Shown: piece after piece, positions 1-64,000 of the stretch
Layout of the letters: the number at the start of each line of letters is the position of its first letter
Numbering within the stretch: position 1 is the first letter of the stretch
Assembly (NCBI GenBank): GCA_003248865.1
Contig: QFPK01000005.1
Coordinates: 95,465-159,464 of the forward strand
Length of the DNA: 64,000 nucleotides
Source of the DNA: Sphingomonas sp.
GTDB taxonomy: Bacteria > Pseudomonadota > Alphaproteobacteria > Sphingomonadales > Sphingomonadaceae
Direction of reading: 5' to 3'
Program-made: the position numbers and the translations under genes
The notes under the pieces: generated by a model
The model's database searches: none
Told to the model about the DNA's origin: nothing
Seen by the model: only the letters and a program-made list of their open reading frames with translations

Positions 1-83
1 AATGGGTGGCCCGCCGCAGGGCCGGTGGCCAGACGGTGGAGTTCAGCGGCTCGGAGTCACTGATCGCGCGACTGGCGCACTGA
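1..83 (+). CDS. 3' end of an unidentified CDS entering from upstream of the window (partial)
   Basis: Frame 3 is open from the window edge with G/C-rich third positions (...GQTVEFSGSESLIARLAH*). TGA lies at 81-83 and a hairpin plus T-run follows 18 nt later. Confidence 0.3.
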   Translation, partial: WVARRRAGGQTVEFSGSESLIARLAH

Positions 84-100
84 GTTCCGCAAGTGGACTT

Positions 101-140
101 GCGCCCGGCTGGAGTATATCTCCGGCCGGGCGCACTTTTT
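101..140 (+). terminator. Rho-independent terminator-like hairpin
   Basis: GCGCCCGGC (101-109) pairs with GCCGGGCGC (125-133) and is followed by ACTTTTT. Confidence 0.55.
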
Positions 141-1035
141 GCGGGTTCCGTGTTGATTGCGCGAAAGATTTTTTGCCTTGGCTCGGGCGCGCCGCCTACC
201 GCGATTCCTTCCACCAGAGTGCTGTCGAATGCGGGTGCGGCCACGTGAGCGTGAGTTTTAGCTGTGATACTCAGGATATGGGGTGCCGTGCGATCGGATG
301 CATGATGGTCTGACGGCAGGATGGTGAAGAGAGAAGAGGGGAGAGCTTCGCGGCTGAAAAATCAGCCTGAAGGAGATTCAAAATGTCCGGCAGAAGACGG
401 AATTGGACCAGACCGGGTGTCCCAACCCGGATCGAGGGTATTGCGAAGCATGCCGAGAGGCAGGCAACCGGATCCGCCTACGTTGTCTATACCATTCTTG
501 ACCCGACCCAACCGGACCCATCCGGTAGTTCCGATACTTGCCAATCCACATCGGAGTTTCGGGTGAGATCCACTGCCGGGAAGAAAGCATTTTCGGCGGG
601 CGGCTTATGATCCCTTCGGGATCACTGCTGAGTTTGAGGTGCTGGTCAGTCCGGACGACAAGCTCGTCGCCAGTATCCGCAACTCTGCCGAAATGGAGTT
701 TCGAGGATGGTGGTAGATTTGTACATGATGCAATGAGCCTCCGCCCGCCCATTGCTTAACATGCGGCGGAGGCCACTCCGCCATCAGCCTACAGCGGTTA
801 TGGATATGTCGTGAAAAGCGGCGGGAGCTTTATGTGGTTGCCGCCGTTCCCAAAATGTGGTTGCCGCCGGACATAACCGCTTGGCAGGCCTAGAATGTGG
901 ATTCGGGTCACGGTGACCACATGTGTAGCCACCGAAGTACGCTAGGTGTCCGACGCAGACTGTGAGGAAAGACGTTAGCACGATATTTTTCAACGACATA
1001 ATGTTGTTTATATATCAACAAGATACCGTAAAAAA

Positions 1036-1122
1036 TGGTGCGGTCGAGAAGACTCGAACTTCCACGGCCTTTCGGCCACAGCGACCTCAACGCTGCGCGT
1101 CTACCAGTTCCGCCACGACCGC
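1036..1122 (-). tRNA. tRNA-Leu (anticodon GAG), class II with long variable arm, CCA encoded
   Basis: The reverse complement folds by hand into a cloverleaf. Acceptor is GCGGTCG/CGACCGC, D arm GCG..CGC, anticodon stem CAGCG/CGCTG with loop TTGAGGT, variable arm TGGCCGAAAGGCCGT, T arm GGAAG-TTCGAGT-CTTCT, 3' ACCA. Confidence 0.93.
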
Positions 1123-1227
1123 ACGCCGATGCCACAACGGGATGCCCCGCCGACTGGTGAGCGCGCGCCCTAGCAGGCACGAACTCCCGGTTCAACCACC
1201 TTTTTCAGGCGGCGCCTCGGGTGGCGC

Positions 1228-2355
1228 TCAGGCCGCCTTGCGCAGGAAAACCGTGCCGGCGGAATATCCCGCGCCGAACGAGCAGATGAGGCCGGTGTCG
1301 CCGGCGGCGAGATCGTCGCTGTTCAGGTGGAAGGCGATGATAGAGCCCGCCGACGAGGTGTTGGCATAGCTGTCGAGCACGGTCGGGCTTTCATCCGGGC
1401 TGGCCTCGTGGCCGAGCACCTTCGACGAGATCAGCCGGTTCATGCCCGCATTGGCCTGATGCAGCCACATCCGGCGCAGCGAGGCGGATTCCAGCCCCAG
1501 ATCGGCCATGTGCGCGACGATCATGTCCGAGACCATCGGCACCACTTCCCGGAACACCTTGCGGCCCTCCTGGCGGAACAGTTTGTCCGGCTGGTTCGCG
1601 GCTTCCGGCGCGGCGCGGTTCAGGAAGCCGAAGTTGTTGCGGATGTTGTTAGAGAATTCCGTCTTCAGCCGGGTGCCCAGGATTTCCCAATGGGCGGCCG
1701 GCGCGATTTCCTGCGATTCCACCAGGATGGCGGTGGCGACGTCGCCGAAGATGAAGTGGCTGTCGCGATCGCGCCAGTTGAGGTGGCCCGAGCAAACCTC
1801 GGGGTTCACCACCAGCACGCTTTTCGCATGGCCGGCACGGATGAAATCGGCCGCCGTCTGGATGCCGAAGGTCGCGCTGGAGCAGGCGACGTTCATGTCG
1901 AAGGCGAAGCCCTGAATGCCGAGTGCGGCCTGCACCTCGATGGCGATGGCGGGATAGGCGCGCTGCATGTTGGAACAGGCGCAGAGCACGGCATCGACAT
2001 CCGCCGCGCTGCGGCCGGCGCGTTGCAGCGCTTGGGTGGCGGCCTTCACGGCGATTTCGGCCAGCACGGACAGCTCCGTGTCGGGCCGTTCAGGGATGCG
2101 CGGGCACATCACGTCTGGATCGAGGATGGGCGCCTTCGACAGCACATAGCGCGCCTTGATGCCGCTCGCCTTCTCGATGAATTCGGCGGAGGAGGGGGTC
2201 AGTGCCTGCACCTCGCCGGCTTCGATGTCGGCGGCGTTGGCGGCGTTGAAGCGCTCGGCCCAGGCATTGTAGCTTTCGACCAGCTCATCGTTCGAGATGC
2301 TGTCGGTGGGGGTGAACAGGCCGGTGGCCGAGATCACAGGGTTAGGCGTGCTCAA
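1228..2355 (-). CDS. beta-ketoacyl-ACP synthase III (FabH-like, long form)
   Basis: 375-aa ORF with thiolase-fold KAS III features (CSS active-site Cys context, HQAN, GAGYSAG). TTG start is preceded by GGGAGA. Confidence 0.8.
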   Translation of the reverse strand: MSTPNPVISATGLFTPTDSISNDELVESYNAWAERFNAANAADIEAGEVQALTPSSAEFIEKASGIKARYVLSKAPILDPDVMCPRIPERPDTELSVLAEIAVKAATQALQRAGRSAADVDAVLCACSNMQRAYPAIAIEVQAALGIQGFAFDMNVACSSATFGIQTAADFIRAGHAKSVLVVNPEVCSGHLNWRDRDSHFIFGDVATAILVESQEIAPAAHWEILGTRLKTEFSNNIRNNFGFLNRAAPEAANQPDKLFRQEGRKVFREVVPMVSDMIVAHMADLGLESASLRRMWLHQANAGMNRLISSKVLGHEASPDESPTVLDSYANTSSAGSIIAFHLNSDDLAAGDTGLICSFGAGYSAGTVFLRKAA

Positions 2356-2379
2356 TGGGTTCTCCCGAAGGGCGTGGCT

Positions 2380-3291
2380 CTAGACGGCCACTGGTGCGGC
2401 GATCGCAGGGTGCGGATCATAGCCCGTCAGCGTCATATGCTCCAGCCGATAGTCGAACAGGCTGGCGGCCGCGCCGAGCGACAAGGAGGGGAAGGGGCGC
2501 GGTTCGCGCGCCAGCATGGTTTCGACGAGATGGGCGTGGTTCAGATAGAGGTGCACATCCGCCCCCATCCACACGATCTCGCCGGGCGCATAGCCGCACT
2601 GATCGGCCAGCATGCGCAGCAGCAGCGCGGCTTCGAAGATGTTGAAGGGGAAGCCCAGCCCCAGGTCGCAGCTGCGCTGATAGAGGATGCCCGAGAGCCG
2701 GTCCGGCCCGTCTGAGCGCGGCTCCACGAAATATTGGTAGGTCATGTGGCAGGGCGGCAGCGCCATCCCGCCCAGTTCGGCGACGTTCCAGCCGGTAAAG
2801 ATGTGGCGGCGGCTGGCGGGGTTCTGCTTCAGGCTGGTCAGCAGCGCCTCGATCTGGTCGTGCGTCTCTCCGTCTGGCCCCAGCCAGCGACGCCATTGCT
2901 TGCCGTAGACGGGGCCGAGCTCTCCCCATTCGGCGGCGAAGGCGTCGTCCGACAGGATGCGGGCTTCGAACTCGTCGCGGGTCAGGCTCTCGCCGGTCGC
3001 CTTCTGGTGGCGTTCCATCGGCCAGTTCGTCCAGATGTGCACACCCTGCGCCACCAGCGGGCGGATGTTCGTCTGCCCCTCCAGGAACCAGACCAATTCC
3101 TTCACGGCCGATTTCCAGAACACGCGCTTTGTGGTGAGGAGCGGCACGGTGCCGTCCGACAGGTCGAATCGGAGCATGGCGCCGAACAGGGCGCGGGTGC
3201 CGACCCCGGTGCGGTCGCGCCGCTCGCTGCCCTTGGTCCACACCTGTCGCATCAGGTCCAGCACGGCGGATTCCGGGGGCGGCGATGTCAT
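2380..3291 (-). CDS. thyA: thymidylate synthase
   Basis: 303-aa C-terminal portion of the 2380..4758 ORF starting MTSPPPESAVLDLMRQVW. Contains RTGVGT, LPPCH and YQRSCDLGLGFPFNI motifs. ATG at 3291. Confidence 0.93.
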   Translation of the reverse strand: MTSPPPESAVLDLMRQVWTKGSERRDRTGVGTRALFGAMLRFDLSDGTVPLLTTKRVFWKSAVKELVWFLEGQTNIRPLVAQGVHIWTNWPMERHQKATGESLTRDEFEARILSDDAFAAEWGELGPVYGKQWRRWLGPDGETHDQIEALLTSLKQNPASRRHIFTGWNVAELGGMALPPCHMTYQYFVEPRSDGPDRLSGILYQRSCDLGLGFPFNIFEAALLLRMLADQCGYAPGEIVWMGADVHLYLNHAHLVETMLAREPRPFPSLSLGAAASLFDYRLEHMTLTGYDPHPAIAAPVAV

Positions 3292-3408
3292 GCGCAGCGT
3301 GCTAGCCCAAGCGATGGCGCGGGGGAAGCGGTTGCTCTTGCCACGGGTGGGGCATGTGCTAGCTAACCGGTCAGGGGGTCGGCCAAAACTGCCTGGGGGC
3401 TTTGGCCG

Positions 3409-4797
3409 TTGATTGAACTGGTGCCGCTGCTGGCCATTCTGGCCGTCCTGACTCGTGAGCTGTTGTGGTTGACGGCTTCGGGAATCTTCCTTTCCAGCAT
3501 GGACGATATCGCGGTGGACCTGCTGTGGCTGGGGCGTTTCGCCTTTCGGCGGGAGCAGCCGCTGCCGCCCGCGCCTGCCGAGCCGGGGCGATTCGCGCTG
3601 ATCGTGCCCGCCTGGGACGAATCCGCCGTGATCGGGGCCATGCTGGCGCGGCTGTGCGGCACCATCCCCGATCCGCGCCTGTGTGTGTTCGTGGGGGTCT
3701 ATCCCAACGATCCCGCGACACTGGCGGCCGTGCAGGCGGTGGGGGATGCGCGGGTGACGCCGGTGCTGACGGGCGCACCGGGGCCGACCACCAAGGCCGA
3801 CTGCCTGAACCATCTGTGGCGGGGTGTGTTGGCGCATGAGGCGCGGGTGGGCGCGCGCTTCAAGGCGGTGATCCTGCATGATGCCGAGGATGTCGTCGAT
3901 CCGGCGAGCATCGACCTTTATGACCGCTGGATCCCGGAACTGGCGATGGTGCAAGTGCCGGTGCTGCCCATCCAGGACCCGGACACGCGCTGGGTGTCGG
4001 GCCATTATTGCGACGAGTTCGCCCAGGCCCATGCCAAGGACATGATGGTGCGCGGCTTCCTTGGGGCGCCGGTTCCTTCCGCCGGGGTGGGAACCGCGAT
4101 CGACCGCGACGTGCTGGAACGGCTGGCAGGGCCTGCGCAGGCGCCGTTCGACGCCGCGAGCCTGACCGAGGATTACGAGATGGGTACCCGGGTTCACCGG
4201 CTGGGGCTGAAGGGGCGGATGGTGCGCGCCCATGTGAACGGCCGGCTGGTGGCGACACGGGCCTATTTTCCCGCCAGCATCGACACGGCGGTCCGCCAGA
4301 AAAGCCGCTGGCTGACGGGGATCGCGCTCTCCGGCTGGGACCGGCTGGGGTGGGACGGCGGGCCCGCCACGCGCTGGATGCTGTTGCGGGACAGGAAAGG
4401 GCTGTTCACCGCCGGAATCGCCATGCTTGGTTATGTGGTGGCGGCGCTGGTGCTGCTGCAACTGGCGCTGCGGGCGTGGGTCTCGCAGCGCGCAGGGGTG
4501 CCGCTGCCGCCGCTGGTGGCCGGGACGGAATCGATGCTGCCGGGCTTCCTGCTGCTGAATCTGTTGCTGCTGGGGTGGCGGCTGGCGGTGCGGGCAGGCT
4601 TCACCGGCGCCGCCTATGGCTGGGCGGAAGGGCTGATGGCGATGCCGCGTGCCGTGCTGGCCAATGCCATCAACTTCCTGGCAGCGCTGAAAGCGTTGGG
4701 GAGGTACCGGCAGGCGCTGGGCACGGGCGCACCGCCGGACTGGGGCAAGACCGAGCATCGTTTCCCCGACGCCGGGGTAGAGACCGCCAATGGCTGA
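3409..4797 (+). CDS. processive family-2 glycosyltransferase, NfrB-like exopolysaccharide synthase (short form)
   Basis: 462 aa with an N-terminal TM, a GT2 core (PAWDES, HDAEDVVDP, YCDEFA) and the QxxRW motif (RQKSRWLTG), followed by C-terminal TM helices. TTG start at 3409, alternative GTG at 3421. Confidence 0.65.
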   Translation: MIELVPLLAILAVLTRELLWLTASGIFLSSMDDIAVDLLWLGRFAFRREQPLPPAPAEPGRFALIVPAWDESAVIGAMLARLCGTIPDPRLCVFVGVYPNDPATLAAVQAVGDARVTPVLTGAPGPTTKADCLNHLWRGVLAHEARVGARFKAVILHDAEDVVDPASIDLYDRWIPELAMVQVPVLPIQDPDTRWVSGHYCDEFAQAHAKDMMVRGFLGAPVPSAGVGTAIDRDVLERLAGPAQAPFDAASLTEDYEMGTRVHRLGLKGRMVRAHVNGRLVATRAYFPASIDTAVRQKSRWLTGIALSGWDRLGWDGGPATRWMLLRDRKGLFTAGIAMLGYVVAALVLLQLALRAWVSQRAGVPLPPLVAGTESMLPGFLLLNLLLLGWRLAVRAGFTGAAYGWAEGLMAMPRAVLANAINFLAALKALGRYRQALGTGAPPDWGKTEHRFPDAGVETANG

Positions 4798-6094
4798 GCG
4801 GATGGTGGAGGGCCGTGCGCTCAGGACCTATCAGCTGCTGCTCGTGCTGGCGGCGGGCTGGGCGCTGGGGCGGATGCCGCAATGGCTGGAGGCGGAAACG
4901 GCGGAGGCGGTGAAGCTGGCCGCTGCGTTGTCGCCGTCTGCACCGGCAGAAGTTGCGCCTGATCGCGAGCAGCTGGCGCGGATGTCGGCGGGGATCGCGG
5001 CGCAGGTGGCGGCTGAGGTGGCCGATGCGACCGTGGCGCGGCTGATCGCGGCGGGCTGGGGGCCGGGCGGCGGCGCGGCTGCAGCGCCGCAGCGGGTCGT
5101 GCTGGAAGCGCCAAACAGGCTGCCGCCGCAGGAAACGGTGGTGCGGGTGGTGACGGAGCCGCAATCCGCAGGCTGGTTCGGTTACAGCCTGCCGCCGGGG
5201 CCGACGCCTGTCGCTGCGGTTTCCACGCCCGCGCCATCCTCGCCGGTGCCGCCGTCGACCTCGCCGGAGGCCCATGCCACCGCGACCGCCGGCTATGCCG
5301 CGATCCGCGTGGGCGATCTGAAGCAGGGCGTCGGGTTGCTGAAGGCCGCCGAAGCGATGGACCCGAAGGCGCCGCAGGCCGAAAGCTGGCGCAACGATGT
5401 GAAGCAGCTGACCCGGCGCTGGTCCGGCGGCGGCTATGTGCTGACCCGCGAAGGGGCAGGGGGCGGCGACCCGCTCGCGGCTTCGCCGGTGCTGGGGGGC
5501 GGGCAGGCGGGCATCGCGCTGGGCTATCGGTTGAACCCGCTGGGAAAGCAGCGCCTTTCCCTGATCGGCCGAGTTTCGGCCGCCACCGCGACGCAGGGCG
5601 GGCTGGACGGCGAGACGACCGAAGCGGCGCTGGGGCTGCGCTGGGAGCCCTCGCGCAAGATCCCCATCGCCATCGATGTGGAACGGCGGTTCGCGCTCGG
5701 CACCTATTCCCGCAATGCCTGGGCCGGGCGGATATCCGGCGGAGCACAGCAGCACACGCAGGCCTGGGGCACCCGGCTGAAGCTGGAAGGCTATGCCGAG
5801 GCTGGCGTAGTGGAAGGCTTCACGAATACGGTCGACCTCTATGGCGGCGCCCAGGCGCGTGGCAGCGTGCCGCTGTTCACGCTGGGCCGCACCCGCTTCG
5901 ACGCGGGCGCGGGCGCATGGGGCGGGGCGCAGCGCAACTATGGCGTCACGGCGTCGCGGCTGGACGTCGGCCCCTCCAGCCGGGTCTGGGTGGGGCCATG
6001 GCCCTTCTATGCCCAGATCGACTGGCGGCAGAAGGTGGCCGGCAACGCACAGCCCGGATCGGGGCCGGTGCTGACGGTGGCGGGGGAGTTCTAG
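4790..6094 (+). CDS. outer-membrane partner protein (NfrA-like: TPR-like segment plus beta-barrel)
   Basis: 434 aa. Its start overlaps the synthase stop (ATGGCTGA). It has an Ala/Pro-rich linker, alternating beta-strand-like C-terminal half, and a terminal ...VAGEF aromatic residue typical of OMPs. Confidence 0.5.
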   Translation: MAERMVEGRALRTYQLLLVLAAGWALGRMPQWLEAETAEAVKLAAALSPSAPAEVAPDREQLARMSAGIAAQVAAEVADATVARLIAAGWGPGGGAAAAPQRVVLEAPNRLPPQETVVRVVTEPQSAGWFGYSLPPGPTPVAAVSTPAPSSPVPPSTSPEAHATATAGYAAIRVGDLKQGVGLLKAAEAMDPKAPQAESWRNDVKQLTRRWSGGGYVLTREGAGGGDPLAASPVLGGGQAGIALGYRLNPLGKQRLSLIGRVSAATATQGGLDGETTEAALGLRWEPSRKIPIAIDVERRFALGTYSRNAWAGRISGGAQQHTQAWGTRLKLEGYAEAGVVEGFTNTVDLYGGAQARGSVPLFTLGRTRFDAGAGAWGGAQRNYGVTASRLDVGPSSRVWVGPWPFYAQIDWRQKVAGNAQPGSGPVLTVAGEF

Positions 6095-6104
6095 GCCGGA
6101 ATGG

Positions 6105-6211
6105 TTTTTGCCTCCGGCGGGCAGTGAACCTCAGCCGTTAACGCAACCTCAATAATCATCCCAAAAATATGGATGCAGGGAGCACGACTCCCTGCCAGCC
6201 GGAGGCAGAAA
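6105..6211 (+). repeat. short copy (D) of the nested-palindrome MITE-like repeat family
   Basis: Left end TTTTTGCCTCCGGCGGGCAG and right end CTGCCAGCCGGAGGCAGAAA are inverted repeats. The internal GCAGGGAGCACGACTCCCTGC hairpin matches the other copies. Confidence 0.7.
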
Positions 6212-6212
6212 T

Positions 6213-6848
6213 CTAGACGGGGAAGCCTGACGACTTCAGCTCGGCCTTCAGCAGGCTGGTGCCGGTGAAATGGTGGGCGAGCCAACCGGATTCACGGGCT
6301 GCCTGCACGTTCGCTTCATTGTCGTCGATGAAGATCGCTTCGCCGTCGCTTAGGCCGAAGCGTTGGCGGGCCAGCGCGTAGATGGCGGGGTCCGGTTTCA
6401 CCAGACGTTCGTGGCCGGAAACGACGACGTCGGTGAAATGATCGAACAGCGGGGCTGTGGGGCGGAAGCGGTCCCAGAATTCGCCGGAGAAGTTGGTAAT
6501 TCCGAACTGGGGGATGCCGGCTGCGGCGAGGGCTTCCACCAGTTCATGGGTGCCGGGGATGGGGCCAGGGATGGTTTCCAGCCAGCGCGGGCCATAAGCC
6601 GCGATCAGTTCGGCTTCGGCCGGATATTCGGCGATCAATTCCGCCGAGGTTTCGGCGAAGGGGCGCCCGGCATCATGCTGGAAGTGCCAGGCGCGCGTGA
6701 CCACGTTCGACAGGAACCAGTCCAGCCGATCTGCATCAGGAATCAGCTTCGCATAGAGGAAGCGGGGATCCCAATCATAGAGGACGTGGCCGACGTCCCA
6801 GACAACGGCCTTTGGCCTTGGCCAGACGACGGCCTTCGGCCCCGGCAC
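6213..6848 (-). CDS. HAD-superfamily hydrolase (subfamily IA-like)
   Basis: 211 aa with VVWDVGHVLYDW (motif I-like), ITNFS and FIDDNEANV (motif IV-like). Confidence 0.7.
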   Translation of the reverse strand: MPGPKAVVWPRPKAVVWDVGHVLYDWDPRFLYAKLIPDADRLDWFLSNVVTRAWHFQHDAGRPFAETSAELIAEYPAEAELIAAYGPRWLETIPGPIPGTHELVEALAAAGIPQFGITNFSGEFWDRFRPTAPLFDHFTDVVVSGHERLVKPDPAIYALARQRFGLSDGEAIFIDDNEANVQAARESGWLAHHFTGTSLLKAELKSSGFPV

Positions 6849-6850
6849 GC

Positions 6851-6976
6851 TCAGCCTTGGCGAGCCTTGAAGCGGCGGTTCGTCTTGTTGATGACATAGG
6901 TGCGGCCGCGGCGGCGGATCACACGGTTGTCACGGTGCCGCCCCTTGAGCGACTTGAGGCTGTTGCGGATCTTCAT
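6851..6976 (-). CDS. rpmJ: 50S ribosomal protein L36
   Basis: 41-aa [41 protein letters not shown]. Internal ATG at 6976 of the 6851..7075 ORF. Confidence 0.9.
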
Positions 6977-7107
6977 GTTACTTCCCCGGGGGATTCGAAA
7001 TTGAGCGGCGCGCATAAGAGGTGGCCCGGAGAAAGTCAATCTGAGGGCAGCCGACAGGGGCTCCGCAGTTGGCAAATCCCGCGCCCCGCTGCTAGTCGGC
7101 TGAGCCC

Positions 7108-8244
7108 ATGGGCATCAGCATCAGTTCCGCCTTCGATTCGGGCAATATCCGCGTGATCGGCCAGACCGGCCCGTATCATTTCGCGCTCGCCATCAACATC
7201 GATGCGGGCGGCGAGTTTTTCCAATGGTTTCATTTCCGCGTGAACGGCGCCAAGGGTGTGCCGCTGACGCTGGATATCACCGGCCTGCAGAAATCCGCCT
7301 ATCCGGGCGGCTGGCCGGATTATCAGGCGCGGGTTTCGGTCGACCGCCAGCACTGGGTGCAGGCGGAGACCAGCTACAACCCCGGAGAGGCGGACGGCAC
7401 GCTGACCATCCGCGTGACGCCCACGAGTGACTTTCTGTGGATCGCCTATTTCGCGCCCTATTCCAACGAGCGGCATCTGGACCTGATCGCGCGTATGGCG
7501 TTGCAGCCGGGCGTAGAGGCGAGCGTGCTGGGCCATTCGCTGGACGGGCGCCCGATGGACTGCCTGGAATTGGGAGAGGGCCCGAAGCAGGTCTGGCTCT
7601 ATGCCCGCCAGCATCCGGGCGAGACCATGGCCGAATGGTGGATGGAAGGCGCGCTGGAGGAACTGACGGACGCGGCCTCTCCGCTGGCGCGGACCTTGCG
7701 GGCGAAGGCGCGGTTCCACATCGTGCCCAACATGAACCCGGACGGCGCCTTCCGGGGCTATCTGCGCACCAATGCGGCGGGGGCGAACCTGAACCGGGAA
7801 TGGGCGGACCCGACGCCGGAGCGCTCCCCCGAGGTGCTGTGCGTGCGCAACCGCATGGACGAGACCGGCGTGGATTTCGCGCTGGACGTGCATGGCGACG
7901 AGGCGCTGCCGCACAATTTCATCGCCGGTTTCGAAGGGGTGCCGGGCGTGACCAACCGGCAGCTGGATCTGTTGGAGCGCTATAAGGAATCGCTAGCCGG
8001 GCATAACCCCGAGTTCCAGACCAGGATCGGCTATCCGGTGACCCCGCCGGGCAAGGCCAATCTGGCGATGTCGACCAACCATGTGGCGCACCGCTTTGGT
8101 TGCGTGTCCGCCACGCTGGAAATGCCGTTCAAGGATGTGCTGGAGTTGCCGGACGGCACTGTCGGCTGGTCTCCGGCGCGGAGCCGGCATCTGGGGCGGG
8201 CCTGCCTGGCGGCGCTCGCCGATATCATCGACGATCTTGGTTAA
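7108..8244 (+). CDS. M14-family zinc carboxypeptidase-like protein
   Basis: 378 aa with HPGE zinc motif ([13 protein letters not shown]), NPDG and a later DVHGDE region. Confidence 0.7.
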
Positions 8245-8253
8245 GGGAGTTTA

Positions 8254-8937
8254 ATGGTTCAGCTCGTTCTCATCCGCCACGGACAATCGGCCTGGAATCT
8301 GGAAAACCGCTTCACCGGCTGGTGGGACGTGAACCTGACGGAGAAGGGCGTCGCCGAGGCGAAGGCGGCCGGTGCGGCGCTGAAGGCGGGCGGCTATGAT
8401 TTCGATGTGGCCTTCACCAGCCTGCAGACCCGCGCCATCAAGACGCTGAACCTGGTGCTGGAGGAAATGGGCCGGCTGTGGCTGCCCGTCACGAAGGACT
8501 GGCGCTTCAACGAGCGCCACTATGGCGGGCTGACGGGGCTGGACAAGGCCGAGACCGCCGCAAAGCATGGCGATGCGCAGGTGAAGATCTGGCGCCGCAG
8601 CTTCGACATTCCGCCACCGGTGCAGGAAAAGGGCAGCGAATATGATGTCTCGACCGACCGCCGCTATGCCGGGATTCCGATCCCGCAGACCGAGAGCCTG
8701 AAGGACACCATCGCCCGCGCGCTGCCGGCGTTCGACCAGTTGGTGGTGCCCGAACTGCGCGCCGGCCGCCGCGTGGTGATCGCCGCGCACGGCAATTCGC
8801 TCCGCGCGCTGGTGAAGCATCTTTCGGGCATTTCCGACGAGGATATCGTGGAGTTTGAGATCCCCACCGGGGTTCCCATCCTCTACACGCTGGATGCCGA
8901 CCTGAAGGCGACCGACCGGCAGTTCCTGAAGCTGTAA
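8254..8937 (+). CDS. gpmA: 2,3-bisphosphoglycerate-dependent phosphoglycerate mutase
   Basis: [26 protein letters not shown] and AHGNSLRAL motifs. 227 aa. Confidence 0.93.
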
Positions 8938-8950
8938 TGCTTGCCAATCG

Positions 8951-8978
8951 GCGGCCCGTTCCTTAGGGGCCGCTTTTT
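8951..8978 (+). terminator. Rho-independent terminator after gpmA
   Basis: GCGGCCC-gttccttag-GGGCCGC followed by TTTTT. Confidence 0.7.
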
Positions 8979-8992
8979 GCCGGGGATGGGCT

Positions 8993-9472
8993 GTGACTGC
9001 ACTGGTCGGGATCATCATGGGAAGCGTCTCTGACTGGGAGACGATGCGCCACGCCGCCGAGGTGCTGGAAGCGCTGAAGGTGCCGCACGAGGTGAAGGTG
9101 GTCTCTGCCCACCGCACGCCGCGCCGCATGGTGGCCTATGCCGAAAGCGCGGCGGATCGCGGACTGAAGGTGATCGTAGCGGGCGCCGGCGGTGCCGCGC
9201 ACCTGCCGGGCATGGTCGCCAGCCTGACGCCGCTGCCGGTGCTGGGCGTGCCGGTGCAATCTGCCGCGCTGTCGGGGCAGGACTCGCTGCTCTCCATCGT
9301 GCAGATGCCGGCCGGGGTGCCGGTGGGCACGCTGGCGATCGGCAAGGCCGGGGCCATCAATGCCGGGCTGCTGGCGGCCGCCATCCTCGCCACCAACGAC
9401 AGCGAGCTGGCCGGGCGGCTGCGCGCCTGGCGGCAGGCGCAGACAGACGCGGTCGCGGACTCACCGCTATAA
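8993..9472 (+). CDS. purE: 5-(carboxyamino)imidazole ribonucleotide mutase
   Basis: 159 aa with [15 protein letters not shown] and [14 protein letters not shown] start. Confidence 0.93.
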
Positions 9473-10545
9473 TGCCGATCCTGCCGGGCGCGACCATCGG
9501 AATCTTGGGGGGCGGCCAACTGGGCCGGATGCTCGCGCTGGCGGCCGCGCCGTTGGGATATAAGGTGCATGTGTTCGCGCCGGAAGGCGAGGCAGTCGCC
9601 GTGGATGTGGCTGCCGCAGAGACTCGCGCCGATTACGGTGACGAGACCGCACTGGCGGCCTTTGCGGGCCGGTGCGACGTGATCACCTACGAGTTTGAGA
9701 ATGTGCCATCCGCCAGCGTCGCCTTTCTGGAGGCGCTGAAACCGGTGCGGCCGGGGCCCAAGGCGCTGGACGTGGCGCAGGACCGGCTTTCGGAAAAGCA
9801 GTTCGTGGAAGCGCTGGGCGGGCGGACGGCGCCGTTCCGTGCGGTGGAGACGCTGGCGGAGCTGGAGACGGCTCTGGCGGAGCTGGGCACGCCCGCCATC
9901 CTGAAGACACGGCGTTTCGGTTACGACGGCAAGGGGCAGGCGCGGATCACGACTCCGGCGGACGCGGCGGAGGCCTTTGCGTCTCTGGGTGGCAAAGGGT
10001 TGATTCTGGAAGGGTTTGTTCGGTTTGAAGCCGAATTCTCCATTCTGGTCGCCCGCTCCCCGCTGGGGCGCGAGGTGCATTATCCCGCCTGCCTGAACGA
10101 GCATGAGGACGGCATCCTGGCGCGCACCACGGTACCTGCTGCCGGCATCGATCCGGCGCATGTGGATGCCGCGACCGCGCTGGTGGTGCGGATCGCCGAT
10201 GCGCTGGATTATGTGGGCGTGCTGGCCTGCGAATTCTTCGCCACTCCCGCGGGGCCCCTGTTCAACGAAATGGCGCCGCGGGTGCACAACAGCGGCCACT
10301 GGAGCATCGAAGGCGCTGCCACGTCTCAGTTCGAACAGCATGTGCGCGCGATCTGCGGCCTGCCGCTGGGGCCGGTGGAGTTGACCGCGCCGCTGGTGGA
10401 GATGCTGAACCTGCTGGGCGACACCTCGGCAGAGTGGGGGCGCATCCTGGCCGATCCGACCGCGCATCTGCACCTCTATGGCAAGGCGGACGCCGTGCCG
10501 GGGCGCAAGATGGGGCATGTGACGAGGCTGTTGCAGGCCCCCTAG
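9472..10545 (+). CDS. purK: 5-(carboxyamino)imidazole ribonucleotide synthase
   Basis: 357 aa ATP-grasp protein (GILGGGQLGRM, YEFENV, FNEMAPRVHNSGHW). Overlaps the purE stop. Confidence 0.92.
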   Translation: MPILPGATIGILGGGQLGRMLALAAAPLGYKVHVFAPEGEAVAVDVAAAETRADYGDETALAAFAGRCDVITYEFENVPSASVAFLEALKPVRPGPKALDVAQDRLSEKQFVEALGGRTAPFRAVETLAELETALAELGTPAILKTRRFGYDGKGQARITTPADAAEAFASLGGKGLILEGFVRFEAEFSILVARSPLGREVHYPACLNEHEDGILARTTVPAAGIDPAHVDAATALVVRIADALDYVGVLACEFFATPAGPLFNEMAPRVHNSGHWSIEGAATSQFEQHVRAICGLPLGPVELTAPLVEMLNLLGDTSAEWGRILADPTAHLHLYGKADAVPGRKMGHVTRLLQAP

Positions 10546-10591
10546 CGACGGCCGGTGGTTGTGATATCCTCTCGGTCGGGAGGATTGAACC

Positions 10592-11194
10592 ATGCGCATC
10601 TCACTTGTGCGCGGATTGCTGCCCGCAGCCCTGCTGGCCGCCGCCGCCATTCCCGCCGTCCTCGTTTCCTCGGCCGCCAATGCAGCCGTTTCCATCCTGG
10701 GCGGAAATTCCTCCGGGCGGGATTGTTACTTGGCGGCAGAATTCAAGCGCGAGACCCGCGCCAGCCTGGATGTGTGCAGCCGGGCGCTCGAACTGGATTC
10801 ACTGACTAGGCGCGATCGTGCCGCGACGCTGGTGAACCGGGGCATCGTCTATATGCAGTCGCGCGATCTGGAAAATGCCGTTGCCGATTACAAGGCCGCC
10901 ATCGCCATGAACCCGGGGCTTGCAGAGGCGCACATCAACCTGGGAATCGCCCTGCTGCATCGGGGCGGGCAGGATCAGGCCGCCATCGACATGCTGACCC
11001 GCGCGCTGGATATGAAGCCGGAACGGCCGGAAGTTGCGCTGTATACGCGCGCCATGGCCTATGAGATGATTGGTAACGCCAAGGCTGCCTATGAGGATTA
11101 CTCTGCCGCCGCCGCGCTGGCGCCGGACTGGAAAGAGCCTGCCGAGCAGCTGAAGCGCTTCTCTGTGGAACGGCGAAGGACAGCGCGGGGGTAG
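10592..11194 (+). CDS. secreted TPR-repeat protein
   Basis: 200 aa with a signal-peptide-like N-terminus and several TPR-like A/Y/N repeats. Confidence 0.65.
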   Translation: MRISLVRGLLPAALLAAAAIPAVLVSSAANAAVSILGGNSSGRDCYLAAEFKRETRASLDVCSRALELDSLTRRDRAATLVNRGIVYMQSRDLENAVADYKAAIAMNPGLAEAHINLGIALLHRGGQDQAAIDMLTRALDMKPERPEVALYTRAMAYEMIGNAKAAYEDYSAAAALAPDWKEPAEQLKRFSVERRRTARG

Positions 11195-11240
11195 CAGCTG
11201 GGCAAAGAGGGCGTTTTGGTGTGCGGCGCGCGATGCGCCG

Positions 11241-12821
11241 TCAGTTCGTGATTTCCATCTCAAGCTGCGAGAAGTCCCCTCGTGCCAGGGCATCTCTGTC
11301 GATCGTCAATACAATCGTGCACAAGTCTCCCCAGATCCAGCCCTGCATCTTGCTTGTTGCCAGTTCCAGCAGGACTTCCGTATTCGTGTCAGGGCCGAGC
11401 GGCGTATCCACAAAGCCCAGCGGAGCATGTCCCATTGCGCCGTAAAAGCACTTGGCGTCCTGGTTCCAGATCGTTTCCATCCTGTTTCGCATTTCTGGGC
11501 GCAGACGGGCTGGATTTTGAGTGTAGGCGTTCAGGATATGCCAGTATAATTGTGATGAATATGGGCGCCACCACCAATTCTGAATAGATGATGATCTTTC
11601 GGGGACATCCCTTAGAAAATAATGAGAAATATTAAAGTTCTCATAATTATTTTCGTCTCTTCCGATTAATTCATAAGAATAATATTTAATATTATTTATT
11701 TTATTATAAAAAATTGATAACTTTTCTTCATTAAAATTCGTTGTATATGTAGAAATAAGTTTATTTAATTTTCTAAATTCATTCAAACTATTTTGAGATA
11801 TTTTCTTAGAGTTATTCAATAATTCAATATTCTCTGGATAAGAATTTACGGAATAAGATAGATGATTCATGATTTCTGCCTGTTTGGCAAAAAAATCCTC
11901 CATGATTTTCAACAGGGATGATAGGGAATTCTCGTCAAACGGCTGCATTTCCGGATTTTCGAGATTTGGCTGAAAGCCGCTCCACACATCGCCAATCTGA
12001 CCTGCGCCAAGGGAATCTTGCCGACCCTCTTCGATCTTCACCGGCCAGCGGGGAAGCTGCTCGTCCCCTGAGAAGGCGGCCTCCTTTTCATACCAACTGG
12101 CCCATGACGCACCAATCTGTCCCGGTCCGTTTTGCTCTTCGATTTCTCCCTTGAAATGAAGGGCTGCCGGCTCGGCGGTTTCGGGGTGAAGGAAAATCGC
12201 CAGCCAGCCTTCTCTTGGCCCGATCCCTGACCACAAACCCTTGGGAAGGCTTGCCAGATTGATCTGGCAGAGGAAACGCAGCGGCGTGTCGCCCATTTGC
12301 GGCCAGGGTGTTTCCCTGGGCAGTTTCGGCTTGCCGCCGAACCAGCTGTCCGTGTCGTCGAACCGGATCGGCACAATTGGTGTCAGCCTTGCGACGGGGC
12401 GATCCGCGTCCCACGGTCTTTGTTCAACGGCGAATGTTTCAAGCTGCCGTTGAATGAACTCGTTCCGGAGTTTCAGATCAGCTGCCGAGGGTTTCGCGTT
12501 GGTGGCCGAGCCGGGCTGGGAACCGACTGCATTTTGAGCCCTGTTTTGCGGAATGCTTCCAGCCCGCTGTGCGGCGTTGAGAAAGCGCATCATGCCCCAT
12601 GCCGCGACAGCGCCCATAACGAACAGCACTCCTGCGGCGAGCGGAGCGCCCAACGGACCTACCAGCGTGACATCAACGCCGGTTGCAATTGCGCGGAGGA
12701 GGGCCGCCTTAAACCCAGTCTTGCCGGGTTTCATCAAGACCGGGAAGCCATTGAGAAGGTCTAAGGCGATAATCCAGAAAAACAGCGCAGGCGATAAAAT
12801 CACAAAGATACGCTTTAACAT
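11241..12821 (-). CDS. membrane-anchored DUF1963 (YwqG-like) domain protein with an AT-rich in-frame insert
   Basis: Has N-terminal TM helices. DUF1963-like N-half (FGGKPKLP...LRFLCQINLASLP) and C-terminal WGD motif (GWIWGDLCTIVLTI) are present. ATG at 12821 is preceded by TGGAG, with an alternative GTG at 12845. GC is clearly lower than in neighbours. Confidence 0.65.
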   Translation of the reverse strand: MLKRIFVILSPALFFWIIALDLLNGFPVLMKPGKTGFKAALLRAIATGVDVTLVGPLGAPLAAGVLFVMGAVAAWGMMRFLNAAQRAGSIPQNRAQNAVGSQPGSATNAKPSAADLKLRNEFIQRQLETFAVEQRPWDADRPVARLTPIVPIRFDDTDSWFGGKPKLPRETPWPQMGDTPLRFLCQINLASLPKGLWSGIGPREGWLAIFLHPETAEPAALHFKGEIEEQNGPGQIGASWASWYEKEAAFSGDEQLPRWPVKIEEGRQDSLGAGQIGDVWSGFQPNLENPEMQPFDENSLSSLLKIMEDFFAKQAEIMNHLSYSVNSYPENIELLNNSKKISQNSLNEFRKLNKLISTYTTNFNEEKLSIFYNKINNIKYYSYELIGRDENNYENFNISHYFLRDVPERSSSIQNWWWRPYSSQLYWHILNAYTQNPARLRPEMRNRMETIWNQDAKCFYGAMGHAPLGFVDTPLGPDTNTEVLLELATSKMQGWIWGDLCTIVLTIDRDALARGDFSQLEMEITN

Positions 12822-12948
12822 TACAAAATTGCTCCAGTGACCCACTCTTTATTATGGCGCACGCTATGGAATTTAAATGTGATTGCAAGCAGGAAGGAGT
12901 TTTTTTCCGAGCAATGAGGTGTGGCCGTTTGCGCTTTGCACAGCCCTG

Positions 12949-14004
12949 TCAGGGCCGCCAGATAAGGCCGATGTCCGGTGGAATCCTGTTCGCCAGCAGG
13001 CGGTTGAAGCTGTCGGTGTAGCCTTGCGGGCCTTGCACGGTTTCCAGATGCAGCCAGTTGGGGGTGGTGGCGAGGAAGGCGGCCATGCTGCTGTTCAGTT
13101 CGGCGTCGAAGGCTTGCTGGCCGATTTCGCGGATGCGGTTGGCCCAGTGGGTGGGGGCGAAGAAGAGGGCAGGTTGTGGGCCTTCCAGCGGTTCGTCGGC
13201 GGGGGCGGCCCAGTCCGTGTCGCCGACGATGTGACTGGCGCTGAGCGCCTTCAGGTGGCGGTGGAGGCGGGCCTTGAGGGCGCCGTTGCCGGCGAAATCC
13301 ACGATGACGCAAGGGATTGCGGGATCGAGGCTTTCCAGCGCGTCGTAGGTGAGGACCTGCGCGTAGAAGCCTGTCTGTTCGACGAAATCCTTGTTGGCGG
13401 ATGAGGTGAGGCCGATGGCCGGGTGGCCGGCGCGCTTCAGATTATAGGCTGTGGCGAGCGCCGTCTTGGCGGAGGCGCTGGTGATGAGGATGGTGCGGCC
13501 CGCGCCGATGTCCCCCTGCAGGCTTTGCGCCAGCACGAAGCCGGTGCCGTAGAGCGGCTGGAACAGGGCGATGAGCGGCTCCGCTTCGGGGGTGACGCCG
13601 GGGGTGGGGCGGTAGCTGTTGTAGACCGGGGCGAGGCCAAGCCGGTGCGCGCTGATGTCGGAGAAGCCTTCGCCCTTCGGTGGGCCGGGGCGGAGTTTCA
13701 CATGGGTGGCGGAGGGCCAGTAGCCGAACAGGCGGCTGCCTTCCACGACATGCGGGCTGTGGCTTTCGCTGACAGTTGCATAGCCCCAGACCGGTACAAT
13801 TCCCCAGGCCGGGTCCGATGCGGGGAAGAAATCCCAATAGTTGAGCGGCGGCCCGCCCATAACGGCATAGGTAATGTTATTTGATGTGAGGGCGGCCAGA
13901 TCGATTCGGGCAATGATGTCGCCTTCGTCCGGAGAGAGGTCTAACGCCTGAATTTGTTGTTTCGACAGATCCGCGCGAGCAATTTCAATGGAATATTGCG
14001 ACAT
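12949..14004 (-). CDS. DUF2855-family protein
   Basis: LNYWDFFP...WGIVPVWGYATV...GYWPSATHVKLRP pattern. ATG at 14004 is preceded by GGAGAGGGAG (the ORF as listed extends to 14061). Confidence 0.7.
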   Translation of the reverse strand: MSQYSIEIARADLSKQQIQALDLSPDEGDIIARIDLAALTSNNITYAVMGGPPLNYWDFFPASDPAWGIVPVWGYATVSESHSPHVVEGSRLFGYWPSATHVKLRPGPPKGEGFSDISAHRLGLAPVYNSYRPTPGVTPEAEPLIALFQPLYGTGFVLAQSLQGDIGAGRTILITSASAKTALATAYNLKRAGHPAIGLTSSANKDFVEQTGFYAQVLTYDALESLDPAIPCVIVDFAGNGALKARLHRHLKALSASHIVGDTDWAAPADEPLEGPQPALFFAPTHWANRIREIGQQAFDAELNSSMAAFLATTPNWLHLETVQGPQGYTDSFNRLLANRIPPDIGLIWRP

Positions 14005-14118
14005 TTCGATGAACTCCCTCTCCGCCACTTGAGAGGATAGCCGAAATGCGGGAAGCTGCATCTGCGGATTGGATCAGGGGTGAATCGAAATCCGCAGGCT
14101 TGTTGCAGGAGCGGGGCG

Positions 14119-14478
14119 ATGGGCAGGCAGGATGTGCGCGGCATCGCCGCGGATTATGCGGCGCTGATGGCGGCCGGGCATATGGATCAGGCCGCACTGA
14201 AATACTGGCATGAGGATATCGCCACCTTCGAGGCGGTGCCGGGCGAGCATGCGGAGACGCGGGGGCGCGCGGAGACGGCCGCCAAGGCGGAATGGTGGGC
14301 CGCCAATCACGAGATCCACGGTTTCCGGTCTGAAGGGCCATTCGTGAACGGGGACAGTTTCCTGATCGTGATGGATCTGGACGTGACGCCCAACGGCGGG
14401 GCGCGGACGCATGTGCGCGAAATCGTCGGTTACAAGGTGGCCGGCGGGAAGGTTGTGGAAGAGCGTTATTATTATTGA
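14119..14478 (+). CDS. SnoaL/NTF2-like fold protein
   Basis: About 119 aa of small alpha+beta-barrel-like sequence. ATG at 14119 is preceded by AGGAGCGGGG. Confidence 0.5.
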   Translation: MGRQDVRGIAADYAALMAAGHMDQAALKYWHEDIATFEAVPGEHAETRGRAETAAKAEWWAANHEIHGFRSEGPFVNGDSFLIVMDLDVTPNGGARTHVREIVGYKVAGGKVVEERYYY

Positions 14479-14505
14479 AGAAGGGGCCGGTTTCCCGGCC
14501 CCTTC
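14479..14505. terminator. bidirectional hairpin between convergent genes
   Basis: GAAGGGGCCGG-tttc-CCGGCCCCTTC sits between the SnoaL-like gene (+) and hsp20 (-). T-runs are weak. Confidence 0.45.
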
Positions 14506-14536
14506 GATTATCGGCTTTTGCCTGCTGCGGGGAAGC

Positions 14537-15001
14537 TTACGCCGCTTCGCCGTCGATGAGCGGGGCGTCGTTGGCGCCGATCTCCACCTTGCGGGGCTTC
14601 TTGTGCTCAGGCACTTCGCGCTGCAGGTCGATATTGAGCAGGCCGTTCTCGAAGCTCGCGCCCGTCACCTTGATGACGTCGGCGAGCTGGAAGCGGCGCT
14701 CGAACGCGCGCTTGGCGATTCCGCGATGCAGGAAGGTGCGCTCGGCGGGCTGGGCTTCGTCGGCCGCCTTGCCGGTGACGATCAGGGTGTTTTCCTGCAC
14801 GGTGATGTCGAGCTCGGAGCGCTCGAAACCGGCGACGGCCATGGTGATGCGATAGGCGTCGGAGCCGAGCTTCTCGATATTGTAGGGCGGGAAGCTGGTG
14901 TCGGTTTCGGCGGCGCGGGCGACGCTGTCGATCAGGCGGTTGAGATTCTCAAAGCCGATGGACGAGCGGAGCAGGGGGGTGAAATCGAAGTTGGAACGCA
15001 T
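14537..15001 (-). CDS. Hsp20/alpha-crystallin small heat-shock protein (IbpA-like)
   Basis: 154 aa: MRSNFDFTPLLRSSIGFENL..PPYNIEKLGSDAYRITMAVAGF..GLLNIDL. ATG at 15001. Confidence 0.9.
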   Translation of the reverse strand: MRSNFDFTPLLRSSIGFENLNRLIDSVARAAETDTSFPPYNIEKLGSDAYRITMAVAGFERSELDITVQENTLIVTGKAADEAQPAERTFLHRGIAKRAFERRFQLADVIKVTGASFENGLLNIDLQREVPEHKKPRKVEIGANDAPLIDGEAA

Positions 15002-15137
15002 GGGATTTCCCATCCTTTCAAAGCAATGGTCCGTGTGTGGCCCGCCTGACGGCCGGGCCTGTCTGTAGTTTGGCCCGCCTTGCGGCCGGGCCGGCGTGGG
15101 GCGCGGCCCCCGAAGGCTGCCGCTGTCCACATCCGGG

Positions 15138-15166
15138 AATCTGGGCGCGGCAATTGGCGTTTCAAG
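15138..15166 (-). promoter_or_regulatory. possible RpoH (sigma-32)-type promoter for hsp20
   Basis: The minus strand reads CTTGAA-N14-GCCCAGATT, about 130 nt upstream of the hsp20 start. Resemblance to CTTGAA/CCCCATNT only. Confidence 0.25.
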
Positions 15167-15292
15167 AGGGGGTGTAGGCGGACTTTCGGGGGGCGGCGTG
15201 GCGGCGCTGCACTTGCGCAGGCGGGGGGCGGCCCCTTAATGGGGCGGAAGGTGGGCCGGCGCGGCCCCGTTGAGTACGGAATAGCGAGACAC

Positions 15293-17956
15293 ATGACTTC
15301 GACCGCCGACATCCGGGCTTCCTTCCTGGACCATTTTGCGAAGGCCGGCCATGCGCTGGTGCCGTCTGCGCCTCTGGTGCCGCAGAATGATCCGACCCTG
15401 ATGTTCGTGAACGCCGGCATGGTGCCGTTCAAGAATGTGTTCACGGGGCTGGAAACCCGCCCCTACAGCACGGCCACTTCCAGCCAGAAGTGCGTGCGCG
15501 CGGGCGGCAAGCACAATGACCTGGACAATGTGGGCTATACCGCGCGCCACCATACCTTCTTTGAAATGCTGGGGAATTTTTCCTTCGGCGATTATTTCAA
15601 GGATCAGGCGATCACGCTGGCGTGGGACCTGCTGACGGGCACCTGGGGCTTGCCGAAGGACAAGCTGACCGTGACCGTGTACCACACGGATGACGAGGCG
15701 TTCGACCTGTGGAAGAAGATCGCCGGGCTGCCGGAGGAGCGGATCATCCGCATCCCCACAGCCGACAATTTCTGGTCCATGGGCGATACCGGGCCGTGCG
15801 GGCCCTGTTCCGAGATTTTCTATGACCATGGCCCCCATATTCCCGGCGGCCCCCCGGGTTCGCCCGACGAGGACGGCGACCGCTTCGTGGAAGTGTGGAA
15901 CCTGGTGTTCATGCAGTTCGACCAGCAGCCGGACGGAACCCGGCTGAACCTGCCCCGCCCCTCCATCGACACCGGCATGGGGCTGGAGCGGATCGCGGCC
16001 GTGCTGCAGGGCACGCACGACAATTTCGAGATCGATATTTTCAAGCAGCTGATCGGGGAATCCGCGGCGCTGACGAAGACGCCGACGGACGCGGTGAACA
16101 CCCGCGCCTCACACCGGGTGATCGCGGACCATCTGCGCTCCGCCGGGTTCCTGGTGGCCGACGGCGTGCTGCCGGCGAACGAGGGGCGGGGCTATGTGCT
16201 GCGGCGGATCATGCGCCGTGCCATGCGCCATGCGCATCTGCTGGGCGCCGCTGAACCTTTGATGCACCGGCTGGTGCCCGCGCTGGTGAGCACCATGGGC
16301 GGGGCCTTCCCCGAGCTGGTGCGGGCGCAGGCGCTGATCGCGGAGACGCTGAAGCTGGAGGAGACCCGCTTCCGCCAGACGCTGCAGAACGGGCTGAAGC
16401 TGCTGGACGACGCCACCGCCGGCTTGAAGCCGGGCGCGGTGCTGCCGGGCGATGTCGCCTTCCGCCTGTATGACACCTATGGCTTCCCCTATGACCTGAC
16501 CGAGGATGCGCTGAAGGCGCAGGGTCTGGGCGTGGACCGGGCCGGGTTCGATGCCAGCATGGCCGAGCAGAAGGCACGGGCGCGGGCTGCCTGGGCCGGT
16601 TCCGGGGCGAATGCCACCGACAGCCTGTGGTTCGATCTGGCCGAGAAGCTGGGGGCGACCGATTTCATCGGTTACTCTACCACCGGGGCCGAAGGCGCCA
16701 TCGTGGCGCTGGTGAAGGATGGAGCCGAGGTTTCCGAGGCCCATGCCGGTGACGAGCTGGTGATCCTGACCAACCAGACGCCTTTCTATGCCGAAAGCGG
16801 CGGGCAGGTGGGCGATACCGGCGTGATCTCGGTGGGCGAGGCGCGCTTCGAGGTGAGCGACACGCAGAAGCCGCTGGGCAAGCTGCATGCGCATTCTGGC
16901 AAGCTGGTCTCCGGCACGCTGAAAGTGGGCGATGCGGTGCAGCTGAAGGTGGATGCCGAGCGCCGGGCGCAGGTGAAGGCCAACCATTCGGCCACCCACC
17001 TGATGCATGCGGCGCTGCGCCGGGTGCTGGGCGCGCATGTCAGCCAGAAGGGCTCGCTGGTCGCGCCGGACAAGCTGCGCTTCGATTTCTCGCACCAGAA
17101 GCCGATGACGGCGGAAGAGATCGCGGCTGTCGAGGCCGAGGTGAATGCCGAAATCCGCGCCAACGTGGCCGTAGGCACGCGGCTGATGACGCCGGATGCT
17201 GCCATCGAGGCGGGCGCGCTGGCGCTGTTCGGCGAGAAATATGGCGACGAGGTGCGGGTGCTCTCCATGGGGCGTTCAGCCGACACCGGCCGCAGCTATT
17301 CGGTGGAACTGTGCGGTGGCACCCATGTGAACGCCACCGGGGATATCGCGCTGTTCCGCATCGTCTCGGAATCGGCGGTGTCGTCGGGCGTGCGGCGGAT
17401 CGAGGCGCTGACCGGGGTGGAGGCGCTGAAGCATCTGGTGCATCAGGAAAATCTGCTGAAGGCGGCGGCCGCGAGCGTGAAGGCGCGGACCGAGGAAGTG
17501 CCGGACCGGGTGGCTGCGCTGGCCGATACGGTGAAGAAGCTGGAGCGCGAGCTGGCCGACACCAAGAAGGCGCTGGCACTGGCCGGGCCGGGGCAGGCCG
17601 CTGACGTGGCGCTGGAGCAGCTGGGCGATGTGCCCTTCCTGGGCCGGGTGATCGACGATCTGGACCCGAAGGAGCTGCGCGGGCTGCTGGACGAGGAAAA
17701 GCAGCGCCATGGATCGGGCGTGTTCGCCATCGTGGCGACGCGCGACGGGCGCGCCTCCATCGCGGTGAGCGTGTCGGCCGATCTGGCGGGCCGTGCCAAT
17801 GCGGTGGAGCTGGTGCGCGCCGGGGTGGCCGCGCTGGGCGGGCAGGGGGGCGGTGGCCGACCTGACATGGCGCAGGGCGGCGGGCCGGAAGCGGGCAAGG
17901 CGGCCGACGCCATTCAGGCGGTAAAGGCCGCCGTCACCCAGGCCGTCGCGGCCTGA
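15293..17956 (+). CDS. alaS: alanine--tRNA ligase
   Basis: 887 aa from [20 protein letters not shown] with FTNAGM-like ([10 protein letters not shown]), [18 protein letters not shown] at 15293 inside the longer ORF. Confidence 0.95.
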
Positions 17957-17958
17957 CG

Positions 17959-19488
17959 GTGGCGACGGTCGCGGTGCCGCCGGCCGATGTGCCGCTGCTG
18001 AACCATGCCAGCCCGCGCATCGCCATCGTCGACATCGGATCCAATTCCGTCCGTCTTGTCGTATACAAGGGGCTGACGCGCACGCCCGCTGTGCTGTTCA
18101 ACGAGAAGGTGATGGCGGGGCTGGGCAAGGGGCTGTCGCCGGGCGGGCAGCTTTCCGAGGAAGCCATGGACGTGGCGCTGGCGGCGCTGGCGCGTTTTGC
18201 CTTCCTCGCGCGGTCCATGGGGGTGGACAGTTTGCGCGCGGTGGCGACGGCGGCTGTGCGCGATGCCGCCAACGGGCCGGAATTCGTGGCGCGAATCGAG
18301 CAGTTCACCGGCCTTGAGGTGGAAATCATCGACGGCGAGACCGAGGCGCGCGGGGCGGCCTATGGCGTGATCGCCGGCATTCCCAAGGCCGACGGCGTGG
18401 TGGGCGATCTGGGCGGCGGTTCTCTGGAGCTGGTGCGGATCGCCAATGGCGAGGTGCATGAGCGTCTGTCGTTGCCGCTGGGGTCGCTGAGGCTGGACGC
18501 CTTCCGCAAGAAGGGCCGGCGCGAGCTGACGCAGAAGATCAACCAGGGGCTGAAGGGGCTGGGGTGGGCTGCCCTGGGCAAGGGCAAACCCTTCTATGCC
18601 GTGGGCGGCAGCTGGCGGGCGCTGACGCAGCTGTACATGCACCAGACCGACTGGCCGCTGCCGGTGACACATCATCATGTAATGCCCTCCGACGCGCCGG
18701 AGCGGCTGGTGCGCACGCTGGCGCATATCTCGGTGAAGTCGCTGAAGGATGTGCCCAACATCTCGTCATCGCGGGCGCCGCAGCTGCCGGGGGCGGCGGC
18801 GATGCTGCGGGCGGTGACAGCGAAGCTGGGCAGCAGCTGCATCATCAGCTCTGCCTATGGCTTGCGCGAAGGGCTGCTCTATCAGGCGCTGTCGCCGGCC
18901 GCGCGGCGGCAGGATCCGCTGCTGACGGCCGCGCGTGAGGCGGCCGAGCGCATGGGGCGTTTTTCCGACGGCAGCGATTCCGATGTGGGCGAGGCGCTGC
19001 TGGAGTTCAGCGACAGCTTGTTCCCCGATGAAGCGCCCGAGTTGCGCCGCATCCGCCATGCAGCCTGCCTGCTGGCCGACAGCGCCTGGCGGGCGCACCC
19101 GGACATGCGCGCGGAAGATGCGCTGGACACCGCGCTGCACGGCAATTGGGTGGGCGTGGATGCCGCCGAGCGGGCGATGATGGCGGCTGCGCTTTGGACG
19201 TTGAATGGCGGTGCCATGCCGGGCGGGGAGTCCGATGCGTTGTATCTGCTGGCGCCGGCCGAGCGGCTGGCGCTGGCGCGGCTGTGGGGCCTGACGCTGC
19301 GGCTGGGGCAGCGGCTGGGGGGCGGTGCGGCCGAGGGGCTTCGCGGCAGTGCGCTGGTGAAGGAGCCGGGCTGGCTGGTGCTCAGCCTTCCGCGCGGCGC
19401 CGAGGCGCTCTACGCCGAACCGGTGCAACGACGGCATCGCTATCTGGCGCAGGCGCTGGGGCTGGAGCCGAAGCTTCGTCTGGGCTGA
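17959..19488 (+). CDS. ppx: Ppx/GppA-family exopolyphosphatase
   Basis: 509 aa with IAIVDIGSNSVRLVVY and GDLGGGSLEL. GTG start 2 nt after the alaS stop. Confidence 0.85.
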   Translation: MATVAVPPADVPLLNHASPRIAIVDIGSNSVRLVVYKGLTRTPAVLFNEKVMAGLGKGLSPGGQLSEEAMDVALAALARFAFLARSMGVDSLRAVATAAVRDAANGPEFVARIEQFTGLEVEIIDGETEARGAAYGVIAGIPKADGVVGDLGGGSLELVRIANGEVHERLSLPLGSLRLDAFRKKGRRELTQKINQGLKGLGWAALGKGKPFYAVGGSWRALTQLYMHQTDWPLPVTHHHVMPSDAPERLVRTLAHISVKSLKDVPNISSSRAPQLPGAAAMLRAVTAKLGSSCIISSAYGLREGLLYQALSPAARRQDPLLTAAREAAERMGRFSDGSDSDVGEALLEFSDSLFPDEAPELRRIRHAACLLADSAWRAHPDMRAEDALDTALHGNWVGVDAAERAMMAAALWTLNGGAMPGGESDALYLLAPAERLALARLWGLTLRLGQRLGGGAAEGLRGSALVKEPGWLVLSLPRGAEALYAEPVQRRHRYLAQALGLEPKLRLG

Positions 19489-20686
19489 TATCGGGTTCTG
19501 ATGCAGGCGCCTCGGGCGCGGGCGTTCCCGCCAGCTGCCGCATGCGCATCTTGCCGTTGGAGACCGAGAAGCCCAGCCGGCCTTCCACCAGCGCCAGCGC
19601 GTCCTCGCCGAACAGCTGACGGCGCCAGCCGTCCAGGATGGGCAGGCCGTCGCGGGCGCCGGCGGCAAGCGCTTCCATCTCGTCTGCCCGGGCGATCAGC
19701 CGCGGCGCAACGCTGGATTCCTTGGCGCGGACTTTCAGCAGCAGCTTCAGCAGGTCTGCGATGAGCGAGGCATCGGTTGAAAGGCCGGGGCGGTTTTCCT
19801 TCGGCGGCATTTCCGAATCCGGTAGCGGTTCCGCCGACGCGATGGCCGCCAGCAGCCGCTGGCCGATGGCATTGCCAGCCCAGGTGGGGGAGAGGCCGCG
19901 CACCCGCGCCAGATCGGCCTGGGCAGTGGGCGGGGCGGCCGCGAGATCAGCGAGAGTCTCGTCTTTCACGATGCGGCCGCGCGGCACATTCTTGTCGCGC
20001 GCTTCCAGTTCGCGCCAGCGCGCCAGCGCCTTAAGCCGCCCCAGCACCTCGGGCTTGCGGTTGGGGAGCTTCAGCCGGAGCCAGGCGGTGTCCGGGTTCA
20101 CCACATAGTTTGACGGGTCCGACAGGCGGGCCATTTCCTCGTCCAGCCATTCGCCGCGGCCGGTCTTGATCAGCCGGTTCAGCATCTTGGGGAACAGCTG
20201 GGAGAGGTAGGTGACGTCTCCGATGGCATAATGAATCTGCCGGTCGGACAGCGGGCGACGGGCCCAGTCGGTGAAGCGGGCGCCCTTGTCGATCTGCTGG
20301 CCGGTGAAATGAGCGACGAGATTGGCGTAGCTGACCTGTTCGCCCATGCCCATCGCCATGGCTGCGATCTGGGTGTCGAACAGCGGGAAGGGCACTTTCC
20401 CGCTGAGATTCATGAAGATTTCGATGTCCTGACCGCCCGCGTGCAGCACTTTCAGGATCGAGTCGTCGGCCAGAAGGTCCAGAAACGGCTTGAGATCGAG
20501 GCCGTCGGCCAGCGGATCGACGGCAAAAGCCTCTTCCGGGGAGGCCAGCTGGATCAGGCAAAGCTCTGGATAATAAGTGTTTTCCCGCATGAACTCGGTA
20601 TCGACGCAGACCACGTCATGGGCCTTCAGGCGCTCGGTGAGGCGAGCGAGTGTCTCTGTGTCTGTGACAAGCGGGTGAATCTTCAT
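19382..20686 (-). CDS. rnd: ribonuclease D with a low-complexity C-terminal tail
   Basis: 434 aa from MKIHPLVTDTETLARL with DEDD 3'-5' exonuclease motifs (VDTEF, HAGGQDIE, YAIGDV) and an HRDC-like region. ATG at 20686. The rest of the listed 19382..22531 ORF is antisense shadow. Confidence 0.88.
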   Translation of the reverse strand: MKIHPLVTDTETLARLTERLKAHDVVCVDTEFMRENTYYPELCLIQLASPEEAFAVDPLADGLDLKPFLDLLADDSILKVLHAGGQDIEIFMNLSGKVPFPLFDTQIAAMAMGMGEQVSYANLVAHFTGQQIDKGARFTDWARRPLSDRQIHYAIGDVTYLSQLFPKMLNRLIKTGRGEWLDEEMARLSDPSNYVVNPDTAWLRLKLPNRKPEVLGRLKALARWRELEARDKNVPRGRIVKDETLADLAAAPPTAQADLARVRGLSPTWAGNAIGQRLLAAIASAEPLPDSEMPPKENRPGLSTDASLIADLLKLLLKVRAKESSVAPRLIARADEMEALAAGARDGLPILDGWRRQLFGEDALALVEGRLGFSVSNGKMRMRQLAGTPAPEAPASEPDISPDEASAPAPAPAPDSDAVVAPVRRRAPRRRAEG

Positions 20687-20752
20687 GGAAGCCCGATAGC
20701 CTGAGGATGCGCGCTTGACAAAAGGGTGCCCTTTGCCCTTGACCCCCGCCCC

Positions 20753-22555
20753 ATGAGCACCAACACCCAACATGCGTATCGCACCCATCATTGTGCCGAA
20801 CTGACGGCCGCGAATGTCGGCGAAACTGTCCGCCTCTCCGGCTGGATTCACCGCAAGCGCGACCATGGCGGCGTGCTGTTCATCGACCTGCGCGACCATC
20901 ATGGCCTGACTCAGCTGGTGGCGGCGGCCGGTTCGCCGTTCCTGCCCCAGCTGGACGGGCTGCGGCTGGAATCGGTGGTGACCATCGACGGCGAAGTCGT
21001 GGCCCGCAGCGAAGGCACCGTGAACCCGAACCTGCCCACCGGCGCAATCGAGGTGCGTGTGCGGGGCGTGACCGTGCAATCCGAAGCGGCCGAGCTGCCG
21101 CTGCCGGTGGCGGGCGAAGCGGAATATCCCGAGGATATCCGCCTGCGCTACCGCTTCCTCGACCTGCGCCGGGAACGGCTGCACAAGAATATCGTGCTGC
21201 GCTCCAAGGTGATTTCCAGCCTGCGGCAGCGCATGCAGGCGCAGGGCTTCACCGAATATCAGACGCCGATCCTGACCGCCTCTTCGCCGGAAGGGGCGCG
21301 GGACTTTCTGGTGCCGAGCCGCCTGCATCCGGGCAAATTCTATGCGCTTCCGCAGGCGCCGCAGATGTTCAAGCAGCTGCTGATGGTGGCGGGCTTCGAC
21401 CGTTACTTCCAGATCGCGCCCTGCTTCCGCGATGAGGATGCGCGGGCGGATCGTTCCCCCGGGGAGTTTTACCAGCTCGACTTCGAGATGAGCTTCGTGA
21501 CGCAGGAAGATGTGTTCCAGGCGATCGAGCCGGTGCTGGCGGGCGTGTTCGCGGAATTCGCGGGCTGGAACCGGGACAAGCCCTGGGAGGTGACCAGCGG
21601 CGCCTTCCCGCGGATTCCCTATCGCGACTCCATGCTGAAATACGGCAACGACAAGCCCGACCTGAGGAACCCGCTGCTGATCAGCGATGTGTCCGATCAT
21701 TTCCGCACGTCCGGCTTTGGCCTGTTCGAGAAGATCGTGGGCTCGGGCGGTGTGGTGCGTGCCATTCCGGCGCCGAACACTGCGGACAAGAGCCGCAAAT
21801 TCTTCGACGACATGAACGAATGGGCCCGCAGCGAAGGCCATGCGGGGCTTGGCTATGTGACGCGCAAGGGCGGCGAATTCGGCGGCCCGATCGCCAAGAA
21901 CCATGGCACCGAGGGCATGGAAGCCATTTATGCCCAGCTGGGGCTGGGGCCGGACGATGGGCTGTTCTTCGCAGCCGGCAAGGAATTGCCTGCCGCGAAG
22001 CTGGCCGGTTTCGCGCGCACCCGCGTGGGCGAGCAGCTGGGGCTGATCGAGCAGGGCGCCTATAAATTCTGCTGGATCGTGGATTTCCCCATGTTCGAGG
22101 CGGACGAGGAAACCGGCAAGATCGATTTCAGCCACAACCCCTTCTCCATGCCGCAGGGCGAGATGGATGCGCTGGTCAGCAAGGATCCGCTGGAGATCCT
22201 GGCGTATCAGTATGACATCGTCTGCAACGGGGTGGAGCTGTCCTCCGGCGCGATCCGGAACCACAAGCCCGAGATCATGTACAAGGCGTTCGAAATCGCC
22301 GGCTACACGCAGGAGCAGGTGGACACGAACTTCCCCGGCATGATCAACGCCTTCAAATATGGCGCGCCGCCGCACGGCGGCTCCGCGCCGGGCGTGGACC
22401 GGATCGTGATGCTGATCGCGGACGAGCCCAACATCCGCGAAGTCACGCTGTTCCCGCTGAACCAGAAGGCGGAAGACCTGATGATGAACGCGCCGTCTGC
22501 CGTGAGCGAGAAGCAGCTGCGCGAACTGCATATCCAGCCGCGCAAGCCGGCGTAA
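20753..22555 (+). CDS. aspS: aspartate--tRNA ligase
   Basis: 600 aa from [17 protein letters not shown] with [38 protein letters not shown]. Confidence 0.95.
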
Positions 22556-22579
22556 GGCGTATCGCAGAACGGAGATGTG

Positions 22580-22612
22580 AAAAGGGCGGGGTTTTCACCC
22601 CGCCCTTTTTCA
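22580..22612. terminator. strong bidirectional rho-independent terminator
   Basis: AAAAGGGCGGGGT-tttc-ACCCCGCCCTTTTT sits between aspS (+) and the redoxin gene (-). Confidence 0.8.
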
Positions 22613-22630
22613 TTTCGGCCCGGTTCGGGA

Positions 22631-23227
22631 TCAGTATTTGACGGAGCAGCCGTAGGGCTTGCTGGTCGGCGTGCCCACCGCCTTGCCGGCCTTCACATCT
22701 GCCAGCGCCAGCTTCACCAGCGGGTCCGCCTTGGCGATATCGGCCGGGTTGGCGCTGGGAATGCTGTCGATGCCGCCGGCGTAGGCCAGCGTGCCGTCGG
22801 GTGCGACCACGAACATGTGCGGCGTAGTGCGGGCGCCATAGGCCTGGCCGATGGTGCCGCCCGCATCCAGCAGATAGGCGGTGGACTGGGTGCCTTGCTG
22901 GCGGATTTTCGCATTGGCTTCAGTGCCCGTCACATGGCCCTGCTTGCCCGGCGCGCCCGAGTTGATCGTCAGCCAGACGGCGCCATCCTTGCGGGCCTGC
23001 GCCTGCAGCTTCTGCATGTCTCCGCCGGAATAATATTTCTGCACGAAGGGGCATTCGGCGTTGGTCCATTCCAGCACCACCGGCTTGCCCTTGAAATCGG
23101 ACAGGCTGACGGTGCGGCCGTTGGAATCCGTGGCGGTGAAGGCCGGGGCGGGTTGGCCCACGACTGCGGCTGCCAGTGCCGGGGCGGCAATGACGAGTGC
23201 GGCTGCTGCAAACAGGGGCTTCATCAT
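22631..23227 (-). CDS. periplasmic thioredoxin-fold (redoxin) protein
   Basis: Has a signal peptide (MMKPLFAAAALVIAAPALA) and the WTNAECPFVQKYY motif. ATG at 23227 is preceded by GGAGA. Confidence 0.7.
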   Translation of the reverse strand: MMKPLFAAAALVIAAPALAAAVVGQPAPAFTATDSNGRTVSLSDFKGKPVVLEWTNAECPFVQKYYSGGDMQKLQAQARKDGAVWLTINSGAPGKQGHVTGTEANAKIRQQGTQSTAYLLDAGGTIGQAYGARTTPHMFVVAPDGTLAYAGGIDSIPSANPADIAKADPLVKLALADVKAGKAVGTPTSKPYGCSVKY

Positions 23228-23256
23228 GGTCGTCTCCTTCTTGAACATCTTTTGTA

Positions 23257-25347
23257 TCAGCCGGCTGATGAACCGGGGGTTGCAAGCCCGGTAAGCGTGC
23301 CGACCGTCAGGATCTGCGGCAATTCGGTGATGGTGCCATCGCTGCCGTAGAAAAGGTAGAGCGGGATACCGGCGCGGCCGCGTTCTTCCAGGAAGCGGGC
23401 GATGGCCGGGTCCGGTCGTGTCCAGTCACCCACCATCACCTGGATGCCGGCTTTGCGGAAGGTTTCGGCCACGGCCGGGTCCGACAGGGCGCCCTTTTCG
23501 TTCACCTTGCACGTCAGGCACCAGTCTGCGGTGAAATAGAGGAAGGTGGGTTTCCGTTCGGATTGCGCGCGGGCGATGGCCTCGGGGGAGAAGGCTGTGG
23601 CGGACAGGCCTTCGGGGCCGGGGTCGGCCGTGAGGCCGCCGTCGTCGGTGGCGAAGGCGCCCAGTGCCAGCGGAGAGAGCAGCGCGAGCAGGGCGGCCAG
23701 CGAGATGGTGATGACGACGGAGGCCTGCTTCTGCTGGCGAAGGCCAAGGATCCACAACATGATGGCCAGCATGAGCGAGAGCGTGAGGCCGGTGATGAGC
23801 GCGTTCAGCCCGGCCTGACGCCCCAGCACCCAGGCCAGCGCCAGTGCGGTGAGGAACATGGGGACGGCGAGGATGCGGCGGAAATTCTGCATCCAGGGGC
23901 CGGGCTTCGGCAGGCGACGGCGGAGTGCGGGGATGAAGCCGATGGCGAGGAAGGGCAGCGCCAGGCCGAAGCCGAGGCCTGCGAACACTGCGACCCCGGC
24001 GGCGGGTGGCAGCACGAGCGCCGCGCCGAGCGCGCCTGCCATGAAGGGGCCGGTGCAGGGGGTGGCGACGAAGGCGGCGAGCGCGCCGGTGAAGAAGGCG
24101 CCCTTCGAACCGGGTTTCGACGCGAGGCCGGAGCCGATGTTGGAGGTGCCGAGATTGACTTCGAAGAGGCCCGCGAAATTGAGCCCGATCGTCAGCGTGA
24201 GCAGCATCAGGAACAGGATAACGCGCGGGTCCTGCAGCTGGAACGCCCAGCCCGCGCCCGCACCTGCGGCGGCAATGGCGATGGCTGCGATGCCCAGCAG
24301 CGTGGTGACGAGCATGACGCCGCCGGTATAGGCGAGACCCTCCGCGCGGGCATGGGCCTGAGATTCCCCCGATTTGGCGAGGCTGAGTGCCTTCAGGCTG
24401 AGGATGGGGAAGACGCAGGGCATCAGGTTCAAAAGAAGGCCGCCGAGGATGGCGAGGCCGAGCGCGGGCCAGAAGGCGGCCATAGAGGCCGTTCTGCTCT
24501 TGCTGCCGAGCGGTTCTCCGCTGGGCACCGTGCCGGGGCTGGCGCTGAGGCTGAGGCCCATCACTTGCCTGTCGCGTTCGATGCGCAGCACGCCCGGAAC
24601 GGCCGTGGGGGTCATTCCCGGCACGGCGTCGGCCTCGATCACCAGCGAATTTTCCGTGCGGCTGACGGTTTGCGGGGCGGCGAACAGGAAGCTGTCGTCC
24701 CCGCCGGCGAAGAAATGGGCTGCCGTGACGGAGCCCGGGTCTGCGAAGGGGATGTTCAGGCGGATGCGCTTGCCGTCGGTCGCGAAGCTGGCTGGTTCGG
24801 CAAGCTGGCGGGGGAGAGCTGCCCGGGCCTCGTCGAAATTCGCCCGTTGTGCGGGATCGGCCGCGCCGTCGCCGATGGGAAGGGTGAGGTCAAGATCGGC
24901 GCCTTCAGGGATGCAGATCTTGTCGTCGCACACCAGCCAGTCGATGCGGCCTTTCAGCGGAAGCTCGCCGCTGGCGCCCTGCGGCACGGTGACGTCTGCG
25001 AGGAGGGTGTTCTTCTCGCCATAGACATGGTTCATCAGCCCGGCGACGACATAGGTCTTCGGCACGGGATAGCGGAAGGCCGAGACGGTGACGCCCTTGG
25101 GCAGGGTCCATTCGGCGCGGGTGGCCATGCCGCTGTCACCGGGATTTTCCCAATAGGTGTGCCAGCCGGGCTTCGGCGTCATCACCAGCCCGATGGTGAA
25201 GCGCTGGCCGGGCGCGGGGGCTTTGGCCTCGCTGATCAGTTCGACGCTGGTGTTTTCGAGATGCGCGCTGCTGGCGGCGAGGGCCGGACCATGGAGCATG
25301 GGGGCAGCGAGGAGGGCGGCGAACGCGAGGAGCAGGCGGGCAAGCAT
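23257..25347 (-). CDS. dsbD: DsbD-family thiol:disulfide interchange (protein-disulfide reductase) protein
   Basis: 696 aa with a periplasmic N-domain, multi-TM core (LNLMPCVFPILSLK, ATPCTGPF) and a C-terminal thioredoxin domain (FTADWCLTCK). Confidence 0.85.
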   Translation of the reverse strand: MLARLLLAFAALLAAPMLHGPALAASSAHLENTSVELISEAKAPAPGQRFTIGLVMTPKPGWHTYWENPGDSGMATRAEWTLPKGVTVSAFRYPVPKTYVVAGLMNHVYGEKNTLLADVTVPQGASGELPLKGRIDWLVCDDKICIPEGADLDLTLPIGDGAADPAQRANFDEARAALPRQLAEPASFATDGKRIRLNIPFADPGSVTAAHFFAGGDDSFLFAAPQTVSRTENSLVIEADAVPGMTPTAVPGVLRIERDRQVMGLSLSASPGTVPSGEPLGSKSRTASMAAFWPALGLAILGGLLLNLMPCVFPILSLKALSLAKSGESQAHARAEGLAYTGGVMLVTTLLGIAAIAIAAAGAGAGWAFQLQDPRVILFLMLLTLTIGLNFAGLFEVNLGTSNIGSGLASKPGSKGAFFTGALAAFVATPCTGPFMAGALGAALVLPPAAGVAVFAGLGFGLALPFLAIGFIPALRRRLPKPGPWMQNFRRILAVPMFLTALALAWVLGRQAGLNALITGLTLSLMLAIMLWILGLRQQKQASVVITISLAALLALLSPLALGAFATDDGGLTADPGPEGLSATAFSPEAIARAQSERKPTFLYFTADWCLTCKVNEKGALSDPAVAETFRKAGIQVMVGDWTRPDPAIARFLEERGRAGIPLYLFYGSDGTITELPQILTVGTLTGLATPGSSAG

Positions 25348-25536
25348 CGGCGCCTGTTTAGGGGAGGGGGCGCGGCGGGGGAAGGGTGGTTGCGGCCGGC
25401 TGTGGGCGGGGTGGGTTGGCGGTGGGGCGACTCCGGGCGGGCTGAGCCCGCCCGGGCGCTGGGGTTGGATGCCAAAGAAGGGAAGGAAGCAGGAAGAAGG
25501 AGGGGGCGCGGCAAAGCCGCGCCGTCGGACACGCAG

Positions 25537-25566
25537 AAAAGGCGGGGTTGAGGCCCCGCCTTTTCT
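25537..25566 (-). terminator. rho-independent terminator downstream of rplM-rpsI
   Basis: AAAAGGCGGGG-ttgag-GCCCCGCCTTTT with T-runs on both strands. Confidence 0.7.
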
Positions 25567-25643
25567 CGTGCCGTCCGATCGCGCACGCGAGTCCGTGGGC
25601 CTTCCCGGGATTGCTGCGCAATCCCGGTCCAGGCCACGGCCGC

Positions 25644-26228
25644 TTAGCGCTTGGAGAACTGGAAGCTACGACGTGCCTTGGCCTTGCCGTACTTCTTCCG
25701 CTCGACCGCGCGGCTGTCGCGGGTCAGGAAGCCGGCCTGCTTCACCGCAGTGCGCAGGGTCGGTTCGTAACGGGTCAGCGCCTGGGCGATGCCGTGCTTC
25801 ACGGCGCCGGCCTGGCCGGAGAGGCCGCCGCCGACGACGGTGGCGACGACGTCATATTGTTCACGGCGCTCGGCCACGTCGAACGGCTGGTTGATCACCA
25901 GACGCAGCGTGGGGCGGGCGAAATAGACGGTCTGGTCACGGCCGTTGACGATGATCTTGCCGGTGCCGGGCTTCAGCCACACGCGGGCCACGGCATCCTT
26001 CCGACGACCGGTCGCATAGGCGCGGCCGAACTTGTCCAGGATCTGCGGGCGCAGCGCGACGGGTTCGGCCTGAACCGGAGCCGGCGCGGTTTCCACGGCG
26101 GGAGCGGCGACGGCGGCGGGCGCCGCAGGCGCCGGGGCGGCGGCTTCGGACTGCTGCAGCTTCGCGAGGTCCGCGAGGCTCATGCGGGAATCCTGGAAGC
26201 CCTGCTCTTCGGTGTTGTTATCGCTCAT
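25644..26228 (-). CDS. rpsI: 30S ribosomal protein S9 with a ~60-aa Ala/Pro-rich N-terminal extension
   Basis: C-terminal core [25 protein letters not shown]...[19 protein letters not shown]...[23 protein letters not shown] overlap with the rplM stop. Confidence 0.9.
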
Positions 26229-26701
26229 TGCGCGGCAACCTTATTCTTGCGGTTCATCGAGGCGACATCGAGCACCTCGGGGTTTTGCGCGGCATGGGGA
26301 TGCTCGCTGCCGGCGAAGACGCGCAGGTTGCGCATCTGCTGGCGGCCGAGCGGACCACGCGGCACCATGCGTTCCACGGCCTTTTCAAGGACGCGCTCCG
26401 GGAAGCGGCCTTCCAACACCTTGTCGGCGCGGACTTCCTTGATGCCGCCGGCATAGCCGGTGTGGCGGTAGTACATCTTCTGCGAGGCCTTGCGGCCCGT
26501 GAAGCGCACCTTTTCCGCGTTGATGACGATGACATTGTCACCGCAATCGACGTGCGGGGTGAAGCTGGCCTTGTGCTTGCCGCGCAGGCGGTTGGCGACG
26601 ATGGAAGCCAGACGGCCGACGACGAGACCGTCGGCATCGATCAGGATCCACTTCTTTTCGACCTCGGCGGGTTTCGCCGAGGCAGTGGTGCGGGTGAGCA
26701 T
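26225..26701 (-). CDS. rplM: 50S ribosomal protein L13
   Basis: 158 aa: [50 protein letters not shown] at 26701. Confidence 0.93.
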
Positions 26702-26828
26702 CGCTTGTCCTTGGATTGCAGATATGTTGTTCAGGGGTGCGCCCCTAGGGCAAGGCATGGGAAAAGGCAAGGAAATGACGTGTGGTATTTTCATACCGCA
26801 TGTTGGCGAAGCCCATCGGTCGGGGTGA

Positions 26829-28085
26829 TCAGGGCCTGTTCTTTGCTCTGCCCGTGAGCAGGCGGGCACCGCGCCCATAGGTGAACCAGGCCCAGGACCA
26901 GTTCATATAGACCATGACCCTGCTGCGGAAATCGACAAGCAGCATGAGGTGCACGAGAGACCACGCCAGCCAGGCCGGAAACCCCTTCAGCTGGAACCGG
27001 CCGAAATCGGCGATGGCGCGTGAGCGGCCGATGATGGCCATGGTGCCGAGGTTGCGATAGCGGAAGGCGGGCGGGGGCGCCTTTCCGGCAACACGGGCCG
27101 CCAGCAGCCTGCCAACATATTTGCCCTGTTGTTTGGCGACGGGCGCGAGGCCGGGGAGCGGCTTGCCGTCACCGGAATCATGGCTGGCGACGTCCCCGAT
27201 CGCGAAGATGTTGGGGTGGCCGGGAACCGAGCAATCCGGCAGGACGCGGACCGCGCCGTTCCGGGCGGCCTCTGCACCCAGCCATTGCGCTGCGGGCCTT
27301 GCCTGCGTGCCCGCACACCACAGGACGTTGGCGGCCCGGATGCGCTCTTCGCCGAGCACGATGCCCTGATCGTCCACCAGCGATACGGCCTGACCCAGAC
27401 GAACATCGACGCCCAGCGACCGGAGCGCATCCGTCGCATAGGCGGGGAGGCCGGCGGGAAAGGCGTTCAGCACATTGTTGCCGGCTTCGCACAGGATGAT
27501 GCGGGCGGATTTCGGATCGATCCGCCGGAAGTCGCGCGCGAGGGTTGTCTGGGCGAGTTCGGCGATGGTACCCGCCAGTTCGACCCCTGTCGGCCCGCCG
27601 CCCACAACCACGAAGGTCATCAGGCGGCGTGCTTCCTGGGGATCAGTCGTCTGTTCGGCTTCCTCAAACGCGAGCAGCAGCCGTTCCCGGATATCGAGGG
27701 CGTCGTTCAGCGATTTCAGCACGCGGGCATGTCGAGCCCATTCGTCGTGGCCGAAGAAACTGTAGGCGGCCCCGGTTGCCAGCACGAGATAATCATAGGG
27801 GAGGGCGGTGCCGCCCCCCAGCAGGACGCTGCCCTTTTCACTGTCCAGCCCGGTCACTTCGGCCATCAGCACCCGCACGCCGTGATACCCCCGGATCAGT
27901 GCGCGGCTGGCCGTGGCGATATCCGCAGGCGACAGGGCCGCCGTTGCGACCTGATACAGCAGTGGCTGGAAGAGGTGGTGATTGGTCTGGTCAACCAGCG
28001 TGATGTCGGCCTGGGCGCCCTTCAACGCCCGCACCACTGCCATTCCGCCGAAACCTGCGCCGACGATGACGATCCTTGGGGCCAT
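26829..28085 (-). CDS. ndh: type II NADH:quinone oxidoreductase (NDH-2)
   Basis: [11 protein letters not shown] and [14 protein letters not shown] dinucleotide folds with a C-terminal membrane-anchor helix. ATG at 28085 (alternative 28121 would overlap ctaA by 32 nt). Confidence 0.85.
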
Positions 28086-28089
28086 TTCG

Positions 28090-29130
28090 TCAGCGATTCC
28101 GCGATGGACGGCCTGCGGCATGCGCCCCCCACGCCGTGGCCGCGACCAGCAGTGCGCCGACGGCCTGGTGCAGCACGGCGAGCGTGATGTTCATGCCGGA
28201 CATCACCGTGGCGATGCCCAGCAGGATCTGGGTGCCGAAGGCGCTGTGGATTGCGATGGAGGCCGGGCGGCTGCCGGCCTTTCTGGCCGAGCGGGCCAGC
28301 AGGATCAGCACAGCCACCGCCACCCACGCCCACCAGCGGTGGATGAAGTGCACCAGATGCGGATCGTCCGACAGGCTGGAGAGGCCGAGGAACTGCGCAT
28401 TTTCCGGGAAGATATGGCCGTTCATCAGCGGCCATGTGTCTGACGCCCAGCCCGCGTTCAGCCCGGCGACCCACGCCCCGAACAGCAGCTGGATGAAGAG
28501 GATGACGGCGGTGACGGCGGCGAGCCGCGTGAGACGCGATGGACGCGCCGCCGGATCGGCGGCGAGCGCGCGCAGATCGAGCGCGGTCCAGATGAGGCCG
28601 GCCAGGATCAGCAGTGCGGTGAGCAGGTGCACGGCGAGGCGGTAGTGCGAGACATCGGTGCGTTCCGACAGGCCGGACGACACCATCCACCAGCCCACGG
28701 CGCCCTGCAGCCCGCCCAGCGCCAGCAGCGCGACGAGGCGCGGGCCATAGCCCCTGGGGATCGCGCGGCGCGCGGCAAACCAGATCAGCGGCAGCGCGAA
28801 GGCCATACCGATCAGGCGGCCCAGCAGGCGGTGCACCCATTCCCAGAAGAAGATGAACTTGAAATCCTGCAGGCTCATGCCCTGGTTCAGTTCCTTATAT
28901 TCCGGAATCTGCTGGTATTTCTGGAACTCGGCCATCCACTGCGCCTCGTTGAGCGGCGGGATGGCGCCGGTGATCGGCTTCCATTCGGTGATGGAGAGGC
29001 CGGATTCGGTGAGCCGGGTGATTCCACCCACCACCACCATCGCGAACACGAGCAGGGCAACCGCCAGAAGCCAGTTCGCGAGCAGGGCGGGGCGGGCGGT
29101 GGGGGGCGTGAAAATCCGGGGGCTGGTCAT
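28090..29130 (-). CDS. ctaA: heme A synthase (COX15/CtaA)
   Basis: 346 aa, multi-TM, with GGITRLTESGLSITEW and EWVHRLLGR motifs. Confidence 0.88.
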   Translation of the reverse strand: MTSPRIFTPPTARPALLANWLLAVALLVFAMVVVGGITRLTESGLSITEWKPITGAIPPLNEAQWMAEFQKYQQIPEYKELNQGMSLQDFKFIFFWEWVHRLLGRLIGMAFALPLIWFAARRAIPRGYGPRLVALLALGGLQGAVGWWMVSSGLSERTDVSHYRLAVHLLTALLILAGLIWTALDLRALAADPAARPSRLTRLAAVTAVILFIQLLFGAWVAGLNAGWASDTWPLMNGHIFPENAQFLGLSSLSDDPHLVHFIHRWWAWVAVAVLILLARSARKAGSRPASIAIHSAFGTQILLGIATVMSGMNITLAVLHQAVGALLVAATAWGAHAAGRPSRNR

Positions 29131-29221
29131 GACGGGCCTCCTTAAACCGGGCGGGCCTGCGGCAAAAGGGTGACCGGGGCCTCTTTCGGTTCGCCGACAA
29201 TCCGCCTAGGTTCGTCGCAGG

Positions 29222-30079
29222 ATGGAAAACGAAAAGACCCCAGAAAGCCAGCCGGCCCCGGCGGATGCCCCGGCCGTGTCGCAACCCCCGCGCGTTGATG
29301 TGCGCATGGACCTGCCCGGGGACGCGCCTGTTGCGCCCCCGCCCGTTTCCTACCCCGCGCCGCATGCGGCGGGGCAGCTGCCCGTGGGCTGGGAGTGGCC
29401 GTCTGTTCACCCCGAAGCCTGGAAATTTGCGCCCGTCGTCGGGGCGGTGGCGCTGGTGTTCTTCTTTTCCGGCTGGAGCCTCATCGCCTGGCCGCTGGTG
29501 GCGCTCGCGGTGTTCATCTGTGCCTTCTTCCGCGACCCGAAGCGTGCTTCTCCGGCGGGCGAGGGGCTGATCCTGTCTCCGGCGGACGGGCTGGTCAGCC
29601 AGATCATGACGGTGGAAGTGCCGCGCCAGCTGATCGGCGAAGGCGCGCTGTCTGCGGGGACCGCGACCCGCATCTCCGTCTTCATGTCGGTGTTCGACGT
29701 GCACATCAACCGGGCGCCGATCGCCGGCACCGTGACCAAGATGGCCTATGTGCCGGGCGCGTTCCTGAACGCCGATCTCGACAAGGCGAGCGAAGAGAAT
29801 GAGCGGCAATATTTCCTGATCGAGGGCGCCGACGGCACCAAGGTGGGCTTCACCCAGATCGCGGGGCTGATCGCGCGGCGGATCGTGGGCTTCGTGCGCG
29901 AAGGATCGGTGGTGGGCACCGGGCAGCGCGTGGGGCTGATCCGCTTCGGCAGTCGTGTCGATGTGTTCCTGCCTGAAGGCTATGCGCCGCAGGTGGTGAA
30001 GGGGCAGCGTGCAGTGGCCGGGGAAACCGTGCTGGCCGTGCGCGGCGCAGCCCCGGCCCGGCCCGGCCCGCTGCAATGA
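29222..30079 (+). CDS. psd: phosphatidylserine decarboxylase proenzyme
   Basis: FMSVFDVHINRAPIAG and the RFGSRVDV (G-S cleavage site) motifs, with a proline-rich N-terminal extension plus TM. Confidence 0.88.
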   Translation: MENEKTPESQPAPADAPAVSQPPRVDVRMDLPGDAPVAPPPVSYPAPHAAGQLPVGWEWPSVHPEAWKFAPVVGAVALVFFFSGWSLIAWPLVALAVFICAFFRDPKRASPAGEGLILSPADGLVSQIMTVEVPRQLIGEGALSAGTATRISVFMSVFDVHINRAPIAGTVTKMAYVPGAFLNADLDKASEENERQYFLIEGADGTKVGFTQIAGLIARRIVGFVREGSVVGTGQRVGLIRFGSRVDVFLPEGYAPQVVKGQRAVAGETVLAVRGAAPARPGPLQ

Positions 30080-30858
30080 GCACACCTGTGAAGGCGCCCC
30101 CGCTGCCGCTCAGGGCGCTGATCCCCAACGCCATCACCATGCTGGCGCTCTGTTCCGGGGCGACCGGCGTGCGATTCGCCATCAGCGGCGATTTCGACAA
30201 GGCCGCCGCGGCAATCGTGATCGCAGCCGTGCTGGACGGCATCGACGGCCGCGTCGCGCGGCTGCTGCGCGGCACCAGCCGTTTCGGCGCGGAACTGGAT
30301 TCGCTCTCTGACGTGACCGCCTTCGGGGTTGCGCCGGCGCTGATCCTCTATCTGTGGGCGCTCGACGATCTCGGCCGCGTCGGGTGGGTGGTGGCGCTGG
30401 CGCTCGCCGTGTGCTGCGCCCTGAGGCTGGCGCGCTTCAACACCTCTTTGGATCAGGAAGACCTGCCCAAGAAGCGGTTGGGTTTCACCACTGGCGTGCC
30501 CGCCCCCGCAGGTGCTGCGCTGGCGCTGATGCCGTTGTTCTGGAGCCTCGCCCACGACGGCGCGCTCGATCCCGATCCGCACAGCCGCGCGCTGGTGGTG
30601 GCGGTGGTCACGGCCGTGACGGCCTTCCTGATGGTGTCTGCGCTGCCGGTTTGGGGGTTCAAATCCGTCCATATCCCGCGCAGCGCCCGTCTGTTCGTGC
30701 TGGCGGCCGTGGGCATCTTCGCCGCCGCGCTGGCGCAGGCGCCCTGGCTGACGCTGTTCACGCTGGCGCTGCTCTATGCCGTGGCGCTGCCCTTTGCGGT
30801 GTTGCGCTATAGCCAGTTGCGCAAGGCGGAGCTGGCGGCGCGTGAAGGTGACGGCTGA
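30076..30858 (+). CDS. pssA: CDP-diacylglycerol--serine O-phosphatidyltransferase
   Basis: CDP-alcohol phosphotransferase motif DGIDGRVARLL...GAELDSLSD. Overlaps the psd stop by 4 nt. Confidence 0.88.
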   Translation: MSTPVKAPPLPLRALIPNAITMLALCSGATGVRFAISGDFDKAAAAIVIAAVLDGIDGRVARLLRGTSRFGAELDSLSDVTAFGVAPALILYLWALDDLGRVGWVVALALAVCCALRLARFNTSLDQEDLPKKRLGFTTGVPAPAGAALALMPLFWSLAHDGALDPDPHSRALVVAVVTAVTAFLMVSALPVWGFKSVHIPRSARLFVLAAVGIFAAALAQAPWLTLFTLALLYAVALPFAVLRYSQLRKAELAAREGDG

Positions 30859-30866
30859 GCGAGAGG

Positions 30867-31070
30867 TTTTTTTGCCTCCGACGGTCAGGGAGATGATTTC
30901 CCTGCACCTCTGAGTTGGCGTCGTGCACTACTCACAAGCCGCGCGCATGACTTGATTTGATTGCCTGCGGCGCCGGAATGCGCTGGCGCCGCAGGCAGTA
31001 AACCTGCCCGTGAAGACAACCTCACGGAGTGACCTGCAAAATGTGGGTGCAGGGGCCACGGGCTCCTGCC
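30867..31070 (+). repeat. copy A of the nested-palindrome MITE-like repeat family
   Basis: TTTTTTTGCCTCCG..CAGGGAGATGATTTCCCTGCACC ... GATTGCCTGCGGCGCC..GGCGCCGCAGGCAG ... ATGTGGGTGCAGGGG..CTCCTGCC. Collinear with copies at 46266 and 59147. Confidence 0.8.
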
Positions 31071-31115
31071 GCGAGAGTTTGAGGGGGCTGAGCCCCCTCA
31101 ATTCAACGCTCTGAC

Positions 31116-32342
31116 TCAGGCCGCCTGCCGCACCCCCGCAGGGATCGGCGCAGTCGCGGGCGCGGGCGTCAGCACCGGCGTCGCATTGTTGCGATACAGG
31201 CTGAACAGCCGCTCGAAATGCTGCGCCGGGGTGGAGATGTGGCTGCGGCGGGCGCCGATGGCATTCACGCGCAGCTGATCCGGGTTGCGGTTCAGCAGGC
31301 GATGGATGGCGTCGGTCGCGGCAGCCGCGTTGCCGGGCTCATACAGCTCGGACCAGGCCGGGTCGGCGGCGTCGGTGCAGCCGCCTTCGGCCGGCAGGAT
31401 CAGCGGGATGCCGGCGGCAAGGCCTTCGCTGGCAACAAGGCCGAAGGTCTCAGCCCGGCTGCCGTGGATCATGGCGTCGGCGGAGGCCAGGATGCGCGCC
31501 AGCTTCTCACGGTCGCCCACATGCCCCAGCAGCTTCACATTTCCGGCGGCTGCCGCCGCTTTGTGCACGCGCTCGTTGGCGAAGCCGTTGCCGATCTGGA
31601 TCATGGCGACATTCTCGTCCTGCAGCGCGCCCACGGCTTCGAACACCACCGGCCATTGCTTTTCATGATGGTGGCGGCCCACGCCGACCAGCAGGCGCGC
31701 CGATTGCGGCAGGCCGAATTCGGCCAGCAGCTGGCGGCGCAGCTCGCTGTCGCGCTTGCAGGGGTGGAACAGTGTCTTGTCCACGCCCAGCGGAACCAGT
31801 TCAGAACCGATGCCGGCCTGCTTTTGGATGCGCTGACCGAACCAGCGGCTGCCCACGACCACGCTGTCGAAGCGTTGCGCGGTGCGGGCCAGATAGCGCC
31901 AGTACCAGAACGAGGCCTTGTCCACCGTGTCGGCGTGCAGGAAGTCCTGTGTCCACACCTGCAGGTGGGCGGCCACAGGATCGGCGTGCATGAATAGTGC
32001 CTTGTGCGCCATGTGTGCGGCGCGGCCCTGCCAGTTGGCGACGATCCAGGCGCCCCGGAACGGCGAGGAGGCTTCCACGACATCGGGCTTCAGCTCGTCG
32101 AGCAGCTGCACGACGGGGGCGGCCTTCCAGAACACATGGTAGCGGGTGTCGACCGGGATGGCCGGCGCCTTCACATAGATCACCTGCCCGCCGTCGCGTT
32201 GCTCGACACGGTCTTCAGGTCCGGGCGCGATCACGCTGACCTTCACGCCGGTCTGATGGCCGAAGGCGAGTTTCGCGTCGATATAGGTCTTCACCCCGCC
32301 GCCCAGCGGCGCATAGAATTCTGCAACGTCGACGATATGCAT
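31116..32342 (-). CDS. GT4/GT1-type glycosyltransferase
   Basis: 408 aa GT-B fold with the EX7E-like region (SRAETFGLVASEGLAAGIPLI). Confidence 0.8.
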   Translation of the reverse strand: MHIVDVAEFYAPLGGGVKTYIDAKLAFGHQTGVKVSVIAPGPEDRVEQRDGGQVIYVKAPAIPVDTRYHVFWKAAPVVQLLDELKPDVVEASSPFRGAWIVANWQGRAAHMAHKALFMHADPVAAHLQVWTQDFLHADTVDKASFWYWRYLARTAQRFDSVVVGSRWFGQRIQKQAGIGSELVPLGVDKTLFHPCKRDSELRRQLLAEFGLPQSARLLVGVGRHHHEKQWPVVFEAVGALQDENVAMIQIGNGFANERVHKAAAAAGNVKLLGHVGDREKLARILASADAMIHGSRAETFGLVASEGLAAGIPLILPAEGGCTDAADPAWSELYEPGNAAAATDAIHRLLNRNPDQLRVNAIGARRSHISTPAQHFERLFSLYRNNATPVLTPAPATAPIPAGVRQAA

Positions 32343-32350
32343 GGTTGCCC

Positions 32351-32908
32351 CTACCGGTTTCCGGCCGATTGAAGTTCTTCCTTGGGAATTGGCCCGAAAC
32401 CAAGCCCCCTCAGATAGTTAAGCGTTACATTGGCTTCGCTGTATCCGTTGTTGAAGCGCATGGAGACTTCGGATGCCTTCGGCTTCGTCTTCAGGATGCT
32501 CACCCGCGGGTTGCGCGTGAAGGTCGCGCCATCGTCGCGATAGTTGAACTTGCGCACGCCGGTGGGCGAATGGAACGCGCCCATCGCATAGGTGCCCGGG
32601 CCGGGCAGCAGCACGCAGATCTTGGCCGCGCCCGTCTTCGGCACCGGCACCGTCACGCGCTGATAGGCCTTGCCTTCGGCCAGCAGTTCATGGTGGCTGC
32701 GCATGAAATCCTGATCATTGCCCGGCCACAGCTCGACACGCAGCGTGCCGTCGCGGTTCTTGAAGCCGTCCACCGTCAGCAGTACGGCGTCCTTGCCCGA
32801 ACCGGGCAGGCACGCGGCCGCATCGGGGCCAAGGATATCTGGCCCGGCCAGCGCGGGCGCCGCAGCTGCGGTGGCGAGCAGGGCAAGAAATGCAGTCAGT
32901 CTTTTCAT
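32351..32908 (-). CDS. DUF2141-like secreted protein
   Basis: Has a signal peptide (MKRLTAFLALLATAAAAPALA) and an Ig-like LRVELWPGND...GTYAMGAFH pattern. ATG at 32908 is preceded by GGGAGC and lies 1 nt after the upstream gene's stop. Confidence 0.55.
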   Translation of the reverse strand: MKRLTAFLALLATAAAAPALAGPDILGPDAAACLPGSGKDAVLLTVDGFKNRDGTLRVELWPGNDQDFMRSHHELLAEGKAYQRVTVPVPKTGAAKICVLLPGPGTYAMGAFHSPTGVRKFNYRDDGATFTRNPRVSILKTKPKASEVSMRFNNGYSEANVTLNYLRGLGFGPIPKEELQSAGNR

Positions 32909-32909
32909 G

Positions 32910-33890
32910 TCAGAGGCTCCCGGCTGCCTGTGGCAGCCCTTCTTCGGCCACGGTCTCTCCGCGGCTTTCGATGGTTGATGCCCCCACATATGAAATCACA
33001 TGGCTCACCAGGTGCAGCGCCCCAGCTGCCGCCATCAGCGCCGCCACTTCGGGCGCGGCGGAGCCGGTCAGGCTCACCCCGATGGCCGCGAACAGCAGTT
33101 CCTTGTTCGGCACGAAGGGCAGCCGAGTCACCACCATGCGTAGCGCGCCCAGCACGATCCAGGTGCCCACATCCACCGTCGGCAGCGCCACGATCCAGGC
33201 CATCAGCAGCAGGGCCGAGCCGATCAGCAGCCGCGCGCAGTGCAGCAGGAAGATCACGAAATTCTCGCGCAGCGGCAGGCTCATCACCTTGCGGCTGAAC
33301 AGCAGGATCGCGAGGCTGATGGAAATCACGAAGGCAAAGCCGAAGCCTACCGAACGCATCGCGCCGCCGGTGAAAGCCGCCTGCACAGCCTCTCCGCCGC
33401 CCATTGAAAGGGCAAGGCCCAGCATCAGCAGGGTGGCGACATTGCCCGCCAGCGCGGAGGTGATCGCCACATCCTTCACGGCGGCCAGCGGCCCGGCGCC
33501 CACTTCGCGCGCGCCCAGCGCCTTCTTCGCCCACATGAACAGATAGGCGTCGCCCGAATAACCGAACACGGCTTCGTTCAGCACCCGCTTCTTGGAAAAC
33601 ACGGCGAGTGCGCGGGGCGTCAGCGGCCACCAGCGGCGGAAGATGATATATTCGGTGACGGGGGTGGCCATGTAGGACATCGCCACCAGCAGATAGAAGA
33701 TCGGGTTGGCCGGCAGCACGTCCAGCACTTCCTGCCAGCCGATGTTGGCGACGGCGCGCACCAGATAGGCGAGGATGGCGGCAGACAGGCCGAACGACAG
33801 CAGCCGCTTCGTCGCCGGAGAGATGGCGACGGCATTCTCCAGCCGGGCCCGGCTGGCGGAAAGCGTCTGAAGTGCAGAGTCGCGGGTCAT
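32910..33890 (-). CDS. flippase-like / lysyl-PG-synthase-TM-region (UPF0104) family membrane protein
   Basis: 326 aa and polytopic. First gene of an apparent three-gene operon with the DUF2141 and GT4 genes. Confidence 0.55.
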   Translation of the reverse strand: MTRDSALQTLSASRARLENAVAISPATKRLLSFGLSAAILAYLVRAVANIGWQEVLDVLPANPIFYLLVAMSYMATPVTEYIIFRRWWPLTPRALAVFSKKRVLNEAVFGYSGDAYLFMWAKKALGAREVGAGPLAAVKDVAITSALAGNVATLLMLGLALSMGGGEAVQAAFTGGAMRSVGFGFAFVISISLAILLFSRKVMSLPLRENFVIFLLHCARLLIGSALLLMAWIVALPTVDVGTWIVLGALRMVVTRLPFVPNKELLFAAIGVSLTGSAAPEVAALMAAAGALHLVSHVISYVGASTIESRGETVAEEGLPQAAGSL

Positions 33891-33994
33891 GACCCTGCCG
33901 AGCTAGGACCCGATTGCGACCGGAAAGGGGCAGCAAGGTGCCCGAAACCGGCCACAGTTGTCGCGGCATCGCTTTCGGAGACTAAAGTCTGCCT

Positions 33995-34228
33995 TCACCC
34001 GAAGGCTGCATCATCCGGCCGATAGGCGTGAGACAGTCGCAGTCCGGGCGCCAGGCGCCGGAATAGCGCGTAGCGATCCGGCAGCTTCATTCCCTTCAAC
34101 TGGTTGGCGAGCCGAAGGCAATCCGCCTGTCGCAGGCCGTCGCGCACCTCCAGCCGCTCCCACGCCGGTAGCCTGCGGCCCAGCACATCTCGTGAGTCGG
34201 GCAGGGAAGGGGGATGGAAACGCGCCAT
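33995..34228 (-). CDS. small hypothetical protein (77 aa)
   Basis: Internal ATG of the 33995..34387 ORF. Third positions are G/C-rich. Lies just downstream of pccB. No recognisable family. Confidence 0.35.
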   Translation of the reverse strand: MARFHPPSLPDSRDVLGRRLPAWERLEVRDGLRQADCLRLANQLKGMKLPDRYALFRRLAPGLRLSHAYRPDDAAFG

Positions 34229-34292
34229 CACCACCACATCCCAGCCCCCGCCCGGGAGGCCAAGAGCCACCAGAAACGCCAGCGCCCAGCCC

Positions 34293-35825
34293 TTACAACG
34301 GAATGTTGTCGTGCTTCTTCCAGGGGTTCTCCAGGCTCTTGGTGCGCAGCTTGCGCAGGCCCACCGCGATCCGCTTGCGCGTGGCATGCGGCAGGATCAC
34401 CTCGTCGATGAAGCCCATGCTCGCCGCCACGAACGGGTTGGCGAAGCGGGTTTCATATTCCTTGGTGCGCTCGGCGATCTTTTCCGGGTCGCCGATGTCC
34501 TTCCTAAAGATGATCTCCACCGCGCCCTTGGCGCCCATCACCGCGATCTCGGCCGTCGGCCAGGCATAGTTCAGGTCGCCGCGCAGGTGCTTGGACGACA
34601 TCACGTCATAGGCGCCGCCATAGGCCTTGCGGGTGATCACCGTGATCTTCGGCACCGTTGCCTCGGCATAGGCGAACAGCAGCTTGGCGCCATGCTTGAT
34701 GATGCCGTTATGCTCCTGCGCCACGCCCGGCAGGAAGCCTGGCACGTCCACGAAGGTGAGGATGGGGATGCTGAAGGCGTCGCAGAAGCGCACGAAGCGC
34801 CCGGCTTTTTTGGAGGCGTTGATGTCCAGGCAGCCCGCCAGCACCATCGGCTGGTTGGCGACGATGCCCACCGTATGGCCCTCGATGCGGGCAAAGCCGA
34901 TCAGGATGTTGCCGGCATGGCCCGGCTGGATCTCGAAGAAGTCGCCGTCATCGGCCACCTTCGCGATCAGCTCGCGCATGTCATAGGGTTTGTTGGCGCT
35001 CGGCGGCACCAGCGTGTCCAGCGAGGGGATGGGCCGGTCGAACGGATCGACGCTTTCCCGGTGCGGCGCGCCCGCGCGGTTGTTCAGCGGCAGGAAGTCG
35101 AAGAAGTCGCGCGCACGCAGCAGCGCATCCACATCGTCTTCCAGCGCCAGATCGGCCACACCGGACTTGGTGCTGTGGGTGATGGCTCCGCCCAGCTCTT
35201 CCTGCGTCACCACCTCGTTCGTCACCGTCTTCACCACGTCGGGGCCGGTCACGAACATGTAGCTTGAGTCCTTCACCATGAAGATGAAGTCCGTCATCGC
35301 GGGCGAATAGACCGCGCCGCCCGCGCAGGGCCCCATGATCAGACTGATCTGCGGCACCACGCCCGATGCCAGCACGTTGCGCTGGAACACCTCGGCATAG
35401 CCGGCAAGGCTGGCGACGCCTTCCTGAATGCGCGCGCCGCCGGAATCGTTCAGCCCGATCACGGGGGCGCCCACCTTCATCGCCATGTCCATGATCTTGC
35501 AGATCTTCTGGGCATGCCGTTCCGACAAAGAGCCCCCGAACACGGTGAAATCCTGGGAGAACACGAATACCAGACGCCCGTTGATGGTGCCCGACCCGGT
35601 CACGACGCCGTCGCCGGGAACCTTGGTCTTCTCCATACCGAACTCGACGCAGTTGTGTTCCACATACATGTCGAGCTCTTCGAAGCTGCCTTCGTCCAGC
35701 AGGATGTCCAGCCGCTCCCGCGCCGTCAGCCGGCCCTTGGCGTGCTGCGCGTCGATCCGCGCCTGTCCCCCGCCCAGCCTTGCCGCCGCGCGCCGCTGCT
35801 CCAGCTCGTCCAGCACCTTCAGCAT
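34293..35825 (-). CDS. pccB: propionyl-CoA/acyl-CoA carboxylase beta (carboxyltransferase) subunit
   Basis: 510 aa with [37 protein letters not shown]. Confidence 0.9.
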
Positions 35826-35885
35826 CGCGTTCTCATCCCCTTCGTCTCATGTCGTCCAGTCGCCTAGCGGCCCGTCACGCCGCTG

Positions 35886-36596
35886 TCACCGCCCGAAATT
35901 GGTCGCGCCCGCAAGCTGCAGAAAGCGAGCGGCTGCCATGAACTGCGCCCGCCGCGCCGCGCGCCCGGCCGCGGCCAACGCATCCTCGCCCCAATGCGCC
36001 GCCTGAAATGTCTCGTCCAGAACGGAGGCCTCCCACGCCGCCTCCTCGCCCAGCGCCCCATGCGCCAGCGCCAGCGGCAGCACCGCCGACCCCGACAGGG
36101 TCACCAGCGGCGAAAGCGCCGCCAGCTGGAACGGCCCGAAGCCCCGATACGCCGCCGCAATGCGTGCCAGCGTCGGCGCGGGCTGGGGCAGATGCACCAC
36201 GCCCGCCGTCACCGAAAAGCCGATGTCGAACCGCGCAGCGGCCCAATCCAGAACCGGCTGCCAGCGCGCCGCCTGCAGCTCCACCAGCGCCGCCGGATGC
36301 TCCGCGCGATAGCAGAGCATGTCGCTTTCGGCATACAGCGACAACCCGTCGGCAAAGCCGTGGGGATCGGCCGCAATCAGGTCGACGGCGGCATTTGCCA
36401 GCCCCGTCAGCGGCATCTCGTCCGGCTTCAGCTCGCCTGTCACCGCGCGCCATTCGTCCGCCACCGCCTCGGCGGGTCCGGCCGAGGGCAGGCGCAGCGG
36501 CAGTCCCTTCGGCGTCTTCACGGCGCGCCCGTCCAGCTTCAGCCCGAAGCCGTCGTCATCGGGCTCCACCGTCACTTCCTGCCAGAAGCGCTTCAC
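35886..36596 (-). CDS. ATP12-family F1-ATPase assembly chaperone
   Basis: VKRFWQEVTVEP...GLKLDGRAVKTPKG...ML(C)YRAE pattern. GTG at 36596 overlaps the upstream stop (GTGA). Confidence 0.75.
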   Translation of the reverse strand: MKRFWQEVTVEPDDDGFGLKLDGRAVKTPKGLPLRLPSAGPAEAVADEWRAVTGELKPDEMPLTGLANAAVDLIAADPHGFADGLSLYAESDMLCYRAEHPAALVELQAARWQPVLDWAAARFDIGFSVTAGVVHLPQPAPTLARIAAAYRGFGPFQLAALSPLVTLSGSAVLPLALAHGALGEEAAWEASVLDETFQAAHWGEDALAAAGRAARRAQFMAAARFLQLAGATNFGR

Positions 36597-36823
36597 TTCC
36601 AGCGCGCTTTCAGAGCGCGGGGCCCGAACAGCACGACAATGGCGCCGGCCGCCATCAGCATCAGTCCGCCGCCGCCCGGTCCGCCCGTGGCGGGCGCGCG
36701 GCCCACCACCCACATGCCCGCGAACACCAGTAGCAGCCCCAGCAGCCGCACCAGCGTCATCCACCATAATCTAGCCTGAGCGGGATCGCGTTCCGGGGTC
36801 TGCGCGGGATCGCGCTCACTCAT
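36593..36823 (-). CDS. small two-TM membrane protein (76 aa)
   Basis: G/C-rich third positions and two hydrophobic helices. Start and stop overlap the flanking genes. Confidence 0.55.
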   Translation of the reverse strand: MSERDPAQTPERDPAQARLWWMTLVRLLGLLLVFAGMWVVGRAPATGGPGGGGLMLMAAGAIVVLFGPRALKARWK

Positions 36824-37082
36824 CGCCCGGGTCCCATCTCAGCACGTCCCGCATGCGCCATGCGCCCAGAAGAAACAGCGCCCCCGCACCGATTCCGGGG
36901 GCATGAACCAGCAGGTCCAGCGGCGGCGCCGGAATGTCGCGCACCAGTTCGAACAGCCCGCTGCCGGCAAACCACAGCCCCACCACCAGCAACCCGCGCG
37001 CCAGCCAGACATCCCATGGAGACGGCTCGCCTCTCTCCGGCGGTCCGCCGGGTTCCCCGAACGGATGATTATCATTGTCCAT
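36816..37082 (-). CDS. small two-TM membrane protein (88 aa)
   Basis: G/C-rich third positions and two hydrophobic helices. The start overlaps the HAD gene's 3' end by 11 nt. Confidence 0.5.
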   Translation of the reverse strand: MDNDNHPFGEPGGPPERGEPSPWDVWLARGLLVVGLWFAGSGLFELVRDIPAPPLDLLVHAPGIGAGALFLLGAWRMRDVLRWDPGDE

Positions 37083-37728
37083 GCAACAGCGCCTTCAGTT
37101 CGTCCGCATCGCGCGCCACCGCCGCCGCACCGGCCTCCATCAGCTCGGCCGCCTCATGATAACCCCAATCCACCCCCAGCGCCGTCACCCCGGCGGCCAC
37201 GCCCATGCCGATGTCGAACACGGTGTCGCCGATGATGAAGGCCGAGTCTGGCGCCACCCCCGCATCCGCGATGCACTGCAGCAGCATGGACGGGTGCGGC
37301 TTTGAGGGGTGCCGGTCCGCCGTCTGCAGGCTGATGAAATGCTTCTCCAGCCCATGATGCTCCAGGCACAGCTTCAGTCCCCGGTCGCTCTTGCCGGTGG
37401 CGACCGCCAGCTGCCAGCCGCCCGCCTCCAGCTCCTCCAGCAACTCGCGCACGCCATCGAACAGAGGCTCGGGGTCCAGCATCTGGTCTGCCCGAAGCCG
37501 CTGGAAGGCCAGCTTGTAATCCTCGGCGAGCCGCTCGTGCAGATCCTGCGGTGCCTCGGGCAGCAGCGCCTGCATCGCCTCCACCAGCGAAAGCCCCACC
37601 ACGCGGCGCACCGCATGCGGGTCCGGATCGTCCAGCCCCAGCCGGGAAAAGCTGCTGTGCATCGCGCGCAGGATATTGGCCTGGCTGTCCACCAGCGTCC
37701 CGTCGCAATCGAACACCGCAAGCTTCAT
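37072..37728 (-). CDS. HAD-family phosphatase (phosphoglycolate phosphatase-like)
   Basis: MKLAVFDCDGTLVDS, VATGKS and IGDTVFDIGMG motifs. ATG at 37728. Confidence 0.8.
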   Translation of the reverse strand: MKLAVFDCDGTLVDSQANILRAMHSSFSRLGLDDPDPHAVRRVVGLSLVEAMQALLPEAPQDLHERLAEDYKLAFQRLRADQMLDPEPLFDGVRELLEELEAGGWQLAVATGKSDRGLKLCLEHHGLEKHFISLQTADRHPSKPHPSMLLQCIADAGVAPDSAFIIGDTVFDIGMGVAAGVTALGVDWGYHEAAELMEAGAAAVARDADELKALLHGQ

Positions 37729-38294
37729 GCGGGCTGCGGCAGGGCATGGCCCGACCGCTCCTCCAGTTGATTTCGCACGCCTACACCCTTGTTCTGGCTC
37801 ATTTTCCAGGTTCCGCGCCACTCCGCCTGCTCCAGCGCGAAGCCGGTGATGGCGCCCAGCAGCGCCTCGAAGCGCGCCGGGTCCATCTTGGCGCGGGTCC
37901 AGTCCTCACACACTCGCGCCTCGTGCAGGGCGGACAGCGCATCCAGCTGCGCCACCAGCTCCGCGCGGGACAGGCGCCGGACCCGCCCCGACACCTCGAC
38001 CGACCGGTAGTTCCAGGTCGGCACGGAGCCCGCCCTGTCGGCATACCAGTTGGCGCTGATGTAATGCCCCCGCTCGGCGAAGCCCGCCACCGCCTCCGCG
38101 CCATCGGTCAGCGCCTTCAGAATGCGGTTTCCATTGGAGAGATGAAGCCACAGCTCGCCATCCTCACGCACCCAGACCGGCACATAGGCAAGCGCAACCG
38201 ATCCCGCAGCGAACAGCTGCGCCATCGCCTGCTCGGCGGCAAACGCACGCATCGCCGGCAGGTCCGTCCACAGGAAGGCGCGGTTGGGATGCAT
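37725..38294 (-). CDS. PaiB-family FMN-binding putative transcriptional regulator
   Basis: 189 aa with HLSNGN...VPTWNY...WKMSQNK pattern. Confidence 0.7.
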   Translation of the reverse strand: MHPNRAFLWTDLPAMRAFAAEQAMAQLFAAGSVALAYVPVWVREDGELWLHLSNGNRILKALTDGAEAVAGFAERGHYISANWYADRAGSVPTWNYRSVEVSGRVRRLSRAELVAQLDALSALHEARVCEDWTRAKMDPARFEALLGAITGFALEQAEWRGTWKMSQNKGVGVRNQLEERSGHALPQPA

Positions 38295-39796
38295 CAGCCG
38301 ATGGTTGCCATTTCATACAGGAAGTCGACAAAGCCCTTGGTCGCGCCGGCATAGCCCTGCACCTTGGGGTTCGTGCTTTCGATCAGCATATATTCGTCCG
38401 GCGCGTGCGCCCCGCCGCCATGGCCCAGCCCGAACTGGCCGGCGGGAATCGAAACCGGCGGCTGGGTGAACACGCTGCCGGGCCAGCTGCCGGCAAGCCG
38501 CGGGTTCAGCGTCGCCTTGGCGCCGTACTTTTCATAGACCGCCTGCTGCGCCCGGATGATGCGGGCATTCTCCGCCGTCTCGGTTGGGTCATATCCGCCG
38601 GACACGATCACCTCGATGTCGCCGAAGCCCTTCTTCTTCAGATGGGCCTTCAGCTTCTCCTCGGCTTCCTTCTTCGTCTGGTTCGGCACCAGCCGCGCTT
38701 CCAGCTTGGCCTCGGCCTTGCCGGGCAGGATGGTCTTGCCGCCGGGGCCGGTATAGCCCGCCACCAGCCCCTGGATGTTCACAGTCGGCTGGCTCGCCAG
38801 CCGCTCCAGCGCCTTTTCCCAGGGCTCGTCGTTGATCCACATCTTCACGCCATAAGCGGCCTTCGCCTCGGCCTCGCCCATGGCGGCGGCGCTCTGCGCG
38901 ATCAGTTCCTTTTCGCGCGCCGTCAGCGGGCGGACATTGTCGAACCAGCCCTCGATGGCAGGCGTATGGCCGTCAGCCTCCACCAGCGTGTTCAGCGCCT
39001 GCACCAGATGCCACACCGGCGAATCGATCATGGCATGGGTGGAGCTGTGCACATCGCCCTTCGGCCCCTTGCCCCAGCGCTCCCCGGAGGAGATCAGCTG
39101 GAATTCCAGCGGCCCCTTGGCGCCCAGGTTGATGGCGACATTGCCGTTCGCACCCTGCCAGGCAGAGGGGATGACGATGCCGTCGGTCTTCTTCAGCGCC
39201 TTCAGCACTTCGGGCACCGCCACGATCTCGTGGAAATTGGGGGAGGCGATCTCCTCCTCGCCCTCGGCCACCAGCACCAGATTGACGGGCAGCTTCTTCC
39301 CTGCCGCCTTGAAGGCGTGCAGCGCGTTCAGGAAGGCCATTTCCGGCCCCTTCTGGTTCACCGCACCACGCCCCACCAGCACCTTGCCCCAGCCGGGCTT
39401 GTCGGCCATCGTCGCCTGGAACGGCGGGGAGGACCATTCCGCCGGGTTCACCTGCTTCACATCATACATGAAATAGATGCCCAGCGTGCGCTTGGCGCCC
39501 GCGTCCAGCGTGGCGAAGATGCCGGGCTGGCCGCTGGTCGGGATCTTCTTCACCGTCTGGAAACCGGCGTCCTTCAGGATGCCCATGGTATAGTCGACGG
39601 CCTCGGGCATCTGCCAGTTCTCGGCGGCGATCCCCGGATGCGCGATCCAGTCCACCAGCCGCTTCACGCCGGCGTCCTTGTCGGCCTCCACGGCGGCGAT
39701 CACGGCGGCACGGTCGCCCGATGCAGCCTTCGCGATCCCCGGCACCAGCGCAACCGCGGCGGCCCCCGCCAGCAGATCCCTGCGTCCGAACTCCAT
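38294..39796 (-). CDS. Tat-exported M20-family metallopeptidase
   Basis: Twin-arginine leader MEFGRRDLLAGAAAVALVPGIAKA. M20 metal-binding and dimerisation-domain pattern (GRGAVNQKG, EGEEEIASP). Confidence 0.75.
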   Translation of the reverse strand: MEFGRRDLLAGAAAVALVPGIAKAASGDRAAVIAAVEADKDAGVKRLVDWIAHPGIAAENWQMPEAVDYTMGILKDAGFQTVKKIPTSGQPGIFATLDAGAKRTLGIYFMYDVKQVNPAEWSSPPFQATMADKPGWGKVLVGRGAVNQKGPEMAFLNALHAFKAAGKKLPVNLVLVAEGEEEIASPNFHEIVAVPEVLKALKKTDGIVIPSAWQGANGNVAINLGAKGPLEFQLISSGERWGKGPKGDVHSSTHAMIDSPVWHLVQALNTLVEADGHTPAIEGWFDNVRPLTAREKELIAQSAAAMGEAEAKAAYGVKMWINDEPWEKALERLASQPTVNIQGLVAGYTGPGGKTILPGKAEAKLEARLVPNQTKKEAEEKLKAHLKKKGFGDIEVIVSGGYDPTETAENARIIRAQQAVYEKYGAKATLNPRLAGSWPGSVFTQPPVSIPAGQFGLGHGGGAHAPDEYMLIESTNPKVQGYAGATKGFVDFLYEMATIG

Positions 39797-39813
39797 GTCG
39801 CGTTCTCCCCTTG

Positions 39814-40881
39814 CTACCGGCTTCGGCTGCGTCGCTCGCCACGCCGGTTGCCCGATGTGGCGGATGACAATCTGCGGCTCTTCTTGGGCGGTCCAGCCAT
39901 GGGCTCCGGCTCGGGCAGGTCCGCCTCGCGCGGGTCAAAACCCAGGCTCTCCAGCGTTTCGGCGAAATGCGGCGGCAGCTCCGCCTTCACGTCCAGCGTG
40001 CCGCCGTCGGGCAGGGCGATCACCAGCCGCCGCGCATGCAGGTGCATCTTGCGAGAGACATTGCCGGTGAGGAAACTCTCCTTGCCGCCATATTTCCCGT
40101 CGCCCACGATCGGCGTGCCGGTGGCGGCGGCATGCACGCGCAGCTGGTGGGTGCGCCCCGTCAGCGGCTGCATCTCCACGAAGGCGGCGCGGTCGGCGGC
40201 GCGGTCGATCACGCGGAACCGCGATTTCGCGACCTGTCCCTCGGCCTCGTCCACATGCATCTTCTCGCCGCCGGTGCCGGGCTGCTTGCCGATGGGCAAG
40301 TCGATCAGGCTGTCGTCCAGATGCGGCCCGCCCGCCGTGACGGCCCAGTAGATCTTCTTGGTGTCGCGGGTCGCGAACAGCTTGCCGAAGAAGGCCGCCG
40401 CGCGGGACGTGCGCGCCAGCAGCAGCACGCCGGAGGTGTCCTTGTCCAGCCGATGCACCAGCTTGGGCCGGTTCTCGGCCTCGAACTGCAGCGCATCCAG
40501 CAGCCCGTCGACATGCTCGAAGGTCTTGCTGCCGCCCTGCGTCGCCAGCCCCGGCGGCTTGTTCAGCACCAGCGCATGCTTGGATCGGTGGATCACAAGG
40601 CTCTGCGCGAACTCGATTTCGTCCGGGCTCAGCTCCCGCTTCGGCTTCACGGGCTTGGGCGCCAGCGCCGCCACCGGCTGAACCTCGATGGGGGGCACCC
40701 GCAGCACCTGGCCTTCCGCCAGCCGGTCGCCCGGCCCCACGCGCTGGCCGTTCAGCCGCAGCTGCCCGGTGCGCGCCCAGCGGCTCACCTGATTGAAGCT
40801 CACATCCGCCATATGCCGCTTGAACCAGCGGTCCACCCGGATGCCGTCATCGTCGGCGGCGATGGTGAATTCCTGGCTCAT
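39814..40881 (-). CDS. rluC: RluA/RluC-family 23S rRNA pseudouridine synthase
   Basis: 355 aa from MSQEFTIAADDDG with an S4 domain, the HRLDKDTSG catalytic motif, GRTHQLRVH, and a basic C-tail. ATG at 40881. Confidence 0.85.
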   Translation of the reverse strand: MSQEFTIAADDDGIRVDRWFKRHMADVSFNQVSRWARTGQLRLNGQRVGPGDRLAEGQVLRVPPIEVQPVAALAPKPVKPKRELSPDEIEFAQSLVIHRSKHALVLNKPPGLATQGGSKTFEHVDGLLDALQFEAENRPKLVHRLDKDTSGVLLLARTSRAAAFFGKLFATRDTKKIYWAVTAGGPHLDDSLIDLPIGKQPGTGGEKMHVDEAEGQVAKSRFRVIDRAADRAAFVEMQPLTGRTHQLRVHAAATGTPIVGDGKYGGKESFLTGNVSRKMHLHARRLVIALPDGGTLDVKAELPPHFAETLESLGFDPREADLPEPEPMAGPPKKSRRLSSATSGNRRGERRSRSR

Positions 40882-41249
40882 GCCGTCAGGCTCCTCATGA
40901 TCCACAGCCCGGCCGCCAGCGCCCCCAGCGCCAGCACCACCGACGCCAGCGCATAGGCGATCGCCGTTCCCGCCTGCCCGCGCTCGATCAGCAGCATCAT
41001 GTCCAGCGAAAAGGCGGAAAAGGTGGTGAAGCCGCCCAGCACGCCAACGCCCAGCAGCAGGCGCCAGCTCTCCCCGCCGGATCCGCGAAACGCCAGCCAT
41101 CCTGCCAGCAGCCCCATGGCGAAGCCGCCCGACACATTCACGATCAGCGTGGCCCAGGGCAGGGCGGTCGCGCCCACCAACCGGCCCACGCCATAGCGCG
41201 CCATGGCGCCCAGCGCGCCACCAAGTCCTACAAGAAGAAAGGCTGTCAC
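40878..41249 (-). CDS. crcB: fluoride ion channel CrcB/FluC
   Basis: 123 aa, 4 TM, with GGALGAMARY, NVSGGF and GFTTFSAFS motifs. Confidence 0.88.
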   Translation of the reverse strand: MTAFLLVGLGGALGAMARYGVGRLVGATALPWATLIVNVSGGFAMGLLAGWLAFRGSGGESWRLLLGVGVLGGFTTFSAFSLDMMLLIERGQAGTAIAYALASVVLALGALAAGLWIMRSLTA

Positions 41250-41270
41250 AGCCCTGCCATAGCTTGGCCG

Positions 41271-42125
41271 TCAGCCGATGCCAAACGTCCATCCTTCGGT
41301 TCGTGCGATGTCGGCTGTCAGTCCCTCGGGTGCCCACCAATGCGCTTCACCCGAAAGCCGCCTCAGGGCCGCCGCCGTCACCAGCGCGTCCGTCTCATGG
41401 TCGCTCAACGCCCGCACGGCAGGGAATGGCGCACTTCCCAGCGCGGCCAGCGCCACGTCCAGCGAAGCCGCCTCGCGAATCTTCAGCCCGCGCCCGCCCG
41501 CGTGGCGCAGCATCGTCCGGCCATAGATTTCCACCACGGTCCGCCCCGAAGGCGGATCGAATGGCCAGATGCTGAACTGCCCGCGAAGCCGGTGCAGCAC
41601 GCGCATTCCCGCGAAGCTCGCCTTGGCCACCTGCGCGGCCCCCACGCAATCGAACAGCGTCGCCGCCTTGCCCCCGCCCCCGGCGTTGAAGCGCAATTCG
41701 CACTGCCGAAAGCGCATGAACGGCGCCTTCTGCCCATCCGCCGCCCCCATCCAGAAGAAGGGCCGCGCCGCCCCCGTCATGAACACATGCGCGCCATAAT
41801 CCACATCGTCAGACGCCTGATCGACGTGCGTCCAGAAGCCAGGCCCGTCCCCCGCTGTCTCCAGCCCCGGCAGATAAGCCCCCTTGTCCACAAAGGGCGG
41901 CGCGAAGGAAAAATCAAACCCGGCCAACACCCTGCCGGGCAGCCCCTCCAGCCAGTCCGCCACCTCCGCGCGCGCCCATCCCCCGCGCGAGGGCGGCGGC
42001 ACCAGCCGGGGCGCTTCAACCCCGGCTTCCGCCACCGCCACGGCGATGCCCTTGTGCCGCGCCCCCTTCGCGCCCGACCAGTCGATGGCAACGAAGCGGT
42101 CGAACTCAGACAGTTGTGGGGGCAT
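41271..42125 (-). CDS. conserved hypothetical protein (family not recognised; IDWSGA N-terminal motif)
   Basis: 284-aa ORF with coding-like composition, immediately upstream of crcB in the same orientation. Confidence 0.55.
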   Translation of the reverse strand: MPPQLSEFDRFVAIDWSGAKGARHKGIAVAVAEAGVEAPRLVPPPSRGGWARAEVADWLEGLPGRVLAGFDFSFAPPFVDKGAYLPGLETAGDGPGFWTHVDQASDDVDYGAHVFMTGAARPFFWMGAADGQKAPFMRFRQCELRFNAGGGGKAATLFDCVGAAQVAKASFAGMRVLHRLRGQFSIWPFDPPSGRTVVEIYGRTMLRHAGGRGLKIREAASLDVALAALGSAPFPAVRALSDHETDALVTAAALRRLSGEAHWWAPEGLTADIARTEGWTFGIG

Positions 42126-43224
42126 TCCTTTTCCGCCGAGCCATCAGGCCCACGAACCCAAAGCCCGCGATCAGCATCGCCCAGCTCGAAGGCTCGGGCA
42201 CCACGCCGAACATCAGCCGGGTGTTGGCGCGGAAATCGGGGTTCGCCAGCACGTCCAGGGTCAGGTTCCAGCCCAGCGCATCGAACGCCGCCAGATCCAG
42301 CGAGTTCACCACGCCCATCTCGCCCCGGCGGGAGGTCGGATCCATCATGCCCAGCCCCTCCTTCCAGTGCGATGCCTGCTGGCCGTCGCCCCAGTTCACC
42401 CCGGTGGAGAAATATCCGCCCAGCAGGGCCGTCTCGCCGCCGTCGATGGAGAAGAAGGGGTCACCCCCCATGGACCAGTCCAGCCCGTTCTCGGAATAGC
42501 GGAACAGGTCCATGCCATGGCCGATCCAGTCATAGTTCCAGTTCCGATAGATGTTCGGCGCGAACTGGTCATAATAATCCACGCCCGACGTGAAGCCCAT
42601 GATGTGGCCGATTTCATGGAAGGCGGTGAAGGTGAAATCATAGGCGCCCTTCGAAATGCCGTCCGTCGGGTCGAAATCGAAGTTCAGGTCGGAATTGAAG
42701 TTGATCGACCCGTCCTTGTAGCTGTCCACATACACCAGCCCCAGCGCCTTGCCCTGGGCCCAGGTCACACCATAGATCCAGTTGTTGTAGCTGCCGTCAT
42801 TGTCATAGACGCTGCTGTACGGGTCGGCCCCCAGCCCCAGCGCCGGATCGGTATAGCCCGGCTTCCACATCCCGATGCTGCCGCTGCTGGCATTGGGCAG
42901 GTGCGCAACCGCGGTCGCATCCAGCGAAGAGGACGCCACGCTGCCCATGGCGTTGATGATGGTGCCGACATTGTCGGTGTAGTAATAGTTGCTGGTGCCC
43001 CCGATCGGCCCGTTCACGCCCTGCGAATAGAAGCTCACGTCGATCCTCAGCGTGGTGTCGGTCGTGATCAGCGATTCCCAGAAATCGGCGGCCTTGCGGA
43101 AGCTGTTGTAGGCGGCGGTGTCTTCCGCCAGCCCGCCCTGATCGAACAGGTCGATCTTCAGCGCGAACGCCGGCTGCGCGGCGAGAGTGGACGCCAGAAC
43201 GGCGGCGAGAATCCGAGCTTTCAT
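42106..43224 (-). CDS. secreted zinc metalloprotease with PEPxxWA-type PEP-CTERM sorting tail
   Basis: Signal peptide, HEIGHIMGF zinc motif, and C-terminal VPEPSSWAMLIAGFGFVGLMARRKR. Confidence 0.8.
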   Translation of the reverse strand: MKARILAAVLASTLAAQPAFALKIDLFDQGGLAEDTAAYNSFRKAADFWESLITTDTTLRIDVSFYSQGVNGPIGGTSNYYYTDNVGTIINAMGSVASSSLDATAVAHLPNASSGSIGMWKPGYTDPALGLGADPYSSVYDNDGSYNNWIYGVTWAQGKALGLVYVDSYKDGSINFNSDLNFDFDPTDGISKGAYDFTFTAFHEIGHIMGFTSGVDYYDQFAPNIYRNWNYDWIGHGMDLFRYSENGLDWSMGGDPFFSIDGGETALLGGYFSTGVNWGDGQQASHWKEGLGMMDPTSRRGEMGVVNSLDLAAFDALGWNLTLDVLANPDFRANTRLMFGVVPEPSSWAMLIAGFGFVGLMARRKRNAPTTV

Positions 43225-43292
43225 ATTACCCCCTGATTAGTTGCCCGCTCTCAGTTCAGGCCTCGGGGCGGCGGAAGTCAACGGGATTAAGG

Positions 43293-43616
43293 TTAACGCT
43301 TGGCGCTGGGCACCCGCCGCGCCCAGGCTTCCGCCAGCAAGGGCGCCAACTCATCGGCCGGCAGCGCCTCATAGCGCACCAGCACGCTGGGCCAGCCGAC
43401 ATAATGCGGCGTCTGGAAGAACAGGTTGGGCTCCATCTCCATCAGCAGCGCCACCCGCTCCACATCCAGCATCAGCACGAAATGGTCATCCGTCCGCCCC
43501 GTGCAGGCGATCAGCTTGCTCTTCACCTTCAACGCCGGGCGGCCATAGCTGGTCGCTTCCTCCACGCCCCTCAGTTGCGCGGCAGCTTGTGTCACGGCGG
43601 TCCAATCAACCGCCAT
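43293..43616 (-). CDS. MmcQ/YjbR-family protein
   Basis: 107 aa: LRGVEEATSYGRPALKVKSKLIA...HYVGWPSVLVRY...LLAEAWARR. ATG at 43616. Confidence 0.7.
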   Translation of the reverse strand: MAVDWTAVTQAAAQLRGVEEATSYGRPALKVKSKLIACTGRTDDHFVLMLDVERVALLMEMEPNLFFQTPHYVGWPSVLVRYEALPADELAPLLAEAWARRVPSAKR

Positions 43617-44286
43617 GTTCAGGTTTCTCGCACGGCTCCGGCCTGTCCCGGAACAGCGTCCACTTGCCCTTGCGTTCGACGATCCAGCCAGCCTGCCGAC
43701 GGCCCTCTTCAGCGGCGTCGTTCGAGTCCGTAAAGGCAACGCAGCCGTCATTCACCCAGCCCGAAATCGTCGCCCAAAACAGCCGATCCTCGCGAAACAG
43801 GGTTTTGCCGTTCCGTATGTCGATAACGGCAATTCCGGGATACATCGGCTCGTTCACTTCAGAATAGTTCGCGACGGCGGCAACGGGACGCGTCCGCGCC
43901 ACAACCGGCGGAGCTTCGACATCGATTTCTTTCCGGCCGCCCTTGATGTCGATCAGATAATAAGACCCGGGCATTTCCCCATGGCTGAACTCAAGTCCCA
44001 GAAAGCGCCCCTGATAAAGGCCATGAACGCGCGTGCGCTTGCAGGTGTCAAAGCCCTCGCATTCACCGGCATCCACATATCGAAAGGCGCGATTGCCCGT
44101 CAGGACGACAAGCTCCGGGCCGCTTCGAACCACCGTTCCCTCTGGCAGCGTTGCCATCACGGTCTGGTTGTCCGGCTTGTCAGCAAGATCTTTGGCGACA
44201 GCCGGAAGCAGAGTGGATGCGGTCGGATCCAATGTCGGCGAGCAGGCCGCGAGGAAGAGAGAGATGCTAGGAAGAGCGGCGCGCAT
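43606..44286 (-). CDS. hypothetical lipoprotein
   Basis: Lipobox LFLAAC after MRAALPSIS. 226 aa. ATG at 44286 overlaps the rarA 3' end. Confidence 0.55.
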   Translation of the reverse strand: MRAALPSISLFLAACSPTLDPTASTLLPAVAKDLADKPDNQTVMATLPEGTVVRSGPELVVLTGNRAFRYVDAGECEGFDTCKRTRVHGLYQGRFLGLEFSHGEMPGSYYLIDIKGGRKEIDVEAPPVVARTRPVAAVANYSEVNEPMYPGIAVIDIRNGKTLFREDRLFWATISGWVNDGCVAFTDSNDAAEEGRRQAGWIVERKGKWTLFRDRPEPCEKPEHGG

Positions 44287-45559
44287 TCCGCAATTCCTCC
44301 CAGAACGCCAGCCGCTCGGAAATGCGCTTCTCCATCCCCCGCTCCGTCGGCCGGTAGAAACTCTGCCGCCCCAGCCGGTCGGGCCAGTAATTGTCGCCCG
44401 AAAAGCCATGCTCCGTATCATGGTCATAGGCATAGCCCGCGCCATGCCCCAGTTCCTTCATCAGTTTCGTGGGCGCATTCACGATGTTCTTCGGCGGCGG
44501 CAGGCTGCCGCTCTCCCGCGCGGTCTTGAAGGCCGCCTTCTGCGCCACATAGGCCGAATTGGATTTGGGCGCGGTCGCCAGATACAGGCAGGCATGCGCG
44601 ATCGCCAGCTCACCCTCGGGCGAGCCGAGAAAGTCGTAAGCGTCTTTCGCCGCCAGCGTCACCGTCAGCGCATTGCTGTCCGCCAGCCCGACATCCTCGC
44701 TCGCGAACCGCACCAGCCGCCGCAGCACATACAGCGGCGCTTCCCCCGCCACCAGCATCCGCGCCAGCCAGTACAATGCCGCATCCGGGTCAGACCCGCG
44801 CAGGGATTTGTGCAGGGCAGAGATCAGGTCATAATGCCCGTCCCGGTCCTTGTCATACACCGGCACCCGCCGCTGCAGCACGTCTGCCATCGCCTTGCGG
44901 TCCAGCGGCGCCGTCAGCCCCAGCCCCAGCAGAGTCTCCGCCTGCCCCAGCAGGAAACGGCCGTCCCCGTCGGCGCCCGCCACCAGCGCCCCACGCGCAT
45001 CCGCCGTCAGCGGCAGCGGCTCCTCCGCATTCGCCTCCGCCCGCGCCAGCAACGCCTCCAGGGCCGCCTCGTCCAGCCGCTCCAGCACCAGCACCTGCGC
45101 CCGGCTGAGGATGGCGGCGTTCAGTTCGAAGCTGGGGTTCTCCGTCGTCGCCCCCACCAGCGTGATGGTGCCATCCTCCATCGGCGCCAGAAAGCCATCC
45201 TGCTGGCTGCGGTTGAAGCGATGAATCTCGTCCACGAACAGCAGGGTGCGCGTGCCCGCCACCCGCGCCGCCGCGAAAATCGCCTTCAGGTCCGCCGTGG
45301 ACGTCATCACCGCCGACACGCCGACAAAGCGATAGCCGGTCGCCTCTGCCAGCAGGCGCGCGATGGTGGTTTTCCCCGTGCCCGGCGGCCCCCACAGGAT
45401 CAGGTTGGGCAGCCTTCCGGCCGCCACCATCCGTGTCAGCGCCCCTTCCGGCCCCAGCAGATGCTGCTGCCCCACTACCTCGTCCAGGCTGTGCGGGCGC
45501 AGCCGCTCGGCCAGCGGGGCGCGGGTTTCATCGGCGGCGGAAGCGAACAGGTCGGCCAT
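44267..45559 (-). CDS. rarA: replication-associated recombination protein A
   Basis: 430 aa AAA+ protein with GPPGTGKTT, LFVDEIHRFN and the MgsA C-terminal domain (YDLISALHKSLRGSD). Confidence 0.92.
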   Translation of the reverse strand: MADLFASAADETRAPLAERLRPHSLDEVVGQQHLLGPEGALTRMVAAGRLPNLILWGPPGTGKTTIARLLAEATGYRFVGVSAVMTSTADLKAIFAAARVAGTRTLLFVDEIHRFNRSQQDGFLAPMEDGTITLVGATTENPSFELNAAILSRAQVLVLERLDEAALEALLARAEANAEEPLPLTADARGALVAGADGDGRFLLGQAETLLGLGLTAPLDRKAMADVLQRRVPVYDKDRDGHYDLISALHKSLRGSDPDAALYWLARMLVAGEAPLYVLRRLVRFASEDVGLADSNALTVTLAAKDAYDFLGSPEGELAIAHACLYLATAPKSNSAYVAQKAAFKTARESGSLPPPKNIVNAPTKLMKELGHGAGYAYDHDTEHGFSGDNYWPDRLGRQSFYRPTERGMEKRISERLAFWEELRNARRSS

Positions 45560-45631
45560 GCGGCTGTCCTACACCGGCCGGGCCGGGGTAGAAAGCGCCG
45601 GGGTCGGCGATATCCGGGCAGGGGAAGCAGA

Positions 45632-46252
45632 TTGTCACCATCCGTCGAACAACTTGTCGCGGCCGGGATCGGGCCGACAGCCACGCGCCGCTTCCAGCCG
45701 GTGCTGGCAGGCGCACTCGCCCGCTTCGGCATCGAGACCCCGCGCCGCGTCGCGGCCTTCCTGGCGCAATGCCATGTCGAATCCGCCGGCTTCACCGCGC
45801 TGGAGGAAAATCTGATGTATTCCAGCGCCGCGCGCCTCACCCAGGTCTGGCCCAGCCGCTTCCCGAACGCGGGCGCCGCCACCCCCTTCGTGCGCAACCC
45901 GCAGCGCCTCGCCAACCTCGTCTATGCCAACCGCAACGGCAATGGGGCGCCGGAATCGGGGGACGGCTGGCGCTATCGCGGCCGGGGGCTGAAGCAGCTC
46001 ACCGGCCGCGCCAACTACAGCAATGCCGCGCGCGCCACCGGCCGCCCCTATGTCGAAAACCCCGCGCTGGTGCAGGAACCCGACGACGCCGTCCTGACGG
46101 CCGCCTGGTTCTGGCAGGCCAAGGGCTGCAACGAACTGGCCGACCGCTGGGACATCGACAGCATCACCCGCCGCGTGAACGGCCCCGCCATGCTGCAGGC
46201 CGCCCAGCGCCGCCGCCGGTCAACCGAGATGCTGCGGGTGCTGGCGGGCTGA
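45632..46252 (+). CDS. glycoside hydrolase family 19 (chitinase/endolysin-like)
   Basis: Last ~206 codons of the 44033..46252 ORF with FLAQCHVESAGF, YRGRGLKQLTGRANY and the AAWFW..IDSITRRVNG pattern. TTG at 45632 is preceded by GGGGAAG. Confidence 0.7.
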   Translation: MSPSVEQLVAAGIGPTATRRFQPVLAGALARFGIETPRRVAAFLAQCHVESAGFTALEENLMYSSAARLTQVWPSRFPNAGAATPFVRNPQRLANLVYANRNGNGAPESGDGWRYRGRGLKQLTGRANYSNAARATGRPYVENPALVQEPDDAVLTAAWFWQAKGCNELADRWDIDSITRRVNGPAMLQAAQRRRRSTEMLRVLAG

Positions 46253-46265
46253 ACGGAGGGGGGAG

Positions 46266-46642
46266 TTTTTTGCCTCCGGCGGGGCCAAGGAAATGATTTC
46301 CCTGCACCCTCTGAGTTGGCGTTGCGCTCCCACTTCGAACTGGTGGGTGTGAACAGATTCGATTGCCTGCGGCGCTCCGCCCGCTCTCCACCCCGCTCAG
46401 GCTGAGCTTGTCGAAGCCCCCGACGCAAAAGCGCAATGGCTGAGTCCGGGCATCACACCCCATGGGGCTTCGACAAGCTCAGCCTGAGCGGGTGGAGGGG
46501 CAGTAAGGCAACACCCATAGCGCCGCAGGCAATCCAGCCCACCGACAGCACAACCTCTGGGCTCTCCCACCAATTATGTGGGTGCAGGGAATTCAATTCC
46601 CTGCCGGGTTCCAACCATGTTCGGGCGGCAGAGCCCTTGGCC
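46266..46642 (+). repeat. copy B of the nested-palindrome MITE-like repeat family, carrying an inner inserted palindrome
   Basis: Ends TTTTTTGCCTCCGGCGGGG..GGAAATGATTTCCCTGCACCC and TGTGGGTGCAGGGAATTCAATTCCCTGCCGGGTTCC. The GATTGCCTGCGGCGC / GCGCCGCAGGCAATC arms are split by a ~200-bp stretch that includes the nested element at 46388-46495. Confidence 0.8.
46388..46495. repeat. nested long-hairpin element inside repeat copy B
   Basis: CCACCCCGCTCAGGCTGAGCTTGTCGAAGCCCC ... GGGGCTTCGACAAGCTCAGCCTGAGCGGGTGG: ~32-bp near-perfect inverted arms around a ~43-nt loop. Confidence 0.75.
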
Positions 46643-46654
46643 TGTACCTGACCC

Positions 46655-47656
46655 CTACTTCCGCGCCCGGCTCACCACGCTCTCCGGCAGGTCCTCGCCG
46701 AACACGCGCTGATAATATTCCGCCACGATCCCGCGTTCGGATTCGTCGCAGCGGTTCAGGAAGCTGGTGCGGAAGGCGAAGCCGACATTTTTGAAGATGT
46801 CGGCGTTCTGCGCCCAGGTGATCACGGTGCGCGGGCTCATCACGGTGGAGATGTCGCCGGCGATGAAGCCTTGCCGCGTCATGTCGGCCACCTTCACCAT
46901 GGCTGCGATCACCTTGGGGTCGGTGTGCGGGCTCTTGGCGTGCACGATCGCGGTTTCGGTGTCGTTGGGCAGATAGTTCAGCGTGGTCACGATGGACCAG
47001 CGGTCCATCTGGCCCTGATTGATCTGCTGGGTGCCGTGATACAGGCCGGATGTATCGCCCAGGCCCACGGTGTTGGCGGTGGCGAATAGGCGGAACCATT
47101 TGTTCGGGCGGATCACCCGGTTCTGGTCCAGCAAGGTCAGCTTGCCTTCCACTTCCAGCACGCGCTGGATCACGAACATCACGTCCGGTCGGCCGGCGTC
47201 ATATTCGTCGAACACCAGTGCTGTCGGCGTCTGCAGCGCCCATGGCAGCAGGCCTTCGCGGAACTCCGTCACCTGCTTGCCGTCGCGCAGCACGATGGCG
47301 TCCTTGCCCACCAGATCGATACGGCTGATGTGGCTGTCCAGGTTGATGCGGATGCAGGGCCAGTTCAGCCGCGCCGCCACCTGCTCGATATGGGTGGATT
47401 TGCCGGTGCCGTGATAGCCCTGCACCATCACCCGCCGGTTGAAGGCGAAGCCCGCCAGGATCGCCAGCGTGGTGTCGGGATCGAACACATAGGTCGGGTC
47501 CAGATCGGGCACGCGCTCATCAGCCTTGCTGAACGCGGGGATCTTCATGTCGATGTCCACGCCGAACACCTCGCGCGCATCCACCTCGGTGTCGGGTGCA
47601 TCCATCAGGGTGGGGGCGTGGCGGTCGGTGTCAGAGGCGAGGTTCAGGCTGGTCAT
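46655..47656 (-). CDS. cobS: CobS-like AAA+ ATPase (aerobic cobaltochelatase small subunit family)
   Basis: 333 aa from MTSLNLASD with [32 protein letters not shown] and the NYLP..E pattern. ATG at 47656. Confidence 0.85.
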
Positions 47657-47963
47657 GGCGCGCAGCGTTGCCGCCCCCGCGCCCAAATCGCAAGGCCCGA
47701 ATCTGAGGGGGCGAAGCGGCGGAGACCCTGCCGGGAAAGCGGTTAACAAGCGGTAGAGCTGCCGTTTCGTCAAAATGATGTCGGAAAAATACAATCGTTA
47801 ACAGGTGGAATAGGCATAAGGTCGCTTTGCAGACAAACTTCGCCGTGCTGACAGTCACGGGTTCTGCACGGGGCAGTTGAGTTTCATTCATATTCACTGA
47901 CGGCGGAAGTTCCGGCGGAGGATGCCGGACTGTTGTCTGCTGCCGTCCAGCTTGGGGGTTGGT

Positions 47964-50900
47964 ATGAAAAGGTTGAAATCTACAACGGCCATTCTGGCCG
48001 TGGCCACTGCACTTGCCTGTTCTGGCACGGCGTCGGCCAATACGCTCTATTTTCAAATGAACCCGAACTATCAAGGCCTAGGGCAGCGACAGGTCTTCAT
48101 TTTCGGACAGGCCAATTCAACGGGAACGGTTACCGGCGGGAACGGCTTTTCGCAGGACTTCGATCTCGGTTCCGAAGGCTTCGCCATCATCACCTTGCCG
48201 AACGCGGACGAGCTGACGGCGAACGTCGTGCAGAGCCTCGGTTTTCGCGTGTCCTCAGAAGCGGCGGTCAGCGGCTACTTCCTCAGCCGCCAGTCGGCGA
48301 CCACCGACATGACCTACCTGATCGACGGGGAGCGGCTCGGCACCAACTATGTCGTCGCCGGCTACCAGAACATCTATCCCGACCAGATGTCGGTACAGGC
48401 CACGCAGGACGGCACCGTCGTCACCTTCACGCCGAAGAACAGCACCGCATTCCAGGTCACGCTGAACGCCGGCGAGACCTACATGTATCAGGCGAGCACC
48501 AACTTGTCCGGCAGCAGCATCGTCGCCGACAAGCCCATCGCCGTCTTCTCCGGCAACCAGTGCACCAACATTCCCACGGGCGTCAGCGCCTGCGACCACA
48601 TCGTGGAGCAGATGCCGTCGGTTGACCAATTGTCGTCCAGCTACCTGCTGGCACAGACGCCGCGCACGGGCACGCTCGGCAACGTGATGCGCGTGATCGC
48701 AACCGAGGATAACACCGAGGTCCGCGTGAACGGGGCCGTGGTGGCCACACTGGCCGCCAAGGGAGATTATTATGAAGGCCGGGTCGCCGGCGGGGTCGAA
48801 CTGGTCGCCTCTGCACCGGTTCTGGTCGCGCAGTATCTGATCGGGCAGGGGCAGGCCGGGGTCAACACCGACCCTGCGATGACCATCGTTCCCGGTTCCG
48901 ACCAGTGGTTGAAAAGCTATGTCTTCGCCACGCCGTCGGGCACTGCGAACTTCCCGACCGACTTCGTCTCGATCGTGATCCAGACCTCGTCGCTCGGCAG
49001 CCTCACCATCGACGGCGCGGTGGCGGACGGCACGCTATTCAACCCGCTGGGCTCCACGCTCTACAGCTACGGCAACATCGACGTGTCGGCCTACAGCGGA
49101 CCGTTCAGCATTTCGGCCGACACGCCCTTCCAGCTGCTGCTCTCGGGCTTTGACAGCTATGACAGCTACTTCACCTATGGCGGCGCCGCCTTCGCGCCGG
49201 GCGCTTCTCCGCCGCCCGACCCGGTGGATCCGCCGCCGCCCGGAATCGACGTCTATTGGGACGGCGACGGCGCGGGCAGCGCGGACAACGGCAACGTCGA
49301 TGGCGGCAGCGGCATCCTCACCGCAGACAGCGTGAACCTCACGCTCGAAAATGGCGCCACCAACAATGTGCTGCCTGAAAGCGCGACGGTCATTTTCGAA
49401 GGTACGCCGGGCACCGTCACCATTGATGATGTCGATGGCCCCCTGTCGTTCGCCGGGCTCCGGTTCGGAGTCGATGGCTATGTGCTGACCGGGGATAACT
49501 TTGCCCTCGCCGCAGAGGGAACGCCGGTCATCAACGTCGCAGGCGAAGTGGGCGAAGGCGGTACCACCGCCTATGTGGCCACTATCCAGAATGTGATCAC
49601 CGGCACGCAGGGTTTCGCCAAGACCGGCATCGGAACCCTCGTTCTCTCTGGGCTCAACACCTACAGCGGCGGCACCAATGTCCAGCAGGGCACGGTGATC
49701 GGCAATTCCACCACCTTCGGCACCGGCAGCGTCAACGTATCGTCTGGCGCCACAGTCATCTTCAACCAGACAACGGCGGGAAGTTTCTCGCAGGGGCTCG
49801 GTGGTGCGGGCAACTTCGTGAAGGCAGGTGCAGCGGCCCTGATCCTGGGTGGCGCCAACAGTTTCAGCGGCTCGGCGCTGGTGCAGCAGGGGCTGTTGCA
49901 GGTCAGCGGTTTCGTCGGCGGTGGCAGCTTCAGCGTGGCATCGGGCGGCATCCTGGGCGGCACGGGCACCGTGGGCTCCACGGTTGTGCAGTCCGGCGGT
50001 CGCGTGGCGCCGGGCGCGTCGATCGGCACGCTCACAGTGTCCGGCAATTTCACCCAGTCCACCGGCTCTTTCTACGATGTGGAACTGAACTCCCTCGGGG
50101 TGTCCGACCTGCTCGACATCAGCGGTACGGCCACCATCGAACCCGGCGCGACGCTCACCGTCACCAAGCTGGACACGGCGCAGACGCTGCTCGGCACCTC
50201 CTATCTGGTGCTGACTGCGGATGGCGGTCGCACCGGCACCTACAGCAACATCACCGGGAACACGCGGGTCTCGGCTTTCATCAACCTGGTGCCGGTCTAC
50301 ACTGCGACTGATGTCTGGCTCACCGCCAGCAAGACCCGCGCCTTCGCGGCCGCGGGCCTCACGCCCAACCAGATCGCTGCTGCCGGCGGGGCGGACCATG
50401 CCGGCAACGGCGCGCTCTACAATGCGATCCTCTACCTGCAGACGGATGCCGAAGCGCAAGCCGCCTTCGACTCCATCTCGGGTGAGATCCACGCCTCCCT
50501 GCGCGGCATCACGCTGGAAGACAGCCGCTTCGTCCGTGAGGCGATGATCAACCGCACCGTCGGAGAGCGAGAGCCCTCCAAGGCGCTGTGGATCCATGGC
50601 TATGGCAGCTGGGCGTCGATCAGCAACGACGGCAACGCCGCGCAGCTGAAGCGCGACATCGGCGGTTTCTTCCTCGGCGGCGAAATGGTCAGCGACAGCG
50701 GGCTGATCGTGGGTGCCGTCACCGGCTATGGCAAGGGTGATGTGCAGGTCGATGGCCGGCTGTCGTCGGCCGATACGTCCGATGCCTATCTGGGCGGCTA
50801 TGTCGGCTACAACGCCTTCGGCTTCAATGCCCGGGCGGGCCTCGCCTATCAGTGGCGCGATGTGAAGACGACGCGGCAGGTGGGTTTCACCGGCTTCAGC

Positions 50901-51380
50901 GACCGGACGACCGCGAAATATGATCTGAACACATTCCAGATCTTCGCGGATGCCGGTTACAAGCTGAACATCGGTCTGGAGCCGTTCTTCCAGCTCGCCT
51001 ATGTCGATGTCTCCAACGGCGGCTTCTCGGAATCGGGCGGCACTGCTGCGCTTGACGGCTCCGGCGGCGCCAACTTCTGGCTCACCCAGCTCGGCACCCG
51101 CTTCGGCTTCGGGCTTGGTACAGGGATTGCCCTGAACGGCTCCATCGGCTGGCGCCACCTCGCCGGAGGGGACCGCAACACGCCGGTTACGATGGCGTTC
51201 GGGGCTGGTCCGTCGTTCGATATCCTCGGCGCCTCGCTCGCCAAGGATTCCGCAGCACTCAGCCTCGCCGTCGGCGGCAGCATCGGCAAGAACCTCTCGA
51301 TCGACCTTGGCTACAGCGGGGTCGCCGGAAAAGGCTTCTCCGACCATGGCGTCCGGGGCTCGCTGACCTTCCGCTTCTAG
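47964..51380 (+). CDS. autotransporter outer-membrane protein with large passenger
   Basis: Signal peptide MKRLKSTTAILAVATALACSGTASA. Repeated 'GTLVLSG.N.YSGGT.V..G' autotransporter-associated beta-strand repeats. C-terminal beta-barrel ends ...GSLTFRF. Confidence 0.85.
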   Translation: MKRLKSTTAILAVATALACSGTASANTLYFQMNPNYQGLGQRQVFIFGQANSTGTVTGGNGFSQDFDLGSEGFAIITLPNADELTANVVQSLGFRVSSEAAVSGYFLSRQSATTDMTYLIDGERLGTNYVVAGYQNIYPDQMSVQATQDGTVVTFTPKNSTAFQVTLNAGETYMYQASTNLSGSSIVADKPIAVFSGNQCTNIPTGVSACDHIVEQMPSVDQLSSSYLLAQTPRTGTLGNVMRVIATEDNTEVRVNGAVVATLAAKGDYYEGRVAGGVELVASAPVLVAQYLIGQGQAGVNTDPAMTIVPGSDQWLKSYVFATPSGTANFPTDFVSIVIQTSSLGSLTIDGAVADGTLFNPLGSTLYSYGNIDVSAYSGPFSISADTPFQLLLSGFDSYDSYFTYGGAAFAPGASPPPDPVDPPPPGIDVYWDGDGAGSADNGNVDGGSGILTADSVNLTLENGATNNVLPESATVIFEGTPGTVTIDDVDGPLSFAGLRFGVDGYVLTGDNFALAAEGTPVINVAGEVGEGGTTAYVATIQNVITGTQGFAKTGIGTLVLSGLNTYSGGTNVQQGTVIGNSTTFGTGSVNVSSGATVIFNQTTAGSFSQGLGGAGNFVKAGAAALILGGANSFSGSALVQQGLLQVSGFVGGGSFSVASGGILGGTGTVGSTVVQSGGRVAPGASIGTLTVSGNFTQSTGSFYDVELNSLGVSDLLDISGTATIEPGATLTVTKLDTAQTLLGTSYLVLTADGGRTGTYSNITGNTRVSAFINLVPVYTATDVWLTASKTRAFAAAGLTPNQIAAAGGADHAGNGALYNAILYLQTDAEAQAAFDSISGEIHASLRGITLEDSRFVREAMINRTVGEREPSKALWIHGYGSWASISNDGNAAQLKRDIGGFFLGGEMVSDSGLIVGAVTGYGKGDVQVDGRLSSADTSDAYLGGYVGYNAFGFNARAGLAYQWRDVKTTRQVGFTGFSDRTTAKYDLNTFQIFADAGYKLNIGLEPFFQLAYVDVSNGGFSESGGTAALDGSGGANFWLTQLGTRFGFGLGTGIALNGSIGWRHLAGGDRNTPVTMAFGAGPSFDILGASLAKDSAALSLAVGGSIGKNLSIDLGYSGVAGKGFSDHGVRGSLTFRF

Positions 51381-51578
51381 GGGCCGCATCCGGCGGCTTG
51401 TTTCCAATAGCCGCTTCCAGCGGCCGGCAACTTCCGGGCCCACACCCCAAGCGGGGCCAGGGGGCAAGAGCCAGCATCGCGACGGCGTTGCTGGCTCTTC
51501 GCACCTCCGGACACTGTCACGCCGGATGCCCCCACATTGAATGATTGTGCCGCCCGCCCGCCTCGCTAGATTTCGCCG

Positions 51579-52751
51579 ATGCGCCTCAGCGATTGCCACA
51601 ATGTGCAGGATTTCAGGCGGCTGGCGAAGCAGCGGCTACCGGGCCCCGTATTCCACTATATCGACGGCGCCGCCGACGACGAGATCACCAAGGCCCGCAA
51701 CAGCAGCGCCTTCGACGATGTCGATCTGCTGCCCAATGTGCTGGCGGGCGTGGCCGATGTGGACATGTCCGTCACCGTGCTCGGCCGCAAGCTGGCGATG
51801 CCGCTGTTCCTCAGCCCCACCGCGCTGCAACGGCTGTTCCACTGGCAGGGGGAACGCGCGGTCGGCCGCGCCGCCTCGGCCTTCGGCACCTATTTCGGCG
51901 TCTCCAGCCTCTCCACCGTCAGCCTGGAGGATATCGGCCGCACCGTCAGCGGCCCCAAGATGCTCCAGCTCTATGTCCACAAGGACGAGGGGCTGAACCG
52001 ATCGCTGGTGCAGCGCGCGCAGGGCGCCGGTTTCGATTGCCTCACCCTCACCGTGGACACCATCGTGGGCGGCAACCGCGAACGCTGCCTGCGCACGGGC
52101 TTCACCAGCCCGCCGCGCTTCACCGCCTCCAGCATCTGGGAATATGCGACCAAGCCCGGCTGGGCGCTCAACTATCTGTTCCGCGAACGCTTTTCCCTTC
52201 CCAACCTCGAAGGCCATCTGCCGGAAGGCAGCCAAAAATCCATGTCGGTCGCGGATTATTTCACCCGGATGCTGGACCAGACTCTGGACTGGAAACGCGC
52301 AGAGGCGATCCGCACCAGCTGGGGCGACCGCCCCTTCTGCCTGAAAGGCGTGATGAGCGTGGAGGACGCGAAGCGCGCCATCGACATCGGCGCCACCGCC
52401 ATCATGGTCTCCAACCACGGCGGCCGCCAGCTCGACGGCAGCCGCGCCCCGTTCGACCAGATCGCCGAACTCGCGGACGCAGTGGGCGACCGCATCGAGA
52501 TCATCTGCGACGGCGGCATCCAGCGCGGCACCCATGTACTGAAGGCGCTGGCGGCGGGCGCGCGGGCCTGCTCCGGCGGCCGTCTCTATCTCTATGCGCT
52601 GGGCGCGGCCGGCGAACCGGGCGTTCGCCGTATCCTCGGCAGGCTGCAGGATGAGATCGAGCGCGACATGAAGCTGATGGGCATCACCCGCCTCGACCAG
52701 CTGAACCGCAGCAAGCTCCGCTCCAGACGAGGACATGTCAAAAATATTTGA
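51579..52751 (+). CDS. FMN-dependent alpha-hydroxy-acid oxidase/dehydrogenase (L-lactate dehydrogenase-like)
   Basis: 390 aa with VFHYIDGAADDE, KGV.SVEDA, SNHGGRQLD and DGGI.RG motifs. Confidence 0.85.
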   Translation: MRLSDCHNVQDFRRLAKQRLPGPVFHYIDGAADDEITKARNSSAFDDVDLLPNVLAGVADVDMSVTVLGRKLAMPLFLSPTALQRLFHWQGERAVGRAASAFGTYFGVSSLSTVSLEDIGRTVSGPKMLQLYVHKDEGLNRSLVQRAQGAGFDCLTLTVDTIVGGNRERCLRTGFTSPPRFTASSIWEYATKPGWALNYLFRERFSLPNLEGHLPEGSQKSMSVADYFTRMLDQTLDWKRAEAIRTSWGDRPFCLKGVMSVEDAKRAIDIGATAIMVSNHGGRQLDGSRAPFDQIAELADAVGDRIEIICDGGIQRGTHVLKALAAGARACSGGRLYLYALGAAGEPGVRRILGRLQDEIERDMKLMGITRLDQLNRSKLRSRRGHVKNI

Positions 52752-52798
52752 CATGCGCTGACCCTTCGCCCATTTCGTGTCGAAGATTTTCGACACGA
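52735..52798 (+). promoter_or_regulatory. pair of related perfect palindromes (candidate operators) upstream of the membrane-protein/XRE pair
   Basis: ATGTCAAA-AATA-TTTGACAT (52735-52754, overlaps the upstream stop codon) and TCGTGTCGAA-GATT-TTCGACACGA (52775-52798). Shared core TGTCRAA-N4-TTYGACA. Confidence 0.5.
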
Positions 52799-52810
52799 AG
52801 GGATTCGCCT

Positions 52811-53248
52811 ATGTTCCCCCCAGACGCCTCGTTCCGCGAGAAATCAGCGCTCGCCATGCTCATTCTCTGGCTGCTCGTCACCGCCTTCTACATCGTGGAA
52901 ATGGCGCCCTGGCGCTGGACGATGCACAGCATCCACGCCCCCATGAAGCCCTTCGTGGTCGCCACCATCGCCATCATCATCGGCTCGATCGTCGTGCAGG
53001 CGGTGCTGGGCGCCCGCGATCCGAAAGAGGCTTCCGCCCCCGCCGACGAACGGGAACGCCCCATCCTCGACAAGGCCAGCTCATGGTCCGGCACGGTGCT
53101 GGGCGTCGGCTGTGTCGCCTCAATCCTGCACTATCTCCAGCACGGCAGCGGAGACCTGCTGTTCCACACCATCTTCCTCAGCCTGATCCTGTCCGCGATG
53201 TCCGAGTTCGCCTTCCAGCTCTGGCTGTTCCGGCGTGCTTCGCGATGA
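52811..53248 (+). CDS. small 4-TM membrane protein (DUF2178-like)
   Basis: 145 aa. ATG at 52811 is preceded by GAAGGGA. Has a central DERE-containing loop. ATGA overlap with the downstream HTH gene. Confidence 0.55.
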   Translation: MFPPDASFREKSALAMLILWLLVTAFYIVEMAPWRWTMHSIHAPMKPFVVATIAIIIGSIVVQAVLGARDPKEASAPADERERPILDKASSWSGTVLGVGCVASILHYLQHGSGDLLFHTIFLSLILSAMSEFAFQLWLFRRASR

Positions 53249-53460
53249 CGAAGCGCCCCCCCATCACCAACCGGGTGAAGGAATATCGCGAGCGTCACGG
53301 CGGCCTCACCCAGGCCCAGCTGGGCGAGGCGGTCGGCGTCACCCGCCACACCATCATCGCCATCGAACAGGGCCATTATTCCCCCAGCCTGGAAACTGCC
53401 TTCCGCATCGCCCGCCTGTTTGGGGCCGGGGTGGAAGATCTGTTCGGCTGGGACGGATAG
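53245..53460 (+). CDS. XRE-family helix-turn-helix transcriptional regulator (71 aa)
   Basis: RVKEYRERHGGLTQAQLGEAVGVTRHTIIAIEQGHYSPSLETAFRIARLFG. Confidence 0.85.
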   Translation: MTKRPPITNRVKEYRERHGGLTQAQLGEAVGVTRHTIIAIEQGHYSPSLETAFRIARLFGAGVEDLFGWDG

Positions 53461-53526
53461 GGCTGGCGAAGCCGCAGCCGCCCGGCTAACCCTTGCCCCC
53501 TGCAAAACAGGGCCACGAAAAGGGAA

Positions 53527-54729
53527 GTGCCGATGCGCAAGAGAGTCTGGATACCGGCCCTGCTGCTGATCCTGCTGGCCGCCGGTTTCGGCTTCCTGCC
53601 CGGCTGGCTGGAAGGCCGCACCAACAAGGTGGACGGCCTGCCGCTGATCCCGGTCTCGGCCGAGGCCAAGGCGCTGCACCGCAGCCTGCGCATCGTCGAT
53701 CTCCACTCCGACACGCTGCTGTGGAACCGCAATATCCTGCACCGCGCCAATCGCGGTCACGAGGATCTGCCCCGGCTGCAAGAAGGCAATGTCGCGCTCC
53801 AGCTGTTCTCCTCCGTCACCAAGTCCCCGCGCGGGCAGAATTACGATGGCAACAGCGGCGACACCGACAATATCACTCCGCTCGTCATCGCCCAGCTGCA
53901 GCCGCTGCGCACCTGGTCTTCCCTGCTGCAACGCTCGCTGTTCCACGCCGAAAAGCTGGATACGGCCGTCGATGCTTCGGGCGGCCAACTGAAGAAGGTG
54001 GAGGACGCCGCTTCGCTTGATGCGCTGCTCGCGGCCCGCGCCGGCGCCGGAACCGACAAGGCGGGCGCAGGCGGCGGCGGCCCGGTCGGCGCCATGCTCA
54101 CCATCGAAGGTCTGCAGAATCTGGAAGGGGAGGCGGGCAATCTCGATGCGCTTTACGCCGCCGGCTTCCGCATGGCGGGCCTCACCCATTTCTTCGACAA
54201 TGAACTGGCCGGCTCCATGCACGGCATCTCCAAGGCCGGGCTCACCCCGCTCGGCCGCGAGGTGGTGCGCCGCATGGAGGACAAGGGCATGATCGTCGAT
54301 GTCGCCCACCTCTCCCACGCCGGGCTCGCGGAACTGATCCGCATCGCGCGCCGCCCGCTCGTCTCCAGCCATGGCGGGGTGCAGGCGATCTGCACCACCA
54401 ACCGCAACCTGTCTGACGAAGAGATCCGGGGAATCGCCGCCACCGGCGGCCTGATCGGCATCGGCTATTGGGACGGCGCCATCTGCGGCACCGATCCGCG
54501 CATGGCCGCGAAATCGATGAAGCATGTGCGCGATCTGGTCGGTATCCAGCATGTCGCGCTGGGCTCGGATTACGACGGCGCCACCACCGTCCGCTTCGAT
54601 ACCAGCCATCTGGAACAGATTACCCAGGCGCTGGTGGATGAAGGCTTCACCCGGGAGGAAATCCGCGACGTGATGGGCGAGAACGCCCTGCGTGTGCTGC
54701 GCGCCGGAATCGAACCGCTAGCGCCCTGA
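53527..54729 (+). CDS. membrane-anchored M19-family dipeptidase
   Basis: N-terminal TM with VDLHSDTL, a (HF)FDNE-like region, DVAHLS, SSHGG and LGSDYDG motifs. GTG start at 53527, ATG two codons later. Confidence 0.8.
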   Translation: MPMRKRVWIPALLLILLAAGFGFLPGWLEGRTNKVDGLPLIPVSAEAKALHRSLRIVDLHSDTLLWNRNILHRANRGHEDLPRLQEGNVALQLFSSVTKSPRGQNYDGNSGDTDNITPLVIAQLQPLRTWSSLLQRSLFHAEKLDTAVDASGGQLKKVEDAASLDALLAARAGAGTDKAGAGGGGPVGAMLTIEGLQNLEGEAGNLDALYAAGFRMAGLTHFFDNELAGSMHGISKAGLTPLGREVVRRMEDKGMIVDVAHLSHAGLAELIRIARRPLVSSHGGVQAICTTNRNLSDEEIRGIAATGGLIGIGYWDGAICGTDPRMAAKSMKHVRDLVGIQHVALGSDYDGATTVRFDTSHLEQITQALVDEGFTREEIRDVMGENALRVLRAGIEPLAP

Positions 54730-55320
54730 GGGCGACCGCCCGCCGGCGCTTTCGGAGCCCGGCCGCCCGAAGGTCGTGCTGGCTTCCAGATGCGTATAGG
54801 CCTCGGTCAGCGCAGTGAAACGCGCCTCATGCTCCCGGCTGCCCTTGTTGGCATCCGGGTGATAGCGCCGTGCCAGCTTGCGATAGACCGCCTTCACCTC
54901 GGCCAGCGTCGCCGTCTCGGGCAGGCCCAGCTTCGACAGCGCCTGCCGGTCCTCCCGGCTCAGCGGGCTTTGCGCTTTCGCCTGTGCGGTGGTTTTCCAG
55001 CGCAGCACGCCCAGCGCATCGTCCACCCGCATCTCGCCGTTGGCGGCATTGTGGGCGAAGGCGCGGGTTTCCCGATCCCATGTCGGATAGGGCGTCTGCG
55101 CGTCCCAGATGGCGTCCTCGCTCATCCCCTCGAAGTAATTCCACTTCGCGTTGAACTCGCGCACATGTTCCAGGCAGAAATATTGCCACTCCGGCGGCCC
55201 GGAAGGCGCGGCGAAGCTGCTGCCCGGCCGCCGCACCGGCGCACGATAATCCCCCGCTTCGTCGCACCCTTCGTGCGCGCAGGCCTGATTTCCCGGAAAT
55301 GCGCCGCCCTTCGCCTTCAT
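54718..55320 (-). CDS. J-domain (DnaJ-like) protein
   Basis: C-terminal J domain with VKAVYRKLARRYHPDANKG. N-terminal Cys/His region (CAHEGC...FCLEHV). ATG at 55320. Confidence 0.8.
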   Translation of the reverse strand: MKAKGGAFPGNQACAHEGCDEAGDYRAPVRRPGSSFAAPSGPPEWQYFCLEHVREFNAKWNYFEGMSEDAIWDAQTPYPTWDRETRAFAHNAANGEMRVDDALGVLRWKTTAQAKAQSPLSREDRQALSKLGLPETATLAEVKAVYRKLARRYHPDANKGSREHEARFTALTEAYTHLEASTTFGRPGSESAGGRSPSGR

Positions 55321-55382
55321 GCCCGTTCCCTGAACGCCAAAACCCTCCATATAGGGGCTGTATCAGCTTGCGGGAGGTCGTG

Positions 55383-55649
55383 ATGGGTGCCGTGAAAGAG
55401 GAAATCGAACTCCGCCTGCGGGAGAATTTCTCGCCCACGCATCTGGAGGTGATCGACGACAGCGCGAAACACGCCGGCCATGCCGGGCACGACCCGCGCG
55501 GCGAAAGCCATTTCACCGTCGAGATCGTCTCCGTCCGGTTCGAGGGGCTGAGCCGCGTCGAACGCCAGCGCGCCGTCAACCGAGCGTTGGCCGATCTGCT
55601 GGTGGAACGGGTGCACGCGCTGGCGATCCGGGCGTCAACCCCAGGCTGA
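55383..55649 (+). CDS. bolA: BolA-family protein
   Basis: 88 aa: LEVIDDSAKHAGHAG...HFTVEIVS..F.G.SRVERQRAVN.AL. ATG at 55383 is preceded by GGGAGG. Confidence 0.85.
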   Translation: MGAVKEEIELRLRENFSPTHLEVIDDSAKHAGHAGHDPRGESHFTVEIVSVRFEGLSRVERQRAVNRALADLLVERVHALAIRASTPG

Positions 55650-55658
55650 CGGCCGCCC

Positions 55659-56618
55659 ATGGCCGCAGGGCAGCCGCTCTGCTACGCTCCGCCCGTGAGT
55701 ATCCGTAACCACGGCACAGGTCATGCCCTTGCGTCACGCGAAATGGCCATCCTGCTTGCCGTGGCCGATGCCGGCAGCATCCGCCGCGCCGCTTCCGATC
55801 TCGGCCTGACCCCGGCCGCCGTCAGCAAGACGGTGCGCGGCGTCGAGGCGCGTCTGGGCGCCGCCTTGTTCGAACGCACCGCTGGCGGCATGGCCGTCGC
55901 CGAGGCCGCCGAGCCGCTGCTGAAATCCGGCCGCAAGGCGCTGATGGAATTGTCCGCCGCAGAGGCCGGGTTCCGAAGCCGGTCGGGCACCATCGCCGGG
56001 CAGATCCGCATCGGGGCGGGCCCTTTCCCCGCCGCCTCCGTCGCCCGCATCCTGGTGCCGGAAGCCAAGCGGCGGCTGCCCGACGTCCGCCTCTCGGTGG
56101 AACTCGGAACCGCCGAGGAACTGCTGGCGGGCCTCCAGCGCGGCCGGCTCGATCTCGCCATCTGCCATCTGGAGGATGTGGCGCTGCCGCCGGGCTTCCG
56201 CGCCCATGTGATCCAGCGGCTGCACTCGGTGATCATGGCCCGCCCCGATCATCCGCTCGCCGGCGTCGCCGCGCTGCCGCCCGCCCGCCTCGCGGGCTAT
56301 GGCCTCGCCTGCTTCCACCCCTACGGCCGCTTCCTGCGCTGGTATCACGCTGAAGTTGGGGCAGAGGCAGAGATCGGCTTCATCGGCTCTGATTTCGACC
56401 TTCTGGCCGAGGCCGTCGCCCAGTCAGACCTGCTGCTGCTCTCCTCGCGCAGCCTCGCCGTGGTGCTCGCCCGCTCGCACGGCCTCGCCGCGCTGGACAT
56501 CGCCTGGGCGGGCTTCTCGCACGACGTGAACATCATTCAGCCCGAACCGCCGGCCTCTCCCGCCGCAGTCGCCGTGATCGGCCTGATGGACGAAACCCTG
56601 CGCCAGTGGGAAGCCTGA
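55659..56618 (+). CDS. LysR-family transcriptional regulator
   Basis: HTH segment LLAVADAGSIRRAASDLGLTPAAVSKTVRGVE plus a substrate-binding domain. The true start may be GTG 55695 or ATG 55743. Confidence 0.8.
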   Translation: MAAGQPLCYAPPVSIRNHGTGHALASREMAILLAVADAGSIRRAASDLGLTPAAVSKTVRGVEARLGAALFERTAGGMAVAEAAEPLLKSGRKALMELSAAEAGFRSRSGTIAGQIRIGAGPFPAASVARILVPEAKRRLPDVRLSVELGTAEELLAGLQRGRLDLAICHLEDVALPPGFRAHVIQRLHSVIMARPDHPLAGVAALPPARLAGYGLACFHPYGRFLRWYHAEVGAEAEIGFIGSDFDLLAEAVAQSDLLLLSSRSLAVVLARSHGLAALDIAWAGFSHDVNIIQPEPPASPAAVAVIGLMDETLRQWEA

Positions 56619-56625
56619 GCCCGGC

Positions 56626-56642
56626 GTCAACCAAAGGTTGAC
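56626..56642. promoter_or_regulatory. palindrome GTCAACC-AAA-GGTTGAC, candidate LysR-type binding site upstream of the sulfatase gene
   Basis: Perfect 7-bp arms, 8 nt after the LysR stop and ~90 nt before the sulfatase start. Confidence 0.3.
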
Positions 56643-56734
56643 ACTGACGCAACCGCGACAGGCCTATTCCCCGCTTCCCACCCCCGGGTAGCTGGCCGGC
56701 GCGACGCAAGCCGCGCGCAGCAGGGGAGGAATGC

Positions 56735-58870
56735 ATGAAAGCTTCAACGACAGTCCGGGTCCGTCGTCTGTCCGGCGCCCGCGTCGCCCTGCTGCTGATG
56801 GGCGGCGGCGTCGCCGCTCTGCTGGCCGGCGCGGCGCTCGCCCAGTCCGCCACAAACCCGCTGCTCGACCCCAACGCCGCCAAGGGCCTGCATTTTCACC
56901 CGCTGGGCCAGCCGGCCTCCGCGCCCACCATCGCGCTCCGCGATCAGGAAAAGGCCGGGCTCCCCTTCGCCGACGAGCGCGACTTCGCCGAGGCGAAGCG
57001 CGGCTTCCTGAAGACCCCGCCCTACAAGAAGATCATGGCCGATGCCGGCCACATCGCGTGGGACATGGAAAGCTACCAATGGCTGCTGCAGGGCAAGGAT
57101 TTCCCCAGCATCCACCCCTCGCTGCAGCGTCAGGCCATCCTCAACATGGGCTACGGCCTCTATGAAGTGCTGCCCGGCAAGATCTATCAGGTCCGCGGTT
57201 ATGATCTTGCCAACATCACCTTCATCAGGGGCGACAAGGGCTGGATCGTCTTCGATCCGCTCACCTCGAAGGAGCCGGCCCGCGCCGCGCTGAAGTTCAT
57301 CAACGACACGCTGGGTTATCGCCCCGTGACGGGCGTTGTCTATTCGCACAGCCATATCGATCACTTCGGCGGCGTGCGCGGCGTGGTGGACGAAGCCGAT
57401 GTCCGTTCCGGCAAGGTGCCCATCGTCGCGCCGGAAAACTTCCTTCAGGAAGCCGTCTCGGAAAATGTCTTCGCAGGCAACGCGATGACGCGCCGCAGCC
57501 GCATCCAATATGCGACCATCCTGCGCCGCAGCCCCTTCGGCCATGTCGACCAGTCCATCGGCAAGAATGTCTCGGCCGGTCTGCCGGGCCTGATCGCCCC
57601 CACCGTCACCATAGACCAGCCGTTCCAGGAACTGACGATCGACGGCGTGAAGATGGTGTTCCAGCACACGCCCGATACCGAGGCGCCTGCCGGCATGAAC
57701 ACCTGGTTCCCCGATATGAAGGCCTTCTGGGCGGGCGAGAATGTCACCGCCACCATCCACAACATCTACACGCTGCGCGGCGCCCCCGTCCGCAACGCGC
57801 TGAACTGGTCGAAGGAAATCAACAGCGCCATCCACCACTTCCCGGATGCCGAAGTGCTGTTCGCCTCCCACAGCTGGCCGCGCTGGGGCAACGCCCGCAT
57901 CATGGAAGTGCTGCGCGCCCAGCGCGATCTCTATGCCAACATGCACTCGCAGGCGCTGCACCTCGCCAACCAGGGCGTCACCATCAACCAGATCCAGAAT
58001 GTGTATGAGGTGCCCAAAAGCCTGCAGGCGCAATGGGCCGCCCGCAGCTATCATGGCGCGGTGCGAAACAATGTGCGCGCCATCATCAACCGCTATCTCG
58101 GCTTCTGGGATGGCAACCCGGCCAACCTCAACCCGCTGTCCCCGGCAGACATCGCGCCCCTCTATGTGGACATGATGGGCGGCTCCGCCCCGATCCTCGC
58201 CAAGGGCCGCGAACTGAACGCCGCCGGCCGCTACCGCGAATCCGGGGAAATCCTCTCCCGCCTCGTCTTCGCCCAGCCCGAAAACCAGCCCGCCCGCAAC
58301 CTGCTGGCAGACGCCTTCGAACAACTCGGCTACCAGAGCGAGAGCACCAGCTTCCGAAATTCCTATCTCCAGCTGGCGGCCGAGCTGCGCTCCGGCATCG
58401 CCGAAGGCACCGCCGCCAACACCAGCAGCCCGGACGTGATCCGCGCCCTGACGACCGGCCAGTGGCTCGATTTCCTCGCCATCAGCATGGACAGCACCAA
58501 GGCAGACGGCATGCGCTGGACGATCAACCTGATCACACCCGACAATGGCGAAAAATATCTGGTGGAAATGTCCAACGCCACGCTCACCAACATCCAGGGC
58601 TTCACCAGCCCCACGGCAGACCTCAGCATCACCCTCAATCGCACCGATCTGGATGCCGTGATGATGGGCGCCAGAAGCTTCGAGCAGCTCGAAACAGAGG
58701 GCAAGGTGAAGTTCGAAGGCAGCCGCGAGCCCTTCAGGCAACTCGCCTCCATCCTCACCATCTTCAGTCCGGATTTCGAGATCTTCCCGAAAACCGCCAA
58801 CGCCCGGCCCGTCCCCTCCAGCCTGAAGCCGTTCCAGCTCCCGCCGGAGGCGCTCACCGTTCCGGAATAA
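56735..58870 (+). CDS. secreted MBL-fold alkyl/aryl-sulfatase (SdsA1/BDS1-like)
   Basis: 711 aa with a signal peptide, the metallo-beta-lactamase motif YSHSHIDHFGG, an alkyl-sulfatase dimerisation region and an SCP2-like C-terminus. Confidence 0.85.
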   Translation: MKASTTVRVRRLSGARVALLLMGGGVAALLAGAALAQSATNPLLDPNAAKGLHFHPLGQPASAPTIALRDQEKAGLPFADERDFAEAKRGFLKTPPYKKIMADAGHIAWDMESYQWLLQGKDFPSIHPSLQRQAILNMGYGLYEVLPGKIYQVRGYDLANITFIRGDKGWIVFDPLTSKEPARAALKFINDTLGYRPVTGVVYSHSHIDHFGGVRGVVDEADVRSGKVPIVAPENFLQEAVSENVFAGNAMTRRSRIQYATILRRSPFGHVDQSIGKNVSAGLPGLIAPTVTIDQPFQELTIDGVKMVFQHTPDTEAPAGMNTWFPDMKAFWAGENVTATIHNIYTLRGAPVRNALNWSKEINSAIHHFPDAEVLFASHSWPRWGNARIMEVLRAQRDLYANMHSQALHLANQGVTINQIQNVYEVPKSLQAQWAARSYHGAVRNNVRAIINRYLGFWDGNPANLNPLSPADIAPLYVDMMGGSAPILAKGRELNAAGRYRESGEILSRLVFAQPENQPARNLLADAFEQLGYQSESTSFRNSYLQLAAELRSGIAEGTAANTSSPDVIRALTTGQWLDFLAISMDSTKADGMRWTINLITPDNGEKYLVEMSNATLTNIQGFTSPTADLSITLNRTDLDAVMMGARSFEQLETEGKVKFEGSREPFRQLASILTIFSPDFEIFPKTANARPVPSSLKPFQLPPEALTVPE

Positions 58871-58922
58871 CCCCCACTGCCGCCACGCCGGAACAAGTTC
58901 GCCCCCGCGCGGTTGTTCCGGC

Positions 58923-59135
58923 ATGACAGACCCTCGCAACGTCCATCCGCTGGCGCCCCACCCCGGCACCGCCGAGGAGGGCCCCGGCGAAACCGACAAC
59001 GATCCGGAGTCGGTGCGGCTCCGATCCGGCATCGAAGTCGGAGCCATGCGCTATGTGCTGGGCTTCGGCCTCGTCGTGGCACTGCTCGCGCTGATCGCGG
59101 CCTGGCTGTTCGGTTATCTGCCGGTGGCGCGGTAG
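58923..59135 (+). CDS. small single-TM protein (70 aa)
   Basis: G/C-rich third positions and a C-terminal hydrophobic helix YVLGFGLVVALLALIAAWLFGYL. Confidence 0.5.
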   Translation: MTDPRNVHPLAPHPGTAEEGPGETDNDPESVRLRSGIEVGAMRYVLGFGLVVALLALIAAWLFGYLPVAR

Positions 59136-59146
59136 GCCGAGGCGGA

Positions 59147-59426
59147 TTTTTTTGCCTCCGGCGGGCAGGGAAATGATTTCCCTGCACCCTCAAAGTTGGC
59201 GTCGCGCGCAACTCACAAGCTGCGCATGTGACGTGGTTTGATTGCCTGCGGCGCTGGAACACGCTGGCGCCGCAGGCAGTAAACCTCACCGTCAGCACAA
59301 CCTCTACGAGTAGCTTACGAATGTGGGTGCAGGGAGATCATCTCCCTGCCGGGGTTCCAAGGGCGGAGCCCTTGGCATCTTTCATGGCCATCACCTGACG
59401 GCGATGGCGGGCAGAGCCCTTGGCCT
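59147..59426 (+). repeat. copy C of the nested-palindrome MITE-like repeat family
   Basis: TTTTTTTGCCTCCGGCGGGCAGGGAAATGATTTCCCTGCACCC ... GATTGCCTGCGGCGCTGG..CTGGCGCCGCAGGCAG ... ATGTGGGTGCAGGGAGATCATCTCCCTGCCGGGGTTCC, plus a duplicated GAGCCCTTGGC tail. Confidence 0.8.
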
Positions 59427-59503
59427 TCTTCTCTTCCCCCCCAACCACAGACACGCATTTCGCAGGGTTCAACCCGGCATCGACCTCGGCTAGGTGACTA
59501 TCG

Positions 59504-61348
59504 ATGGCCATCGATCCCAACCCGCTGGAAGATTTCCGCCAGGCGCTTGCCGCCGGCATGCGTGCCCTCGGCCGCCACCCTGAGTTCGAGCTGGCCTATA
59601 CGGCCGACAGGCCTGCCTGCCTTGGCGATCAGGCCCGGGTGCCGCAGCCGTCGCGCAGCCTCACGCCCGAACAGGCGGCGGAAGCGCGGGGCTGGGCTGA
59701 CAGCTTTGCGCTGCGTACTCGCCTGCACGATCCGCGCGCTCATGCGAAGGTGGATGTCGGCCCCGGCCTCCCGCGGGAGATGCTGAACGCGGCCGAGCAG
59801 GCCCGTATCGAGGCGCTGGGCGGGCGCGACATGGCCGGCGTGGCCCTGAACCTGCGCCGCATGCTGGATCTCCGCATGAAGACGGATCCGATCGCGCGCG
59901 CCCGCACGCCGGACGAAGTGCCGCTGGCGACCGCCGTCGGCCTGATCGTGCGCGAGCGGCTCACGGGGGAGCCCGTGCCGGATGCGGCAGCCAATGGCGT
60001 GGACATGGTCCGCAGTCGGCTGGAGGAAGAGGCCGGGGTTCATCTCGACCAGCTTGCGGCCAATGTCGACGATCAGACGGCCTTCGCGGACGCCTTCCGC
60101 CGCGTGTTGGCCGATCTCGGCCTCGCTGACGATCCGGACAAGCCCGAGGACGACGAGCAGCAGGACAGCGAGGACGAGGAAGAGCAGGACAGCCAGGGCG
60201 AGGACGAGGGCGACGACAGCTCCGAAACCCAGACTTCGCAGCCCGCCGCCGAAAGCCGCAGCGAGGAACAGGAAGGCGGCGAATCCGAGGGCGACACGCA
60301 GGAGGTCGAATCCGACGCGGAGATGTCGTCGGATGCGGAGCCTGGCGACGAGGGCGAGGACGGCATGATGCCCTGGCGCCCGAACCTGCCGGATTCCAAG
60401 CTGCCGCCCGATTTCACCTACCGCGCCTGGACGACCGAGTATGACGAGACCGTCACGGCCGAAGAACTGTGCGACGCAGAGGAGCTGGCGCGGCTGCGCG
60501 GCTATCTCGACCAGCAGCTGGTCAGCCTGCAGGGCGCGGTCACCAAGCTTGCCAACCGGTTGCAGCGGCGGCTGATGGCACAGCAGAACCGCAGCTGGGA
60601 TTTCGATCAGGAGGAAGGCATCCTGGACCCTGCGCGGCTGACGCGGGTGGTGGTGCAGCCCGATCATGCGCTCAGCTACAAGGTGGAGCGCGACACCGAC
60701 TTCCGCGACACGGTGGTGACGCTGCTCATCGACAATTCGGGCTCCATGCGCGGCCGCCCTATCTCCATCGCGGCGATTTCGGCCGACATTCTTGCCCGCA
60801 CGCTGGAACGCTGCGCGGTGAAGACGGAGATTTTGGGCTTCACCACCCGCGCCTGGAAGGGCGGGCAATCGCGCGAGAAATGGCTGGCGAGCGGCCGCCC
60901 GGCCAAGCCCGGCCGCCTGAACGACCTCCGCCACATCATCTACAAGCAGGCGGATGCGCCATGGCGCCGGGCCCGGCGCAATCTGGGCCTGATGATGCGC
61001 GAGGGGCTGCTGAAGGAAAATATCGACGGCGAGGCGCTGCTGTGGGCGCACAACCGGCTGATGGCCCGGCGCGAGGACCGCCGCATCCTGATGGTGATCT
61101 CAGACGGCGCGCCGGTGGACGACAGCACGCTGTCGGTGAACTCGGGCAATTATCTGGAGCGGCACCTGCGGCAGGTGATCGGCTGGATCGAGGGCAAGAG
61201 CCCGGTGGAGCTGATCGCCATCGGCATCGGCCATGACGTGACGCGCTATTACAGCCGTGCGGTGACGATCATGGATGCGGAGCAGCTGGGCGGGGCCATC
61301 GTTGACCAGCTGGCGGCGCTGTTCGAGGAGGACAAGCGGGGGCGGTAG
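59504..61348 (+). CDS. cobT: CobT-like protein (vWA domain, acidic central region)
   Basis: 614 aa with an N-terminal CobT pattern, a long D/E-rich linker and a C-terminal vWA/MIDAS domain ([11 protein letters not shown]). Confidence 0.85.
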
Positions 61349-61430
61349 GGGACTCCCGCACTACCGTCACCCCGGGCTTGACCCGGGGTCCCGCTGGCTC
61401 TGCGCAACGTGCGGTTTTGCGTGGAACAAT

Positions 61431-61483
61431 TCCTACAAATCCTACACGTCCTACAGCCAAGCTGTTGAAGTTGCAGTGTAGGA
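61431..61483 (+). repeat. three 9-bp-phased TCCTACA direct repeats plus one inverted copy
   Basis: TCCTACA at 61431, 61440 and 61449. TGTAGGA at 61477-61483. CGTCCTACA/TGTAGGACG can form a 9-bp stem. Confidence 0.7.
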
Positions 61484-61486
61484 CGA

Positions 61487-61502
61487 TGTTCCACGTGGAA
61501 CA
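61487..61502. promoter_or_regulatory. parS-like perfect 16-bp palindrome TGTTCCACGTGGAACA
   Basis: Perfect palindrome differing from canonical parS (TGTTTCACGTGAAACA) only at one symmetric position pair. Extra half-sites are GCGTGGAACA (61419-61428) and TGTTCCACGC (61521-61530). Confidence 0.55.
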
Positions 61503-61580
61503 ACCAATGTGGTTATCCGATGTTCCACGCGGCCGGCGGCCAGGCCGCCGAGTCCGCTGGGAGAAGGTAAGGGAAGAAAG

Positions 61581-61605
61581 AAAAAGCGCAGGCAAAGCCT
61601 GCGCC
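61581..61605 (-). terminator. rho-independent terminator of the glycine-zipper gene
   Basis: The minus strand reads GGCGCAGGC-tttg-CCTGCGC followed by TTTTTCTTTCTT. Confidence 0.7.
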
Positions 61606-61697
61606 GTCGGACTGGCGGGCGATAGAGATCGCCCGCTCAGCCGGCCGGGCTTTCGCCGAGTCTGCGAGTTAAGGCTATGCCTTAATCGCAGCCGGCT

Positions 61698-61994
61698 TCA
61701 GCACTTCTTCGCATTCTTTCCAATCACCGCACCCGTCAACGCCCCGGCACCCGCCACCAGCGCCGTCTCGCCCAGGTTCCCGCCGGCAATCGCCGCAACC
61801 GTCCCGGCAGATGCCGCACCCACGATCGCCGCGCGCTCCTTGGATTTCTTCTTGGCGCGCTTGCAGGCCTCATAGCTCTCATAATGATGCCCGTCATATT
61901 CCCAGACGGTCTGCTTCTTTTCCTTCGCCGCCAGCGGCAGGGCAGGGCCGGTCACCATGGCAACCGCCACCAGTCCAAGGGTCAGAACTCGCAT
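61698..61994 (-). CDS. small secreted glycine-zipper protein
   Basis: 98 aa with signal peptide MRVLTLGLVAVAMVTGPALPLAA and a C-terminal AAIVGAASAGTVAAIAGGNLGETALVAGAGALTGAVIG glycine zipper. ATG at 61994 is preceded by AAGGAGA. Confidence 0.65.
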   Translation of the reverse strand: MRVLTLGLVAVAMVTGPALPLAAKEKKQTVWEYDGHHYESYEACKRAKKKSKERAAIVGAASAGTVAAIAGGNLGETALVAGAGALTGAVIGKNAKKC

Positions 61995-62053
61995 CGTCTT
62001 TCTCCTTTCGAACGCCATCCTGATCATAACCGCCTGAATAGCCGATTGCTCCC

Positions 62054-63844
62054 CTAATCGTCGGCCACCAAAGCCAGCAACTCATCCCCGAACCGGCTCA
62101 GCTTGGCGTCTCCGATGCCGGGCACCGCCGCCAGAGCCGCCCGCGTCTCCGGCCGCATCGCCGCAATCGCCTTCAAGGCGCTGTCATGCAACACCACGAA
62201 GGCGGGCACATCCTCCGCCTCGGCCCGGGTCCGCCGCCAGGCGCGCAGCTTCTCGAACAGCCCGGCATCCGCCGCGCCCAGTTCGGCCACCGCCCGCTCG
62301 GTGCGCTTCGCCCGCACCCGCCGCTCCGGCGCCCAGTCGTCCTTGCGCACCGCCACCGGCACGCCGCCTTTCAGGATATCCCGCGCGGCGGGCCCCAGCC
62401 GCACGCCGCCATGCTCGTCCCGCGCCAGCGCGTCATGCGCTTCCAGCAGCCGCCCCAGTTTCAGCCATTGCGCATCGGCCAGATTGCCGCCGATCCCGAA
62501 CACGCTCAGCCGGTCATGCCCGAAGCGTTCCACCTTCTCATCGCTCGCCCCGCGCAACACTTTGGCCACATGCGAAAGCCCGAACATCTGCCCGGTGCGA
62601 TACACGGCGGACAGCAGCTTGCGCGCCTCCTCTGTCACTTCCAGCGTTTCCGGCGCCTCCAGGCAGTTGTCGCAATTCCCGCATGGTTTCGGGTCTGGTT
62701 CGCCGAAATGCTTCAGCAGCGGCACCCGGCGGCAGCCGATAGTCTCCGCCCAGCCCGCCAGCTTGCGCAGCATCTCCAGCTCATGTGCCTTGCGCGCTTC
62801 GTCCGCCTCGCCGTCGTTGATGCGCTGCCGCGCCAAGGTCACATCTTGCGGCCCCCAGAACAGCATCGCCACCGATGCCGCCCCGTCGCGGCCCGCGCGG
62901 CCGGTCTCCTGATAATAGGCCTCGATGGATTTCGGCAGGCCCATATGCGCCACGAAGCGGATATCCGGCTTGTCGATCCCCATGCCGAACGCCACCGTCG
63001 CGCACATCACGCCCGATTCCGTGCGCTGGAACCAGCGCTGGTTGGCGGACCGCTCATCGGCGGGCAGCCCGGCATGATAGACCCGGGCGTCCGCGCCTTG
63101 CGCCTTCAAGGTTTCCGCCGCCTGCTCGGCCCCGGCGCGGGTCTGGCAATAGACCACACCCGCCACGTCGCCCTGAGACTTCACGAATGCCGCCAGCTGC
63201 TCGGCGGGGCGTCGCTTGGCTTCGGCGCGGTACTGGATGTTGGGGCGGTCGAACCCCGCCACCAGCAGGCGTTCCGTGGAAATGCCCAGTTGCTCGCAGA
63301 TGTCGGCCCGTGTTGCGGCGTCGGCGGTGGCCGTCAGCGCCACGCGCGGCACGCCGGGCAGCAGGTCGCACAGGGCCTTCAACCGCCTGTAATCGGGCCG
63401 GAAATCATGCCCCCACTGGCTCACGCAATGGGCCTCGTCGATGGCGATCAAGCTCACGGGGCCTTCGCGCACCAGGTTGCGGAATCCTTCCATCGCGGCG
63501 CGTTCCGGGGCGACATACAGCAGGTCCAGCTCGCCCGCGCGGAACGCCCGCACGGTTTCCGCCCCGTCGCCGGACTGGCTGTTCAGCGCGGCGGCCTTCA
63601 CACCCGCCAGCTCCATCGCCCGCACCTGATCCGCCATCAGCGCGATCAGCGGCGAGATCACGATTCCGCAGCCTTCGCGGCAGATGGCGGGGATCTGGTA
63701 GCACAGCGATTTGCCGGCACCCGTCGGCATCACCAGCGCCATGTCGCGGCCCGCCACCACATCGGCGATCACCCGGCCCTGCACGCCGCGGAACCCCTGA
63801 AAGCCGAATATGGAATGTAGCGTCTCTTCAGGGTCTCGAATCAT
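62054..63844 (-). CDS. recQ: ATP-dependent DNA helicase RecQ
   Basis: [40 protein letters not shown], Zn-finger CGNCDNC, and a C-terminal HRDC domain. ATG at 63844 (alternative 63880). Confidence 0.93.
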
Positions 63845-63895
63845 CCATCGCTTGTGCGCTGGCACAGCCATGCCCCGCAACGCTAAAGCAGCGGG

Positions 63896-64000
63896 ATGGT
63901 CCAGTTCATCGATCGCGGAGACGGAATCCGCCTCGCCGCCACATTCCAGCCCGGCCGCGGGCCCACGCTGCTGTTCCTGCCCGGCTATATGTCGGACATG
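63896..64000 (+). CDS. N-terminal fragment of a probable alpha/beta-hydrolase (partial, runs off window)
   Basis: [35 protein letters not shown] is typical of alpha/beta-fold hydrolase N-termini. Confidence 0.4.

Follow-up and report, generated by a model that had tools for sequence, protein, structure and literature searches.

The window (the whole stretch of 64,000 nucleotides that was analysed) contains on its minus strand an open reading frame at 11241-12845, which comprises 534 codons when counted from a GTG at 12845. In the public annotation the frame starts from an ATG at 12821 and yields a protein of 526 amino acids ('hypothetical protein DI568_05740, MAG: Sphingomonas sp.'), to which the translated frame shows a 100% match. 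The following features were distinguished (residues are numbered in the 534-codon frame, unless the 526-residue numbering is indicated):

11241-12845, minus strand: the complete gene, encoding a YwqG/DUF1963 (TYPP superfamily) protein, probably membrane-anchored (ORF list, Pfam, AlphaFold and Foldseek)
12561-12818, minus strand: N-terminal hydrophobic helices, residues ~10-95, a probable membrane anchor (predicted helices)
11946-12398, minus strand: N-terminal half of the TYPP/DUF1963 domain, residues 150-300, with WFGGKP (GGxP) and Q194 (invariant columns)
11832-11966, minus strand: transition zone ('halo') on the N-terminal side, GC 0.385, forming the graded edge of the trough (five-segment change-point model and 30-nt GC profile)
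11613-11912, minus strand: AT-rich block, residues 312-411, encoding the insert subdomain of the subfamily (maximum-likelihood change points)
11424-11612, minus strand: halo on the C-terminal side, residues 412-474 (synonymous GC3 and change points)
11244-11423, minus strand: remaining C-terminal half of the TYPP/DUF1963 domain, residues 475-534 (invariant columns)

The affiliation of the protein was apparent both from the family profile and from the predicted fold. A profile search with Pfam PF09234 (DUF1963) matched residues 167-528 in a single stretch (E = 1.3e-17; 65.3 bits, with a gathering cut-off of 23; model positions 1-210 of 216). This stretch encloses residues 312-411, as expected from an earlier, sequence-only reading of the locus, in which the AT-rich segment was seen as flanked by the halves of a YwqG/DUF1963 domain. 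A sequence search of the PDB with the protein gave no matches, and it was only by a fold search that the YwqG structure 1PV5 surfaced: with the AlphaFold model of the 526-residue protein (pLDDT 83, pTM 0.72) it was the sole Foldseek match with E <= 0.001 (E = 9.1e-6, probability 1.0, TM-score on target 0.49). Model and match together indicate the fold of 1PV5, two stacked five-stranded beta-repeats, that characterizes the TYPP superfamily of TSR4, YwqG, PDCD2L and PDCD2 (Burroughs and Aravind 2014, PMC4275035). The GGxP motif and the conserved glutamine are both present (W168-F169-G170-G171-K-P173 and Q194, invariant in the alignment). The C-terminal half contains MGHAP at 471-475, just upstream of 11423, followed by MQGWIWGD, which includes the glutamine of the second repeat, a position at which the homologues vary ([QVM] pattern); M471-P475, W503, G523 and N534 are invariant. 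The composition of the two halves is ordinary (GC ~0.6 in the N-terminal half, GC3 0.70-0.76 in the C-terminal half), and they are 61% and, over residues 425-534, 67% identical to the nearest relative, L001.

The N-terminal part is predicted to form helices at 2-23, 37-57 and 59-87 (526-residue numbering), which are followed by a low-confidence linker at around residues 96-120 (pLDDT < 50 at 88-106 in the 526-residue numbering). Among the close homologues this hydrophobic part recurs in P0002/L001 only; fusions of YwqG family members to transmembrane helices are on record (PMC4275035). As modelled, the gene product would be a YwqG/DUF1963 protein of the TYPP fold with a probable membrane anchor. 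For the bacterial YwqG members a role in protein-protein interaction, or a chaperone-like role, has been proposed from context only (PMC4275035).

The AT-rich segment that the sequence-only reading had pointed out was recovered at the same place by sliding-window GC and by a maximum-likelihood change-point fit, which delimited it to 11613-11912, and the peptide quoted there was correct. Within the block GC is 0.21, as compared to 0.56 in the remainder of the gene and 0.66 in the window (z = -8.9), and between ~11625 and 11850 it goes down to 0.16-0.18, with flanks of 0.55-0.70 (150-bp windows). It is the sole 300-bp stretch with GC < 0.42 in the 64 kb, the next lowest having a GC of 0.49, and the deepest 300-bp dip encountered in related alphaproteobacterial loci (493 kb in total) lies 0.19 under the locus mean, versus 0.45 here. 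The simple block was outperformed by a five-segment model with intermediate halos (2dlnL = 17.3 for 4 extra parameters), in which a deep core (11613-11831, GC 0.164) is bordered on the C-terminal side by a stretch with GC 0.434 (11514-11612, within the halo) and on the N-terminal side by the graded transition over 11832-11966. The abrupt switch in composition that had been claimed is thus found, and in extreme form, at 11612/11613, whereas the other edge is graded. The GC3 profile likewise drops and then climbs back across residues ~280-470, and the trough is centred at ~11700-11750. The sharp edge at 11612/11613 resembles a recombination breakpoint and counts against recoding of the segment in place.

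All codon positions take part in the shift: GC1/2/3 is 0.18/0.21/0.16 in the block and 0.61/0.47/0.65 in the remainder of the gene. The synonymous choice is opposed to that of the host, with 14 AAT to 2 AAC and 8 TAT to 0 TAC, and the block contains codons that are rare in the host, among them TTA (four times; host frequency 0.37 per 1000), ATA and AGA (twice each), AGA being its only arginine codon; the mean host frequency of the block codons is 9.3 per 1000, versus 23.9. The encoded residues are rich in FYMINK (0.54) and poor in GARP (0.06). In the C-terminal-side halo, where the residues (WW..Y..LYW..NAYT) are conserved with the orthologues, the synonymous third positions have moved to A/T: at residues identical to those of the clade-A orthologues GC3 was 0.38 in the halo (9/24, the test being based on these 24 codons) and 0.70 in the far flanks (74/105; p = 0.004), while the orthologues showed no GC3 dip at the same sites (p = 0.2). 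For the N-terminal-side halo the synonymous GC3 (5/9) was not significant by itself (p = 0.45). The shift acts on the DNA and not on the amino acids alone, because the three codon positions are equally AT-rich, the synonymous choices run against those of the host and silent sites in the flanks have shifted as well. As the synonymous choices are likewise strongly A/T, selection acting only on the composition of the protein was dismissed as an explanation.

We then compared the segment to its counterparts in homologues from Bradyrhizobium, Mesorhizobium, Parvibaculum and others, which proved collinear throughout and encode the same segment at GC 0.45-0.66. Two alignments (17 and 28 homologues) contained no gaps across residues 300-430, F371 and D397 being invariant, and the core measures 86 amino acids both in the query and throughout clade A, and 85-86 in the closest eleven homologues. 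An HMM of the orthologue cores scored the query core at 24.2 bits, far above 2000 shuffled versions (-0.1 ± 1.4, maximum 10). As judged from these alignments, the block is homologous to and collinear with the segment that the orthologues encode at normal GC, and it is the ordered insert of the subfamily, a helical part with a beta-hairpin, written in AT-rich codons. The domain insertion that the sequence-only reading had considered is contradicted by this collinearity. An intein, an inserted foreign domain and a mobile element were rejected on the same ground and on the absence of flanking repeats: no direct repeats were found around the block, and the repeat search gave just weak AT-rich inverted repeats.

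The core has nevertheless diverged strongly. The query is identical to L001 at a fraction of 0.61 in the N-domain and 0.67 in the C-domain but at only 0.20 in the core, whereas L001 compared to L002 and L003 gives 0.66-0.69, 0.72-0.73 and 0.69, respectively, so the hyper-divergence of the core is confined to the lineage of the query, the one lineage from which the AT-rich patch is known. Clade profiles scored the query core at 23.6 (A), 21.6 (B) and 15.1 bits (C) and do not discriminate; the flanks clearly favour clade A, and the indel pattern of the core matches that clade. Relative to sites at which clade A is unanimous, 42 transitions and 28 transversions were counted (p = 0.22), i.e. there is no transition-biased memory of a GC-rich ancestor, and change in place is therefore indistinguishable from long residence in an AT-rich genome. 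That A/T is retained at the clade-A-unanimous sites follows from second codon positions, where residue class is conserved. Overall identity to the nearest relative is only 45-47%, and hence no intermediate states are to hand. Across 27 orthologues the GC3 difference between core and rest was small and of mixed sign. GC3 was 0.43-0.47 at residues 355-399 of L001, the sister gene, and 0.27-0.30 at residues 370-414 of L007, dips that would fail multiple-test correction and lend weak support to a recurrent AT tendency at this position.

The frame and the fold of the segment have been kept. The coding frame on the minus strand contains no stops in 111 codons, where ~10 are expected and where the other five frames contain 9, 10, 9, 9 and 17; the probability of such an open frame is 5e-5 by shuffling and 2.3e-5 analytically, which upholds the initial suggestion that it reflects selection. 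The hydrophobic pattern was kept at 28 of 39 positions (p = 9e-8). Reading frame, length and hydrophobic pattern are under purifying selection. The insert is predicted to be ordered (pLDDT ~89-97, a confidence that for this FYMINK-rich subdomain is borrowed from the alignment) and to comprise a pair of long helices in a helical hairpin, a third, short helix (helices at 297-376 in the 526-residue numbering) and a beta-hairpin (379-402); it is located after the strand at 259-266 and before the C-terminal strands. As far as the description in the TYPP paper goes, this position is consistent with that of the inserts reported there.

None of the proteins in the databases searched resembled the segment more closely than the members of its own GC-rich family do. 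A phmmer search with the 111-residue core against 1.84 billion (1.84e9) protein representatives retrieved only the protein itself, back-translated scans for a donor in metagenome contigs (with junction-adjacent peptides included) and viral contigs (including IMG/VR) were empty, and so was a tblastn search of plasmids and phages. A word-index protein search with the segment alone also gave no matches and was discounted, as it missed the parent protein (266 bits by local phmmer). All 73 genomic relatives belong to the alpha- or other Proteobacteria, with a locus GC of 0.45-0.70.

Of the possible explanations for this block we tentatively favour, with a confidence that stays a little below even, that the segment was recoded in place, under a DNA-level drive to A/T acting on that part of the protein that is most tolerant to substitution. 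The insert subdomain, of the same length as in the relatives, would in this lineage have come down to 16-21% GC through DNA-level changes under a sustained and locally centred pressure, which may originate from a local escape from the GC-keeping forces of the genome or from selection for AT-rich DNA or RNA; the change would have gone furthest in the tolerant part and would have affected silent sites only in the conserved flanks. Some 90 host-rare codons would thereby have become clustered on an unstructured AU-rich stretch of mRNA, both of which would slow translation, and the DNA would be a candidate target of AT-binding nucleoid proteins. To our knowledge no mechanism exists in bacteria that creates an AT-directed zone of 300 bp inside one gene, which is the gap in the argument. 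The block itself is a real compositional oddity. The alternative that was suggested from the letters alone, recombination with a low-GC donor, we regard as doubtful. It would make the gene a mosaic in which a copy of the same gene family, from an unsampled, very AT-rich relative or element, took the place of the insert segment, and it would account well for the sharp switch on the C-terminal side and for the exact collinearity and homology of the patch, as homologous replacement would give. The FYMINK-rich, GARP-poor composition and the AT synonymous codons, with AGA as sole arginine codon, are typical of proteins from AT-rich genomes, and the core is so saturated with change that its clade affinity is unclear. 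Against it stand the empty donor searches among proteins, metagenomes, plasmids, phages and IMG/VR and the uniformly proteobacterial relatives. Moreover, GC1 (0.18) and GC2 (0.21) are below the average coding values even of genomes with 25-30% GC (Muto and Osawa relations), so that the donor would need to be extreme, and recombination that is in frame and length-neutral between such dissimilar sequences is mechanistically hard. Cut-and-paste recombination is disfavoured in particular because it does not predict the graded edge on the N-terminal side and the synonymous AT shift in the conserved flanks: sharp breakpoints on both sides and unaffected flanks are not what is seen.

Recoding in place would take a special form, with selection as its cause and the protein subdomain merely kept foldable, if the AT-richness itself were selected, either for nucleation of a silencer (MucR- or H-NS-like) or as a brake on translation or mRNA stability by rare codons and AU-rich sequence. 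In alphaproteobacteria the silencing of AT-rich DNA by MucR is well established (PMC9410896, PMC8857273), and the DNA of the block is indeed markedly more AT-rich than the genome. The AT shift wherever the protein allows it (including the silent sites in the conserved flanks), the centred and graded trough and the host-rare codons would fit such a dual use. We consider it decidedly unlikely all the same, as promoter-like sites in the block are not enriched (2 versus 1.7 ± 1.7 expected; sigma-70-like promoters and terminators were negative or at chance level), an AA/TT periodicity at 10-11 bp is absent (power below the shuffle mean) and A-tracts are not phased, TpA steps are not in excess (35 versus 42 expected), phased A-tracts and TpA steps being features discussed for MucR targets (PMC9410896), an Rfam search of the block matched no family, and the orthologues manage without an AT-rich block. 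In addition, tblastn with Agrobacterium Ros found no Ros/MucR homologue in the 64-kb window, a weak test that is uninformative for the remainder of the genome. Two further explanations are very improbable. If the gene were decaying, i.e. if the insert had lost its function and were drifting as an incipient pseudogene to an AT-rich mutational equilibrium, one would expect the lineage-specific hyper-divergence of the core and the equal AT-richness of the three codon positions, and three of the four disrupted orthologues are in fact broken in the same region as the AT-rich block; the lack of stops, the absence of indels relative to clade A despite the many A/T runs, the retained hydrophobic pattern and the still well-conserved C-terminal domain downstream all speak against it, and drift would leave unexplained why just 300 bp escaped the GC-maintaining forces of the genome. 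The first three of these observations were the grounds on which a pseudogene was rejected. An assembly chimera or contamination, in which reads of an AT-rich organism were joined into the Sphingomonas contig, gains some credit from the source being a MAG, from the patch being restricted to one lineage and from the occurrence of the segment at ordinary GC in the orthologues. The latter finding was the one for which the sequence-only reading had reserved the conclusion of assembly chimerism, and while the orthologues are as described there, the conclusion is weakened by a second assembly: a MEGAHIT-style contig in ENA (k141_57752, ERZ27312620) is 100% identical over 2945 bp (window 10358-13302), with the patch mid-contig and both junctions spanned. 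An assembler-specific chimera is unlikely for that reason, with the reservation that the two assemblies may share source reads. The patch is also in frame, of exact family length and homologous to the family core, so that a chimera is possible only with a true homologue, of which none is known; sequences of 20% and 58% GC share no k-mers to bridge them, and the edges are graded through halos of intermediate GC.

Compositional anomalies in bacteria are normally read as whole-gene horizontal transfer. The anomaly described here is sub-genic, in frame, homologous to a GC-normal version, selected for its fold, graded and without a detectable donor. An unlikely possibility is that the segment was recoded in place because AT-rich DNA or AU-rich mRNA is itself selected or, failing that, by an undescribed localised AT-directed process of mutation or repair. 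In the former case a protein subdomain would double as a site at which a silencer nucleates or as a brake on translation through rare codons; in the latter the block would mark a previously undescribed and highly localised process in bacteria. Recoding in place would in general provide a natural experiment on how far composition can move while a fold survives, and would raise the question whether GC-keeping forces (selection, biased gene conversion) fail or yield locally. A patch from an extreme AT-rich donor would instead imply that recombination had joined sequences unusually far apart. In both cases the block would lend itself well to testing AT-binding silencers and rare-codon effects within a gene, within the practical limits of one lineage, known from metagenome assemblies only, and a protein without assigned function.

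Several known systems share part of these characteristics. The query resembles the YwqG/DUF1963 family in its Pfam match, the 1PV5 fold, the GGxP (GGKP) motif and glutamine, the on-record transmembrane fusions and the probable location of its extra segment between the two beta-repeats, the preferred insert site of the superfamily; it differs in that it belongs to an alphaproteobacterial subfamily with a large (~125 residues) insert, predicted to consist of ordered helices and a hairpin, which is found at 16-21% GC in the query lineage alone. The query segment and the insert of the eukaryotic TSR4/PDCD2L proteins are both compositionally biased, and the latter occupies the standard insert site, at which the former probably lies as well. 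The insert of TSR4, however, is reported to be of low complexity and has no alignment to the bacterial members, whereas an ordered structure is predicted for the query segment, which can be matched to GC-normal orthologues at every residue. Interspecies homologous recombination has given rise to mosaic genes for penicillin-binding proteins in Streptococcus and Neisseria, and such classical mosaics have identifiable donors, at most ~20-25% different in DNA, and sharp breakpoints. They share with the query an internal, in-frame, homologous block that is sharply unlike the remainder of the gene; the query differs in having no donor that could be found, ~80% protein divergence, one graded edge and a synonymous halo. 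The AT islands bound by xenogeneic silencers (H-NS, Lsr2, Rok; for MucR see PMC9410896, PMC8857273) are similar as few-hundred-bp AT-rich stretches, here in an alphaproteobacterium, but usual targets are whole horizontally acquired genes or promoter regions, and the query block is sub-genic and in frame, with near-normal flanks and without A-tract phasing or TpA excess.

The bldA control in GC-rich Streptomyces operates with single TTA codons and a regulated tRNA. It is alike in that host-rare, A/T-ending codons, including TTA, occur in a GC-rich genome, and it differs from the ~90 consecutive rare codons found here. Very AT-rich genomes, such as those of insect endosymbionts and Plasmodium, show a proteome-wide enrichment of FYMINK and depletion of GARP, with segments rich in N, K, I and Y. 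The block resembles them in amino-acid shift and synonymous codon choice, but what is genome-wide there is concentrated here in ~300 bp within a genome of 66% GC.

The AT-rich segment that had been described from the sequence alone within the YwqG/DUF1963 gene is present, and sliding-window GC and change points agree on it. In 150-bp windows GC falls from 0.55-0.70 to 0.16-0.18 at ~11625-11850, and a likelihood change-point fit over the gene places the AT block at 11613-11912 (residues 312-411; GC 0.21 vs 0.56 in the remaining gene). A five-segment model beats this simpler block fit (2dlnL = 17.3, 4 extra parameters) and divides the gene as follows.

Segments of the AT-rich trough in the five-segment model
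11832-11966, minus strand, N-side halo, GC 0.385
11613-11831, minus strand, deep core, GC 0.164
11514-11612, minus strand, C-side halo, GC 0.434
gene flanks of the trough, GC 0.58

The whole window has a GC of 65.9% and the AT block is its sole 300-bp stretch below 0.42, lying 8.9 sd under the window mean (next-lowest stretch 0.49); across 493 kb of homologous-gene loci in other alphaproteobacteria no 300-bp dip went further than 0.19 under the locus mean, vs 0.45 for the block. Over 11586-11918 (333 bases) the coding frame contains no stops and the other five frames contain 9, 10, 9, 9 and 17; the probability of an open frame at such composition was 5e-5 by shuffling and 2.3e-5 analytically.

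The ORF (11241-12845, minus strand) encodes 534 aa from a GTG at 12845. The start is ambiguous within 12821-12845: in NCBI and ENA the protein begins with the ATG at 12821 and has 526 aa (MLKRIF...), and the closest homologue, the protein P0002 of the sister gene L001, aligns from the Met of that ATG. Pfam DUF1963 (PF09234) matches in one stretch, residues 167-528 (E = 1.3e-17, 65 bits vs a cut-off of 23); no NCBIfam model matched the protein and a PDB sequence search with it yielded no match. For the AlphaFold model, made from 29 sequences (mean pLDDT 83, pTM 0.72), the structure search gave a single significant neighbour, B. subtilis YwqG (1PV5; E = 9e-6, probability 1.0). DUF1963/YwqG was assigned by Burroughs and Aravind to the TYPP superfamily, whose all-beta unit is duplicated and carries GGxP and Q motifs; its members are occasionally fused to TM helices, and a protein-interaction or chaperone-like role was proposed for them solely from context (PMC4275035). 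From N- to C-terminus our protein comprises: three hydrophobic helices, a low-confidence linker, a helix, a first beta-half (with WFGGKP and Q194), a large insert and a second beta-half (with MGHAP and MQGWIWGD). The AT-rich part thus lies between the halves of the domain, as the sequence-only reading had it. Among close homologues, the N-terminal hydrophobic helices and linker (window 12486-12818; L001 158-1774) were found only in the query and P0002/L001; the Bradyrhizobium-type orthologues (~412 aa) lack the helix block, and distant members from Aminobacter, Pararhizobium and Erythrobacter (L009, L013, L015, L016, L046, L054) match from near the query N-terminus.

The AT block is homologous to an insert that the whole family carries. 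The query is matched by 29 proteins, the closest besides itself being 45-47% identical, and all are collinear through the AT-rich part with zero gaps and with F371 and D397 invariant within it. Nucleotide sequences were retrieved from 73 genomic relatives plus one Logan contig. Across the eleven closest relatives the stretch aligned to residues 325-410 (the core) has a length of 84-86 aa, and it is 86 aa long in the three orthologues of clade A. Orthologue cores have a GC of 0.45-0.66, just 0.01-0.10 under the remainder of their own gene, and the query core has 0.19 (GC3 0.16). An HMM of the orthologue cores gives the query core 24.2 bits, far above 2000 shuffles (-0.1 ± 1.4, maximum 10), which shows homology between the core and the insert of the family; the domain insertion that had been proposed is not borne out. 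The modelled core (526-aa numbering) consists of three helices (297-324, 329-360, 365-376) and one hairpin (379-388/394-402), with a pLDDT of ~89-97 that is largely derived from the alignment.

The core has diverged far more than its surroundings, and the alignments indicate that this divergence is specific to the query lineage.

Amino acid identity per region
query vs L001: N-domain 61%, core 20%, C-domain 67%
L001 vs the relatives L002/L003: N-domain 66-69%, core 69%, C-domain 72-73%

FYMINK residues make up 0.54 and GARP residues 0.06 of the query core (orthologue cores: 0.26-0.29 and 0.18-0.20), and the remaining query protein is unshifted (0.21 and 0.29). Hydrophobic positions are retained at 28/39 sites (p = 9e-8); the block is constrained in frame, length and hydrophobic pattern, and gene decay is a very improbable account of it. 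The recoding acts at the DNA level: GC1/GC2/GC3 are 0.18/0.21/0.16 vs 0.61/0.47/0.65 in the gene remainder, and synonymous choice opposes host usage (AAT 14 : AAC 2, TAT 8 : TAC 0, TTT 4 : TTC 0), with four TTA (0.37 per 1000 in host genes), AGA as the sole Arg codon and a mean host codon frequency of 9.3 per 1000 vs 23.9 in the gene remainder.

GC3 drops and then recovers smoothly between residues ~280 and 470; the C-side edge of the trough is sharp (11612/11613) and the N-side is graded. We determined query GC3 at codons whose amino acid is shared with two or all three of the clade-A orthologues.

GC3 of the query at conserved codons
far flanks (reference): 0.70 (74/105)
C-side halo, residues 412-474: 0.38 (9/24), p = 0.004 vs far flanks
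both halos pooled: 0.42 (14/33), p = 0.006 vs far flanks

A matching halo dip at conserved codons was not found in the orthologues (p = 0.2), so the AT shift leaks into the silent sites that flank the block.

We tentatively consider, at slightly less than an even chance, that the block was recoded in place under AT-directed pressure. Such pressure would be locally centred, would be fully expressed where the protein tolerates change, and might stem from a local failure of the GC-maintaining forces of the genome or from selection for AT-rich DNA or mRNA; a selected function of the DNA or RNA would be the less probable part of this in-place reading. The main rival, replacement of the patch by DNA of a family member outside the sampled set and of extreme AT content, is rather unlikely: it accounts for the sharp edge on the C-side and for how saturated the core is with change, but it requires recombination between very dissimilar DNAs, fails to predict the halo, and no donor was found. 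With phmmer the 111-aa core matched only the query protein itself among 1.84 billion cluster representatives, and back-translated peptide scans of metagenome contigs and of IMG/VR, a family-profile scan of IMG/VR and tblastn of plasmids and phages were all empty (a word-index search was left out of this evidence because it missed the parent protein). Profiles of the three clades give the core 23.6, 21.6 and 15.1 bits, with no discrimination, and GC>AT changes at clade-A-unanimous sites comprise 42 transitions and 28 transversions, their memory being not significant. The observation behind the sequence-only reading is confirmed and its interpretation holds in part; a new insertion is contradicted by the family-wide insert, and recombination with a low-GC donor did not find support.

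That an assembly chimera produced the block is highly improbable. Contig k141_57752 (L075; 2945 bp) of ENA analysis ERZ27312620 also encodes exactly this protein. It matches window 10358-13302 at 100% identity, carries the complete gene together with its TPR neighbour, and has the block mid-contig; a different assembly, possibly sharing reads with the NCBI MAG, therefore spans both junctions. The open frame, the exact family length of the core and its homology to the insert likewise argue against a chimera. Among compositional mosaics and AT islands the block is unusual: it takes up part of a gene, is homologous to the family insert, preserves the fold and has no donor among the sequences searched. 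It is a striking anomaly that reproduces between assemblies, in one lineage known from metagenome assemblies only.

Within the block, promoter-like sites were not enriched (2 vs 1.7 ± 1.7 expected), AA/TT periodicity at 10-11 bp was not detected, TpA steps numbered 35 vs 42 expected, and Rfam gave zero family matches. Its inverted repeats are weak and AT-rich only, and probably due to chance in such AT-rich DNA; they include an imperfect repeat with arms 11612-11636 and 11685-11709 (76% complementary) and a 14-nt near-palindrome at 11681-11700. MucR is an established alphaproteobacterial silencer of AT-rich DNA (PMC9410896, PMC8857273), and the block would be a candidate target for it; tblastn with an approximate Agrobacterium Ros query found no Ros/MucR gene within the 64-kb window. 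Moderate AT-richness (GC ~0.41) also marks 12750-12950, where the gene starts and a 103-bp spacer separates its first codons from the upstream DUF2855 gene on the same strand. This stretch probably corresponds to the promoter and 5' region; a consensus promoter scan called none there.

Across 27 orthologues the core-vs-rest GC3 effect was small and of mixed sign. L001 shows a shallow GC3 dip aligned to query residues 355-399 (0.43-0.47 vs ~0.6-0.73 elsewhere), and the more distant L007 one aligned to 370-414 (0.27-0.30 vs 0.5-0.67). Four orthologues have disrupted reading frames, which could be sequencing errors or pseudogenes; three of the breaks fall within the insert region (query residues ~338-390).

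Disrupted orthologues
L012, ~3760-3860, Bradyrhizobium sp. SZCCT0428, break in insert, resembling a stop with compensating frameshifts
L020, 3723-3788, Mesorhizobium temperatum SDW018, break in insert region
L046, 4053-4161, Aminobacter sp. AP02, break in insert region
L054, ~4440-4446, fourth broken frame

Dips and disruptions together hint, at weak statistical strength, at a position-specific tendency. In this MAG, labelled Sphingomonas sp., the gene sits among ordinary chromosomal neighbours (M14 peptidase, purK, TPR protein, DUF2855, SnoaL, Hsp20, alaS). Outside the block the gene has a GC3 of 0.65 vs 0.75-0.82 in neighbours (9472-10545, 10592-11194, 12949-14061), similar to the 0.68-0.69 of the clade-A orthologues; it may therefore be, over its full length, an accessory gene of mildly atypical composition, possibly acquired, in a housekeeping neighbourhood.

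Follow-up and report, generated by a model that had tools for sequence, protein, structure and literature searches.

We identified a perfect 16-bp palindrome, TGTTCCACGTGGAACA, between the cobT gene and a small convergent gene in a 64-kb stretch of Sphingomonas sp. DNA (the whole analyzed stretch is hereafter called the window), and this palindrome is probably a genuine parS, that is, a single, isolated and recently gained site outside the parAB cluster, onto which the ParB of the host would load. The sequence-only reading of the window had put an outlying chromosomal parS foremost among its options, and this option is favored by the sequence identity of the site, its rarity away from replication origins and the absence of parAB from the window. 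The cobT gap, its bordering genes and the 112-bp module that contains the palindrome (61419-61530) include the following features:

59504-61348, plus strand: cobT, the upstream context gene, with its 3' end towards the module
61352-61396, unstranded: REP-like hairpin repeat GTCACCCCGGGCTTGACCCGGGGTCC, just 3' of the cobT stop codon
61400-61418, plus strand: terminator-like hairpin with a trailing TTTT, 3' of cobT, at the left edge of the module
61419-61428, unstranded: left flanking half-site GCGTGGAACA, a copy of the right half of the palindrome that includes the half-parS heptamer GTGGAAC
61431-61455, plus strand: three direct TCCTACA units (at 61431, 61440 and 61449) with an exact 9-bp period
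61477-61485, minus strand: inverted TCCTACA copy TGTAGGACG, paired as a 9-bp inverted repeat with the third unit of the array (61447-61455) across a spacer of 21 nt
61487-61502, unstranded: perfect 16-bp parS palindrome TGTTCCACGTGGAACA, predicted ParB nucleation/loading site
61521-61530, unstranded: right flanking half-site TGTTCCACGC, a copy of the left half with the same CGA left flank as the palindrome
61585-61605, minus strand: hairpin with a T-run that resembles an intrinsic terminator of the gene for the 109-aa protein, near the point where homology to relatives resumes (61577)
61698-62027, minus strand: gene for a 109-aa G/A-rich small protein, the downstream context gene, with its 3' end towards the module

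The palindrome had been described as perfect and as one symmetric pair away from the canonical TGTTTCACGTGAAACA; both statements are borne out by the sequence, the differing positions being 5 and 12, and the site matches the TGTTNCACGTGNAACA pattern with 0 mismatches. There is one exact occurrence of TGTTCCACGTGGAACA in the window (61487-61502), and the expectation for an exact 16-mer in 64 kb is, by arithmetic, approximately 1.5e-5. With up to three mismatches allowed, two matches were found in the window against 0.16 expected. The half-site 9-mer CGTGGAACA is present five times in the window (0.39 expected; none of the 100 shuffles reached five), and four of these five copies are located within the 110 bp between 61420 and 61529. 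The frequency of the motif in other genomes is likewise not that of a random sequence: the non-origin sphingomonad DNA that we searched (160 cobT loci, 2.25 Mb) contains zero perfect copies and two near matches, one with a single mismatch and one with two. Only the absence of conservation, described below, speaks for a chance origin of the palindrome, that is, for an occurrence without biological meaning; the counts of the 16-mer and the 9-mer already refute such a reading, the lack of perfect sites in the comparator DNA also stands against it, and its probability is close to nil. The open reading frames that begin with MFHVE on both strands were confirmed to be the palindrome in translation.

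For comparison with native parS, we used three sphingomonad origin regions with the gene order hemE-rho-mnmE-mnmG-rsmG-parA-parB, 102 kb in total, two of which (L081 and L082) came from a tblastn search of PLSDB and the third (L275) from a ParB look-up. Their origin regions contain the following sites:

L081, S. parapaucimobilis: TGTTCCACGTGGAACA twice and TGTTTCACGTGGAACA once
L082, Sphingopyxis indica: TGTTCCACGTGGAACA twice and TGTTCCACGTGAAACG once
L275, S. faeni: TGTTCCACGTGGAACA twice

Altogether, these loci hold six perfect TGTTCCACGTGGAACA copies and two one-base variants, all within about 8 kb upstream of parA. The native sites are fixed in position, with one parS directly 3' of the mnmE stop codon (16609 in L081, 15609 in L082 and 6719 in L275) and one inside the 3' end of rsmG (19050, 18930 and 9152, respectively), where it encodes ..FHVE... 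The parAB-proximal sites of sphingomonads are therefore not a different sequence, which had been raised as a potential objection, but, at the level of the order, exactly TGTTCCACGTGGAACA. The sphingomonad ParBs have the canonical domain set of ParB_N, HTH_ParB and ParB_C and share about 50% identity with the Caulobacter ParB. The PLSDB "plasmids" L081 (NZ_CP155751.1) and L082 (NZ_CP076395.1) carry a chromosomal origin region and probably represent fragments of a chromosome or co-integrates. One parS in L081 is followed, at a distance of 9 bp, by a perfect DnaA box, TGTGGATAA.

Beyond the sphingomonads, TGTTCCACGTGGAACA is identical to parS2 and parS3 of P. aeruginosa (PMC4368675, Table 1) and to the P. 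putida consensus (PMC7022226, Table 1), and the likeness to a Myxococcus site named in the sequence-only reading holds for the M. xanthus consensus save the last base (PMC7022226, Table 1). In P. aeruginosa, parS is bound by ParB at any chromosomal placement (PMC5098823). Given this identity with native and published parS, the palindrome qualifies as a sequence-competent ParB loading site and is not merely parS-like; the identity with the native parS is established at the order level, and we infer it for this organism.

In the mechanism that we propose, a dimer of the host chromosomal ParB would bind the 16-bp parS through its helix-turn-helix domains, after which the parS-bound ParB would close into a CTP-bound clamp and slide onto the adjacent DNA. 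The parS copy would be situated in an untranscribed gap on which the 3' ends of cobT and of the minus-strand small gene converge, and the flanking half-sites could add weak ParB contacts, as is the case for half-parS sites. Judging from the sequence, ParB would almost certainly bind and load at 61487-61502, and whether the site has a role in segregation or SMC loading, or is simply tolerated, depends on its distance to oriC.

The module has a defined order, from the right-half copy through the TCCTACA array and the full palindrome to the left-half copy. The two outer 10-mers, which had been reported to be inverted relative to each other, form a perfect 10-nt inverted pair (GCGTGGAACA / TGTTCCACGC). 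The direct repeat reported for this region was found as CGATGTTCCACG(T/C)GG at 61484 and 61518, and a second direct repeat, CGTGGAACAA, is present at 61420 and 61494. The half copies each keep 1-3 nt of the outer flank of their parent half (…AACAA and CGATGTT…), which points to two local duplications and not to independent evolution, so that the flanking half-sites presumably arose by local duplication. A native parS copied together with its flanks was considered as the source of the whole module and rejected, the likeness to native loci ending at 16-18 nt.

Both flanking sites include GTTCCAC, one of the two half-parS heptamers (GTTCCAC / GTTTCAC) known for the ParBs of P. aeruginosa and other bacteria, and GTTCCAC half-sites are bound by several ParBs weakly and without spreading (PMC7022226, section 4). 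Whereas known half-parS are scattered singly across the genome, the two copies in the module are arranged symmetrically around a full parS, no more than 70 bp away from it, and have extended flanks in common with it, and this symmetry and sharing again indicate local duplication. In the window as a whole, we counted 25 half-parS heptamers against 9.0 ± 2.9 expected, and nine GTTYCAC are found within 6 kb (50079-56103), the densest 6.1-kb stretch among 139 comparator loci containing six. A reading of the half-sites at 50-56 kb as a conserved ParB zone found no support, with only three of the nine common to S. hominis, which is what about 75% nucleotide identity predicts.

The TCCTACA repeats, a family that was absent from the sequence-only reading, are located within the same 112-bp module; their heptamers are perfect, and the 2-nt spacers between the heptamers vary. 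In 2.33 Mb of sphingomonad DNA, TCCTACA has a background of 0.037 per kb, with no pair within 60 bp. A scan of viral contigs for the 9-bp TCCTACA array produced 112 matches, which are presumed to be in-frame coding repeats. Neither a known motif nor a partner gene could be assigned to the repeats at 61431-61485. To our knowledge, such an array has no role in ParB biology, and its presence counts against an explanation of the module by parS only. The single-stranded form of the module folds more stably than shuffled sequences (z = -3.6), as expected from its nested inverted repeats. The Rfam search found no match to the module at the gathering or a permissive threshold, the best overlapping hit (E = 0.13) being far below the gathering score; the gathering search of the whole window returned no family and missed even the tRNA-Leu(GAG).

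The module is placed between two convergent terminator-like hairpins, and no promoter-like (sigma-70-like) site was detected in the gap. It thus occupies a transcriptional dead zone between gene 3' ends, which argues against a role as an operator or promoter. The recQ gene lies 26 bp upstream of the gene for the 109-aa protein, on the same strand, and the homolog of this protein in S. hominis (L001) is 72% identical. The "glycine-zipper" label that the protein had been given is consistent with its G/A-rich C-terminus and finds no counterpart among Pfam matches, of which there are none. The REP-like repeat at 61352-61396 has matches of 33-44 nt with 93-100% identity in Sphingobium, Sphingomonas and Novosphingobium replicons and marks the cobT gap as a hot spot of repeat insertion.

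Among the housekeeping genes of the window are thyA, purEK, alaS, aspS, rpsI, ctaA, psd/pssA, pccB, rarA, cobS and recQ. The earlier statement that the window lacks parA and parB was confirmed by a tblastn search for ParB and by Pfam searches of 39 of the 41 called genes, and the same searches identified no integrase, transposase or other partition gene. Also, mnmEG, rsmG and hemE were not found in the window, so that the parS is outside the canonical parAB-adjacent cluster. Upstream, a LysR regulator and an alkyl sulfatase gene are inserted 5' of cobT (55659-58870), an insertion that S. neustonicus (L276) shares and S. hominis lacks. Elsewhere in the window, the leftmost 1 kb contains no clear genes, the minus-strand tRNA-Leu(GAG) gene (975-1122) has an AT-rich junction at its 3' end that is a likely attachment point of a genomic island, and the strongly AT-rich DUF1963 gene at 11241-12845, with a local GC content down to about 0.3 compared to 65% for the genome, was probably acquired horizontally.

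Comparison of CobT sequences places the organism in the order Sphingomonadales, family Sphingosinicellaceae, with Sandaracinobacter neustonicus (93% identity) as the nearest named relative, followed by Sandaracinobacteroides hominis (86%). A metagenome fragment from ERZ1023384, whose contig stops 18 bp past cobT, encodes a CobT with 98% identity, and the best match in a separate metagenome scan for closer cobT loci had 73% identity. The site is not conserved in syntenic regions, a test suggested by the sequence-only reading: about 165 cobT loci from relatives all lack it, including those of S. neustonicus (93% CobT identity), S. hominis and L002, and two complete or near-complete chromosomes of the clade are without parS at the cobT locus. 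The genes of S. neustonicus follow the same order (LysR, alkyl sulfatase, cobT, gap, small gene and recQ), and the 600-bp gap contains unrelated REP-like repeats, with neither the half-site nor TCCTACA. In S. hominis and in L278, a 90% relative, an alpha/beta-hydrolase gene lies between cobT and the small gene, and the homology between the window and S. hominis restarts at 61577. Because the site is missing from every relative examined, a recent gain is indicated; as far as these alignments tell, the module is a recent acquisition in a hypervariable gap that postdates the split from S. neustonicus. The lack of conservation also means that there is no evidence of purifying selection on the site.

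The position of the locus on the chromosome can be approached from several sides. In S. faeni, cobT is located 43 kb from parB on one contig, so that a position of cobT near the origin is possible in this order. This distance is, however, not transferable to the window, because the ancestral adjacency of cobS and cobT is broken in the clade to which the window belongs; the window cobS is 12 kb from cobT and inverted, and the two genes are adjacent and co-oriented in most Sphingomonadales. In members of the clade, cobT is found at about 0.71 Mb in the record of a 3.36-Mb chromosome and at about 0.78 Mb in that of a 2.85-Mb chromosome. Origin markers are absent for 61 kb on one side of the site and, according to synteny with relatives, for at least 10 kb on the other. 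Both the GC skew and the per-gene GC3 skew turn from plus to minus at about 31-35 kb, approximately 29 kb from the parS, where genes converge. The polarity of this sign change is the one expected at a replication terminus or where an inversion ends, and a neighborhood with a skew change of terminus polarity would be odd for a working centromere. The GC3 skew of cobT (59504-61348) is +0.03 and that of cobS (46655-47794) is +0.12, with values of -0.2 to -0.3 for their neighbors and -0.35 for cobT in S. hominis and S. saxicola. We detected no dif site in the window with E. coli, generic/alphaproteobacterial and N. aromaticivorans models or with a scan for AT-rich 28-mers, and dif may lie outside the window. 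An AT-rich patch at 975-1036 was considered as a dif candidate and found unconvincing, since it abuts the tRNA-Leu gene and looks like an island junction.

Several other explanations of the module deserve consideration. The 112-bp module might be a foreign or mobile relic, either a MITE-like element bounded by its 10-bp terminal inverted repeats or a remnant of the partition locus of a plasmid or ICE, in which the TCCTACA iterons and the palindrome once served the element's own proteins and which the host ParB may bind without any selected role. Its restriction to this lineage, with other contents filling the same gap in relatives, the adjoining REP-like element, the perfect 10-nt terminal inverted repeats with further inverted repeats nested within them and the pronounced folding of the single strand all fit such an origin, and the tandem heptamers with an inverted copy resemble the centromere arrays of ribbon-helix-helix proteins. 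However, the flanks, TTTT and GGCC, show no target-site duplication, and neither the window nor 2.3 Mb of DNA from relatives contains a second copy of the module, so that a MITE is not supported by the available data. Moreover, a BLAST search of 72,556 plasmid and 50,697 phage records gave only chance GC-rich matches and nothing similar to the module, the window has no integrase, transposase or partition gene, and the palindrome is the own parS of the host order. We therefore consider a mobile relic unlikely.

An operator for an unrelated factor, recognizing either the CACGTG-centered palindrome or TCCTACA, or a promoter or structured RNA, such as an ECF/EcfG-type promoter with a GGAAC -35 element, could explain the crowding of several inverted and direct repeats within about 110 bp. 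The EcfG consensus is GGAAC-N16-17-CGTT, and a GGAAC-N16-CGAT sequence that follows the palindrome differs from it by one base. Against such a function stand the location of the gap, which is bordered by two gene 3' ends, has a terminator on either side and contains no sigma-70-like promoter, the lack of exact GGAAC-N16-17-CGTT matches in the window, the lack of an Rfam match and the lack of anything conserved in relatives, which together make it very improbable; the sequence-only reading had offered an unrelated regulator as one option, and the position between two 3' ends likewise makes this option unlikely. By eye or by pattern, none of an EcfG promoter, a LexA box (GTTC-N7-GTTC), a DnaA box and an IHF site fits. 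The further suggestion of a site for a Noc-like paralog finds no support: Noc is a Firmicutes protein, the consensus of its binding site (NBS) is of the ATTTCCCGGGAAAT type, and the palindrome has the parS sequence, with the core CACGTG and not CCCGGG. Finally, the module could be a newborn ectopic centromere far from oriC, possibly within about 30 kb of the terminus, in which the perfect site is no older than the last few percent of sequence divergence and the symmetric half-sites and TCCTACA repeats recruit a second DNA-binding protein that modulates or insulates ParB loading; taken as a whole, this scenario is a rather long shot. If true, it would offer a natural experiment on an origin-distal parS that is tolerated or exploited, for example, as an additional point for the loading of SMC or for anchoring.

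The preferred reading, a recently gained chromosomal parS, can be set against known systems. Sites of this type are normally few, clustered beside parAB and evolutionarily fixed in position. The site in the window shares with the parS of chromosomal ParABS systems (consensus tGTTNCACGTGAAACa) the same 16 bp and the perfect palindrome, is extremely rare elsewhere and, like some native sites, is intergenic. In contrast to native parS, it is outside the parAB/mnmEG/rsmG cluster, stands alone instead of in a cluster of two or three, and is not conserved even in a relative with 93% identity, whereas the native sites are fixed in position. Another parallel is with the secondary, origin-distal parS, such as P. 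aeruginosa parS5-10 and the outlying sites of B. subtilis, which are also of parS type and located away from the partition operon. However, the six P. aeruginosa outliers parS5-10 each deviate at one or two positions (PMC4368675, Table 1), whereas the site in the window is perfect, and ParB should therefore load on it as it does at native sites. A further likeness, in the interleaving of two repeat families within about 110 bp, is to the composite centromeres of plasmids and phages. P1 parS consists of box A and box B, and heptad arrays are bound by ribbon-helix-helix proteins. Unlike these centromeres, the module has no cognate genes nearby and no similarity to plasmids or phages, so that the likeness is architectural only.

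To conclude, the palindrome is an ordinary, well-known kind of site in a somewhat unusual setting. Misplaced parS disturbs segregation in Caulobacter and P. aeruginosa, and a perfect parS that was gained very recently at another chromosomal location illustrates how sites of this kind come into being. Since ParB probably loads at any perfect site, the copy could create a second ParB/SMC loading point. Binding of a partner protein to the TCCTACA array, if true, would raise the significance of the module. If the site is far from the origin, it would be a naturally tolerated and informative outlier, and if it lies in the origin domain, it would be one more member of the centromere set.
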